A stretch of 64,000 bases of DNA, taken from the NCBI GenBank assembly GCA_965215185.1, contig OZ244034.1, forward strand, positions 1,344,001-1,408,000, written 5' to 3'. The translations under genes were made by a program, and so were the position numbers. The notes beneath the pieces are model-generated. The model did not search any database, was not told the origin of the DNA, and saw only the letters and a list, made by a program, of their open reading frames with translations. Positions 1 to 64,000 of this stretch are shown here, piece by piece. Source of the DNA: Acidimicrobiia bacterium. GTDB lineage: Bacteria > Actinomycetota > Acidimicrobiia > Spongiisociales > ZC4RG35. Each line of letters opens with the position of its first letter. Within the stretch, counting starts at the first letter, position 1.

Positions 1-300
1 CACTGCTCCGGCGATGCGGGTGACCACCACCTGGTTCTGCAGCAGGAACCCCGAGATAGAAGTTGCCCCTGCTCCCTGCGCCACGAAGATGATGGTGAAA
101 CCGACCACGAACAACAGGGTGGCTTGGAGCATCTTGGCGGTAGAGGCCTCCCCCTTTTGCAAGTCGGCCACCGAGTACCCCGACACCATCGCCAGATATC
201 CGGGCAGAAGCGGGAGGACGCAAGGGGAAATGAAAGCCAACAGGCCCCCTCCAAACGCCACCGCCAACTGCAACGCCAATGCCATGTCCAAAAAGTTCAT
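1..300 (-). CDS. ccdA: cytochrome c biogenesis protein CcdA (5' part; runs off window)
   Basis: Manual translation MNFLDMALALQLAVAFGGGLLAFISPCVLPLLPGYL...LFVVGFTIIFVAQGAGAT has the CcdA/DsbD SPCVLP motif; not in the supplied ORF track. Confidence 0.9.
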   Translation of the reverse strand, partial: MNFLDMALALQLAVAFGGGLLAFISPCVLPLLPGYLAMVSGYSVADLQKGEASTAKMLQATLLFVVGFTIIFVAQGAGATSISGFLLQNQVVVTRIAGAV

Positions 301-356
301 CCAAGTGCCTTCCGCGGGCCTATCAATGCGGGCAAATCCTTGCTCCGAACCCGATT

Positions 357-1679
357 TTACCTATTCGCGCCAATCCATGGAGTCAATCCCCGCCGAGCCC
401 CCCACGCCAACACCAGGAACCGGACGACGATCATCGCGATGATTGCCCACCACACTCCCGACAGCCCCCCTCCCACCACATCCGAGAGCCACAACACCGC
501 GGCGGCCACCACCAGGCCCGCCGCGGTGGAAACGGCCAGCAGACGGACCGCCAGCACCGCCATGAACACCCCGTCGGCGACAAACACCAAAGCAGCCACC
601 GGCTGCATCAACGCCGCGTGCGGTACCACCCCGGTCACCGCCCCCGCCACCGCCGGATCGTCGGTGAACCAGCCGCCCAGCCTGGGACCCACCATCAACA
701 GCAGGGCAGCGATCAGCACTCCCATCAAAAGTCCCCACCACACCAGGCGCTTGGTCACCTGGTGCGCTCCATCCGAATCCCGGCGCCCGGTACAGGATGC
801 CACCAGCGACTGGCCGGCGATGGCCAACGAATCGAGCGTGAAAGCACACAGCGCCCACACCTGGATCGCGATCTGGTGGGCCGCCACCTCCACCGTCCCC
901 ACCCGGGCGGAGGCGGCGACGGTCAGGGTGAGGGTTCCCACCAAGAACACCGACCGCAACGCCAATACGCCTCCCGTCCTCCAAAACCCGAGAATCCCGC
1001 TCCAGCCCACCACCCGAGACGACCATTGGTCCCGGCGGGCTCGCCGAGAAAGGAGCAGAAGAAAGCCCCCGGTTCCCAGCCACTGAGCGCAGACCGTGGC
1101 CCACGCTGCTCCGGCCAGACCCCATCCCAGCCCGAAGATGAGCAGCGGATCCAACAGAGCATTGAAGATGTTGATCCCCACCGACACCCACATCGGGGTG
1201 CGGGTGTCCTCGTAACCCCGGTAAATCCCGTGGGAAACCAGATTCAAGAGGGCGGCGGGAAAAGCCAAGGCACGGATGCGCAGGTATTCCACAGCCGGCG
1301 CCGCCACCTCCGGGGTTGCCTGCATGAGATCGACCAAAGGGCCCGAAGCAGTCCAAAACAGGATGATTCCCAGCATTCCCAGACCCCCAGCGGTAACCAA
1401 TGCCTGGTTCACCACCCGTACTGCCCCAACCCGGTCCCCTCGGCCGAGGCTTTGGGCGACCATGGGAGTCGTGACGAAGGCCAAAGAATTGCAGACCGCG
1501 AAAGCCATCCCGAACAAGGCGGCATCCACCCCCAAGGCTGCCAATTCCACCCTCCCCAGGCGGCCCACGAAGGCCGTGTCCACTAAAGAGAGCAGAGGAT
1601 CGGCGACCAGGGCGGCCAAGGCGGGAGCTGCCAGTGCCAGAATCCGGCGGTCCCATCTTCGACCAGGGTGTCGCATCAC
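357..1679 (-). CDS. MATE family efflux transporter (DinF-like)
   Basis: About 12 hydrophobic segments; ILALAAP..DPLLSLVDTAFVGRLG; RGYEDTRTP; GLAGAAWAT; AAHQIA. Confidence 0.93.
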   Translation of the reverse strand: MMRHPGRRWDRRILALAAPALAALVADPLLSLVDTAFVGRLGRVELAALGVDAALFGMAFAVCNSLAFVTTPMVAQSLGRGDRVGAVRVVNQALVTAGGLGMLGIILFWTASGPLVDLMQATPEVAAPAVEYLRIRALAFPAALLNLVSHGIYRGYEDTRTPMWVSVGINIFNALLDPLLIFGLGWGLAGAAWATVCAQWLGTGGFLLLLSRRARRDQWSSRVVGWSGILGFWRTGGVLALRSVFLVGTLTLTVAASARVGTVEVAAHQIAIQVWALCAFTLDSLAIAGQSLVASCTGRRDSDGAHQVTKRLVWWGLLMGVLIAALLLMVGPRLGGWFTDDPAVAGAVTGVVPHAALMQPVAALVFVADGVFMAVLAVRLLAVSTAAGLVVAAAVLWLSDVVGGGLSGVWWAIIAMIVVRFLVLAWGARRGLTPWIGANR

Positions 1680-1719
1680 GGGCGGCGCCCCGCTCTCACC
1701 CGGTGGGAACGATCGGATC

Positions 1720-2397
1720 TCAGGAGCGGGCCGGCCAGTCGCACAGGCCGTCGAACATCATCTCGCACTCGCCGCAACGAGGGGAACGGGCATCGCAAAC
1801 ATCCCGTCCGAATTGGATGAACCTCATCGAGATACCGGTCCATGCCTTGGTCGGATAAAGCGCCTTGAGGTCCATTTCAATCTTGGCGGGATCGGTCTGG
1901 ACCGTCAGCCCGATTCTTCCCGTGACCCGCCGGACATGGGTGTCAACCGCAATGGCGGGGATGCCAAAGGCCTCGGCCAGCACCACGCTGGCCGTCTTTC
2001 TTCCCACCCCCCGCAGGGTGACGAGTTCCTTCAGATCGGTGGGCACCACCCCCGCGAATCTCTCGGTCAAATCACGGGAGAGTTCCACGATGGCCCGCGC
2101 CTTCTGCCGGTAGAAACCCGTGGAGAAAACCGCACTCTCCACTTCCTCCAGATCGGCCTCGCCCAGATCCTGGGCAGTGGGCCACCGGTCAAACAACCCC
2201 GGGGTAACCCGGTTGACGTTTTCGTCGGTGGTTTGGGCCGACAAGACGGTGGAGACCAAAAGCTCCCACGGATTGCGGTAATCCAACGCCGTCCCCGAGG
2301 ATGGATAACGGCGGACGAGACGGTTGAGCACCGCCCGCGCCTTTCCTCGTTGGGCGGGGGTGGGCGCGCTACCGTCCGATAGGAACTTGGATGCCAC
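1720..2397 (-). CDS. nth: endonuclease III
   Basis: LSAQTTD, HhH LRGVGRKTA, AVDTHV, C-terminal 4-Cys Fe-S motif; GTG 2397 preferred over ORF-track start 2472. Confidence 0.93.
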   Translation of the reverse strand: MASKFLSDGSAPTPAQRGKARAVLNRLVRRYPSSGTALDYRNPWELLVSTVLSAQTTDENVNRVTPGLFDRWPTAQDLGEADLEEVESAVFSTGFYRQKARAIVELSRDLTERFAGVVPTDLKELVTLRGVGRKTASVVLAEAFGIPAIAVDTHVRRVTGRIGLTVQTDPAKIEMDLKALYPTKAWTGISMRFIQFGRDVCDARSPRCGECEMMFDGLCDWPARS

Positions 2398-2490
2398 TCG
2401 AACAGTGATGCTAGTTGCGCCATCTTCTCCCGGCGGGCGTAAAGTGACCAAGGAACCAACCAAACCCGTCACAATCGAACTCCCCGGTTA

Positions 2491-2970
2491 ATGGAAGAAC
2501 CCACCAACCTCGCCACCCAGCAACTGATCTCCGAGGTACGCCGCTACTACGGAGAGGGGTGCTTCGCCTGCGGCCAGAACAATCCTCACGGGCTTCGCAT
2601 GGAAGGCTTCCGAATCCGGGACGGCCATGCGGTCGCCGAATTCAATCCCCGCGCCGAACTGCGGGGAACCGAAGGCACCCTGCACGGGGGTGTCATCACC
2701 ACCACCCTCGATGAGATCTCGGTGTGGGCGGCGATCCTCACTTTGCATACCATGGCCGTCACCGGGCGTCTCGAGATCAAGTTCCACCGGCCCACATTGG
2801 TGGACGATCCCCATCTGTGGGCACGCGGCCGAGTGGAGGAACACCGCGGGCGCCGCCTGATAATCAATGCTCAACTGCTGTCGGGGGCCACCGTGTGCGC
2901 CTCTTCGAAGGGACTCTTTCTAGCCACCCAAAGCCTCGAGGAAATGGGTATCCGGATACCAATAGAGTGA
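2491..2970 (+). CDS. PaaI family (hotdog-fold) thioesterase
   Basis: CFACGQNNPHGL and LHGGVITTTLDE motifs. Confidence 0.88.
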   Translation: MEEPTNLATQQLISEVRRYYGEGCFACGQNNPHGLRMEGFRIRDGHAVAEFNPRAELRGTEGTLHGGVITTTLDEISVWAAILTLHTMAVTGRLEIKFHRPTLVDDPHLWARGRVEEHRGRRLIINAQLLSGATVCASSKGLFLATQSLEEMGIRIPIE

Positions 2971-3013
2971 ATCTGCCCGCTTGAGTGTTCTCCCCAGCAG
3001 GCAAGCGACGCGC

Positions 3014-3295
3014 TTAGTTCGAAAGTGACCCTCGTTCTTCCTGCTCCGACCAACGAAGACCCCGCCGGGCGAGACGGATGGCCACCGCCACCGCACCCAT
3101 ACCAACTCCCACCAAGCCGGTCAGTCGCACCACCGCCAGATAAGGAGCCGAACACAGCCAAACTCCCTCCGGGCATATTCCGAAACCGCTCCCGCCCCGA
3201 GCCAGGTCCAAGGCGGCCAGCACGGGGATCACCGCCAAGACAATGGCCATCACCACCAGTCCACCAATCAGCACACGGAAAAACCCAGGGGTCAT
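3014..3295 (-). CDS. small two-TM hypothetical membrane protein with Cys pair in loop
   Basis: Two hydrophobic helices flanking GICPEGVWLC; fills gap between paaI and thyX. Confidence 0.6.
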   Translation of the reverse strand: MTPGFFRVLIGGLVVMAIVLAVIPVLAALDLARGGSGFGICPEGVWLCSAPYLAVVRLTGLVGVGMGAVAVAIRLARRGLRWSEQEERGSLSN

Positions 3296-3357
3296 ATCCC
3301 ATAAAGGTACCCGCCATTTACAGCACAGCCGTGCCCATTCATATCATTACTGGCTCA

Positions 3358-4977
3358 ATGGACTACTACCACGAGTCCTTCTCCGAGCAGGAGCGGGCGC
3401 TGCTGAGCCGCTTCTTCACCAACCTGGACGGCCCGGTGTTCGCCCTGGTCAACCTTCCCGAGGTGGTAAAGGGCGCCCTCTTCGCCCGCTACAGCCGCAC
3501 CCACAAGTCGCTGCGGCGGCTTTTTTTGGACGAGTTCGTCACCGATCCCGCGGTTGGAATCGAGGCCATCGCCACCGAAATGAGCCAAGACGATCCCCTC
3601 ATCAAACTAAAGCGGGCCGAAGAACTGTATAAGCGGGTCTTCTACGAGTACGGGGACGACTCGGTGGCACAGTTGGGAGGAGTGCATCTAGCCTGCGAGC
3701 AAGCGTCCAATCTGTTGACCAAAGTGTTGGAATGGGGCCGTCTGGCCGCCTATCTGGAACAATCCACCCGCTACATCGCCTACGACCAGCCCCTGGGAGG
3801 CAAGTACCGGTTTTTCCTTCCTTCCGAGATCGAGGCGTCCCATTTGCGGAAGGATTATCTGTCCATGATGAACGGGCTGTTCGACACCTACCGAGAGATG
3901 GTCCGGGTGATGATTGAGCATTTCTCGCAACGCCATCCTCGCCGTCCAGAGGACCCGGCCTGGGTGCATCGGGCTGCCATCCGCGCCAAAGCCTTCGACT
4001 CGGTGAGGGGACTGCTGCCTGCCTCCACCATCTCCAATGTGGGTATCTACGGCACCGGGCAGGCTTACGAAATGGCACTGATCCGCATGCAGGCTCACCC
4101 TCTGGCTGAAGTACGTGACTACGGATCGATGATGCTCTCAGAACTGCGCAAGGTGATCCCCTCCTTTCTAACCCGGGTGGATCTCCCCGACCGGGGGGTG
4201 GCGTGGAGCCGCTATCTCTCCGACACCACTTCCCGCCTGGAGGAGATGGCCGACCGTTTGGGTTTACAGCCTGTCGAGGGGGCGGAGGTGACCCTCACCG
4301 ACTGGGACCCCGACGCAGAGCGGAAACTGGCCGCCGCGGCCTTGTACGGGGTGTCGGAGCTTTCCGACACCCAGTTGCAGGAGGCCGTGGATCGGATGTC
4401 GCCCTCCCAAATCACCCATTTGATCGCCGCCCTGGTGGGAGACCGCGGTAATCGACGGCACAAACCGGGCCGGGCTTTGGAACGCAGCTATTACCGCTTC
4501 GATGTCACCTGCGACTTCGGCGCCTTTCGCGATCTGCAACGCCACCGGATGATGACTATCGAATGGCAGCCGCTCACCGCCCGGCTGGGCTACCAGCGGC
4601 CCGCGGAGCTCTCAGACGCCGGCCTCGAGAAGGTCTGGGCCGACGCGTTGGACCGGGCCGGGGAGTTCTATGAGCAGTTACGGGAAACCCTGGGTCGGCA
4701 GGTCGCCCAGTATGCGGTGCCCTTCGCCTACCGGATCAGGTTCATGATGGAGATGAATGCCCGCCAGGCCCTGCATCTCATCGAACTTCGCACCCAACCG
4801 GCCGGCCACCCCAGCTACCGGCAGGTGTGCATAGAGATGCACCGCCAGATCGCGGAGAAGGCCGGACATACCAGGATCGCCGAAGCCTTCACCTTCCTGA
4901 ATACCCAGGGCGTAGACCTGGAAAGATTGGAGTCAGAACGCCGTTCCGCGCGACGCGCCGCGAAGCGACAACAGTAG
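3358..4977 (+). CDS. thyX: FAD-dependent thymidylate synthase, tandem two-domain type
   Basis: GALFARYSR, EYGDDSVAQL, LEQSTRY, RDLQRHRM, LIELRTQPAGH; ATG 3358 (upstream part of ORF-track call is antisense to the neighbour). Confidence 0.92.
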   Translation: MDYYHESFSEQERALLSRFFTNLDGPVFALVNLPEVVKGALFARYSRTHKSLRRLFLDEFVTDPAVGIEAIATEMSQDDPLIKLKRAEELYKRVFYEYGDDSVAQLGGVHLACEQASNLLTKVLEWGRLAAYLEQSTRYIAYDQPLGGKYRFFLPSEIEASHLRKDYLSMMNGLFDTYREMVRVMIEHFSQRHPRRPEDPAWVHRAAIRAKAFDSVRGLLPASTISNVGIYGTGQAYEMALIRMQAHPLAEVRDYGSMMLSELRKVIPSFLTRVDLPDRGVAWSRYLSDTTSRLEEMADRLGLQPVEGAEVTLTDWDPDAERKLAAAALYGVSELSDTQLQEAVDRMSPSQITHLIAALVGDRGNRRHKPGRALERSYYRFDVTCDFGAFRDLQRHRMMTIEWQPLTARLGYQRPAELSDAGLEKVWADALDRAGEFYEQLRETLGRQVAQYAVPFAYRIRFMMEMNARQALHLIELRTQPAGHPSYRQVCIEMHRQIAEKAGHTRIAEAFTFLNTQGVDLERLESERRSARRAAKRQQ

Positions 4978-4984
4978 GAGTGGG

Positions 4985-5206
4985 CTAGCCCCCGCCTCCC
5001 AACGGAGTCCGCAGCACCAGGTGGCCGTCCTCCACCGACCACTTGGCGGCCCCCACCAGGGAGTAGTCCAAGAAGTCTTCCTCAGCCTGTTTTAGGAACC
5101 GGCGGCGTTCCTCACCGGCCACCGGTGGAAGGGAACGATTCCTCACCGCTTCCGCCCGCGTCCGAAACCGCGCGATCAACGCATCAACATCAAGTTGCTC
5201 AGCCAT
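4985..5206 (-). CDS. small hypothetical protein (73 aa)
   Basis: MAEQLDVDALIARFRTRAEAVRNRSLPPVAGEERRRFLKQAEEDFLDY; protein-like composition, TATTCT hexamer just upstream. Confidence 0.75.
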   Translation of the reverse strand: MAEQLDVDALIARFRTRAEAVRNRSLPPVAGEERRRFLKQAEEDFLDYSLVGAAKWSVEDGHLVLRTPLGGGG

Positions 5207-5381
5207 ATCACAAAGAAGAATACCCCTGACACGCTCCAACCTATTCAGGTTAAGCAACATCTGAGAGAAACGACGATACCCAAGCGTTTTGCTTGCAGAT
5301 GTGCATGCAAAGCTCTGCTGCGCATTTCCCGGTTGCCCCTGAGCCATTGGGGTCTTCTAAGTTCGCACCCCTTTTCGTCTC

Positions 5382-8300
5382 TTAAGCAACTACCGAGTCG
5401 GCGCCCAGCAACTGTTGGAGTTCGGCGACCATCTGTGGGTCTCCGCTCACTTTCGGTTTGGAGGTGTAGAAGTGAGCGCCGCTTTCCTTGATGTGGAACA
5501 CCACGCGTTTTGCTCCCGGATATCGACGTAACACCTCTCGCAGCTTGTGGGCGTTGTCCCGTTCGCTCACAAAGCTCATGCTCAAACTGATATCCAGCGA
5601 GGGAGGGGCCGGTTGCAGCAGTTGCACCTTGGCGCAGATCAACTGCACTCCGTCTTCTCGTCGGTCCACCCGGCCGGAAATCACCACCATCTGGTCCACT
5701 GCCAGTATGTCCCCACTGCGTTTTACCACCTGAGGAAAGACCACCACCTCCGTCTCGCCCTCCAGGTCCTCCATGGTCAACACCATCATCCGGTCGCCCT
5801 TGCGGGTCCACTTGGTCACTGCCTTAACGATCAGTCCCGCGACCTTCACCTTGGACTGGTCGGGATAATCCTCCAAGGCGGTGGTGACCGCATCGGCGGC
5901 CGCTCGCAAGTCACGGGCCTTTTCCGCCAAGGGATGATCGGAGAGATACAATCCCAGCATCTCTTTTTCGAAACCGAGGCGCACCTGCTTGTCCCACTGC
6001 CGGTCAGAGATGTCGGGCAAGGTGAGATCGGGCAGTCCCCCGCCGCCGAACAAGGAGAACTGGCCGGATTCTTCGCTGCGACGGCGGTCCACCACCGAAT
6101 CAACTATCAAGGCAAGCACCTCGGTCAGGCCCCGACGGGTGTGACCCAGGCCGTCGAATCCCCCCGCCTTGACCAGCGAATCCAGGGTGTTACGCCGCAG
6201 AGCTTCCACCGCCACCTTTTCGCAGAAGTCCACAAAGCTGCGGAAATGACCCTTCTCTTCGCGCGCCTCGATGATCTTTTCGGCCACCGATTCGCCCAAG
6301 TTGCGGATGGCGGATAGCCCGACCCGTATGCTCCCCGACCGCACCACATAGTCCATTCCCGACTCATTGACATCGGGCACTTTGACGGATAGCCCCATCC
6401 GCCGACACTCCCTGAGGTACATGGCGGTGCGATCCCGGTTGCTCTTGGAGGAGGTGAGCAGAGCCGCCATGTACTCAGCCGGATGGTTCGCCTTCAGGTA
6501 GGCGGTCTGATACGCTATCAGTCCGTAGCAGGCCGAATGCGACTTGTTGAATCCGTAACCAGCGAAGTGGCTGATCAGCCCGAATAGCTCTCGGCCGGTG
6601 GACCGGTCGTACCCCTGGGATACACAACCCTCCACGAATTTCTCCTCCTCGGCGTCCATCACCGCCTGGATCTTCTTGCCCATCGCCTTGCGGAGATTGT
6701 CGGCCTCCTCCATGGTGTATCCGGCCATGGTTCGGGAGACTTCCATCACCTGCTCCTGGTAAACGAGGATCTGGTAGGTGGAGTCCAACAAATCCGTCAA
6801 GGTGGGGTGAAGGGGCTCTACCGAAGCGCGGCCGGTCTTTCGATCGGCATAGAGGTTGTGCATATTGGCGCCCATGGGACCGGGCCGATAGAGGGCCACC
6901 AACGCCACCACGTCGTCGAAGCGATCGGGACGCAGACGTTGAATCAGAGTTCTCATCTGCTCACCCTCGAGTTGAAATACTCCAATGGTCTGGGCCGCCT
7001 GTAGCAGCTTGAAAGTGGCGGGGTCATTCAGGGGGATGTGATCGACGTCGGGCCGGTGTCCGGTCGCCTCCTCCACCAGATCAAGAGTCCGCTCGATGGT
7101 GGAAAGATTGCGAAGTCCCAGAAAGTCCATCTTCAGAAGCCCGAGTTCTTCTACCGCCCCCATCTCGTACTGGGTAACCACCTCCGCGTTCTTGCCCTTC
7201 TGCTGGACAGGAACCAACTCGGTCATCGGAACCGGCGAGATCACCACCCCGGCGGCGTGGATGGAATCCTGGCGCCGCAGGCCCTCCAGCCCCCGGGCGG
7301 CGTCGATCACCTTGCGGGCATCCGGGTCGGTGTTGTAGAACTCACGCAGACCAGCCGCGTTGGCGTACCAATCTTTTACTATCCCGTCACTGTTGGGAGG
7401 GGGTGCATTGAGACACTGGTTAAGGGAAGGTTCCTTGCCCAGAATGGCCGAGGGCATCTGTTTGGCCAACTGGTCTCCTACCCGGTACTCGTAGCCGTAG
7501 ACCCGGGCGGCGTCGCGGATCGCCTGCTTGCCTTTGATGGTGGCGAAGGTGACTATCTGCGCCACATGGTCCGAGCCGTACCGCTCCCGCACATATTCGA
7601 TGATCTCGCCGCGATAGCGCTCGTCGAAATCGATGTCGATGTCCGGCATCGCCGCCCGCCCGGGATTGAGGAATCGTTCGAAAATCAACCCGTACTCCAG
7701 AGGGTCGATTTGGGTGATCTCCAGGCAATAGGAGACCATGGAACCCGCCGCCGAACCTCGCCCAGGGCCGGTTCTGATGCCTCGATGCCGCGCCTCGCGG
7801 ATCAGGTCCCAGATGATCAGAAAATAGGTTTCGAAGCCCATCTCCGCGATAACTCCCAACTCGTAGTGGATCCGCTCTGAGACCGCGGTGGACACCTGAC
7901 CGGCATACCGCTTCCGGGCGCCCTCCCACACCAGGTCCTGCAGGTAGGAAGAGTGGGTTCGGCCGGCAGGGGTGGGAAAGTCGGGCAGAAGCAGTTTCCC
8001 CATCTCCATTCGGACATCAACTCGCTCGGCCACCCGCAGCGTGTTGTCACAGGCGCCTGGGTATAGGTCTGCCGGAAACAGTTCCCGCATGCTGCTGGCC
8101 GGCTTGATATAGAACTCCTGGGTACCAAAACGCAGCCTGTTTTCGTCGGAGAGATTGGAGCCGGTGTTGATGCAGAGCAGCACATCGTGGGTCTCTGCCT
8201 CATCAGGTCGGGTGTAGTGCGAATCGTTGGTCGCCAAAAGCGGGGCGCCCACCCGTTTGGCGAGTTTCACCAATTCGGGAAGCAGGCCACGTTGCTGCGG

Positions 8301-8885
8301 CAGGTTGTGATCCATGATCTCTATGAAGTAATTCTCCCGCCCGAAGATGTCTTGATACTCTGCCGCGGTCCGTGCCGCGGTATTCGGGTCGAAGACCTCC
8401 CGGCTGCCGCCTTCCTCGGTGACCAGGCCCGGCGCCAGATGCGAGGAGACCTCTCCGCTCAAACACCCCGATGTGGCAATGATCCCTTCGGCGTGGGCCG
8501 CCAGCAGCTCTCGGTCGGCTCGAGGCTTGTACCAATAGCCATCCAAAAAGGCCTTGCTGCTGATCTCGATCAAGTTGTGATAGCCGATGTCGTTGTGGGC
8601 TAGGAGGGTGATATGGTGGCGGACGTTTTGCCCTCCGGTCGGGCGGTCGAACCGCGACCCCGGCGTGATATAGGCCTCCATGCCCAGAATGGGTTTGATC
8701 CCCGCCTCCAGCGCCGCCCGATAAAACTCCACTGCCCCATAGAGGACCCCATGATCGGTCATCGCTACCGCCGGCTGGCGGTCGGCGGCTACCGCCGCCA
8801 TGATCTCCCCCACCCGGGCGGCGCCATCCAACATGGAGTATTCAGTGTGCAGGTGAAGATGGGCGAAACTTTCCGAGCCGCTCAT
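5382..8885 (-). CDS. dnaE: DNA polymerase III alpha subunit
   Basis: PHP HLHLHTEYSMLDG, GRGSAAGS, PDIDIDF, KMDFLGL, YGFNKSH, OB fold; ATG 8885 overlaps rhomboid stop (ATGA). Confidence 0.97.
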   Translation of the reverse strand: MSGSESFAHLHLHTEYSMLDGAARVGEIMAAVAADRQPAVAMTDHGVLYGAVEFYRAALEAGIKPILGMEAYITPGSRFDRPTGGQNVRHHITLLAHNDIGYHNLIEISSKAFLDGYWYKPRADRELLAAHAEGIIATSGCLSGEVSSHLAPGLVTEEGGSREVFDPNTAARTAAEYQDIFGRENYFIEIMDHNLPQQRGLLPELVKLAKRVGAPLLATNDSHYTRPDEAETHDVLLCINTGSNLSDENRLRFGTQEFYIKPASSMRELFPADLYPGACDNTLRVAERVDVRMEMGKLLLPDFPTPAGRTHSSYLQDLVWEGARKRYAGQVSTAVSERIHYELGVIAEMGFETYFLIIWDLIREARHRGIRTGPGRGSAAGSMVSYCLEITQIDPLEYGLIFERFLNPGRAAMPDIDIDFDERYRGEIIEYVRERYGSDHVAQIVTFATIKGKQAIRDAARVYGYEYRVGDQLAKQMPSAILGKEPSLNQCLNAPPPNSDGIVKDWYANAAGLREFYNTDPDARKVIDAARGLEGLRRQDSIHAAGVVISPVPMTELVPVQQKGKNAEVVTQYEMGAVEELGLLKMDFLGLRNLSTIERTLDLVEEATGHRPDVDHIPLNDPATFKLLQAAQTIGVFQLEGEQMRTLIQRLRPDRFDDVVALVALYRPGPMGANMHNLYADRKTGRASVEPLHPTLTDLLDSTYQILVYQEQVMEVSRTMAGYTMEEADNLRKAMGKKIQAVMDAEEEKFVEGCVSQGYDRSTGRELFGLISHFAGYGFNKSHSACYGLIAYQTAYLKANHPAEYMAALLTSSKSNRDRTAMYLRECRRMGLSVKVPDVNESGMDYVVRSGSIRVGLSAIRNLGESVAEKIIEAREEKGHFRSFVDFCEKVAVEALRRNTLDSLVKAGGFDGLGHTRRGLTEVLALIVDSVVDRRRSEESGQFSLFGGGGLPDLTLPDISDRQWDKQVRLGFEKEMLGLYLSDHPLAEKARDLRAAADAVTTALEDYPDQSKVKVAGLIVKAVTKWTRKGDRMMVLTMEDLEGETEVVVFPQVVKRSGDILAVDQMVVISGRVDRREDGVQLICAKVQLLQPAPPSLDISLSMSFVSERDNAHKLREVLRRYPGAKRVVFHIKESGAHFYTSKPKVSGDPQMVAELQQLLGADSVVA

Positions 8886-9724
8886 ATCACCAGAATGCTC
8901 CCTCCCAGGATGATTGCCGCGACTACCGCCAGCACCCCCACCGCCAACGCCGAAACCGTCAGCGCCAGGACGCGGTGACCACGCCGACGCTGTGCAGACC
9001 ACAAGAACCCGATGAGCAGTCCGCCGACCAGTCCTCCCAGGTGAGCCTCCCAGGCAATGTTGGGAAGGATCAATGGAAGGGCAAAGTTGATGGCCAGCAG
9101 TATCCCCATTTGTGAAAGGATCCGTCTGCCGAAATAGGTGTGGCGCAGCCGGTAGGCACCGGCCAGCCACACCCCGAACAGACCGAAAATGGCGCCAGAA
9201 GCGCCGATGGAGACGGTGAGAGGATGCGAGAACCAGTAGACGAACAAGCTTCCCGCCGCCGCCGAGGAAAGGTAGATCACCAGAAACGGCGCCGCCCCCG
9301 ACTCTCGCTCGATCTGGGGGCCGAAAACATACAGCGCCCACATGTTGAACAGGATGTGCAACATCGACCCATGGAGCAGTACCGCGGTGATCATCCTCCA
9401 CCACTGTCCGACCGAGACTCCCAGGTTCCACATGGCCAACTCGTTGATCAGCTCGTTTTCGAGTCCCGGCCACAGCCAACCGATCACATAGACCGAGCCG
9501 GTTATCACCAGCAAAACGGTGGTAACCGGCGGAAGCCCCGTCCGGCTCTTCACACTGCGGATGTTGCGTTGAGCCTGCCCCATACATTCAGGGCACTTCT
9601 GCCCCACCGCGGCATCGCGTGAACAGGATGTGCAAATGGGACGATCACAACCGCTGCACGCCAGCCGGGTGGGGCGTCCGGGGTGCCGATAACAGTGAGC
9701 AGCGGCCGAATGGTCGGAAGTCAA
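8882..9724 (-). CDS. rhomboid protease with N-terminal zinc-finger (B-box-like) domain
   Basis: CYRHP..CSGCDRPICTSC; WWR, HILFNM, catalytic GASG, AHLGG. Confidence 0.92.
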   Translation of the reverse strand: MTSDHSAAAHCYRHPGRPTRLACSGCDRPICTSCSRDAAVGQKCPECMGQAQRNIRSVKSRTGLPPVTTVLLVITGSVYVIGWLWPGLENELINELAMWNLGVSVGQWWRMITAVLLHGSMLHILFNMWALYVFGPQIERESGAAPFLVIYLSSAAAGSLFVYWFSHPLTVSIGASGAIFGLFGVWLAGAYRLRHTYFGRRILSQMGILLAINFALPLILPNIAWEAHLGGLVGGLLIGFLWSAQRRRGHRVLALTVSALAVGVLAVVAAIILGGSILVI

Positions 9725-9743
9725 AACAACACCGAGAGTAACT

Positions 9744-10712
9744 CTATCCCGCAGACAACCTGTCCACCATGATGCGGAGTCCCTCGGGGAGAGGCGACTG
9801 GTTCTCCATCAACCGGGACGGATCAATTGGGTGCTGAAAAGTCAGTTCGGAAGCGTGCAGCCACATGCGGTCGGCCCCCAGCGGATCGGGCCTGCCGCTG
9901 TACAGCCGGTCCCCCACCACCGGACGGCCGATGGAGGAGAAATGCACTCGGATCTGGTGGGTGCGACCCGTCTCCAGCTCAACTTGCAAGAGGGAGAGCC
10001 GCGGGTTTTTCCAATGACCGATCACCCGATAGCGGGTGAGGGCGTATCGGCCGCCTGCCACCACTGCTCTCTTCCCTCTCCGGCGAGGATCCGGACCAAG
10101 GGGAGCCTCCACTGCTCCGTGGGTGGTCTCCATCGCCCCATGCACCAACGCCAAGTAGCGGCGTTTGATCTCTCGGCGGCGCAGTGCGGCCACCAATTCG
10201 GTGTAGGCCCGCGGGGAGAGAGCGGCAACCAGCAACCCGGAGGTGTCCCGATCGAGGCGATGGACTATCCCCCATCTGACCGGCTGTCCCACCCCCTCGA
10301 TCTGTGGATACCGATGTAACAACCCGGCCGCCAGGGTTCCACCCTGCCCGGGCACCACGGAACCAGGATGGGTTATCACTCCAACCGGCTTGACGACCAC
10401 CGCCAGATCTTCGTCCTCATAGACCACCTCGAAGTCGACCTGCTCGGGCCGAAGTCTTCTCTCCGGGGGGTCGCCCAGCCATAACGTCATTCCCGTCTCC
10501 ACCCGTTGGGAAGGCTTCAAGGCTCCGCTCAGGGCGCGAGCGCGGCCCGTATCGATCAGACTGCGAGAGATTGAACGACTCACTCCCAGGAGAGACGAAA
10601 CCACCCGATCCGCCCGTTCCCCTCCCAGGGACTCAGGGACTGTCCACTCCCGAAGCTCACCCGACCCCGACGGCAGGTGCGCCGGCTGAGAGTCAGGAGC
10701 GGGAGGAGGCAA
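9744..10712 (-). CDS. rluD: RluA/RluD family pseudouridine synthase with S4 domain
   Basis: HRLDRDTSG, GRTHQIRVH, GDRLY; follows lspA. Confidence 0.92.
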   Translation of the reverse strand: MPPPAPDSQPAHLPSGSGELREWTVPESLGGERADRVVSSLLGVSRSISRSLIDTGRARALSGALKPSQRVETGMTLWLGDPPERRLRPEQVDFEVVYEDEDLAVVVKPVGVITHPGSVVPGQGGTLAAGLLHRYPQIEGVGQPVRWGIVHRLDRDTSGLLVAALSPRAYTELVAALRRREIKRRYLALVHGAMETTHGAVEAPLGPDPRRRGKRAVVAGGRYALTRYRVIGHWKNPRLSLLQVELETGRTHQIRVHFSSIGRPVVGDRLYSGRPDPLGADRMWLHASELTFQHPIDPSRLMENQSPLPEGLRIMVDRLSAG

Positions 10713-11163
10713 GACTCTGACGGAAGGAGGACAGTACCACCAACCCCACCCCCACCGTGAGAGCGGCGTCCGCCATGTTGAAAACCGGAAAGTTCGGAAC
10801 CTGTATCCAGTCCACCACTTTTCCGCTCAGCAGACCGTCCCCTCGCGAGGCTCGATCCACCAGGTTCCCCACCGCCCCACCCATCACCAATCCCAGCCCG
10901 ATCACTTCGGAACCCGGACGAGGGGTTCGCAAAGCCCACCCGATCACTCCCACCGCTCCCGCCGCCGCCAAACCCAGCCACACCCCGGCGTCCTGAAACA
11001 TCGAAAAGGCTGATCCGGGATTCTCCACATAGGTAAACCACAGCAGATCGGGGACCACCTCCACTCGCTCGGATTCGAAGCTGCTCTCCGCCCAACGCTT
11101 GCTGATCTGATCAACCGCTACCACCGTGGCGGCCGCCCCCACCGCTAGAGCGAAGGTGGTCAT
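10693..11163 (-). CDS. lspA: lipoprotein signal peptidase II
   Basis: DQISK, NPGSAFS, GNLVDR, VVDWI, VFNMADA; ATG 11163 overlaps upstream TGA. Confidence 0.95.
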   Translation of the reverse strand: MTTFALAVGAAATVVAVDQISKRWAESSFESERVEVVPDLLWFTYVENPGSAFSMFQDAGVWLGLAAAGAVGVIGWALRTPRPGSEVIGLGLVMGGAVGNLVDRASRGDGLLSGKVVDWIQVPNFPVFNMADAALTVGVGLVVLSSFRQSLASSRS

Positions 11164-11540
11164 CAGTTTCGGACGGCGCACTCTATACAACTATCCACAT
11201 AAGGGAGATAACGTAGTCGAGCCACGGGAACCGGCTTTCCGCACATGTCGCAGTCACCGTATTCGTTGCGGTCCATTTTGGCCAAGGCATATTTAATTTT
11301 TTCCAACAACAGAAAGGCGTTACGTTCCAGTGACATCTGCGTCTCGTAGTCGGTGGCGGCGGCGCCGGCTTCGGCGCTGGCAGGATCGGGACTTCGTTCC
11401 CCCGCTCCTTCAGCCATTCTGGCCTCCTCCATAGCCTGGTTGTAGCCTCCGATCAACTCCGTGATCCGTGCTCTCTCCGACTCAAGACGAGCGCGAAGTA
11501 GGGCGATGGTCTTATCATGTAACAACCGGGCCATTTGCAC
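11163..11540 (-). CDS. TraR/DksA-type C4 zinc-finger protein
   Basis: Coiled coil followed by YGDCDMCG..ARL..LP..CIEC; start may be ATG 11534. Confidence 0.85.
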   Translation of the reverse strand: MQMARLLHDKTIALLRARLESERARITELIGGYNQAMEEARMAEGAGERSPDPASAEAGAAATDYETQMSLERNAFLLLEKIKYALAKMDRNEYGDCDMCGKPVPVARLRYLPYVDSCIECAVRN

Positions 11541-11564
11541 TCCTCTCAGTGCCCAAATACCGGA

Positions 11565-11852
11565 TTAGAGACTATCGCGTCGGCGCGTGAATTCCACTTC
11601 TTTCCGGCGGGAAGTATGTCCCGACACCACTTGTGCTCTCATCCCCAAGGCTCCGGACAGGAGTTTCTCGACCGCCCGGTTGGCCTTTCCCCGTTCCGGC
11701 GGAGCCGTGACCCGTACTTTCACCGAGTCTCCATGCAGACCATCCACCCGACTGCGCGACGAGCCGGGCCCCACCCACACCCGCAGACGATATTTTTCTC
11801 CAACCGTGCGAACCGCCGGCGCCCAGCTATCGGGAAACGTCTGCATGCCCAT
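11565..11852 (-). CDS. yggU: DUF167 / YggU family protein
   Basis: VRVTAPPERGKAN and GHTSRRK motifs. Confidence 0.88.
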   Translation of the reverse strand: MGMQTFPDSWAPAVRTVGEKYRLRVWVGPGSSRSRVDGLHGDSVKVRVTAPPERGKANRAVEKLLSGALGMRAQVVSGHTSRRKEVEFTRRRDSL

Positions 11853-11900
11853 TCTGCAAATGTACCATTCGGCTTTTCCAAACCACTTCGAATCGAGAAT

Positions 11901-14900
11901 ATGCCGTCATCCGATTTTACCCGCATTCCCCCCCAAGTGAATCTTCCCGAACTCGACGCCGAGGTGTCACGGATCTGGAAACAAACCGACGCCTTCGTCG
12001 AGTCGATCCGGCGCCGACCCGCCGACCGCGAGTACACGTTCTATGACGGCCCACCCTTTACCACCGGTTCGCCCCACTACGGAAACCTGCTGGCGGGCGT
12101 GATCAAGGACATTGTCCCCAGATACTGGACAATGAGAGGCTATCGCATCGAACGCCGTTTCGGATGGGACACGCATGGGTTGCCGGTGGAGATGGAAGTG
12201 CAGAAACAGTTGGGTATCAGCGGTCCCCATGAGATAAACAAGTTGGGAATCGACCGCTTCAACGAGGCCTGTCGAAACTTGGTGGAGCGGACCACCGAGG
12301 AGTGGGAAGAAGTAACCGGGCGGATCGGACGGTGGGTGGACTTCCGAAACGACTACAAGACCATGGACCCCGACTTCATGGAGAGCGTTTGGTGGGTGTT
12401 CAAGCAGTTGTGGAACAAGGGCTTGATCTACCGCGACTTCAAGGTGCTTCCCTACTCATGGGCATGTTCCACGCCGCTCTCCAACTTCGAAATGAACCTC
12501 GGCGGGTACAAGGAAGTAGACGACCCTTCCATAACCGTCAAGTTAAGAGTTATAGAAGGAGGGGGGCCTGTGCAGACAGGTGACTATCTCCTGATCTGGA
12601 CCACCACGCCCTGGACCCTACCGGGCAATCTGGCGGTGGCGGTGGCGCCTGACCTGATGTATGCGGCCATTCCCCACAACGGGGCGCGGTATTGGGCTGC
12701 CACCGAACTTATCTCGGCCGTGTGGGACGATCCCCCGGCGCCAGTGGCCGAGGCTCGAGGCTCCGAGTTGGTCGGCAGTCGCTATGAGCCGCCCTTCTCC
12801 TATTTTCAGCATCTTGCCTCCGATGGTGCTTTCGTGGTGGTGCCATCTGAAGATGTGACCGCCGAGGAGGGAACCGGACTGGTGCATATGGCGCCTGCGT
12901 ACGGGGAGGCCGACTTCAATACTTTCGCGGCCAATGGCCTGAACCTGATGGTGGATCCCGTCGACGCCGAGGGGCGCTTCACCGACCAGGTACCGGAAGT
13001 GGCCGGGCAGAACGTGAAAGACGCCGACCGTACTCTGATGCGCCTGCTGGCCGACTCCGGCAAACTGGTGCGCCGGGAACGCATCCGCCACTCCTATCCC
13101 TTCTGCTACCGCACCGACACGCCCCTCATCTACAAGGCGATTCCCACCTGGTTCGTGAAAGTGTCGGAATTTCGCGACAGGTTGGTGGAACACAACAAGC
13201 GCATCCATTGGGTCCCCCAATACGTGGGTGAACGCCGTTTCGGCAACTGGCTGAGCGACGCTCGAGATTGGGCGATCAGCCGAAACCGCTACTGGGGATC
13301 GTGTATACCGGTCTGGGAATGTGCGCAATGTGGCGCCGAGGAGTGCATCGGGTCACTCGACGAACTTGAGGCGCACTCTGGACAGCGGCCGACGGACCTT
13401 CACAAACACATCGTGGATCTAATAACTTTTGCATGTTCGGCGCCTGGGTGCGAAGGGGTGATGCGTCGGGTTCCCGAGGTGTTGGACTGTTGGTTCGAGT
13501 CGGGATCCATGCCATATGGGCAGCAGCACTACCCGTTTGAGAATCGGGAGCGTTTCGAGAAAAACTTCCCCGCCCACTTCATCGCCGAAGGGCTTGATCA
13601 GACCCGCGGCTGGTTCTACACCCTCCACATCCTTGCTGCGGCGCTCTTCGACCGGCCGGCCTTCTCCAACTGCGTCGTCAACGGGATGCTGCTCGCCGCC
13701 GACGGTCGGAAAATGTCCAAGAGCCTCAAGAACTACCCCGATCCGATGGAGATTCTGGACAAATTCGGCGCCGACGCGTTGCGCGCCTACCTGATCAACT
13801 CCCCGGTGCTCAGGGCGGAGCCGCTTCTCTTCTCCGAGAAGGGGGTCAAAGAGGTAGTGCGAACCGTGCTGCTTCCTCTTTGGAACACCTTTTCGTTTTT
13901 CACGACCTACGCCCAAGCGGACAGAATCGGGCTATCCGATATAGCCGCTGCTCCCCCACCTGCCGAACGGCCCGCTTTGGACCGCTGGGTGCTCTCGATG
14001 CTGCAAAGCCTCATCACCGAGGTGCGCCACCAAATGGATGGCTATTACCTGTACGCAGTGATCCCTCCCATCCTCGGGTTTATCGATCATCTCACCAACT
14101 GGTACGTCCGTCGATCCCGGAGGCGCTTTTGGAGAAGTCGCGGGGAGGACGACGCCGACAAACTGGCCGCCTTCGCCACCCTGTACGAGGTGTTGGTCAC
14201 TTTCTCGGAAGTGCTGGCGCCGGTGCTGCCGTTCATCACCGAGAAGATCTACCAAACCCTGGTGGCCTCCTGCGACGTTTCAGCGGCGCCCAGCATCCAT
14301 CTTCGCGACTTTCCCGAACCTCAGCCCGAACGAATCGACTCCGGATTGGAGGAGGGTATGGCACTGGCCCGGACTGCGGTGAGGCTCGCCCATGCCCTCC
14401 GCAAACAGCACAACCTCCGCGTACGCCAACCGCTGGGAACGCTCACCGTGAACCTGGCCACCAGCCACCGCGCAGAGACCCTGCAAGCCCTCTCCGATTT
14501 GGTCCAAAACGAAGTGAATGTCCGCTCTCTTCGGGTAGTTAGCGGCGAAGAGCCAACCGTACAGCTATCCGTCAACGCCGACTTTCGCCGACTCGGGCCC
14601 CGGCTGGGCGCCCGTACCCCACAAGTGGCCCGGGCCATACAAGGCCTGAGCAAGACTGAAATCCAGAGCCTGCTGGACGGTGAAGTCATCAAAGTGGCAA
14701 AGACGGACATCAGCGTTGAGGACGTGGTGGTGCGCCGCCGGGCTCCGGAGGGAACCGCGATCGCCGTCGAAGACGACCTGACCGTCACCTTGGACATCGA
14801 TTTGACCGAGGAGCTGCTGGCCGAGGGAGTGGCCAGGGAAATTACTGCCCGCCTTCAGCAGTTGCGACGAGAGCGCAAGCTTCGGGTCACCGACCGCATC

Positions 14901-15092
14901 ACCTTGATTTGGAATTCCCATCATCCGGCTGTAGTCGCCGCTATACAGGTTCACGGAGAAATGATCGCCGCGGAACTATTGGCGACCGTGTTTGAGCAAG
15001 GACCGGCCGAAACCGAACTGCAAGTGGGAAACTACCTTCTTTCGGTCACAATGGACGTTGTCTCGGACCTCACCACCCCCCACCAGGGGTAG
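11901..15092 (+). CDS. ileS: isoleucine--tRNA ligase, type 2 (eukaryote/archaea-like)
   Basis: FYDGPPF, HYGN (HIGH variant), GWDTHGLP, WTTTPWTLP, DWAISRNRYWG, EGLDQTRGWFY, KMSKS; type-2 C-terminus (EGVARE); ATG 11901. Confidence 0.97.
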   Translation: MPSSDFTRIPPQVNLPELDAEVSRIWKQTDAFVESIRRRPADREYTFYDGPPFTTGSPHYGNLLAGVIKDIVPRYWTMRGYRIERRFGWDTHGLPVEMEVQKQLGISGPHEINKLGIDRFNEACRNLVERTTEEWEEVTGRIGRWVDFRNDYKTMDPDFMESVWWVFKQLWNKGLIYRDFKVLPYSWACSTPLSNFEMNLGGYKEVDDPSITVKLRVIEGGGPVQTGDYLLIWTTTPWTLPGNLAVAVAPDLMYAAIPHNGARYWAATELISAVWDDPPAPVAEARGSELVGSRYEPPFSYFQHLASDGAFVVVPSEDVTAEEGTGLVHMAPAYGEADFNTFAANGLNLMVDPVDAEGRFTDQVPEVAGQNVKDADRTLMRLLADSGKLVRRERIRHSYPFCYRTDTPLIYKAIPTWFVKVSEFRDRLVEHNKRIHWVPQYVGERRFGNWLSDARDWAISRNRYWGSCIPVWECAQCGAEECIGSLDELEAHSGQRPTDLHKHIVDLITFACSAPGCEGVMRRVPEVLDCWFESGSMPYGQQHYPFENRERFEKNFPAHFIAEGLDQTRGWFYTLHILAAALFDRPAFSNCVVNGMLLAADGRKMSKSLKNYPDPMEILDKFGADALRAYLINSPVLRAEPLLFSEKGVKEVVRTVLLPLWNTFSFFTTYAQADRIGLSDIAAAPPPAERPALDRWVLSMLQSLITEVRHQMDGYYLYAVIPPILGFIDHLTNWYVRRSRRRFWRSRGEDDADKLAAFATLYEVLVTFSEVLAPVLPFITEKIYQTLVASCDVSAAPSIHLRDFPEPQPERIDSGLEEGMALARTAVRLAHALRKQHNLRVRQPLGTLTVNLATSHRAETLQALSDLVQNEVNVRSLRVVSGEEPTVQLSVNADFRRLGPRLGARTPQVARAIQGLSKTEIQSLLDGEVIKVAKTDISVEDVVVRRRAPEGTAIAVEDDLTVTLDIDLTEELLAEGVAREITARLQQLRRERKLRVTDRITLIWNSHHPAVVAAIQVHGEMIAAELLATVFEQGPAETELQVGNYLLSVTMDVVSDLTTPHQG

Positions 15093-15094
15093 GC

Positions 15095-15628
15095 CTACAG
15101 TAGGGCTCGAATCTGGGAGGCGGCGTCGTCCAACTCTGTTATGTGGTCGTCCATAGCACCCGGCACACCGCTCAAGCTGGACTTCACCACCAAAAGAACT
15201 ATCCGGTATCGCTCAATCTCGGCCAGCATAAGTTGCGCGGCCCGTTCTCTTTTGCGATCTAATTCCCCCAAAGATATGGTGGAGGCCCCCGCACGGGCAT
15301 CCTGAGGCGACGGCCGTGGTTGGGCCAATCCGGCGGTTTCGTTGCGAGCAGCAGCTACCAACTGGGATGCGCTCTCTTGGGCTTCCTCAATGATCCGACG
15401 GGATTCCGTACGGGCCTGCGACAGCACCCGGGCAGCATCCTCATTGTCGGCCGCCGGGACTCCCCTCTTCACTTGGGCGATGATCCTGTCTCGTTCGGCC
15501 AAGAGTTCGTCATACTCTTTGAGCGAAAGCGCCACTTCGTCTAGGAACTCATCAACGTCTTCGAGGTGGTAACCGCGCAATGCAGTGCGGAAGAACTTTT
15601 CTTGGATGTCATCAGGGGTGAGGGGCAT
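15095..15628 (-). CDS. divIVA: DivIVA domain protein
   Basis: MPLTPDDIQEKFFRTALRGYHLEDVDEFLD followed by coiled coil; after yggT. Confidence 0.88.
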   Translation of the reverse strand: MPLTPDDIQEKFFRTALRGYHLEDVDEFLDEVALSLKEYDELLAERDRIIAQVKRGVPAADNEDAARVLSQARTESRRIIEEAQESASQLVAAARNETAGLAQPRPSPQDARAGASTISLGELDRKRERAAQLMLAEIERYRIVLLVVKSSLSGVPGAMDDHITELDDAASQIRALL

Positions 15629-15663
15629 ATTAAACCAATCTGTTGGCCACAACTCTGGGACTA

Positions 15664-15693
15664 ATTATAAAATCGCCTCGGGACCCAAGACAA
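15664..15693 (-). promoter_or_regulatory. putative sigma-A promoter of divIVA
   Basis: Minus strand TTGTCT-18 nt-TATAAT, 35 nt upstream of ATG 15628. Confidence 0.6.
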
Positions 15694-15739
15694 CAACCTC
15701 TCTCGGATCCTCAAGGCAGAGTCAGTGAGGGTATGGACT

Positions 15740-15994
15740 TCAGCAGAGAATACCTTGCACCAAATAGATGATGAGGAGCAGAGCCAAGGGAGAAAGATCG
15801 ACTCCCACCGCACCTATGCGAACGGGGGGCAACACGTTGCGAATGCGCCTCAACATTGGATTGATCAGCCGATCAAAGAGGTCTTTCACAGCGCGCAGAG
15901 GATGACCCTCAGAGGTGGGTATCCAGCTGAGTACCACCCAGATCAACACCACCCATCTGGCCATAATAAGCAACTGACATAAAAGCAAGGTCAT
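15740..15994 (-). CDS. yggT: YggT family membrane protein
   Basis: VLSWIP..INPMLRRIRNVLPP..GVDLSPL. Confidence 0.9.
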   Translation of the reverse strand: MTLLLCQLLIMARWVVLIWVVLSWIPTSEGHPLRAVKDLFDRLINPMLRRIRNVLPPVRIGAVGVDLSPLALLLIIYLVQGILC

Positions 15995-16019
15995 AGCAGT
16001 CTGCCGTTTAGTCCCTTTG

Positions 16020-16529
16020 TCAAGTATTGATAGAGGACGGCCACATCCCGATTTTGGCCAAGCGCATCTTCTCGCTGGCTGAAACTGTGACTCTCGGCGG
16101 CTTGACCATCACCAACCCGTCGCCCACCTGGTTGACCTCACCCTGGTTGTAGCTGATCAGACCGGTCGCATAGTAGACAACCCCCTGGGCCACCTCCGTG
16201 GAAAGGAACCGCAAATCCAACATCACCGGAACCCCCGCCCTGTACCAAGAGGTGAGATGTGGACAATCCTGAAAGCCGTCTACCTGCAGAATCTCGGTCT
16301 CCACATCAACAGGAGAGGGCTTGGAGCGCTCTCTCAGCGTCAAAGGCGCCTCGGTTCGCAGCATCGAGGAGGACGAGGGCGGGTCCATCGGATTGCTGGA
16401 GATCAGACGAACGTTGCCCGAGGAGGTGGGGGTCGCCGGCGAGGTCATTGCGGGAGACGGCGTCCAAGCGTCCTCGTCTTCCACCAGCCCCAAGAAGTCC
16501 CACACTTTACCCATGATGTTGTCACTCAT
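16020..16529 (-). CDS. sepF: cell division protein SepF (divergent)
   Basis: N-terminal amphipathic helix (KVWDFLGL), linker, core GVPVMLDL..ATGL..GEVNQVG..VKP; lies between yggS and yggT. Confidence 0.82.
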   Translation of the reverse strand: MSDNIMGKVWDFLGLVEDEDAWTPSPAMTSPATPTSSGNVRLISSNPMDPPSSSSMLRTEAPLTLRERSKPSPVDVETEILQVDGFQDCPHLTSWYRAGVPVMLDLRFLSTEVAQGVVYYATGLISYNQGEVNQVGDGLVMVKPPRVTVSASEKMRLAKIGMWPSSINT

Positions 16530-16531
16530 GA

Positions 16532-17179
16532 TTATTCACCAAAGACAGCTCGGCCCACGCGCACCATGGTAGCCCCTTCCTCTACTGCTACCTGGTAATC
16601 CTCTGTCATCCCCATCGATAGCTCCTTCACCGCGGGATATCGGGCGCTAACCTGCTCGGACAATTGGCGAAGACGTCGGAAAAAGGGGCGGGCCTGCTCG
16701 GAATGATCCACCCTGGGCGCCATGGCCATCAGGCCCCGCACTTGCGCACCCTCTTCCTGAACCGTGTGCACTAACTGCTCAAGCTGCTCGGGTGCCACCC
16801 CGTGCTTTTGGGGCTCATTGCCGATATTTACCTGAGCCAGGGCAGGTATTTGCGAGGACCCGGTGCGGGCCCAAACCCGAGCCAGACTCGGTCTATCCAT
16901 AGAGTGGAGAAGGGCAACCGTCGAACGAACCATTCTCACCTTGTTGGTTTGCAGGTGACCCACAAAATGCCAACGAATGTCACTGGGTAACTCCCCCACC
17001 TTGGAGATCAGTTCCTGTGCCCGGTTTTCACCGAAGTCCCTTACTCCTTGATCGTAGAGTTTCCTGATCTCAGGTACCCCTCGACCTTTGGTAATCACTA
17101 TAAGGGTTACATCCTCAGGCCGCCGGCCCACCTTACTCGCCGCCTCGGCCACCTTTTCCAAGACCCGGTTGTAGCTCAT
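16532..17179 (-). CDS. yggS: PLP homeostasis protein YggS
   Basis: VITK, DFGENRAQE, WHFVGHLQTNK, LSMGMT, GATMVRVG. Confidence 0.95.
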   Translation of the reverse strand: MSYNRVLEKVAEAASKVGRRPEDVTLIVITKGRGVPEIRKLYDQGVRDFGENRAQELISKVGELPSDIRWHFVGHLQTNKVRMVRSTVALLHSMDRPSLARVWARTGSSQIPALAQVNIGNEPQKHGVAPEQLEQLVHTVQEEGAQVRGLMAMAPRVDHSEQARPFFRRLRQLSEQVSARYPAVKELSMGMTEDYQVAVEEGATMVRVGRAVFGE

Positions 17180-17802
17180 TGGGCAATCCAACCCAATGCC
17201 GCCATCCGGCGGGGAGTGCCGTCACGGCGGTGGGAGAAACTGCCCGGTTGGTGGAGAGTGCATCTTTGGGACCACCAGATCGGAAGGTCGCCGAGTTGCT
17301 CTGCCACCGCCCCGCCCAAATCAACAGACGGTCGTCCCTGCCGGGAAAGGGTGACCTGCGGAAGGAATCGGCGAGCCACCTGGGGGCCAACCTCAAAACA
17401 ACACGGCCCGATGAAAGGACCCACCGCCGCCCAGTCAAGGTTGAGTCCCACCGACCGCATCGCCTTCACCATGCCACCAACCACCCCCGCCGCGATCCCC
17501 CGCCATCCGGCATGGGCCACTCCCACTCCCGCGGTTCCGCCCACCACCACCGCCACACAGTCAGCGGTCACCACCGCTACCACCAGCCCGGAAACCCTGG
17601 TGAACAGCGCATCCGCTTCCATCCCCACCGGGCCCGGACCCTCCACCTCCACCACCCGGTTTCCATGCACCTGATGGACGGTGGCCCACTCTGCAGAAAC
17701 ACCCAACGCAGCGGAAACCACCCCCCGGTTCGCCTGCTCCCGTTGATCTCCATCGGACTCAATGGTAAAAGCCGCTCCTGGCCACGGAAGAGGTTGGATC
17801 AT
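17176..17802 (-). CDS. pgeF: PgeF/YfiH peptidoglycan editing factor (purine nucleoside phosphorylase / laccase-domain family)
   Basis: QVHG, ADAL, TADC, AHAGWRG, GPFIGPCCFEVG, FSHRR. Confidence 0.92.
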   Translation of the reverse strand: MIQPLPWPGAAFTIESDGDQREQANRGVVSAALGVSAEWATVHQVHGNRVVEVEGPGPVGMEADALFTRVSGLVVAVVTADCVAVVVGGTAGVGVAHAGWRGIAAGVVGGMVKAMRSVGLNLDWAAVGPFIGPCCFEVGPQVARRFLPQVTLSRQGRPSVDLGGAVAEQLGDLPIWWSQRCTLHQPGSFSHRRDGTPRRMAALGWIAQ

Positions 17803-18875
17803 TTTCTCCCGGAGGAACTGATGGGGATGTCAAAAACGATACCCGATCCAGGGGAACTTGTACTCCTGCCCGATGATCCGGCGCCCGGGGAGACAGCCGC
17901 CCCACGACGGGCCGAGGGCCGATCGAACCCGGCCGCGATCACCGTAACCTGCATCTCCTCGCCCAAAGCGTCGTTTATGATGGCTCCAAAGATTATGTTG
18001 GCTTCGTCGGACGCCAACTGCGTTATGGTCTCGGCGGCCAGATGGGCTTCATGGAGAGTCATCTCCCGAGAGCCCGCCACCGACAACAGAATTCCCGATG
18101 CCCCGTCCATGCTGATCTCCAATAGCGGGCTGGAGATAGCCCGTTTGGCAGCCTGTAAAGCGCGGTCCTCTCCACGGGCTTTTCCTACTCCCAAAACCGC
18201 GGAGCCGCCGTCGGCCATCACGGTCTTGACATCAGCGAAGTCCACATTGATGAGACCGGTGGTGTTGATCATATTGGTGATCCCGGCCACCCCGTCCATC
18301 AACACCTCGTCGGCCATGCGGAAGGTCTCATTGATGGGAGCCGAGGGATCCCCCACCTCCAGGAGCCGATCGTTGGGCACCACGACCAAGGTGTCAACCT
18401 GCTCCCGCAGTTCACTGATTCCCTTTTCGGCGATGGAAGACCGGACCCTGCCCTCGAATCCAAACGGTCGGGTCACTATTCCCACGGTTAGCGCACCCAG
18501 ATTCCGGGCCACTTCCGCCACCACCGGCGCCGCACCGGTGCCGGTGCCGCCTCCTTCACCGCAAGTCACAAAAACCATGTCGGCGCCGCGCAATATGTCC
18601 TCTAATTCGTCTCGATGGGCGTCGGCCGCCTTTCGGCCCACCTCGGGATTCGCCCCCGCCCCCAGGCCCTTGGTCAACTCTCCCCCGATTTCCAACTTGA
18701 CCATGGCGTCGGAAGCCATCAGAGACTGGGCATCCGTGTTCAGAACCACGAATTCAACTCCCTGCAAACCGGATTCGATCATGCGGTTGATCGCGTTGAC
18801 GCCGGCGCCCCCCACTCCGATAACTTTCAGCACCGCCACATAGGCACTGGCCGGCTCCCAAATGATATCTTGCAT
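17799..18875 (-). CDS. ftsZ: cell division protein FtsZ (atypical C-terminal peptide)
   Basis: GVGGAGVNA, NTDAQ, GLGAGANP, GGGTGTG, NVDFAD; ends FDIPISSSGRK. Confidence 0.98.
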   Translation of the reverse strand: MQDIIWEPASAYVAVLKVIGVGGAGVNAINRMIESGLQGVEFVVLNTDAQSLMASDAMVKLEIGGELTKGLGAGANPEVGRKAADAHRDELEDILRGADMVFVTCGEGGGTGTGAAPVVAEVARNLGALTVGIVTRPFGFEGRVRSSIAEKGISELREQVDTLVVVPNDRLLEVGDPSAPINETFRMADEVLMDGVAGITNMINTTGLINVDFADVKTVMADGGSAVLGVGKARGEDRALQAAKRAISSPLLEISMDGASGILLSVAGSREMTLHEAHLAAETITQLASDEANIIFGAIINDALGEEMQVTVIAAGFDRPSARRGAAVSPGAGSSGRSTSSPGSGIVFDIPISSSGRK

Positions 18876-18902
18876 TGACTCGCCCCCTTAACAGGTTTTT
18901 TG

Positions 18903-18976
18903 AGGTTCAACTAGAAGGTTGATACACAAGAAACCAAATGTCAAATTGGGAATATCAACCTTAACTGGAAGGTGAA
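18903..18976 (-). promoter_or_regulatory. ftsZ internal promoter with two MerR-type (FtsR-like) boxes
   Basis: Minus TTGACA (18939-44)-17 nt-CAACCT; perfect 10-bp inverted repeat AAGGTTGATA 18915-24 / TATCAACCTT 18953-62. Confidence 0.55.
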
Positions 18977-20061
18977 CTTGGGGAATTCTCGGAGGCCTCC
19001 CGATACACCGCCGGCCTAAGGGCGGAGAAGAGGTTGATGACCGAACCGGGATCGGTGTGCCTGTCCACCAGCACCCCTAACACATGGGCCTTTTCCTCCA
19101 GGTCCGTGGCTCTTCCCAACCTCACGATCCGCCCCGCCACCACGGCGGTGAGCTGATTGCCATGGACTTCAACCACCGTTCCCACCCGGAGATCAGGTCG
19201 CAAGCTCTCCAGGAAAGCCAGAGCCGCCGCAACGGGAGGATGGGGGAGATCCAATACCGCGCCGGCCAAACCGGTGATATGCGGTATAAGTTGTTCGGGG
19301 CCCACATCAAGTTCCACCCCATCCAATGACAGAGCCCGCCATCCCTTACCGGTCAGCCCCCACGCCACCGGGTACCTTTCCTCAACTGTCACCCGAATCG
19401 TGTTAGGCCATTCCTTCTCCACCTCGACCTCAGCGACCCAAGGATCTGACAGCACGGCTTTCTGCAATAGTTCTGTATCGATCGATATCATGGGCGCGCC
19501 TGCTGTCACTCCTGCCCCCTCAATCTGCTGGGCAGCGGAGGAGGACACTTCTCCCGTCACCACTACCTCCCGTACCGCCAGATAGGGAGAATACACCAAC
19601 CACATTCCGATTCCCGCCACGCTCATCACCAACAGCATCCAAACGGCCCGTTTGAATGCCTTCCTCTCTTCCTTCTCGCGAACCTTTTGGGCTCGTTCCG
19701 TGATGCGGGGATCTACCTCCGGTTTGGCGTCCTTGCTCTTCATCCTTGTGAACAGGAGTGCGACCGGGCCTTTCTTCGGACTGGCCTTTGCCCGAAAACC
19801 AGTGCGGGTGACTAGCTTGGGGTTCGATCTCGGTTTGAGAGTCAGATGGCCCGACTGCGCGTCAGCTGCCCGGCCCATTCCACTCTCAGGACGCCGACCT
19901 GCGACCGGCCTAACCACTGTGACGGCGGAAAGATCTTCTCTTCCCCCATCGCCAGCGCTCGGAGCCGGCCCTGACTTATGGGATGAGGCCTTGAATGACG
20001 CCTTCTTCCACCGGCGCGTCCGGCGGCCCCTGGCGGTTCCAATGGGGTGCTTCCTTTTCAT
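18961..20061 (-). CDS. ftsQ: cell division protein FtsQ/DivIB
   Basis: Long basic N-terminus, one TM, POTRA domain (PWVAEVEVEKEWPNTIRVTVEER); between murB and ftsZ. Confidence 0.88.
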   Translation of the reverse strand: MKRKHPIGTARGRRTRRWKKASFKASSHKSGPAPSAGDGGREDLSAVTVVRPVAGRRPESGMGRAADAQSGHLTLKPRSNPKLVTRTGFRAKASPKKGPVALLFTRMKSKDAKPEVDPRITERAQKVREKEERKAFKRAVWMLLVMSVAGIGMWLVYSPYLAVREVVVTGEVSSSAAQQIEGAGVTAGAPMISIDTELLQKAVLSDPWVAEVEVEKEWPNTIRVTVEERYPVAWGLTGKGWRALSLDGVELDVGPEQLIPHITGLAGAVLDLPHPPVAAALAFLESLRPDLRVGTVVEVHGNQLTAVVAGRIVRLGRATDLEEKAHVLGVLVDRHTDPGSVINLFSALRPAVYREASENSPSSPSS

Positions 20062-20975
20062 GCCCTCACCTCGTTATCTCGAAACCCAACGAATCTCACT
20101 TCGGGCTGCAAGTCGACTCCGGTAGCGGCCCGCACCTTTCTACGCACTTTTGAAACCAGTCGGCGAATATCTTCAGATGTGGCTCCCTTTTCAGCAACAA
20201 AGAAGTTGGCGTGCTTTTCGGAGACCGAGACATTTCCGACCCGCGTCCCCTTCAGACCTACATCGTCTATGAGCCTCCCGGCCGCGTCACCGGGCGGATT
20301 CTTGAACACACTCCCTGCGTTGAGCGTCCCTCCCGGCTGATGGAGCCGACGCCAACGGGTGATCTCGCGGATCCTCTCCAATCCCAGCGCCGGTTCTCCC
20401 GAAGTAAACCGAAACCACGATTTGGTGATCACCTGTGAGGGCCTCACAGCCGAGCTTCGGTATCCAAGCCGGAGCGAATCGGGAGTCACCGCCGACAGTT
20501 TCCCGGTGTCGAAATCAAAGATCTCCACTTCATCCAGCACATCCACCATCTCTTTTCCGTGGCAACCGGCGTTCTGGAACACGCCTCCTCCCACCGTTCC
20601 CGGTATTCCCACCATGAATTCGAGTCCCAGCCGACCCTCCCTCACAGCCGAGCGGGCCAACAGGGGAAGCCCGACTCCTCCCCCCGCCTGTACCCGGTCT
20701 TCGGGATGCCGAATGGAAAGAAATTCCCCTACCAGCCTGAGCACCAGTCCTCGGTAACCCTGGTCGGCGATGATCACGTTGCTGCCCTTGCCCAGCACTA
20801 AAACACCCTCCGATACCTCGCCCCTCCACGCCTCCGCCAACGTCCGCAGGTGAGAGTAATCACCTACCTCGGCGTACCACCGAGCGGCGCCGCCCAGTTT
20901 GTAGGTGGTAAACCCGTCAAGCGGCACCTCCGTGCGCACCAAGCCCCGGGCCTCCAGATTCTGCCACTCACTCAC
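20058..20975 (-). CDS. murB: UDP-N-acetylenolpyruvoylglucosamine reductase
   Basis: TTYKLGG, GKGSN, GIPGTVGG, NAGSVFKNP, KHANF. Confidence 0.96.
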   Translation of the reverse strand: MSEWQNLEARGLVRTEVPLDGFTTYKLGGAARWYAEVGDYSHLRTLAEAWRGEVSEGVLVLGKGSNVIIADQGYRGLVLRLVGEFLSIRHPEDRVQAGGGVGLPLLARSAVREGRLGLEFMVGIPGTVGGGVFQNAGCHGKEMVDVLDEVEIFDFDTGKLSAVTPDSLRLGYRSSAVRPSQVITKSWFRFTSGEPALGLERIREITRWRRLHQPGGTLNAGSVFKNPPGDAAGRLIDDVGLKGTRVGNVSVSEKHANFFVAEKGATSEDIRRLVSKVRRKVRAATGVDLQPEVRFVGFRDNEVRA

Positions 20976-22351
20976 AGCTGCTGTTCCTTCTCAGCCAACA
21001 GTGCCAGCAACTCGGAGGGAACCATCGTTATATCCCCGGCGCCCATGGTCACCACCAGATCGCCCTCTACTAGTTGAGGGAATATCCCCTCCGCCACTTC
21101 GGACCGATGGGGGAAATACTCAACCACCCTTCCACCGGACCGGCGGGCGGCCGCAGCCACCAACTCTCCGCTTATACCCGGGCGGGGTTCTTCGCGCGCG
21201 CCGTAAACATCGGTGACCACGATCCGGTCGGCCAGGGACAGCGCCGCGCCCAACCCCGCGAACATCTGCGCTGTGCGCGAATACAGGTGCGGCTGGAAAA
21301 CAGCCCAGACCCGTCGATGGCCAGATTCCATGGCAGCTCTGATCGTGGCCGCGATTTCGGAGGGATGATGTGCGTAGTCATCGATGATGGTCACACCCCC
21401 CACCAACCCGCGGTGCTCCCAGCGACGCCGCACTCCGCGATAACGGGCGATTCCCTCCACCGCCCGGTCCAGATCGAGGCCCATCTCCCCGCATAGGCCC
21501 AACACTCCGGCCGCGTTGCGAGCCATGTGAACGCCGGGAAAAGGAACTTTTACCTGCCACGAAGAACCAGCGCGGCTCAACCGAAAAGAGACCTGCCCGG
21601 CGCCTTCCGACAGTTCGGTCATGCTCCAATGAGCGTCGTCCGACATCCCGAATCCCAATAGGTCGGCCCGCTCTGCCACTCGGCGAGCGCCCGGATCGTC
21701 AATGCCCGCCACCACCGGGCCCTCCACCGACCGCGCCACCTTGACGAAACTCGACTCCAAGATGTCCACCGTTTCAAAGTGGTCCAGATGCTCGGCTTCC
21801 ACATTGGTTATCACCAGCCCCTTCAAGTTGACCTGCTCGAAAGTGCGAAAGGCCTCATCCACCTCCAATACCATCCACGGATCGGAACCGAGTCCGGCAT
21901 TGGTTCCCAAACCGAGGACCTGCTCGCCCACCACAAAGCTGGGGTTTTCCCCGGCCGCCCGGGCGGCCCTCACCAGCATGGCGGTGGAAGAGGTCTTGCC
22001 ATGGGTGCCGGTGGGACCCACGGTGGTGATCTCGGCGCTCAGAGCCGCCAACAACTGGGGACGCCGCCACACCTCCACCCCTGCCCGACGGGCGGCCCGC
22101 ACCTCGGGGTCATTTTCGGGAACCGCCGAGGAGATGACCACCAAGTCGGTGAGGCCGCTCATCCGATCCGGATGGTGTCCCGACCACACCTGCACACCAA
22201 TGTCGGATAGGGCGTCCAATCGGGAAGAGCGGCGGATGTCGGATCCGGTGACCGTCTTACCCGACTCGGCCAATAGTTTGGCCAGACCACTCATCCCCGC
22301 TCCCCCAACGCCCACAATATGGAACCTCTGGCGTCCATCCAGGTCAAACAA
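20972..22351 (-). CDS. murC: UDP-N-acetylmuramate--L-alanine ligase
   Basis: GVGGAGMSG, GTHGKTSST, EVDE, DDYAHHP, FQPHLYSRT. Confidence 0.96.
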   Translation of the reverse strand: MFDLDGRQRFHIVGVGGAGMSGLAKLLAESGKTVTGSDIRRSSRLDALSDIGVQVWSGHHPDRMSGLTDLVVISSAVPENDPEVRAARRAGVEVWRRPQLLAALSAEITTVGPTGTHGKTSSTAMLVRAARAAGENPSFVVGEQVLGLGTNAGLGSDPWMVLEVDEAFRTFEQVNLKGLVITNVEAEHLDHFETVDILESSFVKVARSVEGPVVAGIDDPGARRVAERADLLGFGMSDDAHWSMTELSEGAGQVSFRLSRAGSSWQVKVPFPGVHMARNAAGVLGLCGEMGLDLDRAVEGIARYRGVRRRWEHRGLVGGVTIIDDYAHHPSEIAATIRAAMESGHRRVWAVFQPHLYSRTAQMFAGLGAALSLADRIVVTDVYGAREEPRPGISGELVAAAARRSGGRVVEYFPHRSEVAEGIFPQLVEGDLVVTMGAGDITMVPSELLALLAEKEQQL

Positions 22352-23423
22352 GAGCGCCCCTCATTTCTTCGGCTATTAGCTGGGCCGCCCGCGGTCGGGC
22401 AATCACCCGGGCCGCCGCAGCCATGGCTTCCCGGCGATCCGGATCCCACAGAAGTCGCTCCACCAGGGGTCCCAATCCGCAAAGATCGGCTTCGGGCAGA
22501 GTCACGGCGGCCCCCGCCTCCTCCAGCGCCGCCGCGTTGGCGGCCTGATGATTGGCGGAACCGAATTCTCCCGGTATCAGCACCGACGGCAATCCGACGG
22601 CGGTGAACTCGGCCACCCCACCTCCCGCCCGGGCCACGACCAAATCGCACGCCGAATAAAACAAATCCATCCGCTCTTCGAATCCCACCACCCGCCACTG
22701 ATGAACGCTGGCTGCTGCGTGGCGGGTCATCTCCTGGAAGTGAGAGTCGCCGGTCAAATGCACCACCTGCATCGGTTCATGCTGCCATTGGTCCAACATC
22801 TGGTGAACCCCGCGGTTGATAGCCGCCGACCCCAGACTTCCTCCCATCACTCCCAGCACGGGAATCCCTTCTTTCAATTCATAGCGGCGGTGGGCCTCCT
22901 GCCGCAGAGAGTCCCGGTCAACCCGGGCAATCTCCGCCCGAATGGGATTTCCCACCCACTCGGCTTTTTTCAAACCTGAGGTGTGAGGAAAGGAAGCAAA
23001 ACTGCGGGTAGCCCAGCGTTCCATGACCCGGTTGGCCAGTCCCGCCACGGCATTCTGTTCGACCAGATAGAAGGGAATTCCATTGGACCGGGCAGCCCAA
23101 CCGGCCGGCGCGGTCACGTAACCTCCGGTGGCCAGCACCACTTTCACTCCTCGTTGGGTCAATTCCCGGCGAATCCGCCGGATGGCCTTCGACACTTTGG
23201 AGGGAATGGTGAGGTTGCGAAGGGTGATCCGGCGCGCCAGTCCCTGGAGCGAAACCGACAGCAGGCTGTATCCGGCCCGGGGAACGGCCACAGCCTCCAG
23301 GCGGTCTCCCCCGATGAACAGCACCTCCTCAGCGGCCACCCCTTGGGAAACCAGCGCTTCGGCCACCGCCAGACCGGGATAGACATGTCCGGCGGTTCCG
23401 GCGGCGGCGATGGCGAAGGTCAT
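22344..23423 (-). CDS. murG: undecaprenyldiphospho-muramoylpentapeptide beta-GlcNAc transferase
   Basis: AGTAGHVYP, GGYV, EQNAVAG, GNPIR, GGSLG, HQAANA; ATG 23423 overlaps ftsW stop. Confidence 0.96.
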   Translation of the reverse strand: MTFAIAAAGTAGHVYPGLAVAEALVSQGVAAEEVLFIGGDRLEAVAVPRAGYSLLSVSLQGLARRITLRNLTIPSKVSKAIRRIRRELTQRGVKVVLATGGYVTAPAGWAARSNGIPFYLVEQNAVAGLANRVMERWATRSFASFPHTSGLKKAEWVGNPIRAEIARVDRDSLRQEAHRRYELKEGIPVLGVMGGSLGSAAINRGVHQMLDQWQHEPMQVVHLTGDSHFQEMTRHAAASVHQWRVVGFEERMDLFYSACDLVVARAGGGVAEFTAVGLPSVLIPGEFGSANHQAANAAALEEAGAAVTLPEADLCGLGPLVERLLWDPDRREAMAAAARVIARPRAAQLIAEEMRGALV

Positions 23424-24592
23424 TGCCGTGCTCGCAGGGGATTGCGTCCCTGTCGGGCCACATTGAACATCACTCCCAGCGCCCCCATGGTCACCACCAA
23501 AGACGACACGCCATAGGAGATGAAGGGAAGAGTGATTCCGGTGATGGGCAGCCATCCCAGCACTCCGCCCACGTTCATCAGGCCTTGAAAACCCAGCCAT
23601 CCAGTGATTCCTGCCGCCAGCATCTGCCCGAAGTGGTCGGGCGCCCGACGAGCCACCGTCCAGCCCAGCACCACCAGAACAATGAACAGCGTGATGACAA
23701 ACAATCCTCCCACCAACCCAATCTCCTCCCCGATGATGGCGAAAATGAAGTCGGTGTGAGCGTGGGGAAGATAAAACCACCTGGCCCGGCTGTTTCCGGG
23801 GCCAACGCCCCACAGTCCTCCGGTGCCCAGAGCAACCCAAGATTGGATGAGCTGATAGCCGGTGTCGGAGGCATCTCCCCAAGGATCGAGGAATCCTTTC
23901 AAGCGGTCCATTCGATAGGGAGCGATCACCGCCAAAAATATCCCGGCAGCCAACGCCACCACCCCGGTACCCAGCATGTAGCGAAGCGGCGCCCCGCCCA
24001 CCCACAGCACCACGCAGGCGCAAATCGCGATGAGGAACGTGGTACCGAAGTCAGGCTGTTGGAGCAGCAAAAACCCCACGCTCCCCACCACCAGCAGCAG
24101 CGCTGCCGAGTAGCTCTTCAGGTCGCTGAACACTCCCTTACCCCTGGTGACGATCGATGCCATCAACACCACCACCGCGAATTTGGCCAACTCGGAGGGC
24201 TCGAAGCTGACCGGCCCAAACCTCAACCATCGGGAACTTCCGCCCACTTGCACCCCGACCAGCAACACCAGAAACAAAAGCACCAGCGCCCCTCCGAACA
24301 AAACATTGGCGTAACGCTGGTACAACTGATAAGGAACGCGAGAAGTAGCCAGCAAGACCACCATTCCCAGCCCCACCCCCAGTAGCTGCCGGACGAAGAA
24401 GTGGTATTGCCCATAGTCCCAGTTGATCCCCACCGTGGAGGAGGCCGAGATGGTGGCTCCCAACCCGATCACCACCAAAGTGAAGGCCACCGACGAGAAC
24501 AGCACGATTATCTGGGTGTTGGTTCGGTGTCTGCTTTCGCTTTGGATCCTCTCGGTCCGAGCGCGATAGATAGTGGTTACGTTGCGAGGCAT
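23420..24592 (-). CDS. ftsW: SEDS peptidoglycan glycosyltransferase FtsW
   Basis: GSSRW, EPSELAK, QPDFGT, LPHAHTDFIF, GITLPFISYG. Confidence 0.96.
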   Translation of the reverse strand: MPRNVTTIYRARTERIQSESRHRTNTQIIVLFSSVAFTLVVIGLGATISASSTVGINWDYGQYHFFVRQLLGVGLGMVVLLATSRVPYQLYQRYANVLFGGALVLLFLVLLVGVQVGGSSRWLRFGPVSFEPSELAKFAVVVLMASIVTRGKGVFSDLKSYSAALLLVVGSVGFLLLQQPDFGTTFLIAICACVVLWVGGAPLRYMLGTGVVALAAGIFLAVIAPYRMDRLKGFLDPWGDASDTGYQLIQSWVALGTGGLWGVGPGNSRARWFYLPHAHTDFIFAIIGEEIGLVGGLFVITLFIVLVVLGWTVARRAPDHFGQMLAAGITGWLGFQGLMNVGGVLGWLPITGITLPFISYGVSSLVVTMGALGVMFNVARQGRNPLRARQ

Positions 24593-25903
24593 TTAGGTCC
24601 TTTCCCGTCTTTTGGCCAAGGCGGAGACGACCCTGCCGAATTCCTCGCCCCGGTGCTGATAGGAGTCAAACTGATCGAAAGAAGCGCAGCCGGGGGCGAG
24701 TAGGACCACGTCGGCGGGACGGGCCAGCCCCCAGGCGATCGACACCGCCTCTTCCAGTGAGTGGGCGGGAGTGACCCGACCCGGGGGAGCGGATTCCACC
24801 AACAGCGGGGAAGCCGTTCCGATGGAGACCACCGACCTCACCGACCCGGCCGAGGTGAGCGGAGACAGGTCCAGGCCCTTGTTCAGACCCCCTGCGATCA
24901 GCACCACCGATCCGAAGGAGTTGATGGACGCCAAGGCGGCATGGGGGTTGGTGGCTTTCGAGTCGTCGACGAACCGCACTCCATCGATCTCACCCACTGT
25001 CCGGCGGCGATGCGGCCCGGGCCGAAAGCTTCGGATGGCTTCTTCCACTGCGAAATCAGAAGCCCCCCATGCCCGGGCCGCCGCCGCGGCGATCAGCAGG
25101 TCGCTCAAATAGGAGGTGTCCCCAACCGCCAGTTCGGCGATGGGAATGCGAAGGGCGCCGATCACCAGATCACCGCCTTGCCCTCCCGGTCGGTCCACTG
25201 TCCCTCCCGGAACAGAGACTCCCAGCAGTTGACTGGTCGCGCCCCGCACCGCCCGTCGGGCGCCCGGATCATCGGCGTCGAAGATCAGGGTGTCGTCTTC
25301 TCTCTGGGCCGCGTGAATACGAGCCTTGGCCGCCAGATAGCGATCCACTGTTCCATGCCAGTCGAGATGGTCGGAAGCGACGTTGACGATCACCGCAGTG
25401 CGGGGTGAGAGAGTCTCCGTGAAGCGCAGTTGGAAACTTGACAGCTCCACCACCGCCCTTCCCACGTCTTTTCCAACCAGATCCGAAAGCGGATAGCCAA
25501 TGTTGCCCACCACGGGAGTCTCCATCCCCGAAAGGGCCAACATCCTGCCCACCAGGAGGGCCACAGTGGTCTTGCCGTTGGTGCCGGTGACCGCGGTCAT
25601 CTCCGTTCGCAATTCCCGACCGGCCAGTTCCACTTCGCTCCACACCGGCTTTCCCGCCCCCAACGCGTCCCTGATCGGCGCCGAACTCTCGGCAAACCCG
25701 GGACTGGTTACCACCAGATCACAGTCAGAGACCCATTCCCGACGCCAACGGCCCGTCACCGCCGACCATTCTTCTCTTCCATTAGCCGATGAGATAGCTT
25801 CGGGACGGGCGTCGTAAACCCGCACCTTCCACCCCAATCCGACGCCAAGGCGAGCTGCGGCTCGCCCCGACACGCCGGCCCCCAAGACCAGACAGCGCCT
25901 CAC
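24593..25903 (-). CDS. murD: UDP-MurNAc-L-Ala--D-Glu ligase
   Basis: TGTNGKTT, ELSSFQL, DHLDWH, DDSKATN, APGCASFDQF; GTG 25903 overlaps mraY stop. Confidence 0.96.
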   Translation of the reverse strand: MRRCLVLGAGVSGRAAARLGVGLGWKVRVYDARPEAISSANGREEWSAVTGRWRREWVSDCDLVVTSPGFAESSAPIRDALGAGKPVWSEVELAGRELRTEMTAVTGTNGKTTVALLVGRMLALSGMETPVVGNIGYPLSDLVGKDVGRAVVELSSFQLRFTETLSPRTAVIVNVASDHLDWHGTVDRYLAAKARIHAAQREDDTLIFDADDPGARRAVRGATSQLLGVSVPGGTVDRPGGQGGDLVIGALRIPIAELAVGDTSYLSDLLIAAAAARAWGASDFAVEEAIRSFRPGPHRRRTVGEIDGVRFVDDSKATNPHAALASINSFGSVVLIAGGLNKGLDLSPLTSAGSVRSVVSIGTASPLLVESAPPGRVTPAHSLEEAVSIAWGLARPADVVLLAPGCASFDQFDSYQHRGEEFGRVVSALAKRRERT

Positions 25904-26949
25904 AACAAACCTTCCAGCGTCAGAAAGTCTGCATAGAAAAACCCCAAACCCAGCGAGACCGCTATGCCGGCCAGTATCCAGAACCGGATGACAACGGTGG
26001 GTTCCTCCCATCCGGCCAGCGTGAAGTGGTGATGAAAGGGCGCCATTAGAAACACCCTGCGGCCGGTCATCTTGAAGCTGGCCACTTGGATGATCACCGA
26101 GAACGTCTCCGCCACATACAGCCCCCCGATCAAGATCAGCAGCAGTTGTGTGTTGGTGAGCACCGCCAGGGCCGCTAAAAGGCCCCCGATAGCGTGGGAA
26201 CCAACATCTCCCATGATTATCTTGGCAGGGGGAGCGTTCCACCACAGGAACCCCAATAAAGCTCCGGCCATCGCCGCCGACATGGTGGCCAGCGCCAGGG
26301 GATCGACTGCCGTATAGATGTCGGCGTGCCGAACCTGCCAGAAAGCGATAACTATGTAGGCGCCGAACATGAGCACCGCAGACCCACCGGCCAGTCCGTC
26401 CATACCGTCGGCCAGGTTGGCGCCGTTGGCGGCGCCGGTCAGCATCACCAGCACCAAGACAGAGAACAGAGCCCCCAGTTCTATGCCAAGCGGACGGGTG
26501 AAGGAAAGCTCAGTGACCACTCCCGACCCCCGAGCGCCCCACACGAACAGAGCCGCCACTGCCACCTGTCCCCCGAATTTGGCTGCCTTGCCCAGACCCA
26601 GCGAGCGGCGGTTGCGGGCTTTGACCAGGTCATCCAAGAAACCTATGGCGGCCATCCCCAACAGGGCCACCAGACACAGGGCGCCCCCGATGGGAACCGC
26701 GGTGAAATTCGCCGCCATCCCGTCGGAGAAGCCCACACGCACATAGGTGAGCAGATAGGCAAGCACCGCCGCGCTCACAAACAGCAACCCGCCCATGGTG
26801 GGGGTTCCCAGCTTGTGGCCGTGTGCGCCCCTGATCTCTTCTTGAATGAAATCTCCGATGTTGAGCCGGCGCAGCATTTTGATTCCGTAGTAGGTGAGAA
26901 CGATGGAGAGCAGGAACCCCACCGACGATCCCACCAGCAGGTTGATCAT
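25900..26949 (-). CDS. mraY: phospho-MurNAc-pentapeptide transferase
   Basis: GTPTMGG, GFLDD, NLADGMDGL, MGDVGS, MAPFHHHF. Confidence 0.97.
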   Translation of the reverse strand: MINLLVGSSVGFLLSIVLTYYGIKMLRRLNIGDFIQEEIRGAHGHKLGTPTMGGLLFVSAAVLAYLLTYVRVGFSDGMAANFTAVPIGGALCLVALLGMAAIGFLDDLVKARNRRSLGLGKAAKFGGQVAVAALFVWGARGSGVVTELSFTRPLGIELGALFSVLVLVMLTGAANGANLADGMDGLAGGSAVLMFGAYIVIAFWQVRHADIYTAVDPLALATMSAAMAGALLGFLWWNAPPAKIIMGDVGSHAIGGLLAALAVLTNTQLLLILIGGLYVAETFSVIIQVASFKMTGRRVFLMAPFHHHFTLAGWEEPTVVIRFWILAGIAVSLGLGFFYADFLTLEGLL

Positions 26950-28421
26950 TCTCTTACCTCGCCGTCAGCCCCGTTCACCCCGGCCAGCGCCTCTCGGGCG
27001 CACTGGCGGTCGTCGAAGGGGACGCGTCTTCCCCCTATGTCCTGATAGCGCTCATGGCCCTTGCCCAACAGCAAGACCACATCACCCGGCCGGGCCCACC
27101 CCACGGCGACGTGGATGGCCCGCTCCCGGTCGACCTCCGCCCGGTAATCCCTGCCCTCCAGCCCGGCGGCAAGTTCGGCCAGGATGGCCTGGGGATCTTC
27201 GGACCGAGGGTTGTCGGAGGTGAGCATCACCCGATCGGCGGAGGCGGCTGCCCTGGCCATCTCGATTCTCTTGCTGCGATCCCGATCACCTCCCGCTCCG
27301 ATCACCGCAATGACCCGCCCGTCCACGGCTTGACGCGCGGCGCCGATCACAGCCCGGATCGCCCCCGGTGTGTGGGCGTAGTCGACAACCACCCCCGTCG
27401 GCTCGGCGGCCACCACCTCGAAGCGGCCTTCCACCGGTGACAGGGCGGCGATGCCCAAGGAGATCTCCAACGGCGAAAACCCCATGTGCAAGGCTCCGGC
27501 CGCCGCCAACAGCGCGTTTGTGCCGTTGTGGCGTCCCCCCATAGGTATCTCCAGGTGAACCGTGACGCCTGCCAGCCGGGCGGTCATCACTACCCCCGAC
27601 AGACTCTGGCTGATCATCCCTCCTTTCACTTCGGCGTCGGGCCCAGTGCCGACCGTGGTCACGGGAATCTGGGACTGCGCCGCCAGCCTCTGTCCCCATT
27701 CGTTGTCTATCCACACCACTGCCGCTTCGGAGAACTCCGGTGAGAAGAGACGCTCCTTGCTTTGGTAATAGTCCTCCTGATTTCCGTGAAAGTCCAGGTG
27801 ATCGTGTCCCAGGTTGGTGAAAACCGCCATTTCGAAACGAAGGTGATCCACCCGATGCATAGCCAAACCGTGAGAAGACACCTCCATGAACGCCGTATCC
27901 ACTGCCTCGGCCCGCATCTGGGCCATTTGTCGTTGCAGGTCGGAAGCCTCGGGGGTGGTTAGGAAAGTGGGAAGGCTCCGATCACCTATCCGCGCTCCCA
28001 AAGTCCCGATCACCGCGGTTCGGCGCCCGGCGCAGCGGGCCACCGCTTCCATCATGTGCATCACGGTGGTCTTCCCATTGGTGCCGGTGATCCCCACCAG
28101 GCGCAGATCATGCGAGGGATGGGCGTAGACCTCGGCGGCGGCCCGGGCCAGCGCCTTCCGCCCGTCCCGCACCAGAATCTGAGAGACAGGGTGATCAAGG
28201 GACCGCTCGCAGACAACCGCCACCGCCCCCCGGTGAATGGCTTCGGCCACATAGTCGTGACCGTCGAAATTTGCACCGGTCATCGCCACAAACACATCGC
28301 CTTCTCTCACCCGGCGGCTGTCGTAACTCACCCCCTTCACCAACAGGTCGCCCGCTCCCCTGACAGAGGCGCCCAGACGGTCGGCCAGCATTCCGACCGA
28401 CATCTCAAGAAGAGGTCTCAT
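26946..28421 (-). CDS. murE: UDP-MurNAc-dipeptide--meso-DAP ligase
   Basis: GTNGKTT, MEVSSH, DHLDFH, DYAHT, DNPR (mDAP-type), GKGHE. Confidence 0.96.
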   Translation of the reverse strand: MRPLLEMSVGMLADRLGASVRGAGDLLVKGVSYDSRRVREGDVFVAMTGANFDGHDYVAEAIHRGAVAVVCERSLDHPVSQILVRDGRKALARAAAEVYAHPSHDLRLVGITGTNGKTTVMHMMEAVARCAGRRTAVIGTLGARIGDRSLPTFLTTPEASDLQRQMAQMRAEAVDTAFMEVSSHGLAMHRVDHLRFEMAVFTNLGHDHLDFHGNQEDYYQSKERLFSPEFSEAAVVWIDNEWGQRLAAQSQIPVTTVGTGPDAEVKGGMISQSLSGVVMTARLAGVTVHLEIPMGGRHNGTNALLAAAGALHMGFSPLEISLGIAALSPVEGRFEVVAAEPTGVVVDYAHTPGAIRAVIGAARQAVDGRVIAVIGAGGDRDRSKRIEMARAAASADRVMLTSDNPRSEDPQAILAELAAGLEGRDYRAEVDRERAIHVAVGWARPGDVVLLLGKGHERYQDIGGRRVPFDDRQCAREALAGVNGADGEVRE

Positions 28422-30156
28422 TGGGGATCTCTCCCAAACGGCGCAGAGCGACTTCCATGATTTCGGAGAACACGGGTGCGGCCGCCGAACCGCCCGTCCG
28501 AGCCTCCGCCCGAGTGGGGCTGTCGATCAACACCAGCACCACCACTTTGGGATCATCGATGGGCGCCATTCCGATGAAGGAGGCAATGTTCAGTTCCTGG
28601 TCGTATCCGTCAAAGCCCACTTTGGAAGAGGTGCCGGTCTTGCCTCCCACCTTGAACCCCCTGACCGCCGCGGCTTGACCGGTACCTTTGCTGACCGTAT
28701 CCGCCATCAAAAAACGCATGATCCGAGCGGTCTCGGGTTGAATCACCCGCCGTTGCGCGATGTCGGTCACCAACTGCATCTCGCCATCCACCCTCATCGC
28801 CTTCACAAGGTGGGGCTGTATCCACACCCCATCGTTGGCCACCGCCCCGAAGGCCGCGGCCATCTGGAGTGGAGTGACCGCCAACGAGTAGCCAATCGCC
28901 GCCGAAGCGAGACAGGTGCTGCAGCTGGGATCGAGGTTGAGCAGACCCTTCGCCTCCCCTGAGAAGTCCACTCCGGTGCGACTGCCCAGACCGAAGGCCT
29001 CTATGTAGTCGGCCAGCACTCCCTTTGCCAACCGTTCCTGCACCATGATGGTTCCCACATTGGAAGAGCGCACAAAGATGTCTGCAACTGTCAGGTCTAT
29101 GGGATCATGGGAGGAAAAGTCCCTATAGCACCCGTAGATGTCGTCATCGGGCTCCTCGCAAGCGTCCGGGACAACCTCGATCGCATAGGGAACCTGGGGA
29201 ATCAGGTCCGAAGCCCTCCATGCTCCCGTGTCCAACGCAGCCGAGATGGTCACAACCTTTTGGGTGGAACCCGGCTCGTATAGACCGCGGATGGCGAAGT
29301 TGGAGAAAGCCGATCCGTCTTCGGATTCTCTGGACTCAGGATCGAAACTGGGCACCCCTCCCAACGCCAAAATCTCGCCGGTCTCCACGCTCAGCGCCAC
29401 CGCCCAACACTGCTCTGCCCCGGTGCGGGCCACCCCCGACCGACAGGCTTCCATCAGGCCGTACTGCAACAACAGATCCAACGTGGTGACGAGATCAAAA
29501 CCGCGGACCGATTCGGTTATGTCCCTCAGTCCGGTTGGAATCTGGCGGCCTTTCACATCCTGTTCTATCACCGCCCTCCCAGGCCGTCCGGCCAGTTCCT
29601 CCTGGTAGCGATACTCCAAACCCTCGATGCCCACCCCATCGACATTGACCATGCCCAACACATGGGAAGCCACAGAAGACGGATAGATACGTTTGGACTC
29701 GGGCTCACTGTAGACACCCGCAAAGCCCAAGTTCATGATCTCTTCGACCACATCCACTTCCAACTGGCGCTTGATATAGACGAAGTCCTGCCCCGACTGC
29801 AGTGCTTCGACCAGTTGATTGACATCCGCTCCCACCCGCGCTCCCACCTGCTGGGCGATCAACACCGGATCCTCTATCTCGGAAGGTACAGCAAAGAGGC
29901 TGGCGCCCAACACCGTCAGTGCCAGCGCCTCCCCATTGCGGTCGAATATCTCTCCCCGCTCGGGTAAGACCTCTCGAATGGAGATGCGCTGCTTCAGCCC
30001 GCGTTCAGCCAATGCATCATCGTCCACCACTTGAACGGTGTACATCTTGAACCCCATCACCACCCAGGCCATCACCAACACTCCACTGATGAGAGCCAGC
30101 CTTTTTGCTACCGAACGCGGTGCGGGGGCAGGTGTGGGTACAGGCGAATTCTCCAC
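28405..30156 (-). CDS. ftsI: class B penicillin-binding protein FtsI
   Basis: RGEIFDRNG; SxxK (STQK), SxN (SSN), KTGT; no PASTA domain. Confidence 0.95.
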   Translation of the reverse strand: MENSPVPTPAPAPRSVAKRLALISGVLVMAWVVMGFKMYTVQVVDDDALAERGLKQRISIREVLPERGEIFDRNGEALALTVLGASLFAVPSEIEDPVLIAQQVGARVGADVNQLVEALQSGQDFVYIKRQLEVDVVEEIMNLGFAGVYSEPESKRIYPSSVASHVLGMVNVDGVGIEGLEYRYQEELAGRPGRAVIEQDVKGRQIPTGLRDITESVRGFDLVTTLDLLLQYGLMEACRSGVARTGAEQCWAVALSVETGEILALGGVPSFDPESRESEDGSAFSNFAIRGLYEPGSTQKVVTISAALDTGAWRASDLIPQVPYAIEVVPDACEEPDDDIYGCYRDFSSHDPIDLTVADIFVRSSNVGTIMVQERLAKGVLADYIEAFGLGSRTGVDFSGEAKGLLNLDPSCSTCLASAAIGYSLAVTPLQMAAAFGAVANDGVWIQPHLVKAMRVDGEMQLVTDIAQRRVIQPETARIMRFLMADTVSKGTGQAAAVRGFKVGGKTGTSSKVGFDGYDQELNIASFIGMAPIDDPKVVVLVLIDSPTRAEARTGGSAAAPVFSEIMEVALRRLGEIPNETSS

Positions 30157-30159
30157 GGA

Positions 30160-30549
30160 TCATCCAGGAAGATCGAAGCCCGGGATTGCAGGGGATACCC
30201 CCGGTACTTGGATGTGCACCACCTCATCGGGGTAGAACAGTCCCAACGGCTCTGCCAGCGAAGCCACCCGGTCGGGGTTCTCCAAGCGAGCCACATCCAG
30301 GCGAAGCAAGCGGTTTTGAACGGTTTCCTGTTCGATTCGCGTCTGGAGTTCGGCCAACTGGAAGGCACCCTCGTCCAACAGAGTGCGACTCCAAACCAAC
30401 CCCAAGAAGGTGGAGACCACCAGGAGCACAAATGCCATGAGCATCATCAACGCCGTAGAACGCCGGCGGATCGAACCGGACCCGGCCGAGATCAGTCGCA
30501 GCGAAAATCGGTTGCCCGCCGGGACGGTAGGTGCATGCCGGGTTGTCAT
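30160..30549 (-). CDS. ftsL: FtsL-like protein
   Basis: One TM plus leucine-zipper coiled coil ending LENPDRV..A..LGL; between rsmH and ftsI. Confidence 0.8.
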   Translation of the reverse strand: MTTRHAPTVPAGNRFSLRLISAGSGSIRRRSTALMMLMAFVLLVVSTFLGLVWSRTLLDEGAFQLAELQTRIEQETVQNRLLRLDVARLENPDRVASLAEPLGLFYPDEVVHIQVPGVSPAIPGFDLPG

Positions 30550-31463
30550 GAGGCGAGCTTCTCGACCGCCCGCAGCCGAGCCGAGCGCGCCCGGTTGTTC
30601 TGCCTGATCTCATCAGAAGTGGGGCGGTCGGCTCCCCTCGACAACACCCTCAACTTCGCCGTGCGGCCACAACCGCACAGCGGCAGGCCGGGTGGGCAGA
30701 CGCAACCTGATGCGCCTTGGGCGAATCGCTGCTTGACAAGACGATCTTCCAGAGAGTGATACGAGATGGCAACGCATCGCCCTCCCTCATCCAGTCGCCC
30801 CAACGCGGCGTCCAGCCCGGTCTCCACCGCCTCCAACTCCTCATTGACCACCATCCGGATGGCCTGGAAGGTTCGCCGGGCGGGATGCTTTTTCCGACGG
30901 AGAGCGGCGGGAACTGCCCCGGCGATCACCTGAGCAAGTGCGGAGGTGTCGCGCAGCGGACGGTTGGCGACAATCGCCCGGGCAATCCGACCCGCGGAAG
31001 GATCCTCCCCGTAGTCCTTGATGGCGCGGGCCAAACGCGGCTGATCCCAGGTGTTGACCACCTCAGCCGCCATCACCGCTGAACGCGGATCCATTCTCAT
31101 GTCCAGAGGTCCGCTCCGGTGATAGGAAAACCCTCGCATCGGATCATCCAGTTGATCCGATGACAAACCGAAATCAAACAGAACCCCGCTCACCCGATCC
31201 ACACCCGCCTGGTCGAGAAGTAGGTCCAAGTCGGCAAAGTTGCCCGATATGAAGTCGAACCCGAGAGCGACGGCTCGCTGGCCAACCACCGGGTCCCGGT
31301 CAATCCCCATGATTTTTACTTGAGATCCGATCACCTTCCGCAATCGCAAACTGTGACCGCCTCCGCCAAAAGTGGCATCCACCAACGTTCCTTCTCCAAT
31401 GGGCTTGAAAAGTTCGCACACACGGTCGGCCATGACCGGCTCGTGTCTGACACTATGGCTCAT
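30546..31463 (-). CDS. rsmH: 16S rRNA m4C1402 methyltransferase
   Basis: HEPVM, DATFGGGGHS, RGFSY, PLDMRMD, SYHSLEDR, RARSARLR. Confidence 0.97.
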   Translation of the reverse strand: MSHSVRHEPVMADRVCELFKPIGEGTLVDATFGGGGHSLRLRKVIGSQVKIMGIDRDPVVGQRAVALGFDFISGNFADLDLLLDQAGVDRVSGVLFDFGLSSDQLDDPMRGFSYHRSGPLDMRMDPRSAVMAAEVVNTWDQPRLARAIKDYGEDPSAGRIARAIVANRPLRDTSALAQVIAGAVPAALRRKKHPARRTFQAIRMVVNEELEAVETGLDAALGRLDEGGRCVAISYHSLEDRLVKQRFAQGASGCVCPPGLPLCGCGRTAKLRVLSRGADRPTSDEIRQNNRARSARLRAVEKLAS

Positions 31464-31549
31464 AGCCGGCCCCCCGAAGATCGGCGCCTAATGGAAGCGG
31501 GCGGATTGGGGCCTTCTTTAGCTCCAGGGAGCCGGCTATGAGCCATAGT
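31452..31549 (-). ncRNA. mraW-motif-like cis-regulatory hairpin in mraZ-rsmH intergenic region
   Basis: Perfect 19-bp inverted repeat (31452-70 / 31531-49), extending to 28 bp with G-U pairs on the mRNA strand; inner stem with CUUCC loop; position typical of the actinobacterial mraW RNA motif. Confidence 0.7.
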
Positions 31550-31584
31550 TGTTCGGTCCGTCATTCATTCCAGGCTGTAAGGCG

Positions 31585-32010
31585 TCACATCTCCTCGCTA
31601 ACGGCGGCGGGGCTTCCCACCTCTTCCAGTTGGCTCTGGAATGCAGGGTCGCTCCAGATTTCGATCTCGTCATCCACTCCCACTACCACCACTTCTCCCC
31701 CACACTCGATCCTGGCGTGTTCCCGTAGCTCGGCGGTGATCATGAGACGCCCCTGACCATCCATGGACTGCTGGATGGCCGCCCCGAAGAACATCAACCG
31801 CCGAAACCTTCTCCCCGTGGAAGTCTCACGGCTATAGGTGGAGCGCACTTCCATGGCCCGCTGGTTCCAGCCATTCTGGGAGTAAATCACCAGATGGCCG
31901 TCTTGTCCCTTGGTGATCACACAGGACGGCATCAACTCACCACGGAAAGGCTTAGGCAACAGCAGTCGGCCTTTCTCGTCGATCGTGCGTTTGGTCGTTC
32001 CTAGAAACAT
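31585..32010 (-). CDS. mraZ: division/cell wall cluster repressor MraZ
   Basis: MFLG, two DxxGR motifs (DEKGR, DGQGR), VGV..IEIW. Confidence 0.95.
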   Translation of the reverse strand: MFLGTTKRTIDEKGRLLLPKPFRGELMPSCVITKGQDGHLVIYSQNGWNQRAMEVRSTYSRETSTGRRFRRLMFFGAAIQQSMDGQGRLMITAELREHARIECGGEVVVVGVDDEIEIWSDPAFQSQLEEVGSPAAVSEEM

Positions 32011-32062
32011 CGGGCCTCAGGTTTATTGGGTGGCGGACAGTTTCACCTATCTTAGGATGAAT

Positions 32063-32382
32063 CTCCATTATATACCACTCATCTCTATTTTATACATATT
32101 TTTCTCCACTTTATCCCACCTACATCCAACAGATCGGTCTTTGCCAGCAAGCCGGGAGCGGTCACCTCCCACGTGAGACCACCACCCATTAACTCCCCTG
32201 CCCTCCACCCGACTCCCCCAAGCGACCCGGATCAGACGCGAACCCTGTGCGCAAGCCACATTTTCCCCTCCCAGGTGGGGAAACGTCGCTCTACCCAGCC
32301 CTTCATTTTCGGGAAACAGCGACTAACCCGCGAAATTGCCCAATCCCCCCTTCTCCCCACTAGGGCCCACCCCCGCCTCCAC
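32063..32382 (-). promoter_or_regulatory. MraZ-binding-type direct repeats, three arrays with ~10-bp period
   Basis: Minus-strand GTGGAG/GTGGGA/GGGGAG-like hexamers at 32063-32130, 32183-32218 and 32345-32382. Confidence 0.65.
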
Positions 32383-32563
32383 CTTGCCATCGGTCAAAGC
32401 ACGCTCCGCCAGTCCCCTGAGGGGTGCCTTTTGAGAATATGATCCCTCCGCACGGCGCACGACGCGTCAGAGCAGACCGCAAAGGTTATTCGACTCTTTC
32501 ACTCGATAAAGGTCGACCCCTACCCCAGTGAAATTGCGCCATTCTCGGACCTTCTTGCTCTTT

Positions 32564-32587
32564 GGGCGGGTCTCCACCCGCCTTTTT
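32564..32587 (+). terminator. intrinsic terminator, plus-strand polarity
   Basis: GGCGGGT-CTCC-ACCCGCC stem followed by TTTTT. Confidence 0.65.
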
Positions 32588-32597
32588 GGCGCAGAAT

Positions 32598-33113
32598 CTA
32601 TGCGGAGTCGGCCAACAGGTAAGGCTGCCAGGTGGGATCCACCCGATATCCGGAACTGGTGTAGACCCACCCGAATCGCAGAGGAGACCGAGGAGACCTA
32701 TGCAACGCGAGCCCCACTTCGTTGAGAAGGTGGTTTCCCTTCTTTATGTTGCAACGACGGCAACAAGCCACCACATTGTCCCAACTGTGAGGTCCCCCGC
32801 GGGACCGGGGCACCACGTGATCAAGACTCTCGGCGGCCGCCCCGCAGTACTGGCACGCGTAGCCGTCACGTCCGAACACCGCCCGGCGGGTCAGAGGAAC
32901 CGTGCGGCGGAACGGTACTTTCACAAAGTAATTCAGTCGTACCACCGAGGGCACCACAAAGGTCCGCTCAGCCGAGCGCCAAGTCTCCTCCCGGCCTTCC
33001 ACCACCGTCGCCCTGCCCCTCCACACCAGCACCAGGGCACGTCGGGAACTGACCACCGAGAGGGGCTCATAGGTCGCGTTGAGGACTAAGGCTTTGGTCA
33101 TCATCTGTGCCAC
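32598..33113 (-). CDS. HNH endonuclease (McrA-like, common actinobacterial family)
   Basis: LVLNATYEPL, RD..CQYCG, DHVVPRSRGG, WDNVVACC..CN..KG. Confidence 0.92.
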   Translation of the reverse strand: MAQMMTKALVLNATYEPLSVVSSRRALVLVWRGRATVVEGREETWRSAERTFVVPSVVRLNYFVKVPFRRTVPLTRRAVFGRDGYACQYCGAAAESLDHVVPRSRGGPHSWDNVVACCRRCNIKKGNHLLNEVGLALHRSPRSPLRFGWVYTSSGYRVDPTWQPYLLADSA

Positions 33114-33189
33114 CCGTTGTCAGACTAGACGGCAGCACCCCCTTTGGGGGTGTCAATTATGCAGACGGAGACAGGAAGAGCAGCGTTGG

Positions 33190-33702
33190 TCAGCCTCCCG
33201 CCGCCCAAAATGGATTATCCCGAAAATCCTCATACACCCGATTGAGCGTTCTGCGGAATATCGCACGGTTGAACTCGAAGTGAGAGTGGTCGTCCTCCAC
33301 CTTGTCCGTCACTTCACCCAACACCTCGATGAACACGAATTGCCCGTTCGTCAGCGCGTCCATGACCGCCCTGCTTTCGGGATGGGGAGCCAAAATGGTG
33401 GTTCCGAAAGCGTCGAGGAATAGCCCTGCCTGGGAAATGTGTTGATCCAAATCACCCACGCGGCGCAGGTACTTCCAGGCCCGCTGGATTCTCTGCAGCG
33501 ACATGCCGTTGTCAATCAGGCTCTTGATCACCCGAAGAGCCACCAAGTCCCGAAGATTGTAGATCCTGCGTACGCCCGGCGTACCCCTGGTGCCCTTGAT
33601 GGAAGGCCTGACCAAACCAATCCGGTCCCAATACCGCAACTGATTGTAGCTACAGCCTGTGAATCGCATCGCCTCGGTCGACGTAAAGCCTTCTTCCGGC
33701 AT
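33190..33702 (-). CDS. MerR-family regulator, Rv1830/McdR-like
   Basis: GFTSTEAMRFTGCSYNQLRYWDRIGLVRPSI..G..RRIY..RDLV.LRVIK.LID.GMSLQRI; ATG 33702. Confidence 0.85.
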   Translation of the reverse strand: MPEEGFTSTEAMRFTGCSYNQLRYWDRIGLVRPSIKGTRGTPGVRRIYNLRDLVALRVIKSLIDNGMSLQRIQRAWKYLRRVGDLDQHISQAGLFLDAFGTTILAPHPESRAVMDALTNGQFVFIEVLGEVTDKVEDDHSHFEFNRAIFRRTLNRVYEDFRDNPFWAAGG

Positions 33703-33736
33703 ATTTTCCTTTTGCACCTCTCCGGTTTCGGCCCGC

Positions 33737-34066
33737 TCAGCGAGGCCAGGAACCAAACCCGTTTGCCCTTGTGTCGCTCCCCCCTTGGACACCCTTCTTG
33801 TGAAGCTTCGTTCGAACCCGCAGGCCCTGCACCAAGAAGGTGGCAGCAACCACCATGATCACAAAACCCGCAAGCGCGATCAACAACCGGGAGGTGAAAA
33901 AGATCAGCACCACCAACATTCCCGCAGCCAGGAGACCTGTGGGCACTACCAAGGAGGCTTTGCTCAAATAGAGCAGCCTCTCCTCGGTGTCTGAAACAAC
34001 TTCCTCTTCGTAGAAGTGGCTTTCGATCTCTTCAAGGATCCGTTGTTCTTCTTCGTTCAGAGGCAC
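33737..34066 (-). CDS. DUF3040 domain membrane protein
   Basis: MPLNEEEQRILEEIE plus two TM helices; usual neighbour of dinB/mraZ; GGAGG RBS and TATACT (34105-10) upstream. Confidence 0.85.
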   Translation of the reverse strand: MPLNEEEQRILEEIESHFYEEEVVSDTEERLLYLSKASLVVPTGLLAAGMLVVLIFFTSRLLIALAGFVIMVVAATFLVQGLRVRTKLHKKGVQGGSDTRANGFGSWPR

Positions 34067-34145
34067 GTCAGCCTAGTCCTCCAGAATTCCGCTTCCGACC
34101 TATCAGTATATGGGCATTCGCCCGAAAGCTAAGCTGTGTTGACGT

Positions 34146-35330
34146 TTACTTTTCTTTAGTAGGGCGGCTGATTCGAGCCGGCATGACCGCCTCGAAGCCG
34201 AACCGGCGACGCAGCCGAAAGACCTCATCCTCCAAACATTCCCATCGTTTATCGCCGTCCAGATCCAATTGGGGCAACGCTTCTCCATGGCTCAAACCTC
34301 CAACCGCGATTCCCAAGAGCCGTACCGCCCTTCCCTCCAATCCGGCCCTGTCGAGCAATTCCGTCACTTGCCGATAGATATCAATCGCCAACCGGGTGGG
34401 TGTCCTCCGGGTGTGGGATCTGGTAATAGTGGCGAAATCACTAAACCTCACCTTGAGAGTTATAGTGGAAGCCCAGGCTTGAGACTGCTGTAGCCGACTT
34501 GCCAGCCGCTCAGCCTGTCCTCTGAGTTTGCCTTCTATCTCAGGTCGACTGTGAAGATCGTGTTCAAACGTATTCTCCACCGAAAGCGACACCCCCACCG
34601 GGTCGGTAACGATGGGACGCTCGTCAATTCCTGCGGCCAGTTTGCTCAAATGCTGCGCCGCCGCACTTCCCACCACCGGACGAAGATGCTCCACCGGAAT
34701 GGCCGCCAAGTCCCCGATCGTGCGGATCCCTAGTCCATGAAGCCGCCGGGCGGTCGCCTCCCCCACTCCCCACAACCTTCGAACCGAAAGGCTGTGAAGA
34801 AAATTCAGGCTCTTGTCGGAGGGAATGAGCAGCAGCCCATCCGGCTTGGCGTCCTGGGAAGCCAGTTTGGCCAGAGTCTTGTTGGCCGCGATCCCCACCG
34901 AAGCAGGCAGCCCCAGCCGGTCATGGACTTCCTTCCTCAACGCCTGCCCCACCTCTGTCACCTCCCGATAGTGATGCCGAAGGCCGGAAACGTCCAAGAA
35001 CGCCTCGTCCACCGACAGCTTCTCCACCCAAGGGGTGAAAGACGAACAAACGGCGAACATCTCTTCGGAGACCTGCCCGTAAAGAGCATGATCAGAAGAA
35101 ACCACCACCAACTGGGGACAGAGCTTGAGAGCTTGCAGGACGGGCATCGCCGAGTGCACCCCCAAGCGTCTAGCCTCATAAGAAGCGGAAGCCACCACAC
35201 CCCGCCGCCCGCTTCCACCCACCGCCACAGCCCTCCTCCGCAGTTCTGGTCGGCGTCGTCGCTCGACCTCCACGAAGAAAGCATCCATATCCACATGAAT
35301 AATGGGTTCCCAAAATCTCGGAGCGCTCAT
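34146..35330 (-). CDS. dinB: DNA polymerase IV
   Basis: HVDMDAFF, ASYEAR, SVDEAFLD, AKLAS..KPDG, LWGVG. Confidence 0.96.
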   Translation of the reverse strand: MSAPRFWEPIIHVDMDAFFVEVERRRRPELRRRAVAVGGSGRRGVVASASYEARRLGVHSAMPVLQALKLCPQLVVVSSDHALYGQVSEEMFAVCSSFTPWVEKLSVDEAFLDVSGLRHHYREVTEVGQALRKEVHDRLGLPASVGIAANKTLAKLASQDAKPDGLLLIPSDKSLNFLHSLSVRRLWGVGEATARRLHGLGIRTIGDLAAIPVEHLRPVVGSAAAQHLSKLAAGIDERPIVTDPVGVSLSVENTFEHDLHSRPEIEGKLRGQAERLASRLQQSQAWASTITLKVRFSDFATITRSHTRRTPTRLAIDIYRQVTELLDRAGLEGRAVRLLGIAVGGLSHGEALPQLDLDGDKRWECLEDEVFRLRRRFGFEAVMPARISRPTKEK

Positions 35331-35364
35331 ATTCATTCACAGTACCTATAAGCTGAGGCGGGAA

Positions 35365-35967
35365 ATGGCGGATTTGATCCATTTGGTACGGCACGGAGAA
35401 GTTTACAATCCGCAGCACTTGGTGTACGCCTCACTGCCGGGGTTTCATCTGAGCCCCCTCGGTGTCCGGCAAACCCGAGAGGCTGGACGCTATCTGGCCA
35501 GCCGGCCCCTTCGAGCCGTGTGGTCGTCCCCTTTGCAAAGAGCCAGGGAGACTGCAATAAACCTGGCCGCCCCTCACCAATTAGAGGTGAAAGTTCTCTC
35601 CGATCTGGTGGAATGGAAGCTACTTGATCGGTGGGCCGGCCTTAGGTGGGAACACATACCCAAGCAGTTCCCCGGTGAGGTGGAAGCCTATTTGCAGCAC
35701 CCCTCCGATCTCGTTTTCGCTTCAGAAACCCTCTCGCAGCTGGCGCAGAGGATTGCCCAAGCGGTTGAGAAGGTGGCAGCCACCTCCCCCGCGGGGGAGG
35801 TGGCGGTGGTCGGACACCAGGACCCTATTCAGGCCGGACGGCTCGCCCTAACCGGACAACCTCTCGACCGGTTGTTCCAAGATCGCCCCCAGCACTGCTC
35901 GGTTATAACCCTGCAACCGGGGAATTCCTGGACAGAGGTCAAAAAGTGGGATCCTCCTAACCGATAA
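35365..35967 (+). CDS. histidine phosphatase family protein
   Basis: [23 protein letters not shown]; ATG 35365. Confidence 0.9.
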
Positions 35968-38020
35968 AGGCATCGGCAAAGATCAAGGAAACGATGGTCA
36001 TCACCTTGATCACGATGTTCATGGCCGGCCCCGAAGTGTCCTTGAATGGATCACCCACCGTGTCGCCGATTACCGCCGCCTTATGGGCATCGGAACCCTT
36101 TCCACCTCGATTTCCCGCTTCGATGTGCTTTTTGGCATTGTCCCATGCGCCCCCGGCATTGGCCATGTAGATCGCCAGAAGGAACCCGGTCACCAGCGCT
36201 CCCGCCAAGAAGCCCCCCAAAGCGGAGATGTTGATGAAACCGATCAGCAGCGGCAGCGCCACCGCCAGCACTCCGGGGAGAACCATCTCTCGCAGAGCAG
36301 CGTCAGTGGCGATCTCCACACAACGTGCATACTCGGGCCGGGCATCGGGTTTCCCCTCTCTCAGCCCAGGGATCTCCCGAAACTGGCGACGCACTTCTTC
36401 GATCATGGCGAAGGCGGCCCGGCCCACTGATGAAATGGTCAAAGCCGCAAACAAGAACGGGAACATCCCCCCTAAAAACAGCCCGATGATCACTTCCACC
36501 GAGACGATGTTGATCACATCCAAACCCACCGCCTCCGTGAAGGTGGCGAACAGCGCCAACGAGGTGACCGCCGCCGACGCGATAGCGAAACCCTTGGCAA
36601 CCGCCGCGGTGGTATTGCCCAAGGAATCGAGGGCGTCGGTCGCCTCCCGCACCTCGGGAGGAAGATGGGCCATCTCGGCGATCCCCCCGGCGTTGTCGGC
36701 GATGGGACCGTAAGCATCCACAGCGATGGTGATGCCCAGGGTGGCCAGCACTCCGATGGCCGCCACCGCCACCCCATAGATTCCACCATCGGCGCCCAGC
36801 GCCCACTCTCCGGCCGAGAATGCTCCGCCGATTCCCGCGGCCACCACCAGCACCGAGTAAGCAGCCGATTTCTTCCCCACCGCAATTCCGGCCAGCACCA
36901 CCGTGGCCGGACCGGTCTCGGCCTGCTCGGCGATGTGTTTTACCGCCCGATAATGGTCGGAGGTGTATATCTCGGAGATCTTTCCGATCAGATATCCCAC
37001 CGCCAGGCCGATCACCACCGCCACCCATAGACCGAGAGGCTGAACCTCGGAGTTGTCTCCAAAAACCCAATACGAGACACCCAGGATCCCAAGCGCCGCC
37101 AGGATCATCGAGGTGTTGGTCCCCCGGTGAAGCGCCGAAGCCAGATCAGAGGCGCTGCGGGGCTTGACGAAGAAGGAACCGATGATCGAGGCCAACATCC
37201 CCACCGTTCCGACCGCCAGAGGAAAGACGATGGCTCCCAACTGATAGGAGGCGCTGGAAAAGGCCAGGGCTGCGAACGCAATCGGAGCCACCAGGGAGCC
37301 AACATAGGATTCGAAGAGATCAGCGCCCATCCCGGCCACGTCACCAACATTGTCTCCCACGTTGTCGGCGATCACGGCCGGATTCCGGGGATCGTCCTCG
37401 GGAATGCCCGCCTCCACTTTCCCGACCAGGTCGGCGCCGATATCGGCCGCCTTGGTGTAGATTCCTCCACCCACTCGGGCGAACAGCGCAATCGACGACC
37501 CGCCCAGCCCAATCGCCGTCAGTATTTCCACTCCTCTGGTCATCTCCAGCCCCCCTATTTCGACAAACACCAAATAGCCGAGCGCCACCCCGGCCAGACC
37601 CAAACCGGCCACGGTGAAACCCATCACCGCCCCGCCCCGGAAAGCGAGGGGAAGGGCCAGTTGCACACCACCCAACCGGGCCGCTTCGGCGGTGCGGGAG
37701 TTGGCGGCGGTGGCCACTCTCATCCCCACGAATCCGGCTGTTGCCGAAAGCACCGCCCCGAACAGATATGCGACCGCCCGCAACCACCCATCGTCGAGCA
37801 CCAGCCCGATCAGAACAAACATCGTCAACACGAACACCGCCAGCCACCGATACTCTCGCCGCAAGAACGCCATCGATCCCTCCCGAATGGCGTCGGCGAT
37901 CTCTTTCATCCGATCATTCCCCATCGGAGCGGCCAACACCTGACGGGTGAACCACACCGCCAACACCAACGCTGCCAAGCCCAAAACCAGGGCGGCGATC
38001 AAAAAGAATGACTGATCCAT
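35957..38020 (-). CDS. hppA: membrane-bound pyrophosphatase, K+-dependent, probably Na+-translocating
   Basis: [46 protein letters not shown] (Ala = K+-dependent), [10 protein letters not shown]. Confidence 0.95.
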
Positions 38021-38074
38021 AGGGGGAATACCTCTCCTCGGAGAATCGACGGACTGCTTTGCGTGCCATCCGCC

Positions 38075-38102
38075 AGTTTAGGAAAACGAATCGCCCCTAC
38101 AA
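38075..38102 (-). promoter_or_regulatory. putative hppA promoter
   Basis: Minus TTGTAG-16 nt-TAAACT, followed by a short 5' UTR hairpin. Confidence 0.45.
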
Positions 38103-38423
38103 CCTTCCCCCCCCCAATCCCCCTGCCTTCCCTCCCTGGCGGGTCATGATCTTGAGGGAAAAGCCCGAACACCGCATTGGGTGACCAGCGGTTGTTGGCT
38201 TCCCTATCAACCAAATTGAGTCCAGCTAAGACCTTCGACCCGATGGCAGAGCTCAATCGGTGTGCAAACAACCCGAGATCATCCCGGTAAACATCGGCCC
38301 TTACCGGGGCGCGGACCTGCTTGACCTCAAAGCGGTGGTGGATGCGGATCACCGCCGAGGACAGTGGGCTTGCCCGCTTGCAGCCCAACGGAACAGAACC
38401 CGCCACCCCCTGGAATTCGCGAT

Positions 38424-40175
38424 TCAGCCGAGGTTTTCGCGCTTGGAACGGATCCAGGCTAGGAACTCTTCGCGGGGCAGGGTGTTCAACACCGCCTCAG
38501 GGGTGGCCCATCCGCGCCGGGCATTGGCCGCTCCGTAGGACATTCTCTTCAGCTCCGAGACGTGGTGGGAATCGGTGGAGATGACCAGCATCACCCCCTT
38601 GGCCACCGCCCGGCGGATCACCTCGGGAGAGGCGTCTAGCCGGTCGAGGGCGCCGTTCACCTCCAAGGCCACTCCGCGGACCGCCATCTCCTCCAGCACC
38701 GGGTCCAGTTCCAGTTCGATCCCCGGGCGTCTTCCCAGCATCCTCCCCGTGAGATGCCCGATGGCGGAGACAGCGGGGTCGGCCACTGCCCGGAGAAGCC
38801 GGTAGGTTTGCTGGCGGGGAGTCAGGTCGTAGTGAGAATGAACAGAAGCCACGCACCAGTCAAAGCGCAGCCGAAAGTCGAGGTCATAGTCGAGGCGGCC
38901 GTCGGCGCCAATGTTCAACTCGCACCCGAACAACAACTCGATCTCGGGATTGCGCTTCGCAAGCTCTGAGATCTCTCTGCGATGAGCTTGCATCTCTTCC
39001 CGGGACAGCCCGTTGATGGCCAGATCCTCCCCGTGGTCGGTGATTGCCACGTACTCGAGTCCGGCGTTGATGGCGGCTCGCACCATCTCGGATGCAGTTG
39101 AACGCCCATCGCCGGACCGGTCGGTGTGATAGTGCAGATCACCGCGGATGTGTGCCATCGACACCAACTGCGGCGCCCTGCCCTGCAGGGCCAATTCCAC
39201 CTCTCCCGCGTCCTCTCGGATCTCGGGGGTGAGCCATGTCATGCCCAGGGCGGCATAGATTCCCTCTTCGGTTTCCGAGACCACCGGATGGTCTTCACCC
39301 TGGTTGAACAGTCCGTACTCGTTGAGAAGCTGATCCTGTTCCATTGCCAACTGGCGAAGTCGCACGTTGTGAGCCTTGGAACCGGTGAAATAGAGCATGG
39401 CCGCACCCAGTTGGGAGGGAGCGACCACCCGCACATCGACTCCCAGTCCGCTCTGGGTCAGAACCGAAGTCTTGGTCTTTCCCGACAGAAGGGTCTCTTC
39501 CACTAGATAATGAATGCCAACAGCCGCCATCACTTGCGACCAGTTGGCCGGATCGGCCGCCACCACCAGGTCGATATCAGCCACCGATTCCCGAAAGCGA
39601 CGGGCGCTTCCACAAATCTCCACCGCTTCCACGCCTTCCACTTCCCTCAGATCACCGCGAAACGTCTCGGCGATCGGCAGTGCCCTGACCAAAGGAGTGC
39701 GACGGTCTTTTCCTACCAGGCCAAGCCGCTCCACTGCCCTGGCGATCTTTGCCTCGCTGGTGGGGCCCAATCCGGGAAGGCTCCGAAGTTGCTCTTGCTC
39801 CAAAGCTGCCAAGAGATCATCCAAAGACTCCACTCCCAGTTCCCGCCGGATCATTTTCACGGTCTTTGGCCCCAGTCCCGGGATGCGGGTCAGTTCCTGG
39901 AAAGCCGGGGGGTATTTGGAACGCAGAGCCTCTAGCTTCCTCACCTGACCGGTGTTCGAAAACTCCGCAATGGTGGCTGCGATGCTCTTCCCGATCCCTC
40001 TAATGCTTTGGATCTGGTTGGATTCAAGCCCGGCCACCTCCTCCACCTGATTCTCCACCGCCCGCCGGGCCCGCTCATAGGCCCGCACCTTGAAGGACTG
40101 CGGTGAGCTTTCATCCAAAGTAGTGAGTTGGATCAACTCGTCGAGCATCGCCAGGATTTGTCGGTTGGAAACCAT
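38424..40175 (-). CDS. polX: DNA polymerase X with C-terminal PHP exonuclease domain
   Basis: GIGKS and PGLGPK HhH motifs, GSARR, DID plus third Asp (VDVR), YFTGSK, PHP DLHYHT/TDH/DSH. Confidence 0.95.
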   Translation of the reverse strand: MVSNRQILAMLDELIQLTTLDESSPQSFKVRAYERARRAVENQVEEVAGLESNQIQSIRGIGKSIAATIAEFSNTGQVRKLEALRSKYPPAFQELTRIPGLGPKTVKMIRRELGVESLDDLLAALEQEQLRSLPGLGPTSEAKIARAVERLGLVGKDRRTPLVRALPIAETFRGDLREVEGVEAVEICGSARRFRESVADIDLVVAADPANWSQVMAAVGIHYLVEETLLSGKTKTSVLTQSGLGVDVRVVAPSQLGAAMLYFTGSKAHNVRLRQLAMEQDQLLNEYGLFNQGEDHPVVSETEEGIYAALGMTWLTPEIREDAGEVELALQGRAPQLVSMAHIRGDLHYHTDRSGDGRSTASEMVRAAINAGLEYVAITDHGEDLAINGLSREEMQAHRREISELAKRNPEIELLFGCELNIGADGRLDYDLDFRLRFDWCVASVHSHYDLTPRQQTYRLLRAVADPAVSAIGHLTGRMLGRRPGIELELDPVLEEMAVRGVALEVNGALDRLDASPEVIRRAVAKGVMLVISTDSHHVSELKRMSYGAANARRGWATPEAVLNTLPREEFLAWIRSKRENLG

Positions 40176-40253
40176 ACGGGAGAAAGTAACAGAAGCGACC
40201 TATATACCTTCCCGTGATTACCAACCATTTGGCCGTTCGCCGACTGGGAACGG

Positions 40254-41033
40254 CTAAACCCAGATGTTCATTGGGTAACAGGTCTCGTCTGCGTCACAGC
40301 AACCTAAAGGTTGCGCGTCTCCCGAGACCAGTCGACGGGCGGTCCATGCCGCCGCGACGGCGTCAAGAACATCATCAAGACCCGGGGAGGGCGGACCGGT
40401 GATCTCCGTCGCCACCGCCGCCTCGACAATATTGGGAAAGTGGCGCTTGAGCAGGGTTAGGCGCTCGGCCACTCCGGCTTGACGGCTCTTGTGAAAGCTC
40501 ATCGGACGCCCAGCCATCCCTGCAAAGCTCACCTCCGGGTGCACCTCAGCAGCCCGCGTTCGTGCTCCAGCGGCGAAGGCGCCCGGTTCAAGGGATCGTC
40601 GTACATCCCAGATCTTTGGCAAGAGTGCGAATGTCTGCCTCGTCATGCCCTTTCCAGTTAGGTCGCGCGACAGATCTTGGGCCTCTCGATAGGTAGTAGC
40701 TCCCAGTGTGCACAGGGGCGGGGCCGGAAACACTGAGGAGGAACGGTTAGGCGGCCCCCTCAATAGGTAGCGGGCTTCTCTATCAGCGGCGCGGCCCTCT
40801 TTGCCCGGCAGCCCGATGAGAATATCCACCGCCACAGCCAAGAGGCCCCTATCGCAGGCGTTCTTCCACAGATCAGCGAACGATGTCCATACCGAAAACT
40901 CCTTCACTGGAGATCCGGGGGCTGCGCCGGTCACCGCCATGACCCAGTTGCTCGACTCTTCCTTCTTTCCGGAAGGGCTCTTGCCCGATACGCCGTCCAC
41001 GCCACCGACCAGCCCCGCTTCAGAGTCCACCAT
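40254..41033 (-). CDS. DUF429 domain protein (predicted RNase H-like nuclease)
   Basis: GVDG, VDILIGL, RAADREAR, SSVFPAP, EVHPEVSF, DDVLDA. Confidence 0.88.
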   Translation of the reverse strand: MVDSEAGLVGGVDGVSGKSPSGKKEESSNWVMAVTGAAPGSPVKEFSVWTSFADLWKNACDRGLLAVAVDILIGLPGKEGRAADREARYLLRGPPNRSSSVFPAPPLCTLGATTYREAQDLSRDLTGKGMTRQTFALLPKIWDVRRSLEPGAFAAGARTRAAEVHPEVSFAGMAGRPMSFHKSRQAGVAERLTLLKRHFPNIVEAAVATEITGPPSPGLDDVLDAVAAAWTARRLVSGDAQPLGCCDADETCYPMNIWV

Positions 41034-41077
41034 GCTGCCCACAATCTTGGCTCACGCCAGTTTGGTGATCGTCAGGA

Positions 41078-41215
41078 TCACGTAGCAACCGAAACCAAAG
41101 CCCCACAGAAACTCAGCAACACGGTGAGAATCGTGATCGCTCCAATCACCACTACCCAGCGGTAGGTCTTCTTGACATAAGCCAACATTTCCTCGAAACG
41201 GTCGTCTTCAAACAC
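41078..41215 (-). CDS. small single-pass membrane protein (45 aa)
   Basis: MFEDDRFEEMLAYVKKTYRWVVVIGAITILTVLLSFCGALVSVAT; purine-rich leader; below ORF-track cutoff. Confidence 0.55.
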   Translation of the reverse strand: MFEDDRFEEMLAYVKKTYRWVVVIGAITILTVLLSFCGALVSVAT

Positions 41216-41324
41216 TCTTTTCCCTTTCCCGCTGCGCTCTCGACCTTACCAGCGACGCTCAATCCCCCGAGAATAGGGAACCGCCGTCACCGGTGGGCCT
41301 GGTCGGGAGATCCGAATTGCCGAC

Positions 41325-41816
41325 CTACTGAGCTGAAATGCAAGCCGTGGTCGCCCCCAAGAGCCTTACCAACTCGGCGGGATTGATCTCGATCTGCAAA
41401 CCGCGTTTTCCGGCGCTTACCCATATGGTCGAGTACTGCACCACTGCCTCGTCCACGACCACCGTCAGTTCTCGGCGTTGCCCGAAAGGGCTGATGCCGC
41501 CAGGCACATATCCGGTGAGCCGTTCCGCTTCTCTGGGCGACGCCATCCTCACCCGCCGGACGCCCACTACCTTGGCCAACTCTTTGACGCTAAGCCGAGC
41601 ATCGGCCGGCACCAGGCCCACCATGGGCCGCTCGTCAGCGAACACCGCCAGGGTCTTGAAAAGCCTCGCCGGGTCGACATCCAATTGCTCGGCCACCGCC
41701 CTCCCGTAATCGGTTACGGCCTCGAAGTCCACCTGGTAGGAGTGCAACCGAAAAGATACTCCAGCTCTTTTCAGGAAGACCGTTGCTCTCGTTTCTCCCA
41801 TCCGCTTGCTGTTCAT
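41325..41816 (-). CDS. ybaK: YbaK/EbsC Cys-tRNA(Pro) deacylase
   Basis: LFKTL, TGYVPGGISPFG, VSAGKRG; start 41816 or 41801. Confidence 0.92.
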   Translation of the reverse strand: MNSKRMGETRATVFLKRAGVSFRLHSYQVDFEAVTDYGRAVAEQLDVDPARLFKTLAVFADERPMVGLVPADARLSVKELAKVVGVRRVRMASPREAERLTGYVPGGISPFGQRRELTVVVDEAVVQYSTIWVSAGKRGLQIEINPAELVRLLGATTACISAQ

Positions 41817-42083
41817 TGGTCCCAGGGTAGGGAGTGAACTCGGCCCGAGACTGGGCAAAGATTTTGATGTCATCCCAAAGCCACAGCCGGGTGACCACCT
41901 CGGTTCGAACCGACACGATCCTCACTACCGAACGCTGATCGACCTGACATCGGCATCAGACCAAGCGAGCGCCGTTTGCCTCCGCCATCCGCCGCGCCGC
42001 CTCCCGAGGCGTAGAAGCCACACTGAAAGTGGCCGGAGCGGCCGCCAGCACCGCCACGGCGCCCCGCTCGTGGACCCAGTCAT
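41813..42083 (-). pseudogene. Rv3654c-type TadE-like pilin pseudogene
   Basis: ERGAVAVL/LAAAPATF..PREAARRMAEANGARLV*CRC..SRAEF; frameshift after ATG 42083, TM segment apparently missing, in-frame TGA 41956-58; 3' end approximate. Confidence 0.7.
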
Positions 42084-42085
42084 CC

Positions 42086-42450
42086 TTAGCCTTCCCGCTG
42101 CATGACTGCTCGGCCCTGCAGTCGGATGACCAACCGATCCAGGAACGGAGTGACCGGTCGGTATTGCATGGATACCACCACCTCGACGGGGTGACCCACC
42201 ACCTGCGCGCCGGTTACTCCCACCCGGACCTTCTCCGCCAACCGGACCGGAAGGGACGACTTGACGGCCGCTGCCGCCCGAGCCGGATCAGGGTGGGTGG
42301 CCGCCACCCGAGTGCCCTCCCGGGCAGCGGCCTCCATTTCGAGACGGGTGCCCGCGATCATGAACATTTCGGCGACCGCCACCAACACAACAAGATGATG
42401 GGAATCAGCAAAACCGCCTCCACCGCCAAAGAACCCTTCTCGTCGTGCAT
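42086..42450 (-). pseudogene. tadE: TadE family pseudopilin, frameshifted
   Basis: MHDEKGSLAVEAVLLIPIILL, then 1-nt shift near 42388 into VLVAVAEM..AAAREGTRVAA. Confidence 0.8.
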
Positions 42451-42487
42451 CTGTAGGCCCGGTTAGAAACCCAACCCGACCTTGGCC

Positions 42488-42961
42488 TTATAGGGGGAGG
42501 GAAATACCCCGCACCTTGCCTCCGGCGGCCAAGACTTCTTCGACAAGATCGATCCGATCCGCCAAAGTCGGAGAAGAGATCATTCGGGCCAACACTGCGC
42601 GATCAATCAGAATCGGGAGGGTTATCGAAACCACCTCCGAGCGTGGCAAGCTGCCCACCACCCAGCCTTCCTCCACCACCTTCACCGCCTCGGAGACCGG
42701 AAGAACCGAGACCGCCGCGTCAAATCCCTCCCCCAGGGCCTTCTTCAAGGTGTGAAGGACTTCTTCATCCGGCGCGGACCCGCTCGGAGCAAAGCTCACC
42801 GCATTGACGGTATGCGGCAGCCGGTCTAATGCATCCCGGACTTCTTGGCATTCCACCATCGCCATCTTCTGTGCGCCTGAGGCTTGCAACACAGAAAACA
42901 CCGCCACCTGCTGGAAGACACGGATTTGGGCGGGGGGTTGCGACGCTTGTGACATGGTCAC
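42488..42961 (-). CDS. degenerate IspD-like protein (C-terminal half similarity only)
   Basis: AAVSVLPVSEAVKVVEEGWVVGSLPRSEVVSITLP..DLVEEVLAAGGKV resembles IspD C-half; lacks LAxGxGxR and HDxARP. Confidence 0.6.
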   Translation of the reverse strand: MTMSQASQPPAQIRVFQQVAVFSVLQASGAQKMAMVECQEVRDALDRLPHTVNAVSFAPSGSAPDEEVLHTLKKALGEGFDAAVSVLPVSEAVKVVEEGWVVGSLPRSEVVSITLPILIDRAVLARMISSPTLADRIDLVEEVLAAGGKVRGISLPL

Positions 42962-42999
42962 CTCGGCTGGGCTGAGTCACCTACCCTACCTGTTGGCTG

Positions 43000-43725
43000 A
43001 TGAAAACCAACGGCGGTCGGGCGGCGGCAATCCTGCTGGCAGGAGGAAGGGGCGCTCGCGCTCGCGTCTCCACCAACAAGGCGTATGCCCCCGTTGGCGG
43101 ATTGCCCATGATCAGCTATTGCCTGCAAACCCTGGACCGCTCCCGCTGGGTGGTCCAACTGGTGCTGGTCATCAGACCGCAGGACCAGGAATTGGCCCGA
43201 CAGGTGGTGAGACAAGCCGGAGTCACCACTTCCTGGCAGATGGTGAACGGAGGCGGGTCCCGCCACGGAAGCGAATACCGAGGACTGCAAGCCCTTTCTC
43301 AACAGATCGCCAAAGGAGCAATCGACATGGTGGCGATCCATGACGGCGCCCGACCTTTCTTGACCCCCGCTTTACTCGATGCACTCTTCAGGGACGCCTA
43401 TCGCCACGGAGGGGCGGTCCCCACCCTGGCGTTGGAGGTCCCCACCCACCGAATGTCCGATGATCAGGACCTGGTGGCGGTGGGGCAAACCCGACTCCAG
43501 AGAGCGCAAACCCCCCAGATCTTTTCAGCCCCGCAACTGTTTTCCGCCTATCACCGCGCCCAGCAGGCCGGGTTCGAAGGGGTGGACACCGCCGAGACCG
43601 CCGAGCGTTTTTCCGATCTGAAAATAAAGGCCACCCCCGGGGACCCGGAGAACTTGAAGCTCACCTTCCCCGAAGACTTCCAAACAGCCGAGATCCTGGC
43701 CGAACGTCGAAGACTCATTCGCTGA
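43000..43725 (+). CDS. ispD: IspD/TarI family cytidylyltransferase
   Basis: LAGGRGAR..NKAY, GGGSRHGS, HDGARP, AQTPQ, NLKLTFPED. Confidence 0.9.
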   Translation: MKTNGGRAAAILLAGGRGARARVSTNKAYAPVGGLPMISYCLQTLDRSRWVVQLVLVIRPQDQELARQVVRQAGVTTSWQMVNGGGSRHGSEYRGLQALSQQIAKGAIDMVAIHDGARPFLTPALLDALFRDAYRHGGAVPTLALEVPTHRMSDDQDLVAVGQTRLQRAQTPQIFSAPQLFSAYHRAQQAGFEGVDTAETAERFSDLKIKATPGDPENLKLTFPEDFQTAEILAERRRLIR

Positions 43726-43765
43726 CCGGCGTCGAGCCCGACGGGAACCGGTTCTTCTGCGGCGC

Positions 43766-44266
43766 TCAGTGACCGCCGCGCTTCACGCCGCCGTATTTCA
43801 TCCGGGTGTCGCTCATGGCTGCCGCCCTAATGCTGTCCTCGCGAATTCCAGCGTCCACCACCTCTCCCACGAACAGGGTGTGGGTTCCCATATCAATGGC
43901 CTTGCGCACCTCACAATCCATGTAGGCGATGGCGTCTTCGAATATCGGAGCACCGGTTATTCCTCTTCGCACCGCTCGTTTGTTGAGGGTCATCCCCTCG
44001 CGCACGGCAGGCTTGGAGAATTTCACAAAAACGCGTTTGTCGCCAGGATCCCACAGGTTGACAGTGAAACTGCCTCCCTCCGATATCAGCCGATGGGTGA
44101 CCGCGCTGTTGTCAACACTGATCCCGATGAGGACCGGTTCCATGGAAAGCTGCGTTATCCAAGAGGTGGTCATCCCGTTCCAGGTCTCCCCGGAGGCAGA
44201 GCCGACCAAAGCCAGAGCGTTGGGAATTTTCCAAGTTACCTTGTTTAGGAGTTGGTTATCAAGCAT
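43766..44266 (-). CDS. flavin reductase-like FMN-binding protein
   Basis: NGMTTSWITQLSMEP, TGAPIF, GTHTLFVGEV; ATG 44266. Confidence 0.9.
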   Translation of the reverse strand: MLDNQLLNKVTWKIPNALALVGSASGETWNGMTTSWITQLSMEPVLIGISVDNSAVTHRLISEGGSFTVNLWDPGDKRVFVKFSKPAVREGMTLNKRAVRRGITGAPIFEDAIAYMDCEVRKAIDMGTHTLFVGEVVDAGIREDSIRAAAMSDTRMKYGGVKRGGH

Positions 44267-44272
44267 TCCCTG

Positions 44273-44279
44273 TATTCTG
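44273..44279. promoter_or_regulatory. overlapping -10 hexamers of a putative bidirectional leaderless promoter
   Basis: Plus TATTCT 44273-78 is 7 nt before GTG 44286; minus CAGAAT 44274-79 is 7 nt before ATG 44266. Confidence 0.6.
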
Positions 44280-44285
44280 GCAGAT

Positions 44286-44771
44286 GTGCGCATCTTGGTT
44301 TGTACATCGGGTGTGCTGCAAGCACCACCGGTAATCGACTTCTGCGCGTCCTTGGTGGGCGAACGCGGAAAAGTCGTGATTCTCACTGTTGTTCAGGTGC
44401 CCAAATCCTTGCTCAGCAAGTTCCGGCGGATGCCCCGTTCGTTTTTCTCCGAGGTGACCGAAGATAGCCCCAAGCAAGCCTCCGCCGCCGAGGATGACTA
44501 CGTCCGGGAGCGGGGAGAGCGGGCCGTGGCCACCCTGGCCAGCGGGTTCCGAGCGGCGGGGATCGACCCGGAGCTCTCCTATGTTTCCGGTCAGGACTTG
44601 GCGGAGGCGATCGTCACCGAGGCCGAGAACATGAGCGCCGATCTGATCGTGATGGGCGCCACTCGTCAGCTCTTTGAGCCGGAAGTGTGGTCGTCGGTGA
44701 CCGCCCGGGTCAGCCAGGAATGCAGGCGCCCCCTGCTCCTGATGCCCACCAGAGGGCCCGACGCGCCATAA
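44286..44771 (+). CDS. universal stress protein
   Basis: MRILVCT, GQDLAEAIV..A...ADLIVMGA, SSVTARV..RPLLLMP. Confidence 0.88.
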   Translation: MRILVCTSGVLQAPPVIDFCASLVGERGKVVILTVVQVPKSLLSKFRRMPRSFFSEVTEDSPKQASAAEDDYVRERGERAVATLASGFRAAGIDPELSYVSGQDLAEAIVTEAENMSADLIVMGATRQLFEPEVWSSVTARVSQECRRPLLLMPTRGPDAP

Positions 44772-44779
44772 AGCGCATA

Positions 44780-44804
44780 CCGCCCGGACTGTCGAACCGG
44801 GCGG
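44780..44804 (+). terminator. GC-rich hairpin after usp
   Basis: CCGCCCGG-9 nt-CCGGGCGG just after the stop; no strong U tract. Confidence 0.5.
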
Positions 44805-45168
44805 ATTAAGGAACAGGAGGAGCCCTCCCACGTCCGGCGGACTGCCCGCCACCTCTAATTCCTTTAATTCTTTGGGGTTCCCCTCCCGACCCGCCGCCTC
44901 CTGGCCGTCGGACAAATGTCGGACAGGTGCAGGCTTATCCGAAACCGAAGGGTTTTCAGTCGTCGGCTTGAGGCTCGCCCCTGGGAGGACCTTTTACTAT
45001 GTCGCCGTCCTCGGAGGCGACACTTTCGCTGATGATGGCGATCCGGACCGCACGATCATGTTTGTCCCCTCAATATGTGACGTCCCTGCGACATTCGCAA
45101 GCCTTTGACGCCGGTTTGTCACAGCTTCACGACTGCCGGCGGGCGGCTGGCATTCTCCGGGCCGGGAC

Positions 45169-45981
45169 CTAACCAATCCCCCTGGCGCGGTTGATGGCCT
45201 GCCGCAGGTCCGAGGCGGCCCGGGCCATGTCCGGGGCGGTGGTGATTCCCCGGGAACTGTTGATAATCAGTCCCCTCCCGTCGGAAGTGAGGCCGGCCTT
45301 CAGCACCTCTTCCAAGCTGCCACCCTGAGCGCCCACCCCGGGTACCAAAAAGGTGAGGTCGCCAACCAGCCGACGGGCGATGCGCAAATCTTGGGGGCGG
45401 GTGGCGCCCATCACCAGTAGACAATTGCCGAGGCTGTTCCACTCCTCTGCCACCATGCGCGCCACCCGCTGCCAGAGCGGCTCTCCCTCCACCTCCAGAG
45501 CTTGCAGATCGTCAGCGCCCGGGTTGGAGGTACGACACAGGATCACACAGCCCCGCTCCCCGCGGTCCAGGAAGGGCCGGAGAGCTTCCCTCCCCAGCCA
45601 GGGGTTCAGAGTTACCGCGTGGAACCCCAGCCGGTCGAACAGGAACCGAGCGTAGGCCTGACTCGTGGACCCTATGTCAGCGCGTTTGGCGTCTCCGATC
45701 ACCGGGATGTCGGGATACCGGGACGCCAGGTATTCCATGATCTTCTCCAAAGAGGCCACTCCCGCCGACCCCCTCGCCTCATAGAAGGCCAGGTTGGGTT
45801 TGAAAGCGCACACATACCGATGGGTCCGGGAGATAACCCGTCGCGCCCATTCGAACAACGGGTCGCTCCCATCCCGGGTCCCCTCCCCCGACACCAGCCC
45901 GGGGGCGGGGTCCAATCCCACACACAGCAGACTTTCGGCCGATTCCATCCGGGTGGCCAGAAGTTCGGAGAACCCGATCAT
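45169..45981 (-). CDS. pyrF: orotidine-5'-phosphate decarboxylase
   Basis: LCVGLDP, FKPNLAFYE, DAKRADIGST, CRTSNP, LVPGVGAQGG, NSSR. Confidence 0.95.
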   Translation of the reverse strand: MIGFSELLATRMESAESLLCVGLDPAPGLVSGEGTRDGSDPLFEWARRVISRTHRYVCAFKPNLAFYEARGSAGVASLEKIMEYLASRYPDIPVIGDAKRADIGSTSQAYARFLFDRLGFHAVTLNPWLGREALRPFLDRGERGCVILCRTSNPGADDLQALEVEGEPLWQRVARMVAEEWNSLGNCLLVMGATRPQDLRIARRLVGDLTFLVPGVGAQGGSLEEVLKAGLTSDGRGLIINSSRGITTAPDMARAASDLRQAINRARGIG

Positions 45982-46617
45982 CTAAACCCCCGACTCCCAA
46001 CCGTGGGGGTCTGACCACCATCGCCGCGCCTGCGCCACTGCCCCCGAAGGGAAGTCTCCTCTCTCCTCGGCGGCATCCAACAACTCCATGAAGGGCGCCA
46101 GAAAACATAGTTCCACCCTCACTTGTGCGAAGGCGGCCAGGGTCTCGGGGAAGCCGTATCCGGCCACCGCCATGCAGACCGTCACTTCCGCCCCCGCCTT
46201 CTGAAGGGCGCCTACCGCCTCCAAACTGGAACCTCCGGTGGTCACCACATCCTCCACCAGCACCACCCGCCGTGCTTCGACATCCGCTCCCTCCACTGCT
46301 CTTCCCCGGCCGTGGCGCTTGGCTTCCTTGCGGACGAAACAGGAGGGCAATCCGGCGGCGTATGCCACGGCTGAACTGTGCGGAATGCCCCCCACCGTCA
46401 CTCCCGCCACCACCTGCGGATCCCACCCCGATCCGGTCAACTTCTCTCCCATACCTTCGATCACCGTCCGCCAGGCGTGGGGATCCCCGATCAACCGCCG
46501 GATATCCATGTACACCGGAGAACGGATCCCCGAAGCGAAGGTGATGGGGTCATCGGGAGCGAAGATCAGAACCCCCGCCTCCAACAGAGCCCCCGCAGAT
46601 GTTCGAGCCAAAGTCAT
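45982..46617 (-). CDS. pyrE: orotate phosphoribosyltransferase
   Basis: FASGIRSPVYMDIR, VRKEAKRHG, PRPP motif VEDVVTTGGS; ATG 46617. Confidence 0.93.
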   Translation of the reverse strand: MTLARTSAGALLEAGVLIFAPDDPITFASGIRSPVYMDIRRLIGDPHAWRTVIEGMGEKLTGSGWDPQVVAGVTVGGIPHSSAVAYAAGLPSCFVRKEAKRHGRGRAVEGADVEARRVVLVEDVVTTGGSSLEAVGALQKAGAEVTVCMAVAGYGFPETLAAFAQVRVELCFLAPFMELLDAAEERGDFPSGAVAQARRWWSDPHGWESGV

Positions 46618-47726
46618 CGCAGTTTTTGTGACTCCGACAGGATCAGCGCCGGAGCGGTCGGTCCACGAAACACCAAAGCGCTCCAATACTGAACCGCCGC
46701 CGCTCCCCGGGCACGAAAGTCCTGGAAACTGGGACCGTCCAGCACTCCCCCACAACCCACTATCTCAAAATCCAGACGCAGTTGCCGACGGGCCGATGCC
46801 AATTCCTGCACCGCCGCGAGGGCCCGAGCGTGAAGAGAGGCGCCCCCCACCCCCACTCCGATCTCAGTCCCCGAAAGCTGGCCCGGCGCGGTATTGGTGG
46901 CAACCACCGCCTCGGCTCCCCCCTCCACCGCCGCTTGGGCGATGGCGCCATATCGCCCCTCGCCCACATCGGGGCCCACCTTCACCCACAGGGCGGTTTC
47001 TTCGGCCAGTTCACCGCGAACCGCCCGGCACAGGCGGTTCACCTCCTCGGGAAGAGCGGCATGTTCATATCCCTGGGGCACATTGGGGCAACTGATGTTC
47101 ACAGTGGTCCAAGCGGGGCGGAGTCCAGCCTCGTGAAACAAACGAGCCGCCTCGGCCACCTCATCATTACGGCGGATGGGATCGGTCTGATCGGGGTCGG
47201 AGGCCAGGCTGATCCCGTAGACATCGGGAAGATCATCCGACCGCCCGGCCAAGAATGCCGAAGCCGCGGCGGCTCCCGGGTTGCGAAGACCCACCCGGTT
47301 AAGCAGGCTGTGATTGGCTGTATCCCGCCACAGCACCTGTCCGGTATTGCCCAACCGCGGGTAGGGGGTGAAAGATCCCATCTCCACCGGTCCCAAGAGA
47401 GCTGCCACCGATCGCCATCCCGGGATGACGTTGCGACCCCCCTCCACCGCCCGCATCGCCCCGTCTTCGGTGGCGAATCCCTCCCCCTTGACCAGCCCGG
47501 CCGCCAAGATGAGCGGCGATTCCAGGCTGACGCGGCCCACCTGGGCGGGAGAAGCGGACCGCAGCCGATAACGGGCCGCGGCCCTGCACAGGCCCGATCG
47601 CCGATCCAAAGCTCCCAAACGCCTGATGATCAGTCGGTGCGCCTCGTCGGCGGATCGGGCGAAAAGAAAACGGCGCAGCACCCGATAGATGGCCTCCCCG
47701 GCCGCGAGTTCAATAGATGTTGGCAT
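46614..47726 (-). CDS. pyrD: dihydroorotate dehydrogenase (divergent, class-2-like with Cys base)
   Basis: N-terminal EAH helix, LAAG, GSFTPYPRLGN, NRVGLRNPG, NISCPN, VKVGPD, ATNT, GCGGV. Confidence 0.88.
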   Translation of the reverse strand: MPTSIELAAGEAIYRVLRRFLFARSADEAHRLIIRRLGALDRRSGLCRAAARYRLRSASPAQVGRVSLESPLILAAGLVKGEGFATEDGAMRAVEGGRNVIPGWRSVAALLGPVEMGSFTPYPRLGNTGQVLWRDTANHSLLNRVGLRNPGAAAASAFLAGRSDDLPDVYGISLASDPDQTDPIRRNDEVAEAARLFHEAGLRPAWTTVNISCPNVPQGYEHAALPEEVNRLCRAVRGELAEETALWVKVGPDVGEGRYGAIAQAAVEGGAEAVVATNTAPGQLSGTEIGVGVGGASLHARALAAVQELASARRQLRLDFEIVGCGGVLDGPSFQDFRARGAAAVQYWSALVFRGPTAPALILSESQKLR

Positions 47727-48792
47727 ATAGGTTCGATCCGAATCCCTTCGGCGCCAAGACTTCACCGTCCTCGAAAACCACCCTACCCCGGATAACCACT
47801 CTTCTCACCACTGCCCGCACTTGCATTCCCGAAAACGGCGTCCAGCCACATGAAGTGTAGAGACCATCGGATGTGACAATCCGGTGGGCGTCGGTGTCCA
47901 CCAGCGTGTAGGTCTCGGCCGGGTCGGGATCCAAACCGAAAATGCGGCGGGGAGCAACCGAGACCAATTCGACCGCTCGCTGCAAAGAGAGCCGCCCCTC
48001 CCGGACCGCCGTGAATAGGACAGGAATGGTGGTCTCCAATCCCGGAACTCCAAAGGGTGTGGGATCGCCCAGTTTCTCTTCCCAGGTGTGTGGGGCGTGA
48101 TCGGACTCCACCACGTCTATCACCCTCTGCCGTATCCCCTCCCACAGCGCCTCTCGGTCCGATGGGGTGCCGAGAGGTGGTTTCATCACCCCCTTGGGAC
48201 CCAGTTCAGAAAGGTCCCCGTCGGTGAAGAACAGGTGATGAGGGCAGACCCCGGCCGTTATTTGAGTCCCCCGGCCCTTGTGTTCAGCCACCTCGGAGAC
48301 CGCCCGGGCGGTGTCGATATGACAAAGATGGCCTCTCTTTCCGTGCCGGGCCAGCGACGCCAGGAACCTGCCCACCATTTCCCCTTCGGCGTGAGCGGCC
48401 AGCACCCCCGGACCCGGCCAGGAGACGACCTGGTGATCCATCTGGGATGGGGTGATGGTCAGCCCTCCGGTAGTGTGCCCGCAATAGAGCTTGATGCCGC
48501 ACACCCCCCGGGAGAGAAGGGCCAACTCTGCGTCACTTCTCACCCCCGAGGGGTGAGCGCCCAGCCATACCCCGTAATCACAGTGGGCGTTTTCCGCCAG
48601 ATCGGCCAGCTTGCGCTCCAGACCGGAACGGTCGGTGGTGGGCGGAGGAGCGTTGGGCATGTCCAAAACAGCCGTGTATCCTCCCGCCAGGGCAGCGGCG
48701 GTCTCGGTTGCGAAATCCCCCTTGTGCGCCCACTCCATCCCCCGCAGGTGAACATGGGGATCAATCGCCCCGACGATACGCACCAGACTCAT
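47710..48792 (-). CDS. pyrC: dihydroorotase (CAD-like type)
   Basis: DPHVHLR, DMPN, GIKLY, HAE, HLCH, CPHHL, SDHAPH, GVPGLET. Confidence 0.92.
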   Translation of the reverse strand: MSLVRIVGAIDPHVHLRGMEWAHKGDFATETAAALAGGYTAVLDMPNAPPPTTDRSGLERKLADLAENAHCDYGVWLGAHPSGVRSDAELALLSRGVCGIKLYCGHTTGGLTITPSQMDHQVVSWPGPGVLAAHAEGEMVGRFLASLARHGKRGHLCHIDTARAVSEVAEHKGRGTQITAGVCPHHLFFTDGDLSELGPKGVMKPPLGTPSDREALWEGIRQRVIDVVESDHAPHTWEEKLGDPTPFGVPGLETTIPVLFTAVREGRLSLQRAVELVSVAPRRIFGLDPDPAETYTLVDTDAHRIVTSDGLYTSCGWTPFSGMQVRAVVRRVVIRGRVVFEDGEVLAPKGFGSNLYANIY

Positions 48793-48844
48793 GATCCTCT
48801 CGCCCCCATCTGGCCCAAACACCCAACCGCCAGCCTCGAGAACC

Positions 48845-49528
48845 TCATTTGGCTGCCCGAAGGGCTGCGATCATCTTCATAACCTGCGCCGCTGCTTGGT
48901 CAGGACTGAGAGCGGTGGTATCGAGCACCACCGCATCGGGCATCCGACGCAAGGGTGAAACAGCCCGGGCGGCGTCCTTTTCGTCCCGGCGGGCCAGGCT
49001 TTCGGCTACCTGCCCGGCGTCCGGCGCCGAGGCCAGTTCGGCCGTGCGACGACGGGCCCGCTCGTCCGAGGATGCGGTCAGGTAGATCTTCACCGGGGCA
49101 TCGGGGAAAACCACCGAACCGATGTCCCGTCCCTCCACCACCGCCGATCCTCCCCGATCCCGCACCCAGAGGCGTTGGCGTTCCACCAGAATCTTTCGCA
49201 CCCCCGGCAACGCCGCCACCCGGCTGGTAGCCTCCGTCACCCGGGGGGTCCTGATCTCGGTCTCCACATCCTGGTCATCCAGGCAGGTTCGCCCCTCCCC
49301 CTGACCGATCGACGCTCGGCGCACCACCTCCACCGCCGCCGTTTCATTTTCGGGGTCAACACCCGACCGAAGAACTGCCAATGCCGCAGCCCGGTAAAAA
49401 GCTCCAGTGTCCAGACACGCCAGCCCCAGTTCCGAGGCCACCCGCCGGGCCAAAGTGCTCTTGCCGCCGGCCGCCGGGCCGTCGATGGCGACCACCCCCA
49501 GCCACCCCCCGTCCTGACCGATACTCAC
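48845..49528 (-). CDS. cmk: cytidylate kinase
   Basis: AIDGPAAGGKST, LDTGAFYR, EGRDIG; GTG 49528 overlaps aroA stop. Confidence 0.95.
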   Translation of the reverse strand: MSIGQDGGWLGVVAIDGPAAGGKSTLARRVASELGLACLDTGAFYRAAALAVLRSGVDPENETAAVEVVRRASIGQGEGRTCLDDQDVETEIRTPRVTEATSRVAALPGVRKILVERQRLWVRDRGGSAVVEGRDIGSVVFPDAPVKIYLTASSDERARRRTAELASAPDAGQVAESLARRDEKDAARAVSPLRRMPDAVVLDTTALSPDQAAAQVMKMIAALRAAK

Positions 49529-50808
49529 AGTGTGTCCAACATAGCGAAAAAGCCGGGCCAGGTCTTGGTTACGCACCCCGGGTTCAAGATCTCCACCCCG
49601 GACTGGCGTAGCCCCACCAGCGCGAACGACATGGCCATGCGGTGATCGTCGTAGGTGTGGAATCGGGCGGGGCGAAGCCTTTTGGGACGGATGATCAGAT
49701 CGTCTCCCTCCACCACCGCCTCGGCCCCGGCCCTCGACAGTTCCCGGGAGAGGGCGGCCAGGCGGTCGGTCTCCTTGAGGCGCAAGGTGCCCAGATTTCG
49801 CAGTCGACTGGGTCCATCAGCGAACAGACACACCACCGCCAGGCCCAGCACCGCGTCGGGCATGCCACCCATATCCCGGTCCACTCCCTGCAGGGCTCCC
49901 TCCGTGGGACCCTCCACCACCAGTCGGGCTCCCAACCAGCGGACCGAGCATCCCATCTCCTCCATGACCTCCGTTATCGCCATATCGGCCTGGGTGGATC
50001 GGGAACAAAGGCCCTCGATCCCCACCACGCCGCCGGTGATGGCCGCCGCAGCCATCGGATAGACCGCCGCCGAGGCATCGGCTTCTATCTCGAAGTGCGA
50101 CGCCCGGTACCCGCCCGGATTCACCCGAAACACGGTGCCCGCATCGCCTTCCACTTCGGCTCCGAAGGCCCGCATTACATCCAGGGTGGTCTGCACATAG
50201 GGACCGGAAACCATTTCACCCCGGGTGTGGATGGTCATCTCCTCCTCGGCCATGGGCGCCGCCATCAATAGCGCCGATAAGAACTGGGAAGATCGGGAGA
50301 CATCCACACTGATCTGTCCACCCGAAAGTCCGCCGCCCCGCACTGTCACAGGAAAATACCCCCCATAAGTTTCGATCCGGACTCCGGCTTCGCTCAAAGC
50401 CGCGGTCAAGTCTTCGATGGGCCGCTCTCTCATCCGCCTCGTACCGTCGATCCTCACCGGGCCGGGCGCCAGGGCGGCCACCGCCGTGAGGAAACGGGCG
50501 GTGGTGCCCGACGCTCCCACGTCCAGCACCCCACTGGGAGCAGACAGTTGTCCGCCGGTTCCCAACACCAGCCAGGGGTCGTCGACATCGTCGATCAACA
50601 CTCCCAATTGCCGCAAGCCCTCTCGCATCACCTCGGTGTCGTCCGCCTCGAGCGGCCCCGCCAGACGACTGGCGCCTCCCTTGGCTAAAGACGCGATCAC
50701 CAAGGCGCGGTTGGTGATGCTCTTGGAACCGGGGGGCCGCACCACCCCCTCTACCGGGTGTCTACGCACCGCTATTTCCACTAACGGGGGGAAGTCTGTC
50801 TCCACCAT
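49525..50808 (-). CDS. aroA: EPSP synthase
   Basis: PGSKSITNR, SGTTARF, SSQFLSALL, RLKETDR, DDHRMAM, KTWP. Confidence 0.96.
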   Translation of the reverse strand: MVETDFPPLVEIAVRRHPVEGVVRPPGSKSITNRALVIASLAKGGASRLAGPLEADDTEVMREGLRQLGVLIDDVDDPWLVLGTGGQLSAPSGVLDVGASGTTARFLTAVAALAPGPVRIDGTRRMRERPIEDLTAALSEAGVRIETYGGYFPVTVRGGGLSGGQISVDVSRSSQFLSALLMAAPMAEEEMTIHTRGEMVSGPYVQTTLDVMRAFGAEVEGDAGTVFRVNPGGYRASHFEIEADASAAVYPMAAAAITGGVVGIEGLCSRSTQADMAITEVMEEMGCSVRWLGARLVVEGPTEGALQGVDRDMGGMPDAVLGLAVVCLFADGPSRLRNLGTLRLKETDRLAALSRELSRAGAEAVVEGDDLIIRPKRLRPARFHTYDDHRMAMSFALVGLRQSGVEILNPGCVTKTWPGFFAMLDTL

Positions 50809-50815
50809 GCCGAGC

Positions 50816-51568
50816 CTATTGCCCCGACGCCGCCCGATAAAGCGCCGCCACCTCCTGGCTTGACAGCTTGCGCCACCTTCCTGGACGAAGTGACACATCG
50901 CGAAGTGGTCCGATCGCCACCCTCACCAGCCGACGGACCGGATAACCAATCGCCTCCATCATCCGCCTTATCTCCTGGTTTCGCCCCTCGCCCATCACCA
51001 ATTCCAGTTGCGCCTCCCGTGCGGTGCGATCCACCAGCCGGGCCTGCAGCGCCCAGGCCGGTCCGTCCTCCAGTTGCACGCCCTTGGTCAGCCGACGGAC
51101 CGTGGCCGGCCCGGGCACGCCCTCCACCAGCACCCTGTAGGTCTTGGAGACTCCATAGCGGGGGTGGGTGACCAGGTTGGTCAACTCGCCGTCGTTGCTC
51201 AACAGGATCAGACCTTCGCTGCGACGGTCAAGCCTTCCCACCGGCCACACCCGGGGATGGTCAGGCACCAGATCCACCACCTTCTCCGAGGCGTGGGGAT
51301 CAGAAGTGGTGGAGATCACCCACAGCGGTTTGTTGAGCAGGTAGGTAATCAGATGGGGAGCCAGGGGTATGGGCGCCCCGTCCACTTTCACCACCGAGCG
51401 GGCCGGGTCAACCCGATCACCCAGCCGAGCCTGCCGCCCGTCGATGGTCACCCTTCCCTGTGCGACAAGAACCTCCGCCGCCCTCCGAGACATCAACCCG
51501 GCGGCGGAGATGGCCTTCTGCAGCCGTACCCGGCTATCCGGGGCGGAGTGACGCGGCGGCAAGGTCAT
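50816..51568 (-). CDS. rluB: RsuA/RluB family pseudouridine synthase
   Basis: S4 RLQKAIS..G..SRR, VGRLD, EGRNQEIRRM. Confidence 0.93.
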   Translation of the reverse strand: MTLPPRHSAPDSRVRLQKAISAAGLMSRRAAEVLVAQGRVTIDGRQARLGDRVDPARSVVKVDGAPIPLAPHLITYLLNKPLWVISTTSDPHASEKVVDLVPDHPRVWPVGRLDRRSEGLILLSNDGELTNLVTHPRYGVSKTYRVLVEGVPGPATVRRLTKGVQLEDGPAWALQARLVDRTAREAQLELVMGEGRNQEIRRMMEAIGYPVRRLVRVAIGPLRDVSLRPGRWRKLSSQEVAALYRAASGQ

Positions 51569-52088
51569 CCACCACCTCCGGTGAGGGTACGCGATCCGAT
51601 AATGGCGGCAACTCCTCCAAGCTGCCCAAACCCAGCTTCTCCAACAACAATTCGGTGGTTCCGTACAGAATGGCAGAGCCGGGAACCGCGAGTCGTCCAA
51701 CCACCTCGATCAACCCGGTCTTCTCCAGAGTGCGCAGCGGCGAAGTGGACTCTACCCCTCGGATTTCGTTGATCTGGTTTCTCGACACCGGTTGTCGATA
51801 GGTGATCACCGCCAACACCTCCTGAGCGGGAAGTGACAGCCTGCGGATCGGGTCACGACCCACGAATCCCTCCACATAATCAGACAACTCGGGACGGGTA
51901 TAAAGACGCCACCCCCCCGCCACCTGCTCCAGACACAGGCCTCTGTCGGGCGAATTGAGGCGGCGAGACAGCGCCTCCAGTTCCGACTGCACCTCGCTTG
52001 GGGCGATTGCCAGGACCTCGCAAAGGCGCCGGGACGATACCGGCGCTTCCGCCACGAATAAGATGGCCTCCAAGGCGGCGGCTCTCAC
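51534..52088 (-). CDS. scpB: SMC-Scp complex subunit ScpB
   Basis: LEAILFVA, VAGGWRLYTR, YRQPVSR, IRGV, YGTT; GTG 52088. Confidence 0.93.
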   Translation of the reverse strand: MRAAALEAILFVAEAPVSSRRLCEVLAIAPSEVQSELEALSRRLNSPDRGLCLEQVAGGWRLYTRPELSDYVEGFVGRDPIRRLSLPAQEVLAVITYRQPVSRNQINEIRGVESTSPLRTLEKTGLIEVVGRLAVPGSAILYGTTELLLEKLGLGSLEELPPLSDRVPSPEVVDDLAAASLRPG

Positions 52089-52861
52089 GCTAAACCCGCC
52101 CCGGCCATCATCGAAGCCGCAGCCATGCTCCGTCGAACCCTGATGGAATTCTGGGCCGCCGACTGGGATACCCTCACCTTCCCCTCCCGCACCAACTCCA
52201 TGAGCCCCATGAACCAGGCTGCCTGTTCGACCCGGTCCGCGCAGTGCAGCGCCAAAGCCCCAAAAGAGGAATCGCCCACCTCCCCTATCATGCGCCACAA
52301 CTCTGCCGTCGCCTCTTCCACGGTGGGAAGATCCATGGCCAGATGATCGAGGTCGGGAATGGATGGAGACCGCGACAGAAGCTCGGTGAGCAGATCGACC
52401 AGGTTTTCCGAATCGAGCCTGAACGCCAAATCGGGAGTGGTGTCTATCTTTGACCAGTCGGGACCTACCTGCCGGGCTTTCCAGGCGGACCGGCGCTTCA
52501 GCCGCTCGGCCATTTCCTCCATCACGCCGGCGAAGGTGACATGGGCCAACCTGAACCACAGTTCACGGTCGGGATTGGCGATGGGTTCCTCTTCGGTCAG
52601 ATCCCGACCCGAACCCAACATCCTGCGGGCCTTCAGCCGACAAAGCAAGGCCAGCACCAGTACGAATTCGCTGATGTGCTCCAACTCCACCGGGGTTCCC
52701 TCGGCAAGCTCAGTGAGAAACCCCTCCACCAACCGGGAGAGGCTCAGTTCGGACGGGTCTATTCGATCAGCGACGACCAAATCGTAGAACAGATCGATGG
52801 GCCCCTCATAGGCGTCGGTGGAGATGTGATAGCTGGTGGTCACCAACCGGGATGCTATCAA
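52085..52861 (-). CDS. scpA: segregation/condensation protein ScpA
   Basis: YEGPIDL, EFVL.LA.L.RLKAR, FMGLMELVR; start may be GTG 52843. Confidence 0.88.
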   Translation of the reverse strand: MIASRLVTTSYHISTDAYEGPIDLFYDLVVADRIDPSELSLSRLVEGFLTELAEGTPVELEHISEFVLVLALLCRLKARRMLGSGRDLTEEEPIANPDRELWFRLAHVTFAGVMEEMAERLKRRSAWKARQVGPDWSKIDTTPDLAFRLDSENLVDLLTELLSRSPSIPDLDHLAMDLPTVEEATAELWRMIGEVGDSSFGALALHCADRVEQAAWFMGLMELVREGKVRVSQSAAQNSIRVRRSMAAASMMAGAGLA

Positions 52862-53355
52862 AAACCGGCCTCTTTGTGGGGCTTATCGGTTTCACACAAC
52901 GCATCCCAGACCTGCCGTTTGATTCCCGGGGGCCGGACCCCGTGATGACAGCGGGCGAACTCCACCACCAGAGGCTCGGCGCCCCAGCCAGACAGTTCCT
53001 CTGATCCGATCGGGCCATGATCGCGGTATAGGCGAGCGCTCCTCCAAAGCGGCAACCGCAGTCGAATGGCCACCGACGCCACCGCCCGGCCCACCAACCC
53101 CAACCCCGCATGTCGCTTTCCGATGTCGTGCAACAGCGCCGCCCGAACCGCGCTAGGGTCGGCGCCCAGAGCTATCTGCACCGCGCGGGCCGCGTCATGC
53201 CCGTGCCGCTGGTCGGCCACCGATTGTTCACCAAAGGCCGACCACTCGGTTTCGGTCAGCCAACTCTCCACCCACACCCGTTCTGCGGTCTCAAGCGGCG
53301 CCGAACGGGTGGCCTCCCAGAATCGCTTGGCCAGATGAGGCCAGGTTCCCGGCAA
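52858..53355 (-). CDS. HD-domain protein
   Basis: DQRHG, ALLHDIGK, DHG, HH, terminal D. Confidence 0.85.
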   Translation of the reverse strand: MPGTWPHLAKRFWEATRSAPLETAERVWVESWLTETEWSAFGEQSVADQRHGHDAARAVQIALGADPSAVRAALLHDIGKRHAGLGLVGRAVASVAIRLRLPLWRSARLYRDHGPIGSEELSGWGAEPLVVEFARCHHGVRPPGIKRQVWDALCETDKPHKEAGF

Positions 53356-53361
53356 CGCCCC

Positions 53362-53712
53362 TCAGTTCCGAGTCGACTTGCAGGAAACGCAATAAACCGA
53401 CTCGGGGCGGAAATCCAAACGGGCGGCGCCGATCAGTTTGAAGCATCGCATGCAAGATCCGTATTTACCATTCTCCACCCTCGATAGCGCCAGATCCACC
53501 GCGTCGAGTTTCTTCTTGAGCGCCCGGATGACTCCGATCCGTTCGGTTCGCTCGGCAGTGATCGCCGGTGCGTCGGAAAACCCGTGGCCCTGATTGAGAC
53601 CGGCCCGCAACTCTCCGGTCTCGGTGGCCCCCAACTCATTGAGTTGGTGCACCAGACCGTGGCGGTCGGCAGTCAGGGTGGCCCTGGCTCGGGTTAAATC
53701 AATCTCGCTCAT
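53362..53712 (-). CDS. second TraR/DksA-type C4 zinc-finger protein
   Basis: AL.RV..GKYGSCMRC..I..ARL..RP..CVSC. Confidence 0.85.
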   Translation of the reverse strand: MSEIDLTRARATLTADRHGLVHQLNELGATETGELRAGLNQGHGFSDAPAITAERTERIGVIRALKKKLDAVDLALSRVENGKYGSCMRCFKLIGAARLDFRPESVYCVSCKSTRN

Positions 53713-54590
53713 CGGCTTCTAGGATGTGATAGTAGGTAGACCTCCTGCAAATAGCCGGGGGATATGCGGGTATAAACTTCGGTGGTGGCGAGACTGGCAT
53801 GTCCAAGAATCTCCTGAACAGCCCTCAGGTCCGCCCCGCCCTCCACCATATGGGTGGCGGCGGAGTGTCGCATAACGTGGGGTGAGACCTGATCGGTAGA
53901 TAATCCGGCTCGCTCGGCCGCCTTTTTGACGATTCCCCAAGCTCCGATTCTGGTTAACCGAGAGCCCCGCAGATTCAAGAAGACCGCTTGGGTTCCTCCT
54001 TTGGCAAGCTCCAGGCGGTCCACAAGCCAATGGCGCACCGCCCGGCGGGCTGCTTCGCCCAACACCGTCACCCGCTGCCGGGAGCCCTTGCCGGTAACCA
54101 GCGCAATCCCCTCTTCTGTGTCGAGTTGGCCAAGGTCGAGACCGACCGCTTCGCTCACCCGACATCCGGTGCTGTACAGAAACTCCAGTAACGCGGCGTC
54201 TCGGCGCCCCCCAACCGTGGTCAACTGCGGCGTCTCCAACAAAGCAAACACCTCATGGGTGCTCAACGCCTTGGGAAGACGCCGGGGTTGTTTGGGCGCC
54301 GTTATCCCGATGGTCGGATCATCTTCGGCGCCTTCCTCCTCGCACAAGAAGCGATGAAACCCCTTCACTGCGGCGAGCTTGCGGGCAACAGACCCCGGGG
54401 AGAGTCCCAGTTCGGTGAGCCACTCCAAAAAGGCCCCCACCGGGGCGGCATCCACCCGACCTTCCCCCACAAACTGCAAGTACTGACCCAGATCCCGCCG
54501 ATAGGCCATAAGGGTGTTGTCCGCCAAACCCCGCTCGTAGGCCAGGGAGGTCAAATAGTTCTCAAGCATGGTGTGAGAGTCTGTACCCAT
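53709..54590 (-). CDS. xerD: tyrosine recombinase XerD
   Basis: YRRDL, RLPKAL, GCRVSE, GKG, HVMRHS, GHAS..TT..Y; housekeeping nudF-xerD-scpA context. Confidence 0.93.
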   Translation of the reverse strand: MGTDSHTMLENYLTSLAYERGLADNTLMAYRRDLGQYLQFVGEGRVDAAPVGAFLEWLTELGLSPGSVARKLAAVKGFHRFLCEEEGAEDDPTIGITAPKQPRRLPKALSTHEVFALLETPQLTTVGGRRDAALLEFLYSTGCRVSEAVGLDLGQLDTEEGIALVTGKGSRQRVTVLGEAARRAVRHWLVDRLELAKGGTQAVFLNLRGSRLTRIGAWGIVKKAAERAGLSTDQVSPHVMRHSAATHMVEGGADLRAVQEILGHASLATTEVYTRISPGYLQEVYLLSHPRSR

Positions 54591-54813
54591 CCATCTGATT
54601 ATTGGGGTGAACAAGCCTCTGATCACGGATTTAGGCGCCGGAGACCTCTAAACGGCGGGCGGCAGGGCCTCGGTCCTGTGTTTTTGTGTATTCGGACCGG
54701 GGATTTGGCGAAAGAAAGGAAGTTATTGCTTCACAGATCGCAGACGCATGAAATATATTGAAAAGGCAAGGTCCCACCAGAGACAACGCCACAAGACGCT
54801 AGGAGAGGGAACA

Positions 54814-55148
54814 ATGTCGATAGGTATACCGTCTGTTGAGGAAGACTGTTCGGCGCCCGCCACCAAGGGAGATCTGAAGTTGGTCAATGCCGATCTGCAT
54901 ATGGTCAAAGCGGACCTGAAGACGCTCGACTCGGACCTGCGGGCGGAAATGGCCAAGATGGACCGCAACTTGAGGGGAGTGATCGGTAGGCAAAGCGACA
55001 ATCTGAACAACAGAATTGACGATCTGAAAGACAAAATCAGTGATCTTAGAGAAGAGATCTCCAAGTTGCGGGGGTCAATGGCCTGGATGACCGTGGCAGT
55101 GGTATGGGACTGGGCGGCTTGATGACCCTCTTCCAGTTTCTGTCATAG
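54814..55148 (+). pseudogene. DUF1640/CCDC90-like coiled-coil protein with frameshifted C-terminal TM anchor
   Basis: RBS AGGAGAGG; ATKGDL heptads; reading frame stops at 55122 but hydrophobic tail MGLGGLMTLFQFLS* continues in a shifted frame to TAG 55148. Confidence 0.6.
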
Positions 55149-55188
55149 GACCAACCGGCGGGAACAATGAAAGTGGCGCGCCAACCGG

Positions 55189-55731
55189 TCAGGCGCCCGA
55201 TCTCCTCCCGGCGGCCCAGCGCAGCAGCGCCACCACCGTCTTGGCATCGCGGATCTCTTGTGATTCGATCATCTCCAAAGCCTCGCTCAGCTTCACCCGG
55301 ATCACCTGGGCGCTGCGCTCCTCCGCGCCGTCGGGACTTCGCTCCCCCTGGATGAGCCCGTCGGCTGCAAATAGGGTGATGCGCTCATCGGTATAACCCG
55401 GGGAGGGAAGAATCTCCCCCAGGCCGATCAGTCGCTCGGCTCGAATACCCGTTTCCTCCCAAAGCTCCCGCCGGGCCGCCTCCACCGCTGACAACTCGCC
55501 CTCCTCCAGCTTACCGGCCGGAATCTCCACAACATCTTCTCCCACAGCCGCCCGGTACTGACGAATCAATGTCACCTCCGCTCCCCACACCGGCAGCACC
55601 CCCACCCCTCCCCGGTGGCGGATCACATCCCGGACCACCGCGGCGCCGTCTTCGGTCAATAGGTGAAGACGCTGATAGTCGAGGATTCTCCCCCGACCCA
55701 CGGTGCGAACGCCCAGCAGCCGAAAGCTCAC
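55189..55731 (-). CDS. nudF: NUDIX hydrolase (ADP-ribose pyrophosphatase)
   Basis: [29 protein letters not shown]. Confidence 0.92.
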
Positions 55732-57380
55732 TGGTGGCGGGAGGCAGACTCCTCCAATGCGGCCTGCTCGGATTCCCGTCGACGGCGGTGAACCACCGCT
55801 TTCTCGATAAACCCGGCAAACAGCGGATGAGGGTTATCCGGTCGGGATAGAAATTCGGGATGAGCCTGAGTGCCAACGAAGAACGGATGGGTGGGTAGCT
55901 CGATGAACTCCACCAGCACCCCGTCGGGAGACATCCCGGACAACACCATCCCCCCTTCGACCAGAGCTTTGCGGTAGCGCGGGTTTACCTCCCAGCGATG
56001 CCGATGCCGCTCGTAAACCAGATCCGACCCATAGAGTTCCCGCACCAACGATCCACTGGCGAGACTGGCCGGGTAAAGACCCAGTCGCATGGTTCCGCCC
56101 TTGTTCTCCACTCCCTCTTGGCTGCTCATCAGGTCGATCACCGGATGGGGTGTGTCAGCGTCGAATTCGGTGCTGTTGGCGCGGCTCATCTTCAGCCGAT
56201 TGCGGGCGAACTCTATCACCGCGCACTGCAGACCCAGGCACAGTCCCAGGAAAGGCACCTCGGCCCGGCGAGCATAGGCAATCGCCGAGATCTTCCCTTC
56301 AATTCCTCTTCCCCCAAAGCCCCCCGGTACCACGATCCCGTCCAAATCGGACAGCACTCCCGGCACCAGCATCCCGGTGAGATTCTCCGAAAGAATCCAG
56401 TCGATCTCCAGCTTGCGGCCCGCCCCCGCCGCGGCGTGGCGAAGCGACTCGACCACCGAAACGTAGGCATCGGGAAAGTCCACATATTTGCCGACCATCC
56501 CTATCCGCACCGGGTCCGTGGCCGAGTCCATACGGGCCAGCATCTCTCGCCAGCGGTCCAAGGCCGGCGGCAGGGTGTGCAGAGACAAACGCTTGCAGAC
56601 CACCTCGTCCAAACCCTCCTCCTTGAGAACCAGCGGCATGCGGTAGATGTTGTCGGTATCCGCCGCGCTGATCACCGCCTCCGGCGCCACGTCACAGAAC
56701 AAACTGATCTTTTGGCGGATGGCCTCATCAATGTTCCACTCGGAGCGGACCACGATCACATCCGGGGCGATTCCCTTGGAACGAAGCTCGGCAACCGAAT
56801 GCTGGGTGGGCTTGGTCTTCATCTCCTCGGAGGTCTTCAGAAAGGGCGCCAGTGTGACATGAATGTAGGCGATGTTGTCATGACCTAGCTCTTTGCCGAA
56901 TTGGCGGATAGCCTCCAAGAATGGCAGGCTCTCTATGTCGCCGACCGTGCCCCCCACCTCGGTGATCACCACATCGGCGTTCGACTCCTCACCCAGCCGG
57001 CGGATGCGAGATTTGATCTCGTTGGTGATGTGGGGAATAACCTGCACCGTGTCACCCAGGTAGGCGCCCCGGCGTTCCTTTCTGATGACCGCCAGGTAGA
57101 CCGACCCTGATGTGACGTTGGAAAGCTGACGCAGGTGCTCGCCGGTGAACCGCTCGTAGTGACCGAGGTCCAGATCGGTCTCTCCCCCGTCGTCGGTGAC
57201 AAACACCTCCCCGTGCTGGAAGGGGTTCATGGTGCCCGGGTCCACGTTTATGTACGGGTCGAGCTTTTGGATCACCACCTGCAGGCCCCGGCTCTTGAGC
57301 AACCTCCCCAAAGAGGCGGCGGTGATGCCCTTACCGAGACTGGATACCACCCCGCCGGTGATGAACACGTATCGGGTCAT
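55728..57380 (-). CDS. pyrG: CTP synthase
   Basis: [32 protein letters not shown]. Confidence 0.98.
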
Positions 57381-57426
57381 GGTCGGGGCTCTGTTCTTCT
57401 GGACACGAAGGCCAAGATACCAGAAA

Positions 57427-59034
57427 TTAGTTGATTTTCTTGCTTTTTCCCTCCCACAGGGCGTTCCTCAGCACGTACTTTTGGACCTTTCCTGTGGAAG
57501 TCTTGGGCAAAGCCTCCACGATTTCCACCACATCGGGCGCCTTGAAATGGGCAAGACAGTCGCGAACATGGGCGATGATCTCCTCTGGCTCGGCGCTTCG
57601 GCCCTCTTTCAACACCGCGAACGCCTTGGGACGCTCTCCCCAGTAGTCGTGAGGCATAGCCACCACCGCGGCTTCCAGCACCGCCGGGTGGCTGACCACC
57701 GCTTGCTCGACTTCAATAGTGGAGATGTTTTCGCCGCCGGAGATGATGATGTCCTTGGCCCGGTCCCGAAGCTCTATGTAGCCGTCGGGATGCCAAACCG
57801 CCAGATCGCCAGAGTGAAACCACCCGCCTCGGAAGGCTTCCTCGGTGGCGGCGGGATTGTCGAAATAGCCCGACATGACGATGTTGCCCCGCATCACCAC
57901 CTCGCCCATGGTCTCTCCGTCGCGGGGGACGTCATTCATCTGGTCGTCCACCACCCGGATCGGGTCGGCGCCTACCATCGCCACTCCCTGACGGGCCATG
58001 AGCCGCGCTCGCTCCTCCGAAGACCTAGCGGCCCAGTCCCCCTGGGCTTCACAGACCGTGTAGGGACCGTAGGTCTCAGTCAGACCATAGACATGCACCA
58101 CCTTGGCGCCCAGTTCCTCCATCTGTCCGATGATCGTCGGACTGGGCGGAGCGCCAGCCGTGGTTACCGTCAGGGGAGCATCCAGGGGGCGGGCATCGGG
58201 ATGGTTGGCCATCCCCACCAGCACGGTGGGCGCGCCGTTGAGATGGCTGATCCCCTCACTTTGGATGAGACTCCAGATTCGGTCGGGGCGCACCGCCCGC
58301 AAGCACACATGGCATCCGCCCACCCCGGTCACCGCCCACGTGGTACACCAGCCGTTGCAGTGAAACATGGGAAGGGTCCACAGATACACCGAATCGCTAT
58401 CGAACCCGGAGTGCACCACCTCACACATGGCGTTCAGATAGGCCCCCCGATGGGTGTACATCACTCCTTTGGGGCGGCCGGTCGTCCCCGACGTGTAGTT
58501 GATGGAGATGGTCCGGAACTCGTCGTCGGTGCGCCACGGCAGGGGATCGTTGCTGCCTCGCTCCAGAAACTCCTGAAAGGGAATGGAATCGGCTGGCCCG
58601 GGGATGCCCAATGCATCGATGGTGATTACTTCATCCAGGTCCGAGCAGTCGCCCAGAGGCGGCGCGGCGGTGGTGAGCAGTTCGGTATCCGCCACCAGCA
58701 TCTTGGCGCCGGAGTGGGACAGGATATAGGCGATCTCCGCACCGGAAAGACGGGTGTTGATTGCCACCAGCACCGCCTTTGCCAATGGCACCCCGAAGTG
58801 GGCGATGAGCATCTCGGGGATGTTGGGACACAGATAGGCCACCCGATCTCCAGGTCCGATTCCCGACGCCTGAAGCGCTCGGGCCAGCCGGGTGGCGTGG
58901 TCGGCCATCTCCTGGTAGGTGATCCGCTGTGACCCGTGGACGATGGCGGTCTTATCGCCGAATACCTGGGCAGAGCGCTCCAGGTAAAGAAGAGGAGTAA
59001 GAAGGGTCTCGTCGACCCGCGGCGGGCTGCTCAA
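57427..59034 (-). CDS. acyl-CoA synthetase (AMP-forming; medium-chain/DmdB-like family)
   Basis: [39 protein letters not shown]. Confidence 0.92.
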
Positions 59035-59795
59035 CTGCTGCTCCAGACCGGAACCCGTTTTTCGATGAAGGCGCCCATTCCCTCTTGGGCATCGTTCATT
59101 GCCGCGTTCGCCACCATCACTCTCTTGGTATGTTCGTAGGCATCCTCTTCTGCCATCTCCACCTGCTGGTAGAAGGCGGCCTTGCCCAGCCCCACCACCG
59201 CCGGACTGGAGTCGGTGAAGCGGTCCAACAAGGCGTTCACAGTGTCATCCAACTCGGCCGGACTCACCACTCGGTTGACCAGACCCCATTCCCGGGCGGT
59301 CAGGGCATCGATCGGTTGGCCGGTGAGCAGCATCTCAAGCGCTCTCTTTCGTCCCACCGCCCGGCTTAGGGGCACCATGGGGGTGGAGCAGAACAGGCCG
59401 ATCTTCACTCCCGGGGTGGCGAAGGTGGCGGTATCCACCGCCACCGCCAAATCGCAGGAGGCCACCAGTTGGCACCCGGCTGCATAAGCCGGTCCATGCA
59501 CTCGAGCCACCACCGGCTGGGGAATGCGGTGGATAGTGAGCATCATCTCGGTGCAGATGTCGAACAGTTCCTCTACAAATCCGGGAGCGGGATCGATCAT
59601 TTCTTTCAAATCATGTCCGGCCGAGAAGACCGGTCCCTCGCCGGCGATCACCACCGCCTGGCAGTCGGAGTCGAGGCTGTTGAGCGCTTCGATCACTTGT
59701 CGCATGGTCTGCATCCCCAAAGGATTACGGCGACTGGCCTGATTGAGAACGATGCGGGTAACCGGCGGGTCGTTTTTAACTAGTACAAAGCTCAT
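59031..59795 (-). CDS. crotonase-superfamily protein, ECHDC3-like
   Basis: FSAGHDL, AAGCQLVASCD, TPGVKIGLFCSTP; ATG 59795. Confidence 0.9.
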   Translation of the reverse strand: MSFVLVKNDPPVTRIVLNQASRRNPLGMQTMRQVIEALNSLDSDCQAVVIAGEGPVFSAGHDLKEMIDPAPGFVEELFDICTEMMLTIHRIPQPVVARVHGPAYAAGCQLVASCDLAVAVDTATFATPGVKIGLFCSTPMVPLSRAVGRKRALEMLLTGQPIDALTAREWGLVNRVVSPAELDDTVNALLDRFTDSSPAVVGLGKAAFYQQVEMAEEDAYEHTKRVMVANAAMNDAQEGMGAFIEKRVPVWSSS

Positions 59796-59915
59796 CCCCT
59801 TCAGAATAGGCGTTTTTGCCTCCAAGAGACTCCTACCGTCGGGGATCACCTGTCTCCACAAACCCCGCCTGGCTGATTCTGGGTCGAACGGCGAAGGAGT
59901 CTGATTTCTGGTAGT

Positions 59916-62042
59916 TTGAGGTGCAGGTTGCCAGCATTAACAAAGATCCTGAAGAACTACTTCTCCTTCCCATGGGGGGCGGCTCGCCGCCGGGTTGGCC
60001 TGCTTCTGATGAGTGGTGGTGGCTACCGCCGCGCAGACGATGGTCCCGGTGGGTCCGGTTGGGGCCGCCAACGGGGAGCAGTTTTCGGATATCGAAGAGG
60101 CGGGATCTCACCGACCGGCTGTGGAGCGACTCGCTGAACAAGGAATCCTGGAGGGAACCGAATGCGCCCCCGGAGAGTTCTGCCCAACAGAACCCATCCA
60201 ACGGTGGGTGATGGCCGTGTGGCTGGTCCGCGTAATCGACAAGACCGAACCCACGGCAGTGGAAGCCAGCCGGTTTGCCGACGTGGACAACGACCAGTGG
60301 TGGATGACCTATGTCGAGCGTCTCGCCGACCTGGGCATCACCCGAGGCTGCGCCGCCCAACCAGCGAGGTACTGCCCCACCGAGGAGCCCGTTACACGCG
60401 CGCAGATGGCGTCGTTCTTGGTCCGCGCCTTCCAGCTTCCCCAGGGACCCTCAAACCAGTTCACCGATACCGCGGGCAACACCCACGAAACAGACATCAA
60501 CGCCTTGGCCACAGCCGAAATCACCATCGGATGCGCCACCGAACCGGCTCTCTACTGCCCTTCACAAGACACCACCCGCGCCCAGATGGTCACCTTCCTC
60601 ACCCGAGCCCTTGACCGCAACCCGTCTCAGACGCCGGAGGGCAGTTTCACCTCAGTCTCAGCCGGTTCATTCCATGCGTGCGCACTATTGACCGACCGTT
60701 CCATCACCTGCTGGGGCAACGACTACGACGACCAAGCCACGCCACCAGTTGGCGAGTTCACTTCTATCGCCTCCGGCGACTATCACCCTTGCGGTATCCG
60801 CACCGATCAAACCGCCTCATGCTGGGGAAGCAACACGTACGGTCAGACCACCACACCACCGGGAGAGTTCACCGCCTTGGCCACCGGTTGGTTTTCTTCG
60901 TGCGGCATCCAGGCCAATCGCACCGTCAACTATTGGGGTGACAATACGCACGGGCAGATCGAACCCCCCAGCGGACAGTTCCCCGCTTTGGCATCTGGAA
61001 CCACCCATGCCTGCGGCATCCGCACCATCACCTGCTGGGGAAACAACACGTACGGTCAGGCAATCTCACCACAGGGAGAGTTCACCGCGGTGGCAGCGGG
61101 AGCAGTGCATAGCTGCGGCATCCGCACTGACCTCACTCTCGCCTGCTGGGAAAGTACACCGCCATCGCCACCGGTATCGACCACTCCTGCGGCATCCGCA
61201 CCGACCGGACTATCACCTGCTGGGGAAACAATGACGAGGGCCAGGCCGATCCACCCGACGGGGCGTTTACCGCCGTCACTGCCGGCTGGGATTACACCTG
61301 CGCCTTGGGCAGCAGTCGGACAATCATCTGCTGGGGCCAAAACATCTCCGCTCAGGGCACTCCGCCGGAAGGGAAGTTCACCACCATCGCCGCTGGTTGG
61401 TACTACACCTGTGGATTGCGCTCCGACAACACCCCCGACTGCTGGGGCTCTTTGAGTGGTGACACTCCGCCGGAGGGAGATTTCAGCTCAATGGCTGCCG
61501 GTGGGTACCACGCCTGCCTGCTCCGCAACGATCTCACCGTCAACTGCTTCGGATGGAACAAGTCCGGCCAAGCCGACCCACCAGATGAAACCTTCATTGC
61601 CCTGGCGGCCGGGGAAGCTCACACCTGTGGATTGCGCAACGACCGGACCATCTTCTGCTGGGGCCGAAACGACTTCGGACAGACCGACCCGCCCTCTGGC
61701 AAGTTCCTTACCATCGCCGCCAGTTGAGACTACTCCTGTGGATTGCGCAACGACCTCACCATCACCTGCTGGGGGCGCATCCATCGCTTCTTCGATCCAC
61801 CACCAGGAGAGTTCATCGCCATCGGCGCTGGATCGCGCCATGCCTGCGGCATCCGAACCGACAACACCATCGACTGCTGGGGATACAACTCGGTTGGACA
61901 GGCCAGTCCGCCAGATGGCAAGTTCATCGCTATGGCCACCGGATGGCAGCACTCCTGCGGGGTGCGTGCCGACCAGAGCATCGCCTGCTGGGGTCATACC
62001 AAAACAATTCCCCCGCCCAACGATGTGCGTTTCGTCCCATGA
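59916..62042 (+). pseudogene. secreted 3xSLH + RCC1/BLIP-II-like repeat surface protein, disrupted
   Basis: Signal peptide split at ~60012; three SLH domains; 13 repeats; frameshifting deletion ~61150; in-frame TGA 61725-27; start approximate. Confidence 0.85.
60640..62010 (+). repeat. 13 degenerate tandem coding repeats of ~111 bp (37 aa)
   Basis: Unit G.F..IAAG..HxCGIRTD.TI.CWG.N..GQ..PP. Confidence 0.9.
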
Positions 62043-62081
62043 CAGACGGGAAACACGGAAAGCTAGGGATCGCAGCAGGAA

Positions 62082-63680
62082 TTACGATCTTGAGGTGGCG
62101 GTCCCCAACAGTTCCCGAGCGGCGCTTCGTCCCGACACGCTGTCGGGATCGCCCGACATCATCCGGGTCAGTTCCGCCACCCTGCCCTCTCCGCTAACCA
62201 GCCTCACCGATGCCGAGGCTCCCTGGCGTTCGATCACCCAGTGCTGATCGGCGAAAGCCGCCACCGAAGCCAGGTGGGTTACGCACAACACCTGCGCGCC
62301 CTTGGAGACCGCCGCCAGCTTGCGGCCCAAGGACAAAGCCGCCGCGCCTCCCAGCCCGGCGTCCACCTCGTCGAAGACCATCGTGGTAGCGGTCCCACTT
62401 CCCGCCGCCAGCCTTAAAGCCAGCACCAGTCTGCTCAACTCTCCTCCCGAGGCGACCCGCCCGACCTCGCCGGGCGCCAACCGCTCGTCAGAGGAGAACA
62501 GCAAGCGAACCCGGTCACATCCGTTCGAACTCGCCGGACCCCCCGAAATCTCAAAGCGCAGGACAGGTCGGCCAAAGCCCAACTCTTGAAGATGCTGCAG
62601 GGCGGTCCCGGCCAGCTCACGGGCCGCTCTCCGTCGTGCCTCCGACAAGGCCTCGCCCCATCGGGTAACCTCTCGTTCAGCGTCAGCCAGATCATCCTCA
62701 AGATCATCGGCGGTGACCAGCAACTCTTGGATCTCATCACGCCGACGAGCCGCCCTGGCGCCGAATTCCAACACCTCGGCCAAGGTGGACCCATACTTTC
62801 GGCGCAGATTACCCAACCGGGCCAAGCGCTGCTCCAACTCCTCCAGCGTCCCGAAATCGGCATCCAAACCCTCAGCGGCGTCCTCCATTTGATATGTGGC
62901 CTCCCCCATTAGACGCTCCACCGAATCGACCACCGACATCACCCCTTCCAATCCCGGATCGAACGCCAGAGCGGCGTTCAATTCGCCCGAGGTCCCCGAC
63001 CAGGCCTCCTGAGCCGCCGCCAACCCTTCACCCGCCCTACCCAGATGCCCCCGCAGAGCCTCCCGATTGCGAAAACGGCGAACCTCAACTATCAGCCGCT
63101 GGTCCTCATCGGGAGAAAACCCCGCCGCCTCAATCTCGTCAGCCTGAAAAGAGACCATGTCCAATTCGCGCTCCAAAGCCGCCCGACCCCCGCCCAGAGC
63201 GGAGCGCATCCCCTCCAACCGGCGCTTTTCTTCCCATCTCTCCCGATAGGAAGCATAAGCCTGTTTTCCCAGCTCGTCCAAAGTTGCGTCCAGTATCTCC
63301 CGCACCTGCCCGGAGCGTCGCAGGCGGAGATGGTCCTGCTGGCCGATGATCTCCACCAAGTCACCCACCGCCTGGGAAAGAGAGGCCGTCGACGCCACCA
63401 TGCCGTCCAGATACCCCCGGCTTCTCCCCTGCTTGGGCACCCGGCGGGTGACAGCCACTTCCTTCCCATCCACGATCCACCGGCCACCCGCCACCGCTTC
63501 TTCTCCAAACGGCCCCACCGCCTTGGAATCGGCGGCGCCGCCGATCAGCAGTCGCAGGGCGCCCAGTAGCAGAGTCTTCCCCGTGCCGGTTTCCCCGGTT
63601 ATCACCACCAGTCCCAGACCGGGCCTCAACTCCGCCCCTTCTATCACCCCCAGGTTCTTGACGATCAGTTCGTCGAGCAT
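62082..63680 (-). CDS. recN: DNA repair protein RecN
   Basis: Walker A TGETGTGKT, ASGGELSR, FDEVDAG, CVTHL. Confidence 0.95.
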   Translation of the reverse strand: MLDELIVKNLGVIEGAELRPGLGLVVITGETGTGKTLLLGALRLLIGGAADSKAVGPFGEEAVAGGRWIVDGKEVAVTRRVPKQGRSRGYLDGMVASTASLSQAVGDLVEIIGQQDHLRLRRSGQVREILDATLDELGKQAYASYRERWEEKRRLEGMRSALGGGRAALERELDMVSFQADEIEAAGFSPDEDQRLIVEVRRFRNREALRGHLGRAGEGLAAAQEAWSGTSGELNAALAFDPGLEGVMSVVDSVERLMGEATYQMEDAAEGLDADFGTLEELEQRLARLGNLRRKYGSTLAEVLEFGARAARRRDEIQELLVTADDLEDDLADAEREVTRWGEALSEARRRAARELAGTALQHLQELGFGRPVLRFEISGGPASSNGCDRVRLLFSSDERLAPGEVGRVASGGELSRLVLALRLAAGSGTATTMVFDEVDAGLGGAAALSLGRKLAAVSKGAQVLCVTHLASVAAFADQHWVIERQGASASVRLVSGEGRVAELTRMMSGDPDSVSGRSAARELLGTATSRS

Positions 63681-63684
63681 CTGC

Positions 63685-64000
63685 TCACAGTCCGAACCGC
63701 TCGGTTACCATGGCGGCAAACCCGATCTCCTTCAGCGCCACGAACATCGCCGGGCGCGGCCCTCGGCGCACCACCACCTCGTCACCCATACCCAAAGAAG
63801 CGGTGTTTCGGCCATCCACCGACACCTGCACCGGCCGATCACGGGTCACCCGACAGCGGATCACCGAATCGGGAGAGAGCACCAGCGAACGGGAGAACAG
63901 TGAATGGGGAGCGACCGGGGTCATCACCAGGGCATCCACCCGGTTGTCCAAGAGCGGACCCCCCGCCGAAAAGCTGTAGGCGGTGGAGCCGGTGGGCGTG
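63685..64000 (-). CDS. nadK: NAD kinase (3' part; start outside window)
   Basis: TPTGSTAYSFSAGGP, PVAPHSL, SVDG; directly upstream of recN. Confidence 0.92.
   Translation of the reverse strand, partial: TPTGSTAYSFSAGGPLLDNRVDALVMTPVAPHSLFSRSLVLSPDSVIRCRVTRDRPVQVSVDGRNTASLGMGDEVVVRRGPRPAMFVALKEIGFAAMVTERFGL

Follow-up and report, generated by a model that had tools for sequence, protein, structure and literature searches.

The canonical C-terminal element of FtsZ, the CTC/CTP ('grappling hook') with the CTV, is a short peptide placed after a disordered linker, and is regarded as a landing pad that hardly varies. Nearly all bacteria dock partner proteins through its Phe. In B. subtilis FtsZ, Pro372 and Phe374 are described as 'totally conserved' in the cited section of the source, and their replacement by Ala abolished SepF binding (PMC3418248). 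The Asp, Pro and Phe of the CTC are likewise called 'fully conserved' in the cited part of another report (PMC9939409).

Two structurally described pairs are closest to the system analysed here. C. glutamicum is, according to the sections of the report used, an FtsA-less actinobacterium whose anchor is SepF, and the FtsZ tail is contacted by K125 and F131 of SepF (6SAT/6SCP; PMC7118173). The archaeal FtsZ tail, with its GID motif (7AL2), lacks the bacterial P-x-F-L half and occupies a groove within a single SepF monomer. The cited part of that report places the N-terminal half of the tail in the alpha2/beta3 groove and directs the part after Pro toward the alpha-alpha dimer interface (PMC8178401).

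Analysis of a 64,000-nucleotide stretch of an Acidimicrobiia genome (the window, to which all coordinates refer) and of its relatives revealed a different tail in one uncultured genus. As in the canonical CTC/CTP, a short C-terminal peptide follows a disordered linker, and an Asp-Ile-Pro core is followed by a few variable, partly basic residues. However, the genus lacks Phe at P+2, the hydrophobic residue at P+3 and the preceding acidic run, and has an invariant G-I-V-F before D-I-P. It can thus be regarded as a natural experiment without the Phe of the landing pad. The C. glutamicum complex has the same SepF fold and the same gene neighbourhood logic, but the SepF of the genus has Gln at K125, and F440 of C. 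glutamicum FtsZ, as numbered in the cited section, has no counterpart (PMC7118173). The archaeal tail, as described in the part of the source considered, offers a functional analogy for docking without Phe (PMC8178401); no homology of the motifs is claimed, Pro is retained in the genus, and the likeness is drawn for the tail. No published description of this variant tail was found in the FtsZ-SepF literature, a search in which most subscription journals were not covered. The data presented below indicate that the Phe-less tail is most plausibly a trait conserved throughout the lineage and altered in parallel with SepF, and not the result of a frameshift, a fusion or a sequencing error.

The ftsZ-pgeF locus and the variant tail

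The ftsZ gene (17799..18875 including the stop codon, minus strand) encodes a protein of 358 aa with the Pfam Tubulin/FtsZ GTPase (PF00091, 161.5 bits) and FtsZ_C (PF12327, 110.8 bits) domains, and is the single FtsZ match in the whole genome. The C-terminal end of its product reads ...GSGIVFDIPISSSGRK*. The last bases of the gene, from 17843 down to 17799 on the minus strand, comprise the codons GGT ATC GTT TTT GAC ATC CCC (17823..17843) for G-I-V-F-D-I-P, the core that is invariant in 17/17 species, then ATC AGT TCC TCC GGG AGA AAA (17802..17822) for I-S-S-S-G-R-K, a variable polar/basic end standing in place of x-F-[VL]-Q-G, and the stop codon TGA. This stop (17801-17799) overlaps the ATG (17802-17800) of pgeF, a gene of the YfiH / Cu-oxidase_4 family (17176..17802, minus strand; 208 aa) whose product carries the Cu-oxidase_4 domain (PF02578, 138.9 bits) over its full length (residues 17-203). 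The resulting ATGA overlap (17799..17802, minus strand) is the usual layout for translational coupling, and an (A/G)TGA overlap of ftsZ and pgeF was seen at 30/30 loci read. Among 80 further genomes of the class, ATGA or GTGA is present at the ftsZ stop in 46, and the remainder have CTGA, GTAG, ATAG, ATAA, CTAG or CTAA.

Read in the -1 frame, the same bases give CAT CAG TTC CTC CGG GAG AAA ATG ATC CAA CCT, that is, HQFLREKMIQP. This frame is free of stops at the ftsZ 3' end and is the frame of pgeF, so that the junction peptide from FtsZ into pgeF reads ...DIPHQFLREKMIQP... The initial annotation had pointed out this arrangement, namely a tail ending FDIP-ISSSGRK, the TGA/ATG overlap and the open -1 frame HQFLREK-MIQP, and the minus-strand sequence bears it out. 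The annotated zero frame of ftsZ is likely the one that is translated.

Tails across the class were surveyed by direct reading of the genome loci. P-x-F-[VLIM] stands at FtsZ's extreme C-terminus in 93/93 other genomes of the class, comprising 13 outgroup genera (13/13) and 80 further class genomes (80/80), and in 0/17 species of the genus. The earlier observation that the F-L dyad after DIP is truly absent from FtsZ, which is unusual for a division system, was thus extended to the entire genus. In the other genomes x-F-[VLIM] is followed by one or two residues, mostly as F-V-Q-G* or F-L-K/R*, whereas FtsZ of 17/17 species of the genus ends with GIVFDIP plus 5-7 polar/basic residues, with P+2 occupied by S, V, A, T or G. 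The D-I-P, containing the conserved Asp and Pro of the canonical peptide, is invariant in all 17 species. The seven codons of G-I-V-F-D-I-P occur as 4, 2, 4, 2, 2, 2 and 3 codon types, respectively, and all of these changes are synonymous. Each of the 17 species of the genus has one acidic residue within the 10 aa that precede [ILVM]P, versus an average of 5.0 (range 2-8) for the 93 others, and over the last 25 aa the net charge is +1.5 versus -5.3. Taken as a whole, the tail is probably a lineage-specific variant of the docking peptide, kept under purifying selection and fixed in one uncultured genus of Acidimicrobiia.

When 185,579 species genomes were scanned for G[SP]GIVFDIP, 16 stretches came up. 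Of these, 13 were confirmed, and 13/13 are FtsZ ends of the genus. The same scan of metagenomes returned five stretches and no intermediate form of the tail. Two of them passed tblastn: one is identical to an already-seen genome, and the second matches by chance in an unrelated frame. A database cluster at 98% identity shares the identical last 14 residues of FtsZ. Searching a collection of 5.8 billion proteins with the tail alone (residues 315-358) gave one match among 165 candidates, the E-values of such a 44-aa query being weak. Among the best 150 matches in a representative library, the last 30 residues contain [ILVM]PxF in 80, another hydrophobic residue in 13 and neither pattern in 57; these matches are rich in truncated, fused and read-through predictions and were not used as a survey. 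Many of the 57 are T-P-x-F-type variants or artefacts. The distribution of the variant tail calls for caution in annotation, and in drug or peptide designs that presume the motif to be universal.

Two short homopolymers, CCCC and AAAA, lie within the tail stretch, and an assembly or homopolymer error had been considered as the source of the tail. No letters are missing or added across 17600-18000 in contigs from four runs of four studies, a check made on Logan contigs and not on raw reads, so that rare length variants would escape it. The same reading frame, with synonymous variation, and the same type of tail are common to all 17 congeneric species, which argues against an error; this explanation can practically be dismissed. 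One of the four is identical to the locus and may be its source.

The -1 frame and the origin of the tail

Another proposal was that -1 slippage on the C-CCC run of ATC CCC (17823..17826, minus strand) yields an FtsZ-DIPHQFLREK-PgeF fusion with a near-canonical docking motif. No stop interrupts the -1 frame between the slip site and pgeF, and a P-site tRNA-Pro could re-pair on C-CCC. However, the run is present in 3/17 species of the genus and an alternative-frame F[LVIM][RKQ] after DIP in 2/17, there is no X-XXY-YYZ heptamer at the ftsZ 3' end, and no Rfam family matches within 17000-19000. The fold of the 86 nt downstream is at the level of shuffled sequences (MFE -25.6 kcal/mol, z -0.46; 54/200 shuffles fold as well), and the fusion product would place Phe at P+3 instead of P+2. 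The locus thus lacks three features of programmed -1 frameshift sites, namely a conserved slippery site, a stimulatory structure and a trans-frame product, making slippage highly improbable, and the C-CCC run is not counted as a functional element. A tail type shared by relatives, with the alternative-frame motif in so few of them, is also the outcome that the initial annotation had named as a sign of coincidence.

The H-Q-F-L-R-E-K of the -1 frame appears instead to be a functionless by-product of the Ser codons of ftsZ and of the leader and ATG of pgeF. F-L arises because AGT TCC TCC (Ser-Ser-Ser), when shifted, reads TTC CTC, and R-E-K-M because the purine-rich GGGAGAAAATG ahead of the pgeF start reads so. 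A striking motif in an alternative frame can therefore stem from codon bias combined with the beginning of an adjacent gene. An FL[RK] beside DIP in an alternative frame is nevertheless an a priori rare coincidence: the window contains 85 open frames that reach 200 aa or more, and their two alternative frames together hold FL[RK] 8 times in 61,050 residues. Naively, the probability of meeting the motif at most four positions after Pro, with both frames counted, is about 0.1%, or 0.3% if F[LVIM][RKQ] is allowed.

This rarity speaks for compensating frameshifts, in which a pair of indels located after the Pro codon and before the stop would have shifted the ancestral F-[VL] and left the F-L of the -1 frame as its relic; the initial annotation had suggested two such insertions into an ancestral DIPQFLREK*. 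The same is suggested by L003, where CTTCCTCCAGG, read in a shifted frame, agrees in 10 of its 11 bases with the F-V-Q-G codons of the outgroups, CTTCGTCCAGG, and by the genomes G000, G007 and G015, in which the -1 frame reads (F/L)-L-(R/Q)-E-K. Against it, an FLREK end occurs in 0/93 outgroups. Phe is absent from all 17 species, the loss being most simply a single event on the stem, and D-I-P-T-V is found in frame in both branches of the basal split within the genus, which makes the tail with the alternative-frame F-L a derived one. Moreover, TCC is simply the Ser codon in use, and AGGAG-like bases stand ahead of the pgeF start. Compensating frameshifts are therefore an unlikely origin. As to the match between L003 and the outgroups, we have no explanation beyond chance or codon bias.

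The preferred origin is an in-frame one. In an outgroup-rooted tree of five proteins, DIP-T-V tails lie on both sides of the basal split: D-I-P-T-V is read in frame in the earliest-branching clade of G006, G005 and G008 and, across the split, in G010. G005 retains an in-frame Q-G (T-V-S-A-Q-G-R), and in G010 the length after Pro equals that of the outgroups. The occurrence of T-V on both sides fits the in-frame loss of a Phe codon from an ancestral DIP-T-F-V-Q-G, and the tail of the genome analysed would then be a later derivative. The ancestral tail would have consisted of an acidic run followed by L-D-I-P-x-F-V-Q-G*. On the stem of the genus, the Phe at P+2 would have been lost, most simply by in-frame codon loss giving D-I-P-T-V, the acidic run would have disappeared, and the hydrophobic I-V-F directly before D-I-P would have been gained together with the basic end. 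Since the supports of the basal splits within the genus are moderate (96/88, 90/76, 84/69), the in-frame origin is favoured and not proven.

SepF and the docking interface

SepF is the only known partner of the FtsZ tail that was detected; the FtsA-specific SHS2 domain, MinC and DUF3071 were found in 0/41 relatives. The sole PF14450 match in this genome is MreB, adjoining MreC. The sepF gene (16020..16529, minus strand) is present in a single copy and encodes a protein of 169 aa matching Pfam SepF (PF04472, 34.5 bits, cut-off 27). The AF2 model of this protein (pLDDT 88.4) has the SepF fold, with 6SCP/6SAT as the best PDB matches (TM 0.74/0.85, E 2.5e-7). The N-terminal MGKVWDFLGLV segment and the place in the gene cluster are kept.

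Comparison of SepF cores revealed 18 columns fixed differently between the genus and the outgroups, as defined by at least 15/16 genus rows and at least 12/13 outgroup rows, and 15 of the 18 are located in alpha1, alpha2, the alpha2-beta3 loop and beta3. In alpha2, the Arg-Arg and Asp-Phe that are found in C. glutamicum and in 13/13 outgroups are replaced by Gln-Gly and Tyr-Tyr in the genus. Of the C. glutamicum contacts, K125 and F131 were mapped. The equivalent of K125, one of the 18 columns, is Gln in 16/16 genus rows, with Lys (12/13) or Arg (1/13) in the outgroups; the equivalent of F131 is Val or Ile in both groups alike, so that the C. glutamicum pocket is an imperfect template for this class.

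The preferred reading is a putative interface at which FtsZ and SepF co-evolved, and there is an even chance that their otherwise near-universal docking has been naturally rewired in this one genus, giving a putative orthogonal pair of tail and anchor. G-I-V-F-D-I-P would remain the docking site for SepF, the peptide now depending on its N-terminal half in the alpha2/beta3 groove. SepF would have co-evolved from Arg-Arg, Asp-Phe and the contact Lys to Gln-Gly, Tyr-Tyr and Gln, and docking may have shifted from an electrostatic and Phe-pocket mode to a more aromatic/hydrophobic one. By analogy with the archaeal pairs, the putative pair might bind mainly through this groove, a suggestion to which we give evenly balanced weight. 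Prediction of a complex between the SepF core dimer and the 45-aa FtsZ tail scored 0.07 against a threshold of 0.32, which carries no weight either way.

The tail may instead have given up SepF docking for another role, such as direct membrane contact via I-V-F and the basic end, binding of a lineage-specific partner, or filament bundling, with the divergence of SepF being unrelated. The Phe required for SepF binding in B. subtilis, where the cited section reports loss of binding in the Ala mutant (PMC3418248), is absent here, the contact Lys of SepF is lost as well, and the FtsZ tail is hydrophobic and then basic. However, the central D-I-P of the canonical motif is invariant. The fold, the MGKVWDFLGLV segment and the cluster position of SepF are retained, its core is 81.6% identical within the genus, and no other known anchor was found. 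A tail without SepF docking is thus rather unlikely. With the sole detected anchor altered at the matching surface, the rewired interface would bear on the ways in which an essential interface of protein and peptide can be exchanged while cell division is kept, and, if true, would supply an orthogonal FtsZ-SepF pair ready for use in swap experiments.

The changes in FtsZ and SepF fall on a single stem branch and thus represent one evolutionary event, a co-variation without statistical replication. In order to compare rates of divergence, the mean identity between the genus and outgroups of the same family was set against that between the same-family outgroups and other families. Divergence was faster in FtsZ and SepF than in the neighbouring PgeF and YggS: the values are 36.9% versus 60.1% for the SepF core and 70.0% versus 79.5% for the FtsZ core, whereas PgeF (50.4% versus 52.5%) and YggS (53.1% versus 55.6%) are not accelerated. 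DivIVA is also seemingly accelerated (35.3% versus 47.9%, with five outgroups only), and YGGT gave a mixed result, a pattern suggesting that the speed-up may reflect a wider drift of division proteins and not a specific rewiring of the interface.

The ftsZ-pgeF junction

The ftsZ gene (17799..18875, minus strand) encodes a 358-aa protein with Pfam Tubulin/FtsZ GTPase and FtsZ_C domains and belongs to a minus-strand cluster with the order ftsQ, ftsZ, pgeF, yggS-like, sepF, yggT and divIVA. Its TGA stop codon (17801-17799) overlaps the ATG (17802-17800) of the minus-strand gene pgeF, whose 208-aa product is assigned to the Cu-oxidase_4 (PgeF/YfiH) family. Direct reading of the codons reproduced those listed in the initial annotation: FtsZ ends in G-S-G-I-V-F-D-I-P-I-S-S-S-G-R-K-stop, and the -1 frame of this end reads H-Q-F-L-R-E-K-M-I-Q-P and is open into pgeF.

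An assembly error, one of the explanations proposed initially, is no longer a reasonable reading of the ftsZ end. Logan contigs from four runs of four different studies contain no inserted or deleted letters across 17600-18000; one of the runs matches exactly and is possibly the source, and between 3 and 8 single-base changes separate the rest from the window. This check was made at the level of assembled contigs, which rare variants could escape. All of the last 14 FtsZ residues recur in a database cluster representative at 98% identity.

The contigs revealed a strain variant, C>T (plus strand) at 17800, carried by sequencing run X9 and a single contig of run X6; it changes the ftsZ stop from TGA to TAA and the pgeF start from ATG to ATA. 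No ATG, GTG or TTG is found upstream in frame with pgeF, because a stop sits just before H-P-H, and translation of pgeF in the variant strain would need a non-canonical start codon or a start farther downstream. Among the 30 nearest relatives, an ATG or GTG always overlaps the ftsZ stop (17799..17802 in the window). Such ftsZ-pgeF coupling does not hold across the class, because many of its other families have CTGA, GTAG or ATAA as the stop tetranucleotide.

A genus-specific FtsZ tail without the canonical phenylalanine

A search of 41 related genomes gave a single FtsZ in every one. The loci of the best 30 of these 41 were read, comprising 17 species of the genus (the window's included) and 13 outgroup genera of the same family or order. 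In all 17 species of the genus FtsZ ends in G-I-V-F-D-I-P followed by 5-7 residues, polar and then basic, and in none of them does a Phe or an aliphatic pair follow the Pro. The tails of all 13 outgroup genera have the form (D/E/G)-I-P-x-F-V-(Q/R)-G-stop (12 of 12 without the unpublished genome G027), likewise with an (A/G)TGA overlap with pgeF. Across the 17 species, G, I, V, F, D, I and P are encoded by 4, 2, 4, 2, 2, 2 and 3 codon types, respectively; all of these changes are synonymous, which shows purifying selection on the zero frame.

FtsZ was matched in all 101 sampled genomes of the class, and ftsZ 3' ends were read in 80 of the 100 other than the window's own. The 20 left out were 15 further members of one 23-member genus, two already read, one partial match, one at a contig end and one extra from a sampled genus. 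In 80 of 80, FtsZ is closed by [ILV]-P-x-F-[VLIM] plus 1-2 residues; with the 13 outgroups, x-F-[VLIM] after the Pro is present in 93 of 93 other genomes of the class versus 0 of 17 in the genus. The acidic run preceding the motif is also missing from the genus, since the ten residues before [ILVM]-P include one acidic residue in 17 of 17 species, against a mean of 5.0 (range 2-8) elsewhere; the net charge of the last 25 FtsZ residues is +1.5 in the genus and -5.3 in the others. When 185,579 species genomes were scanned with the pattern G-[SP]-G-I-V-F-D-I-P, 16 stretches matched, and all 13 that were confirmed are FtsZ ends of this genus (record titles: nine Acidimicrobiia or Acidimicrobiaceae, four merely 'bacterium'). 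A metagenome scan for the same pattern gave nothing new. The variant tail is thus real, specific to one genus and selectively maintained.

PMC3418248 describes the Pro and Phe of the peptide as 'totally conserved across species', with each Ala mutant abolishing SepF binding in B. subtilis, and a review calls Asp, Pro and Phe 'fully conserved' (PMC9939409). No published account of this variant tail was found in the accessible literature on FtsZ, SepF and Acidimicrobiia or, judged by title or abstract, in a broader search on FtsZ and SepF.

Two minor observations came from these searches. Metagenome contig L157 carries the 9-residue tail pattern by chance in an unrelated, non-FtsZ open frame, so tblastn confirmation of such short queries is not fully reliable. 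The predicted protein P0006 (619 aa, from the representative library) has FtsZ domains and then part of a Cu-oxidase_4 domain (profile positions 36-140), and its end is rich in Arg, Ala and Pro and looks like nonsense; it looks like a product of read-through where frame errors affect the assembly of another high-GC actinobacterium, not like a natural FtsZ-PgeF fusion.

Alternative frame and origin of the tail

The initial annotation also considered -1 slippage on C-CCC, which would yield an FtsZ-PgeF fusion. Neither the slip site nor the alternative-frame motif is conserved: C-CCC occurs in 3 of 17 species of the genus, most having ATC CCG, and F-[LVIM]-[RKQ] is found in the -1 frame of two, the window's genome and the relative represented by locus L003. 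Elsewhere in the genus this frame reads D-L-Q-L-Q-E-N, D-F-R-Q-P-Q-D, H-R-L-C-C-Q-A and similar. The 86 nt past C-CCC fold no better than shuffled sequences (z -0.46), giving no sign of a stimulatory RNA fold, and no Rfam family matches within 17000-19000. Frameshifting at the ftsZ end is not supported by these comparisons. In the ftsZ 3' ends of the genus the tail type is shared by all and the alternative-frame motif is not, the pattern that the initial annotation had itself equated with coincidence, and the motif is best read as such. Across alternative frames of the window, FL[RK] occurs 8 times in 61,050 residues, and the corresponding chance over the eight positions concerned is about 0.1%. 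This rare coincidence is explained by the Ser-rich tail with its TCC codons, AGT TCC TCC being TTC CTC when shifted, together with the purine-rich GGGAGAAA directly 5' of the pgeF ATG, which by construction reads R-E-K-M in the pgeF frame. GGGAGAAA may act as a Shine-Dalgarno site; its spacing to the ATG is short.

In order to trace the origin of the tail, a tree was built from PgeF, YggS-like, YGGT, DivIVA and the FtsZ core without linker and tail (1021 columns), rooted with eight same-family outgroups. The first split of the genus separates (G006,(G005,G008)) from the rest, in which G010 joins G007 and G015 with weak support (84/69), and the window's genome, G000, falls with the large remaining clade; all of these are species of the genus. 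D-I-P-T-V tails occur in G006, G005, G008 and G010, on both sides of the basal split. The G005 tail, T-V-S-A-Q-G-R, retains in frame four ancestral residues (T, V, Q and G), and G010 has as many residues after the Pro as the outgroups. The simplest history, with moderate support from the tree, would be that the genus stem lost the Phe codon of D-I-P-T-F-V-Q-G in frame and gained a terminal basic residue, and that the tails then drifted toward Ser/Gly-rich sequences. The tail of the window's genome and its alternative-frame F-L would thus be derived and not a relic. Compensating insertions, the remaining initial proposal, would have moved the ancestral F-[VL] codons out of frame; L003 does match the outgroup F-V-Q-G codons at 10 of 11 nt in another frame, which leaves this route some small probability, but the rooted tree and the in-frame T-V tails on both sides of the basal split favour loss of the Phe codon.

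SepF and the rate of change on the genus stem

Of the known tail partners, SepF alone was detected; it is single in the window's genome and present in 41 of 41 relatives. The FtsA-specific SHS2 domain, MinC and DUF3071, which we take to be the SepH family, were found in none of the 41 (tallies including unpublished G027 and G038). In G000 the sole PF14450 (FtsA-family) match (locus L061, 1042..2906; G000:C1, about 2.97 Mb) is an MreB-like protein of 340 aa with an MreC-like gene after it, and the organism accordingly has the rod-shape system and no FtsA.

The SepF core model (pLDDT 88.4) is closest to the C. glutamicum SepF-FtsZ complexes 6SCP and 6SAT (TM 0.74/0.85). Residues were numbered after C. 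glutamicum by ungapped alignment to 6sat_A and the construct limits 63-152 (PMC7118173). In a 29-row alignment (16 genus, 13 outgroups; G010 left out for masked letters), 18 columns are fixed differently between genus and outgroups, 15 of them in alpha1, alpha2, the alpha2-beta3 loop or beta3, as placed on the model. The changes in SepF hit deeply conserved positions, one of them a contact defined by experiment: K125, Lys in 12 and Arg in one of the 13 outgroups, is Gln in 16 of 16 genus sequences. The 13 outgroups agree with C. glutamicum at R106, R107, D110, F111, L119 and M123, which in the 16 genus sequences are Gln, Gly, Tyr, Tyr, Asn and Val, respectively. At the F131 equivalent, genus and outgroups alike have Val or Ile. 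The G010 sepF (L047, contig C83) is broken by masked or unknown letters, seen as an X run in translation.

According to PMC8178401, the alpha2-beta3 groove of SepF holds the N-terminal half of the FtsZ tail, the part past the Pro points in bacteria to the alpha-alpha dimer interface, and archaeal tails, which have no bacterial motif, bind mainly one SepF monomer. In the genus, G-I-V-F-D-I-P would still dock through the alpha2/beta3 groove, and the Phe contact at the dimer interface would have been given up. The changes in FtsZ tail and SepF are probably coupled; being one event on one branch, they allow no statistical test here. A single genus of uncultured Acidimicrobiia thus has an FtsZ docking peptide that lacks the usual Phe, alongside a SepF that diverged with it; this is of moderate interest for the study of cell division, and peptides and purified SepF would allow a direct test.

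Mean identities from the genus to same-family outgroups, from these to other families, and within the same-family outgroups were 36.9%, 60.1% and 74.9% for the SepF core; 70.0%, 79.5% and 85.2% for the FtsZ core; 50.4%, 52.5% and 53.8% for PgeF; 53.1%, 55.6% and 56.7% for the YggS-like protein; and 43.4%, 43.5% and 62.5% for YGGT. SepF and FtsZ are accelerated on the genus stem but the adjacent PgeF and YggS-like proteins are not, YGGT being mixed. DivIVA (divIVA, 15095..15652; loci L031-L060) also looks accelerated, at 35.3% and 47.9% for the first two comparisons, with only 5 outgroup rows at 70% or more query coverage, and FtsZ and SepF may not be the only proteins accelerated on the stem. 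Inside the genus, identity is 94.1% for FtsZ and 81.6% for SepF, which points to an episode of change on the stem with constraint afterwards.
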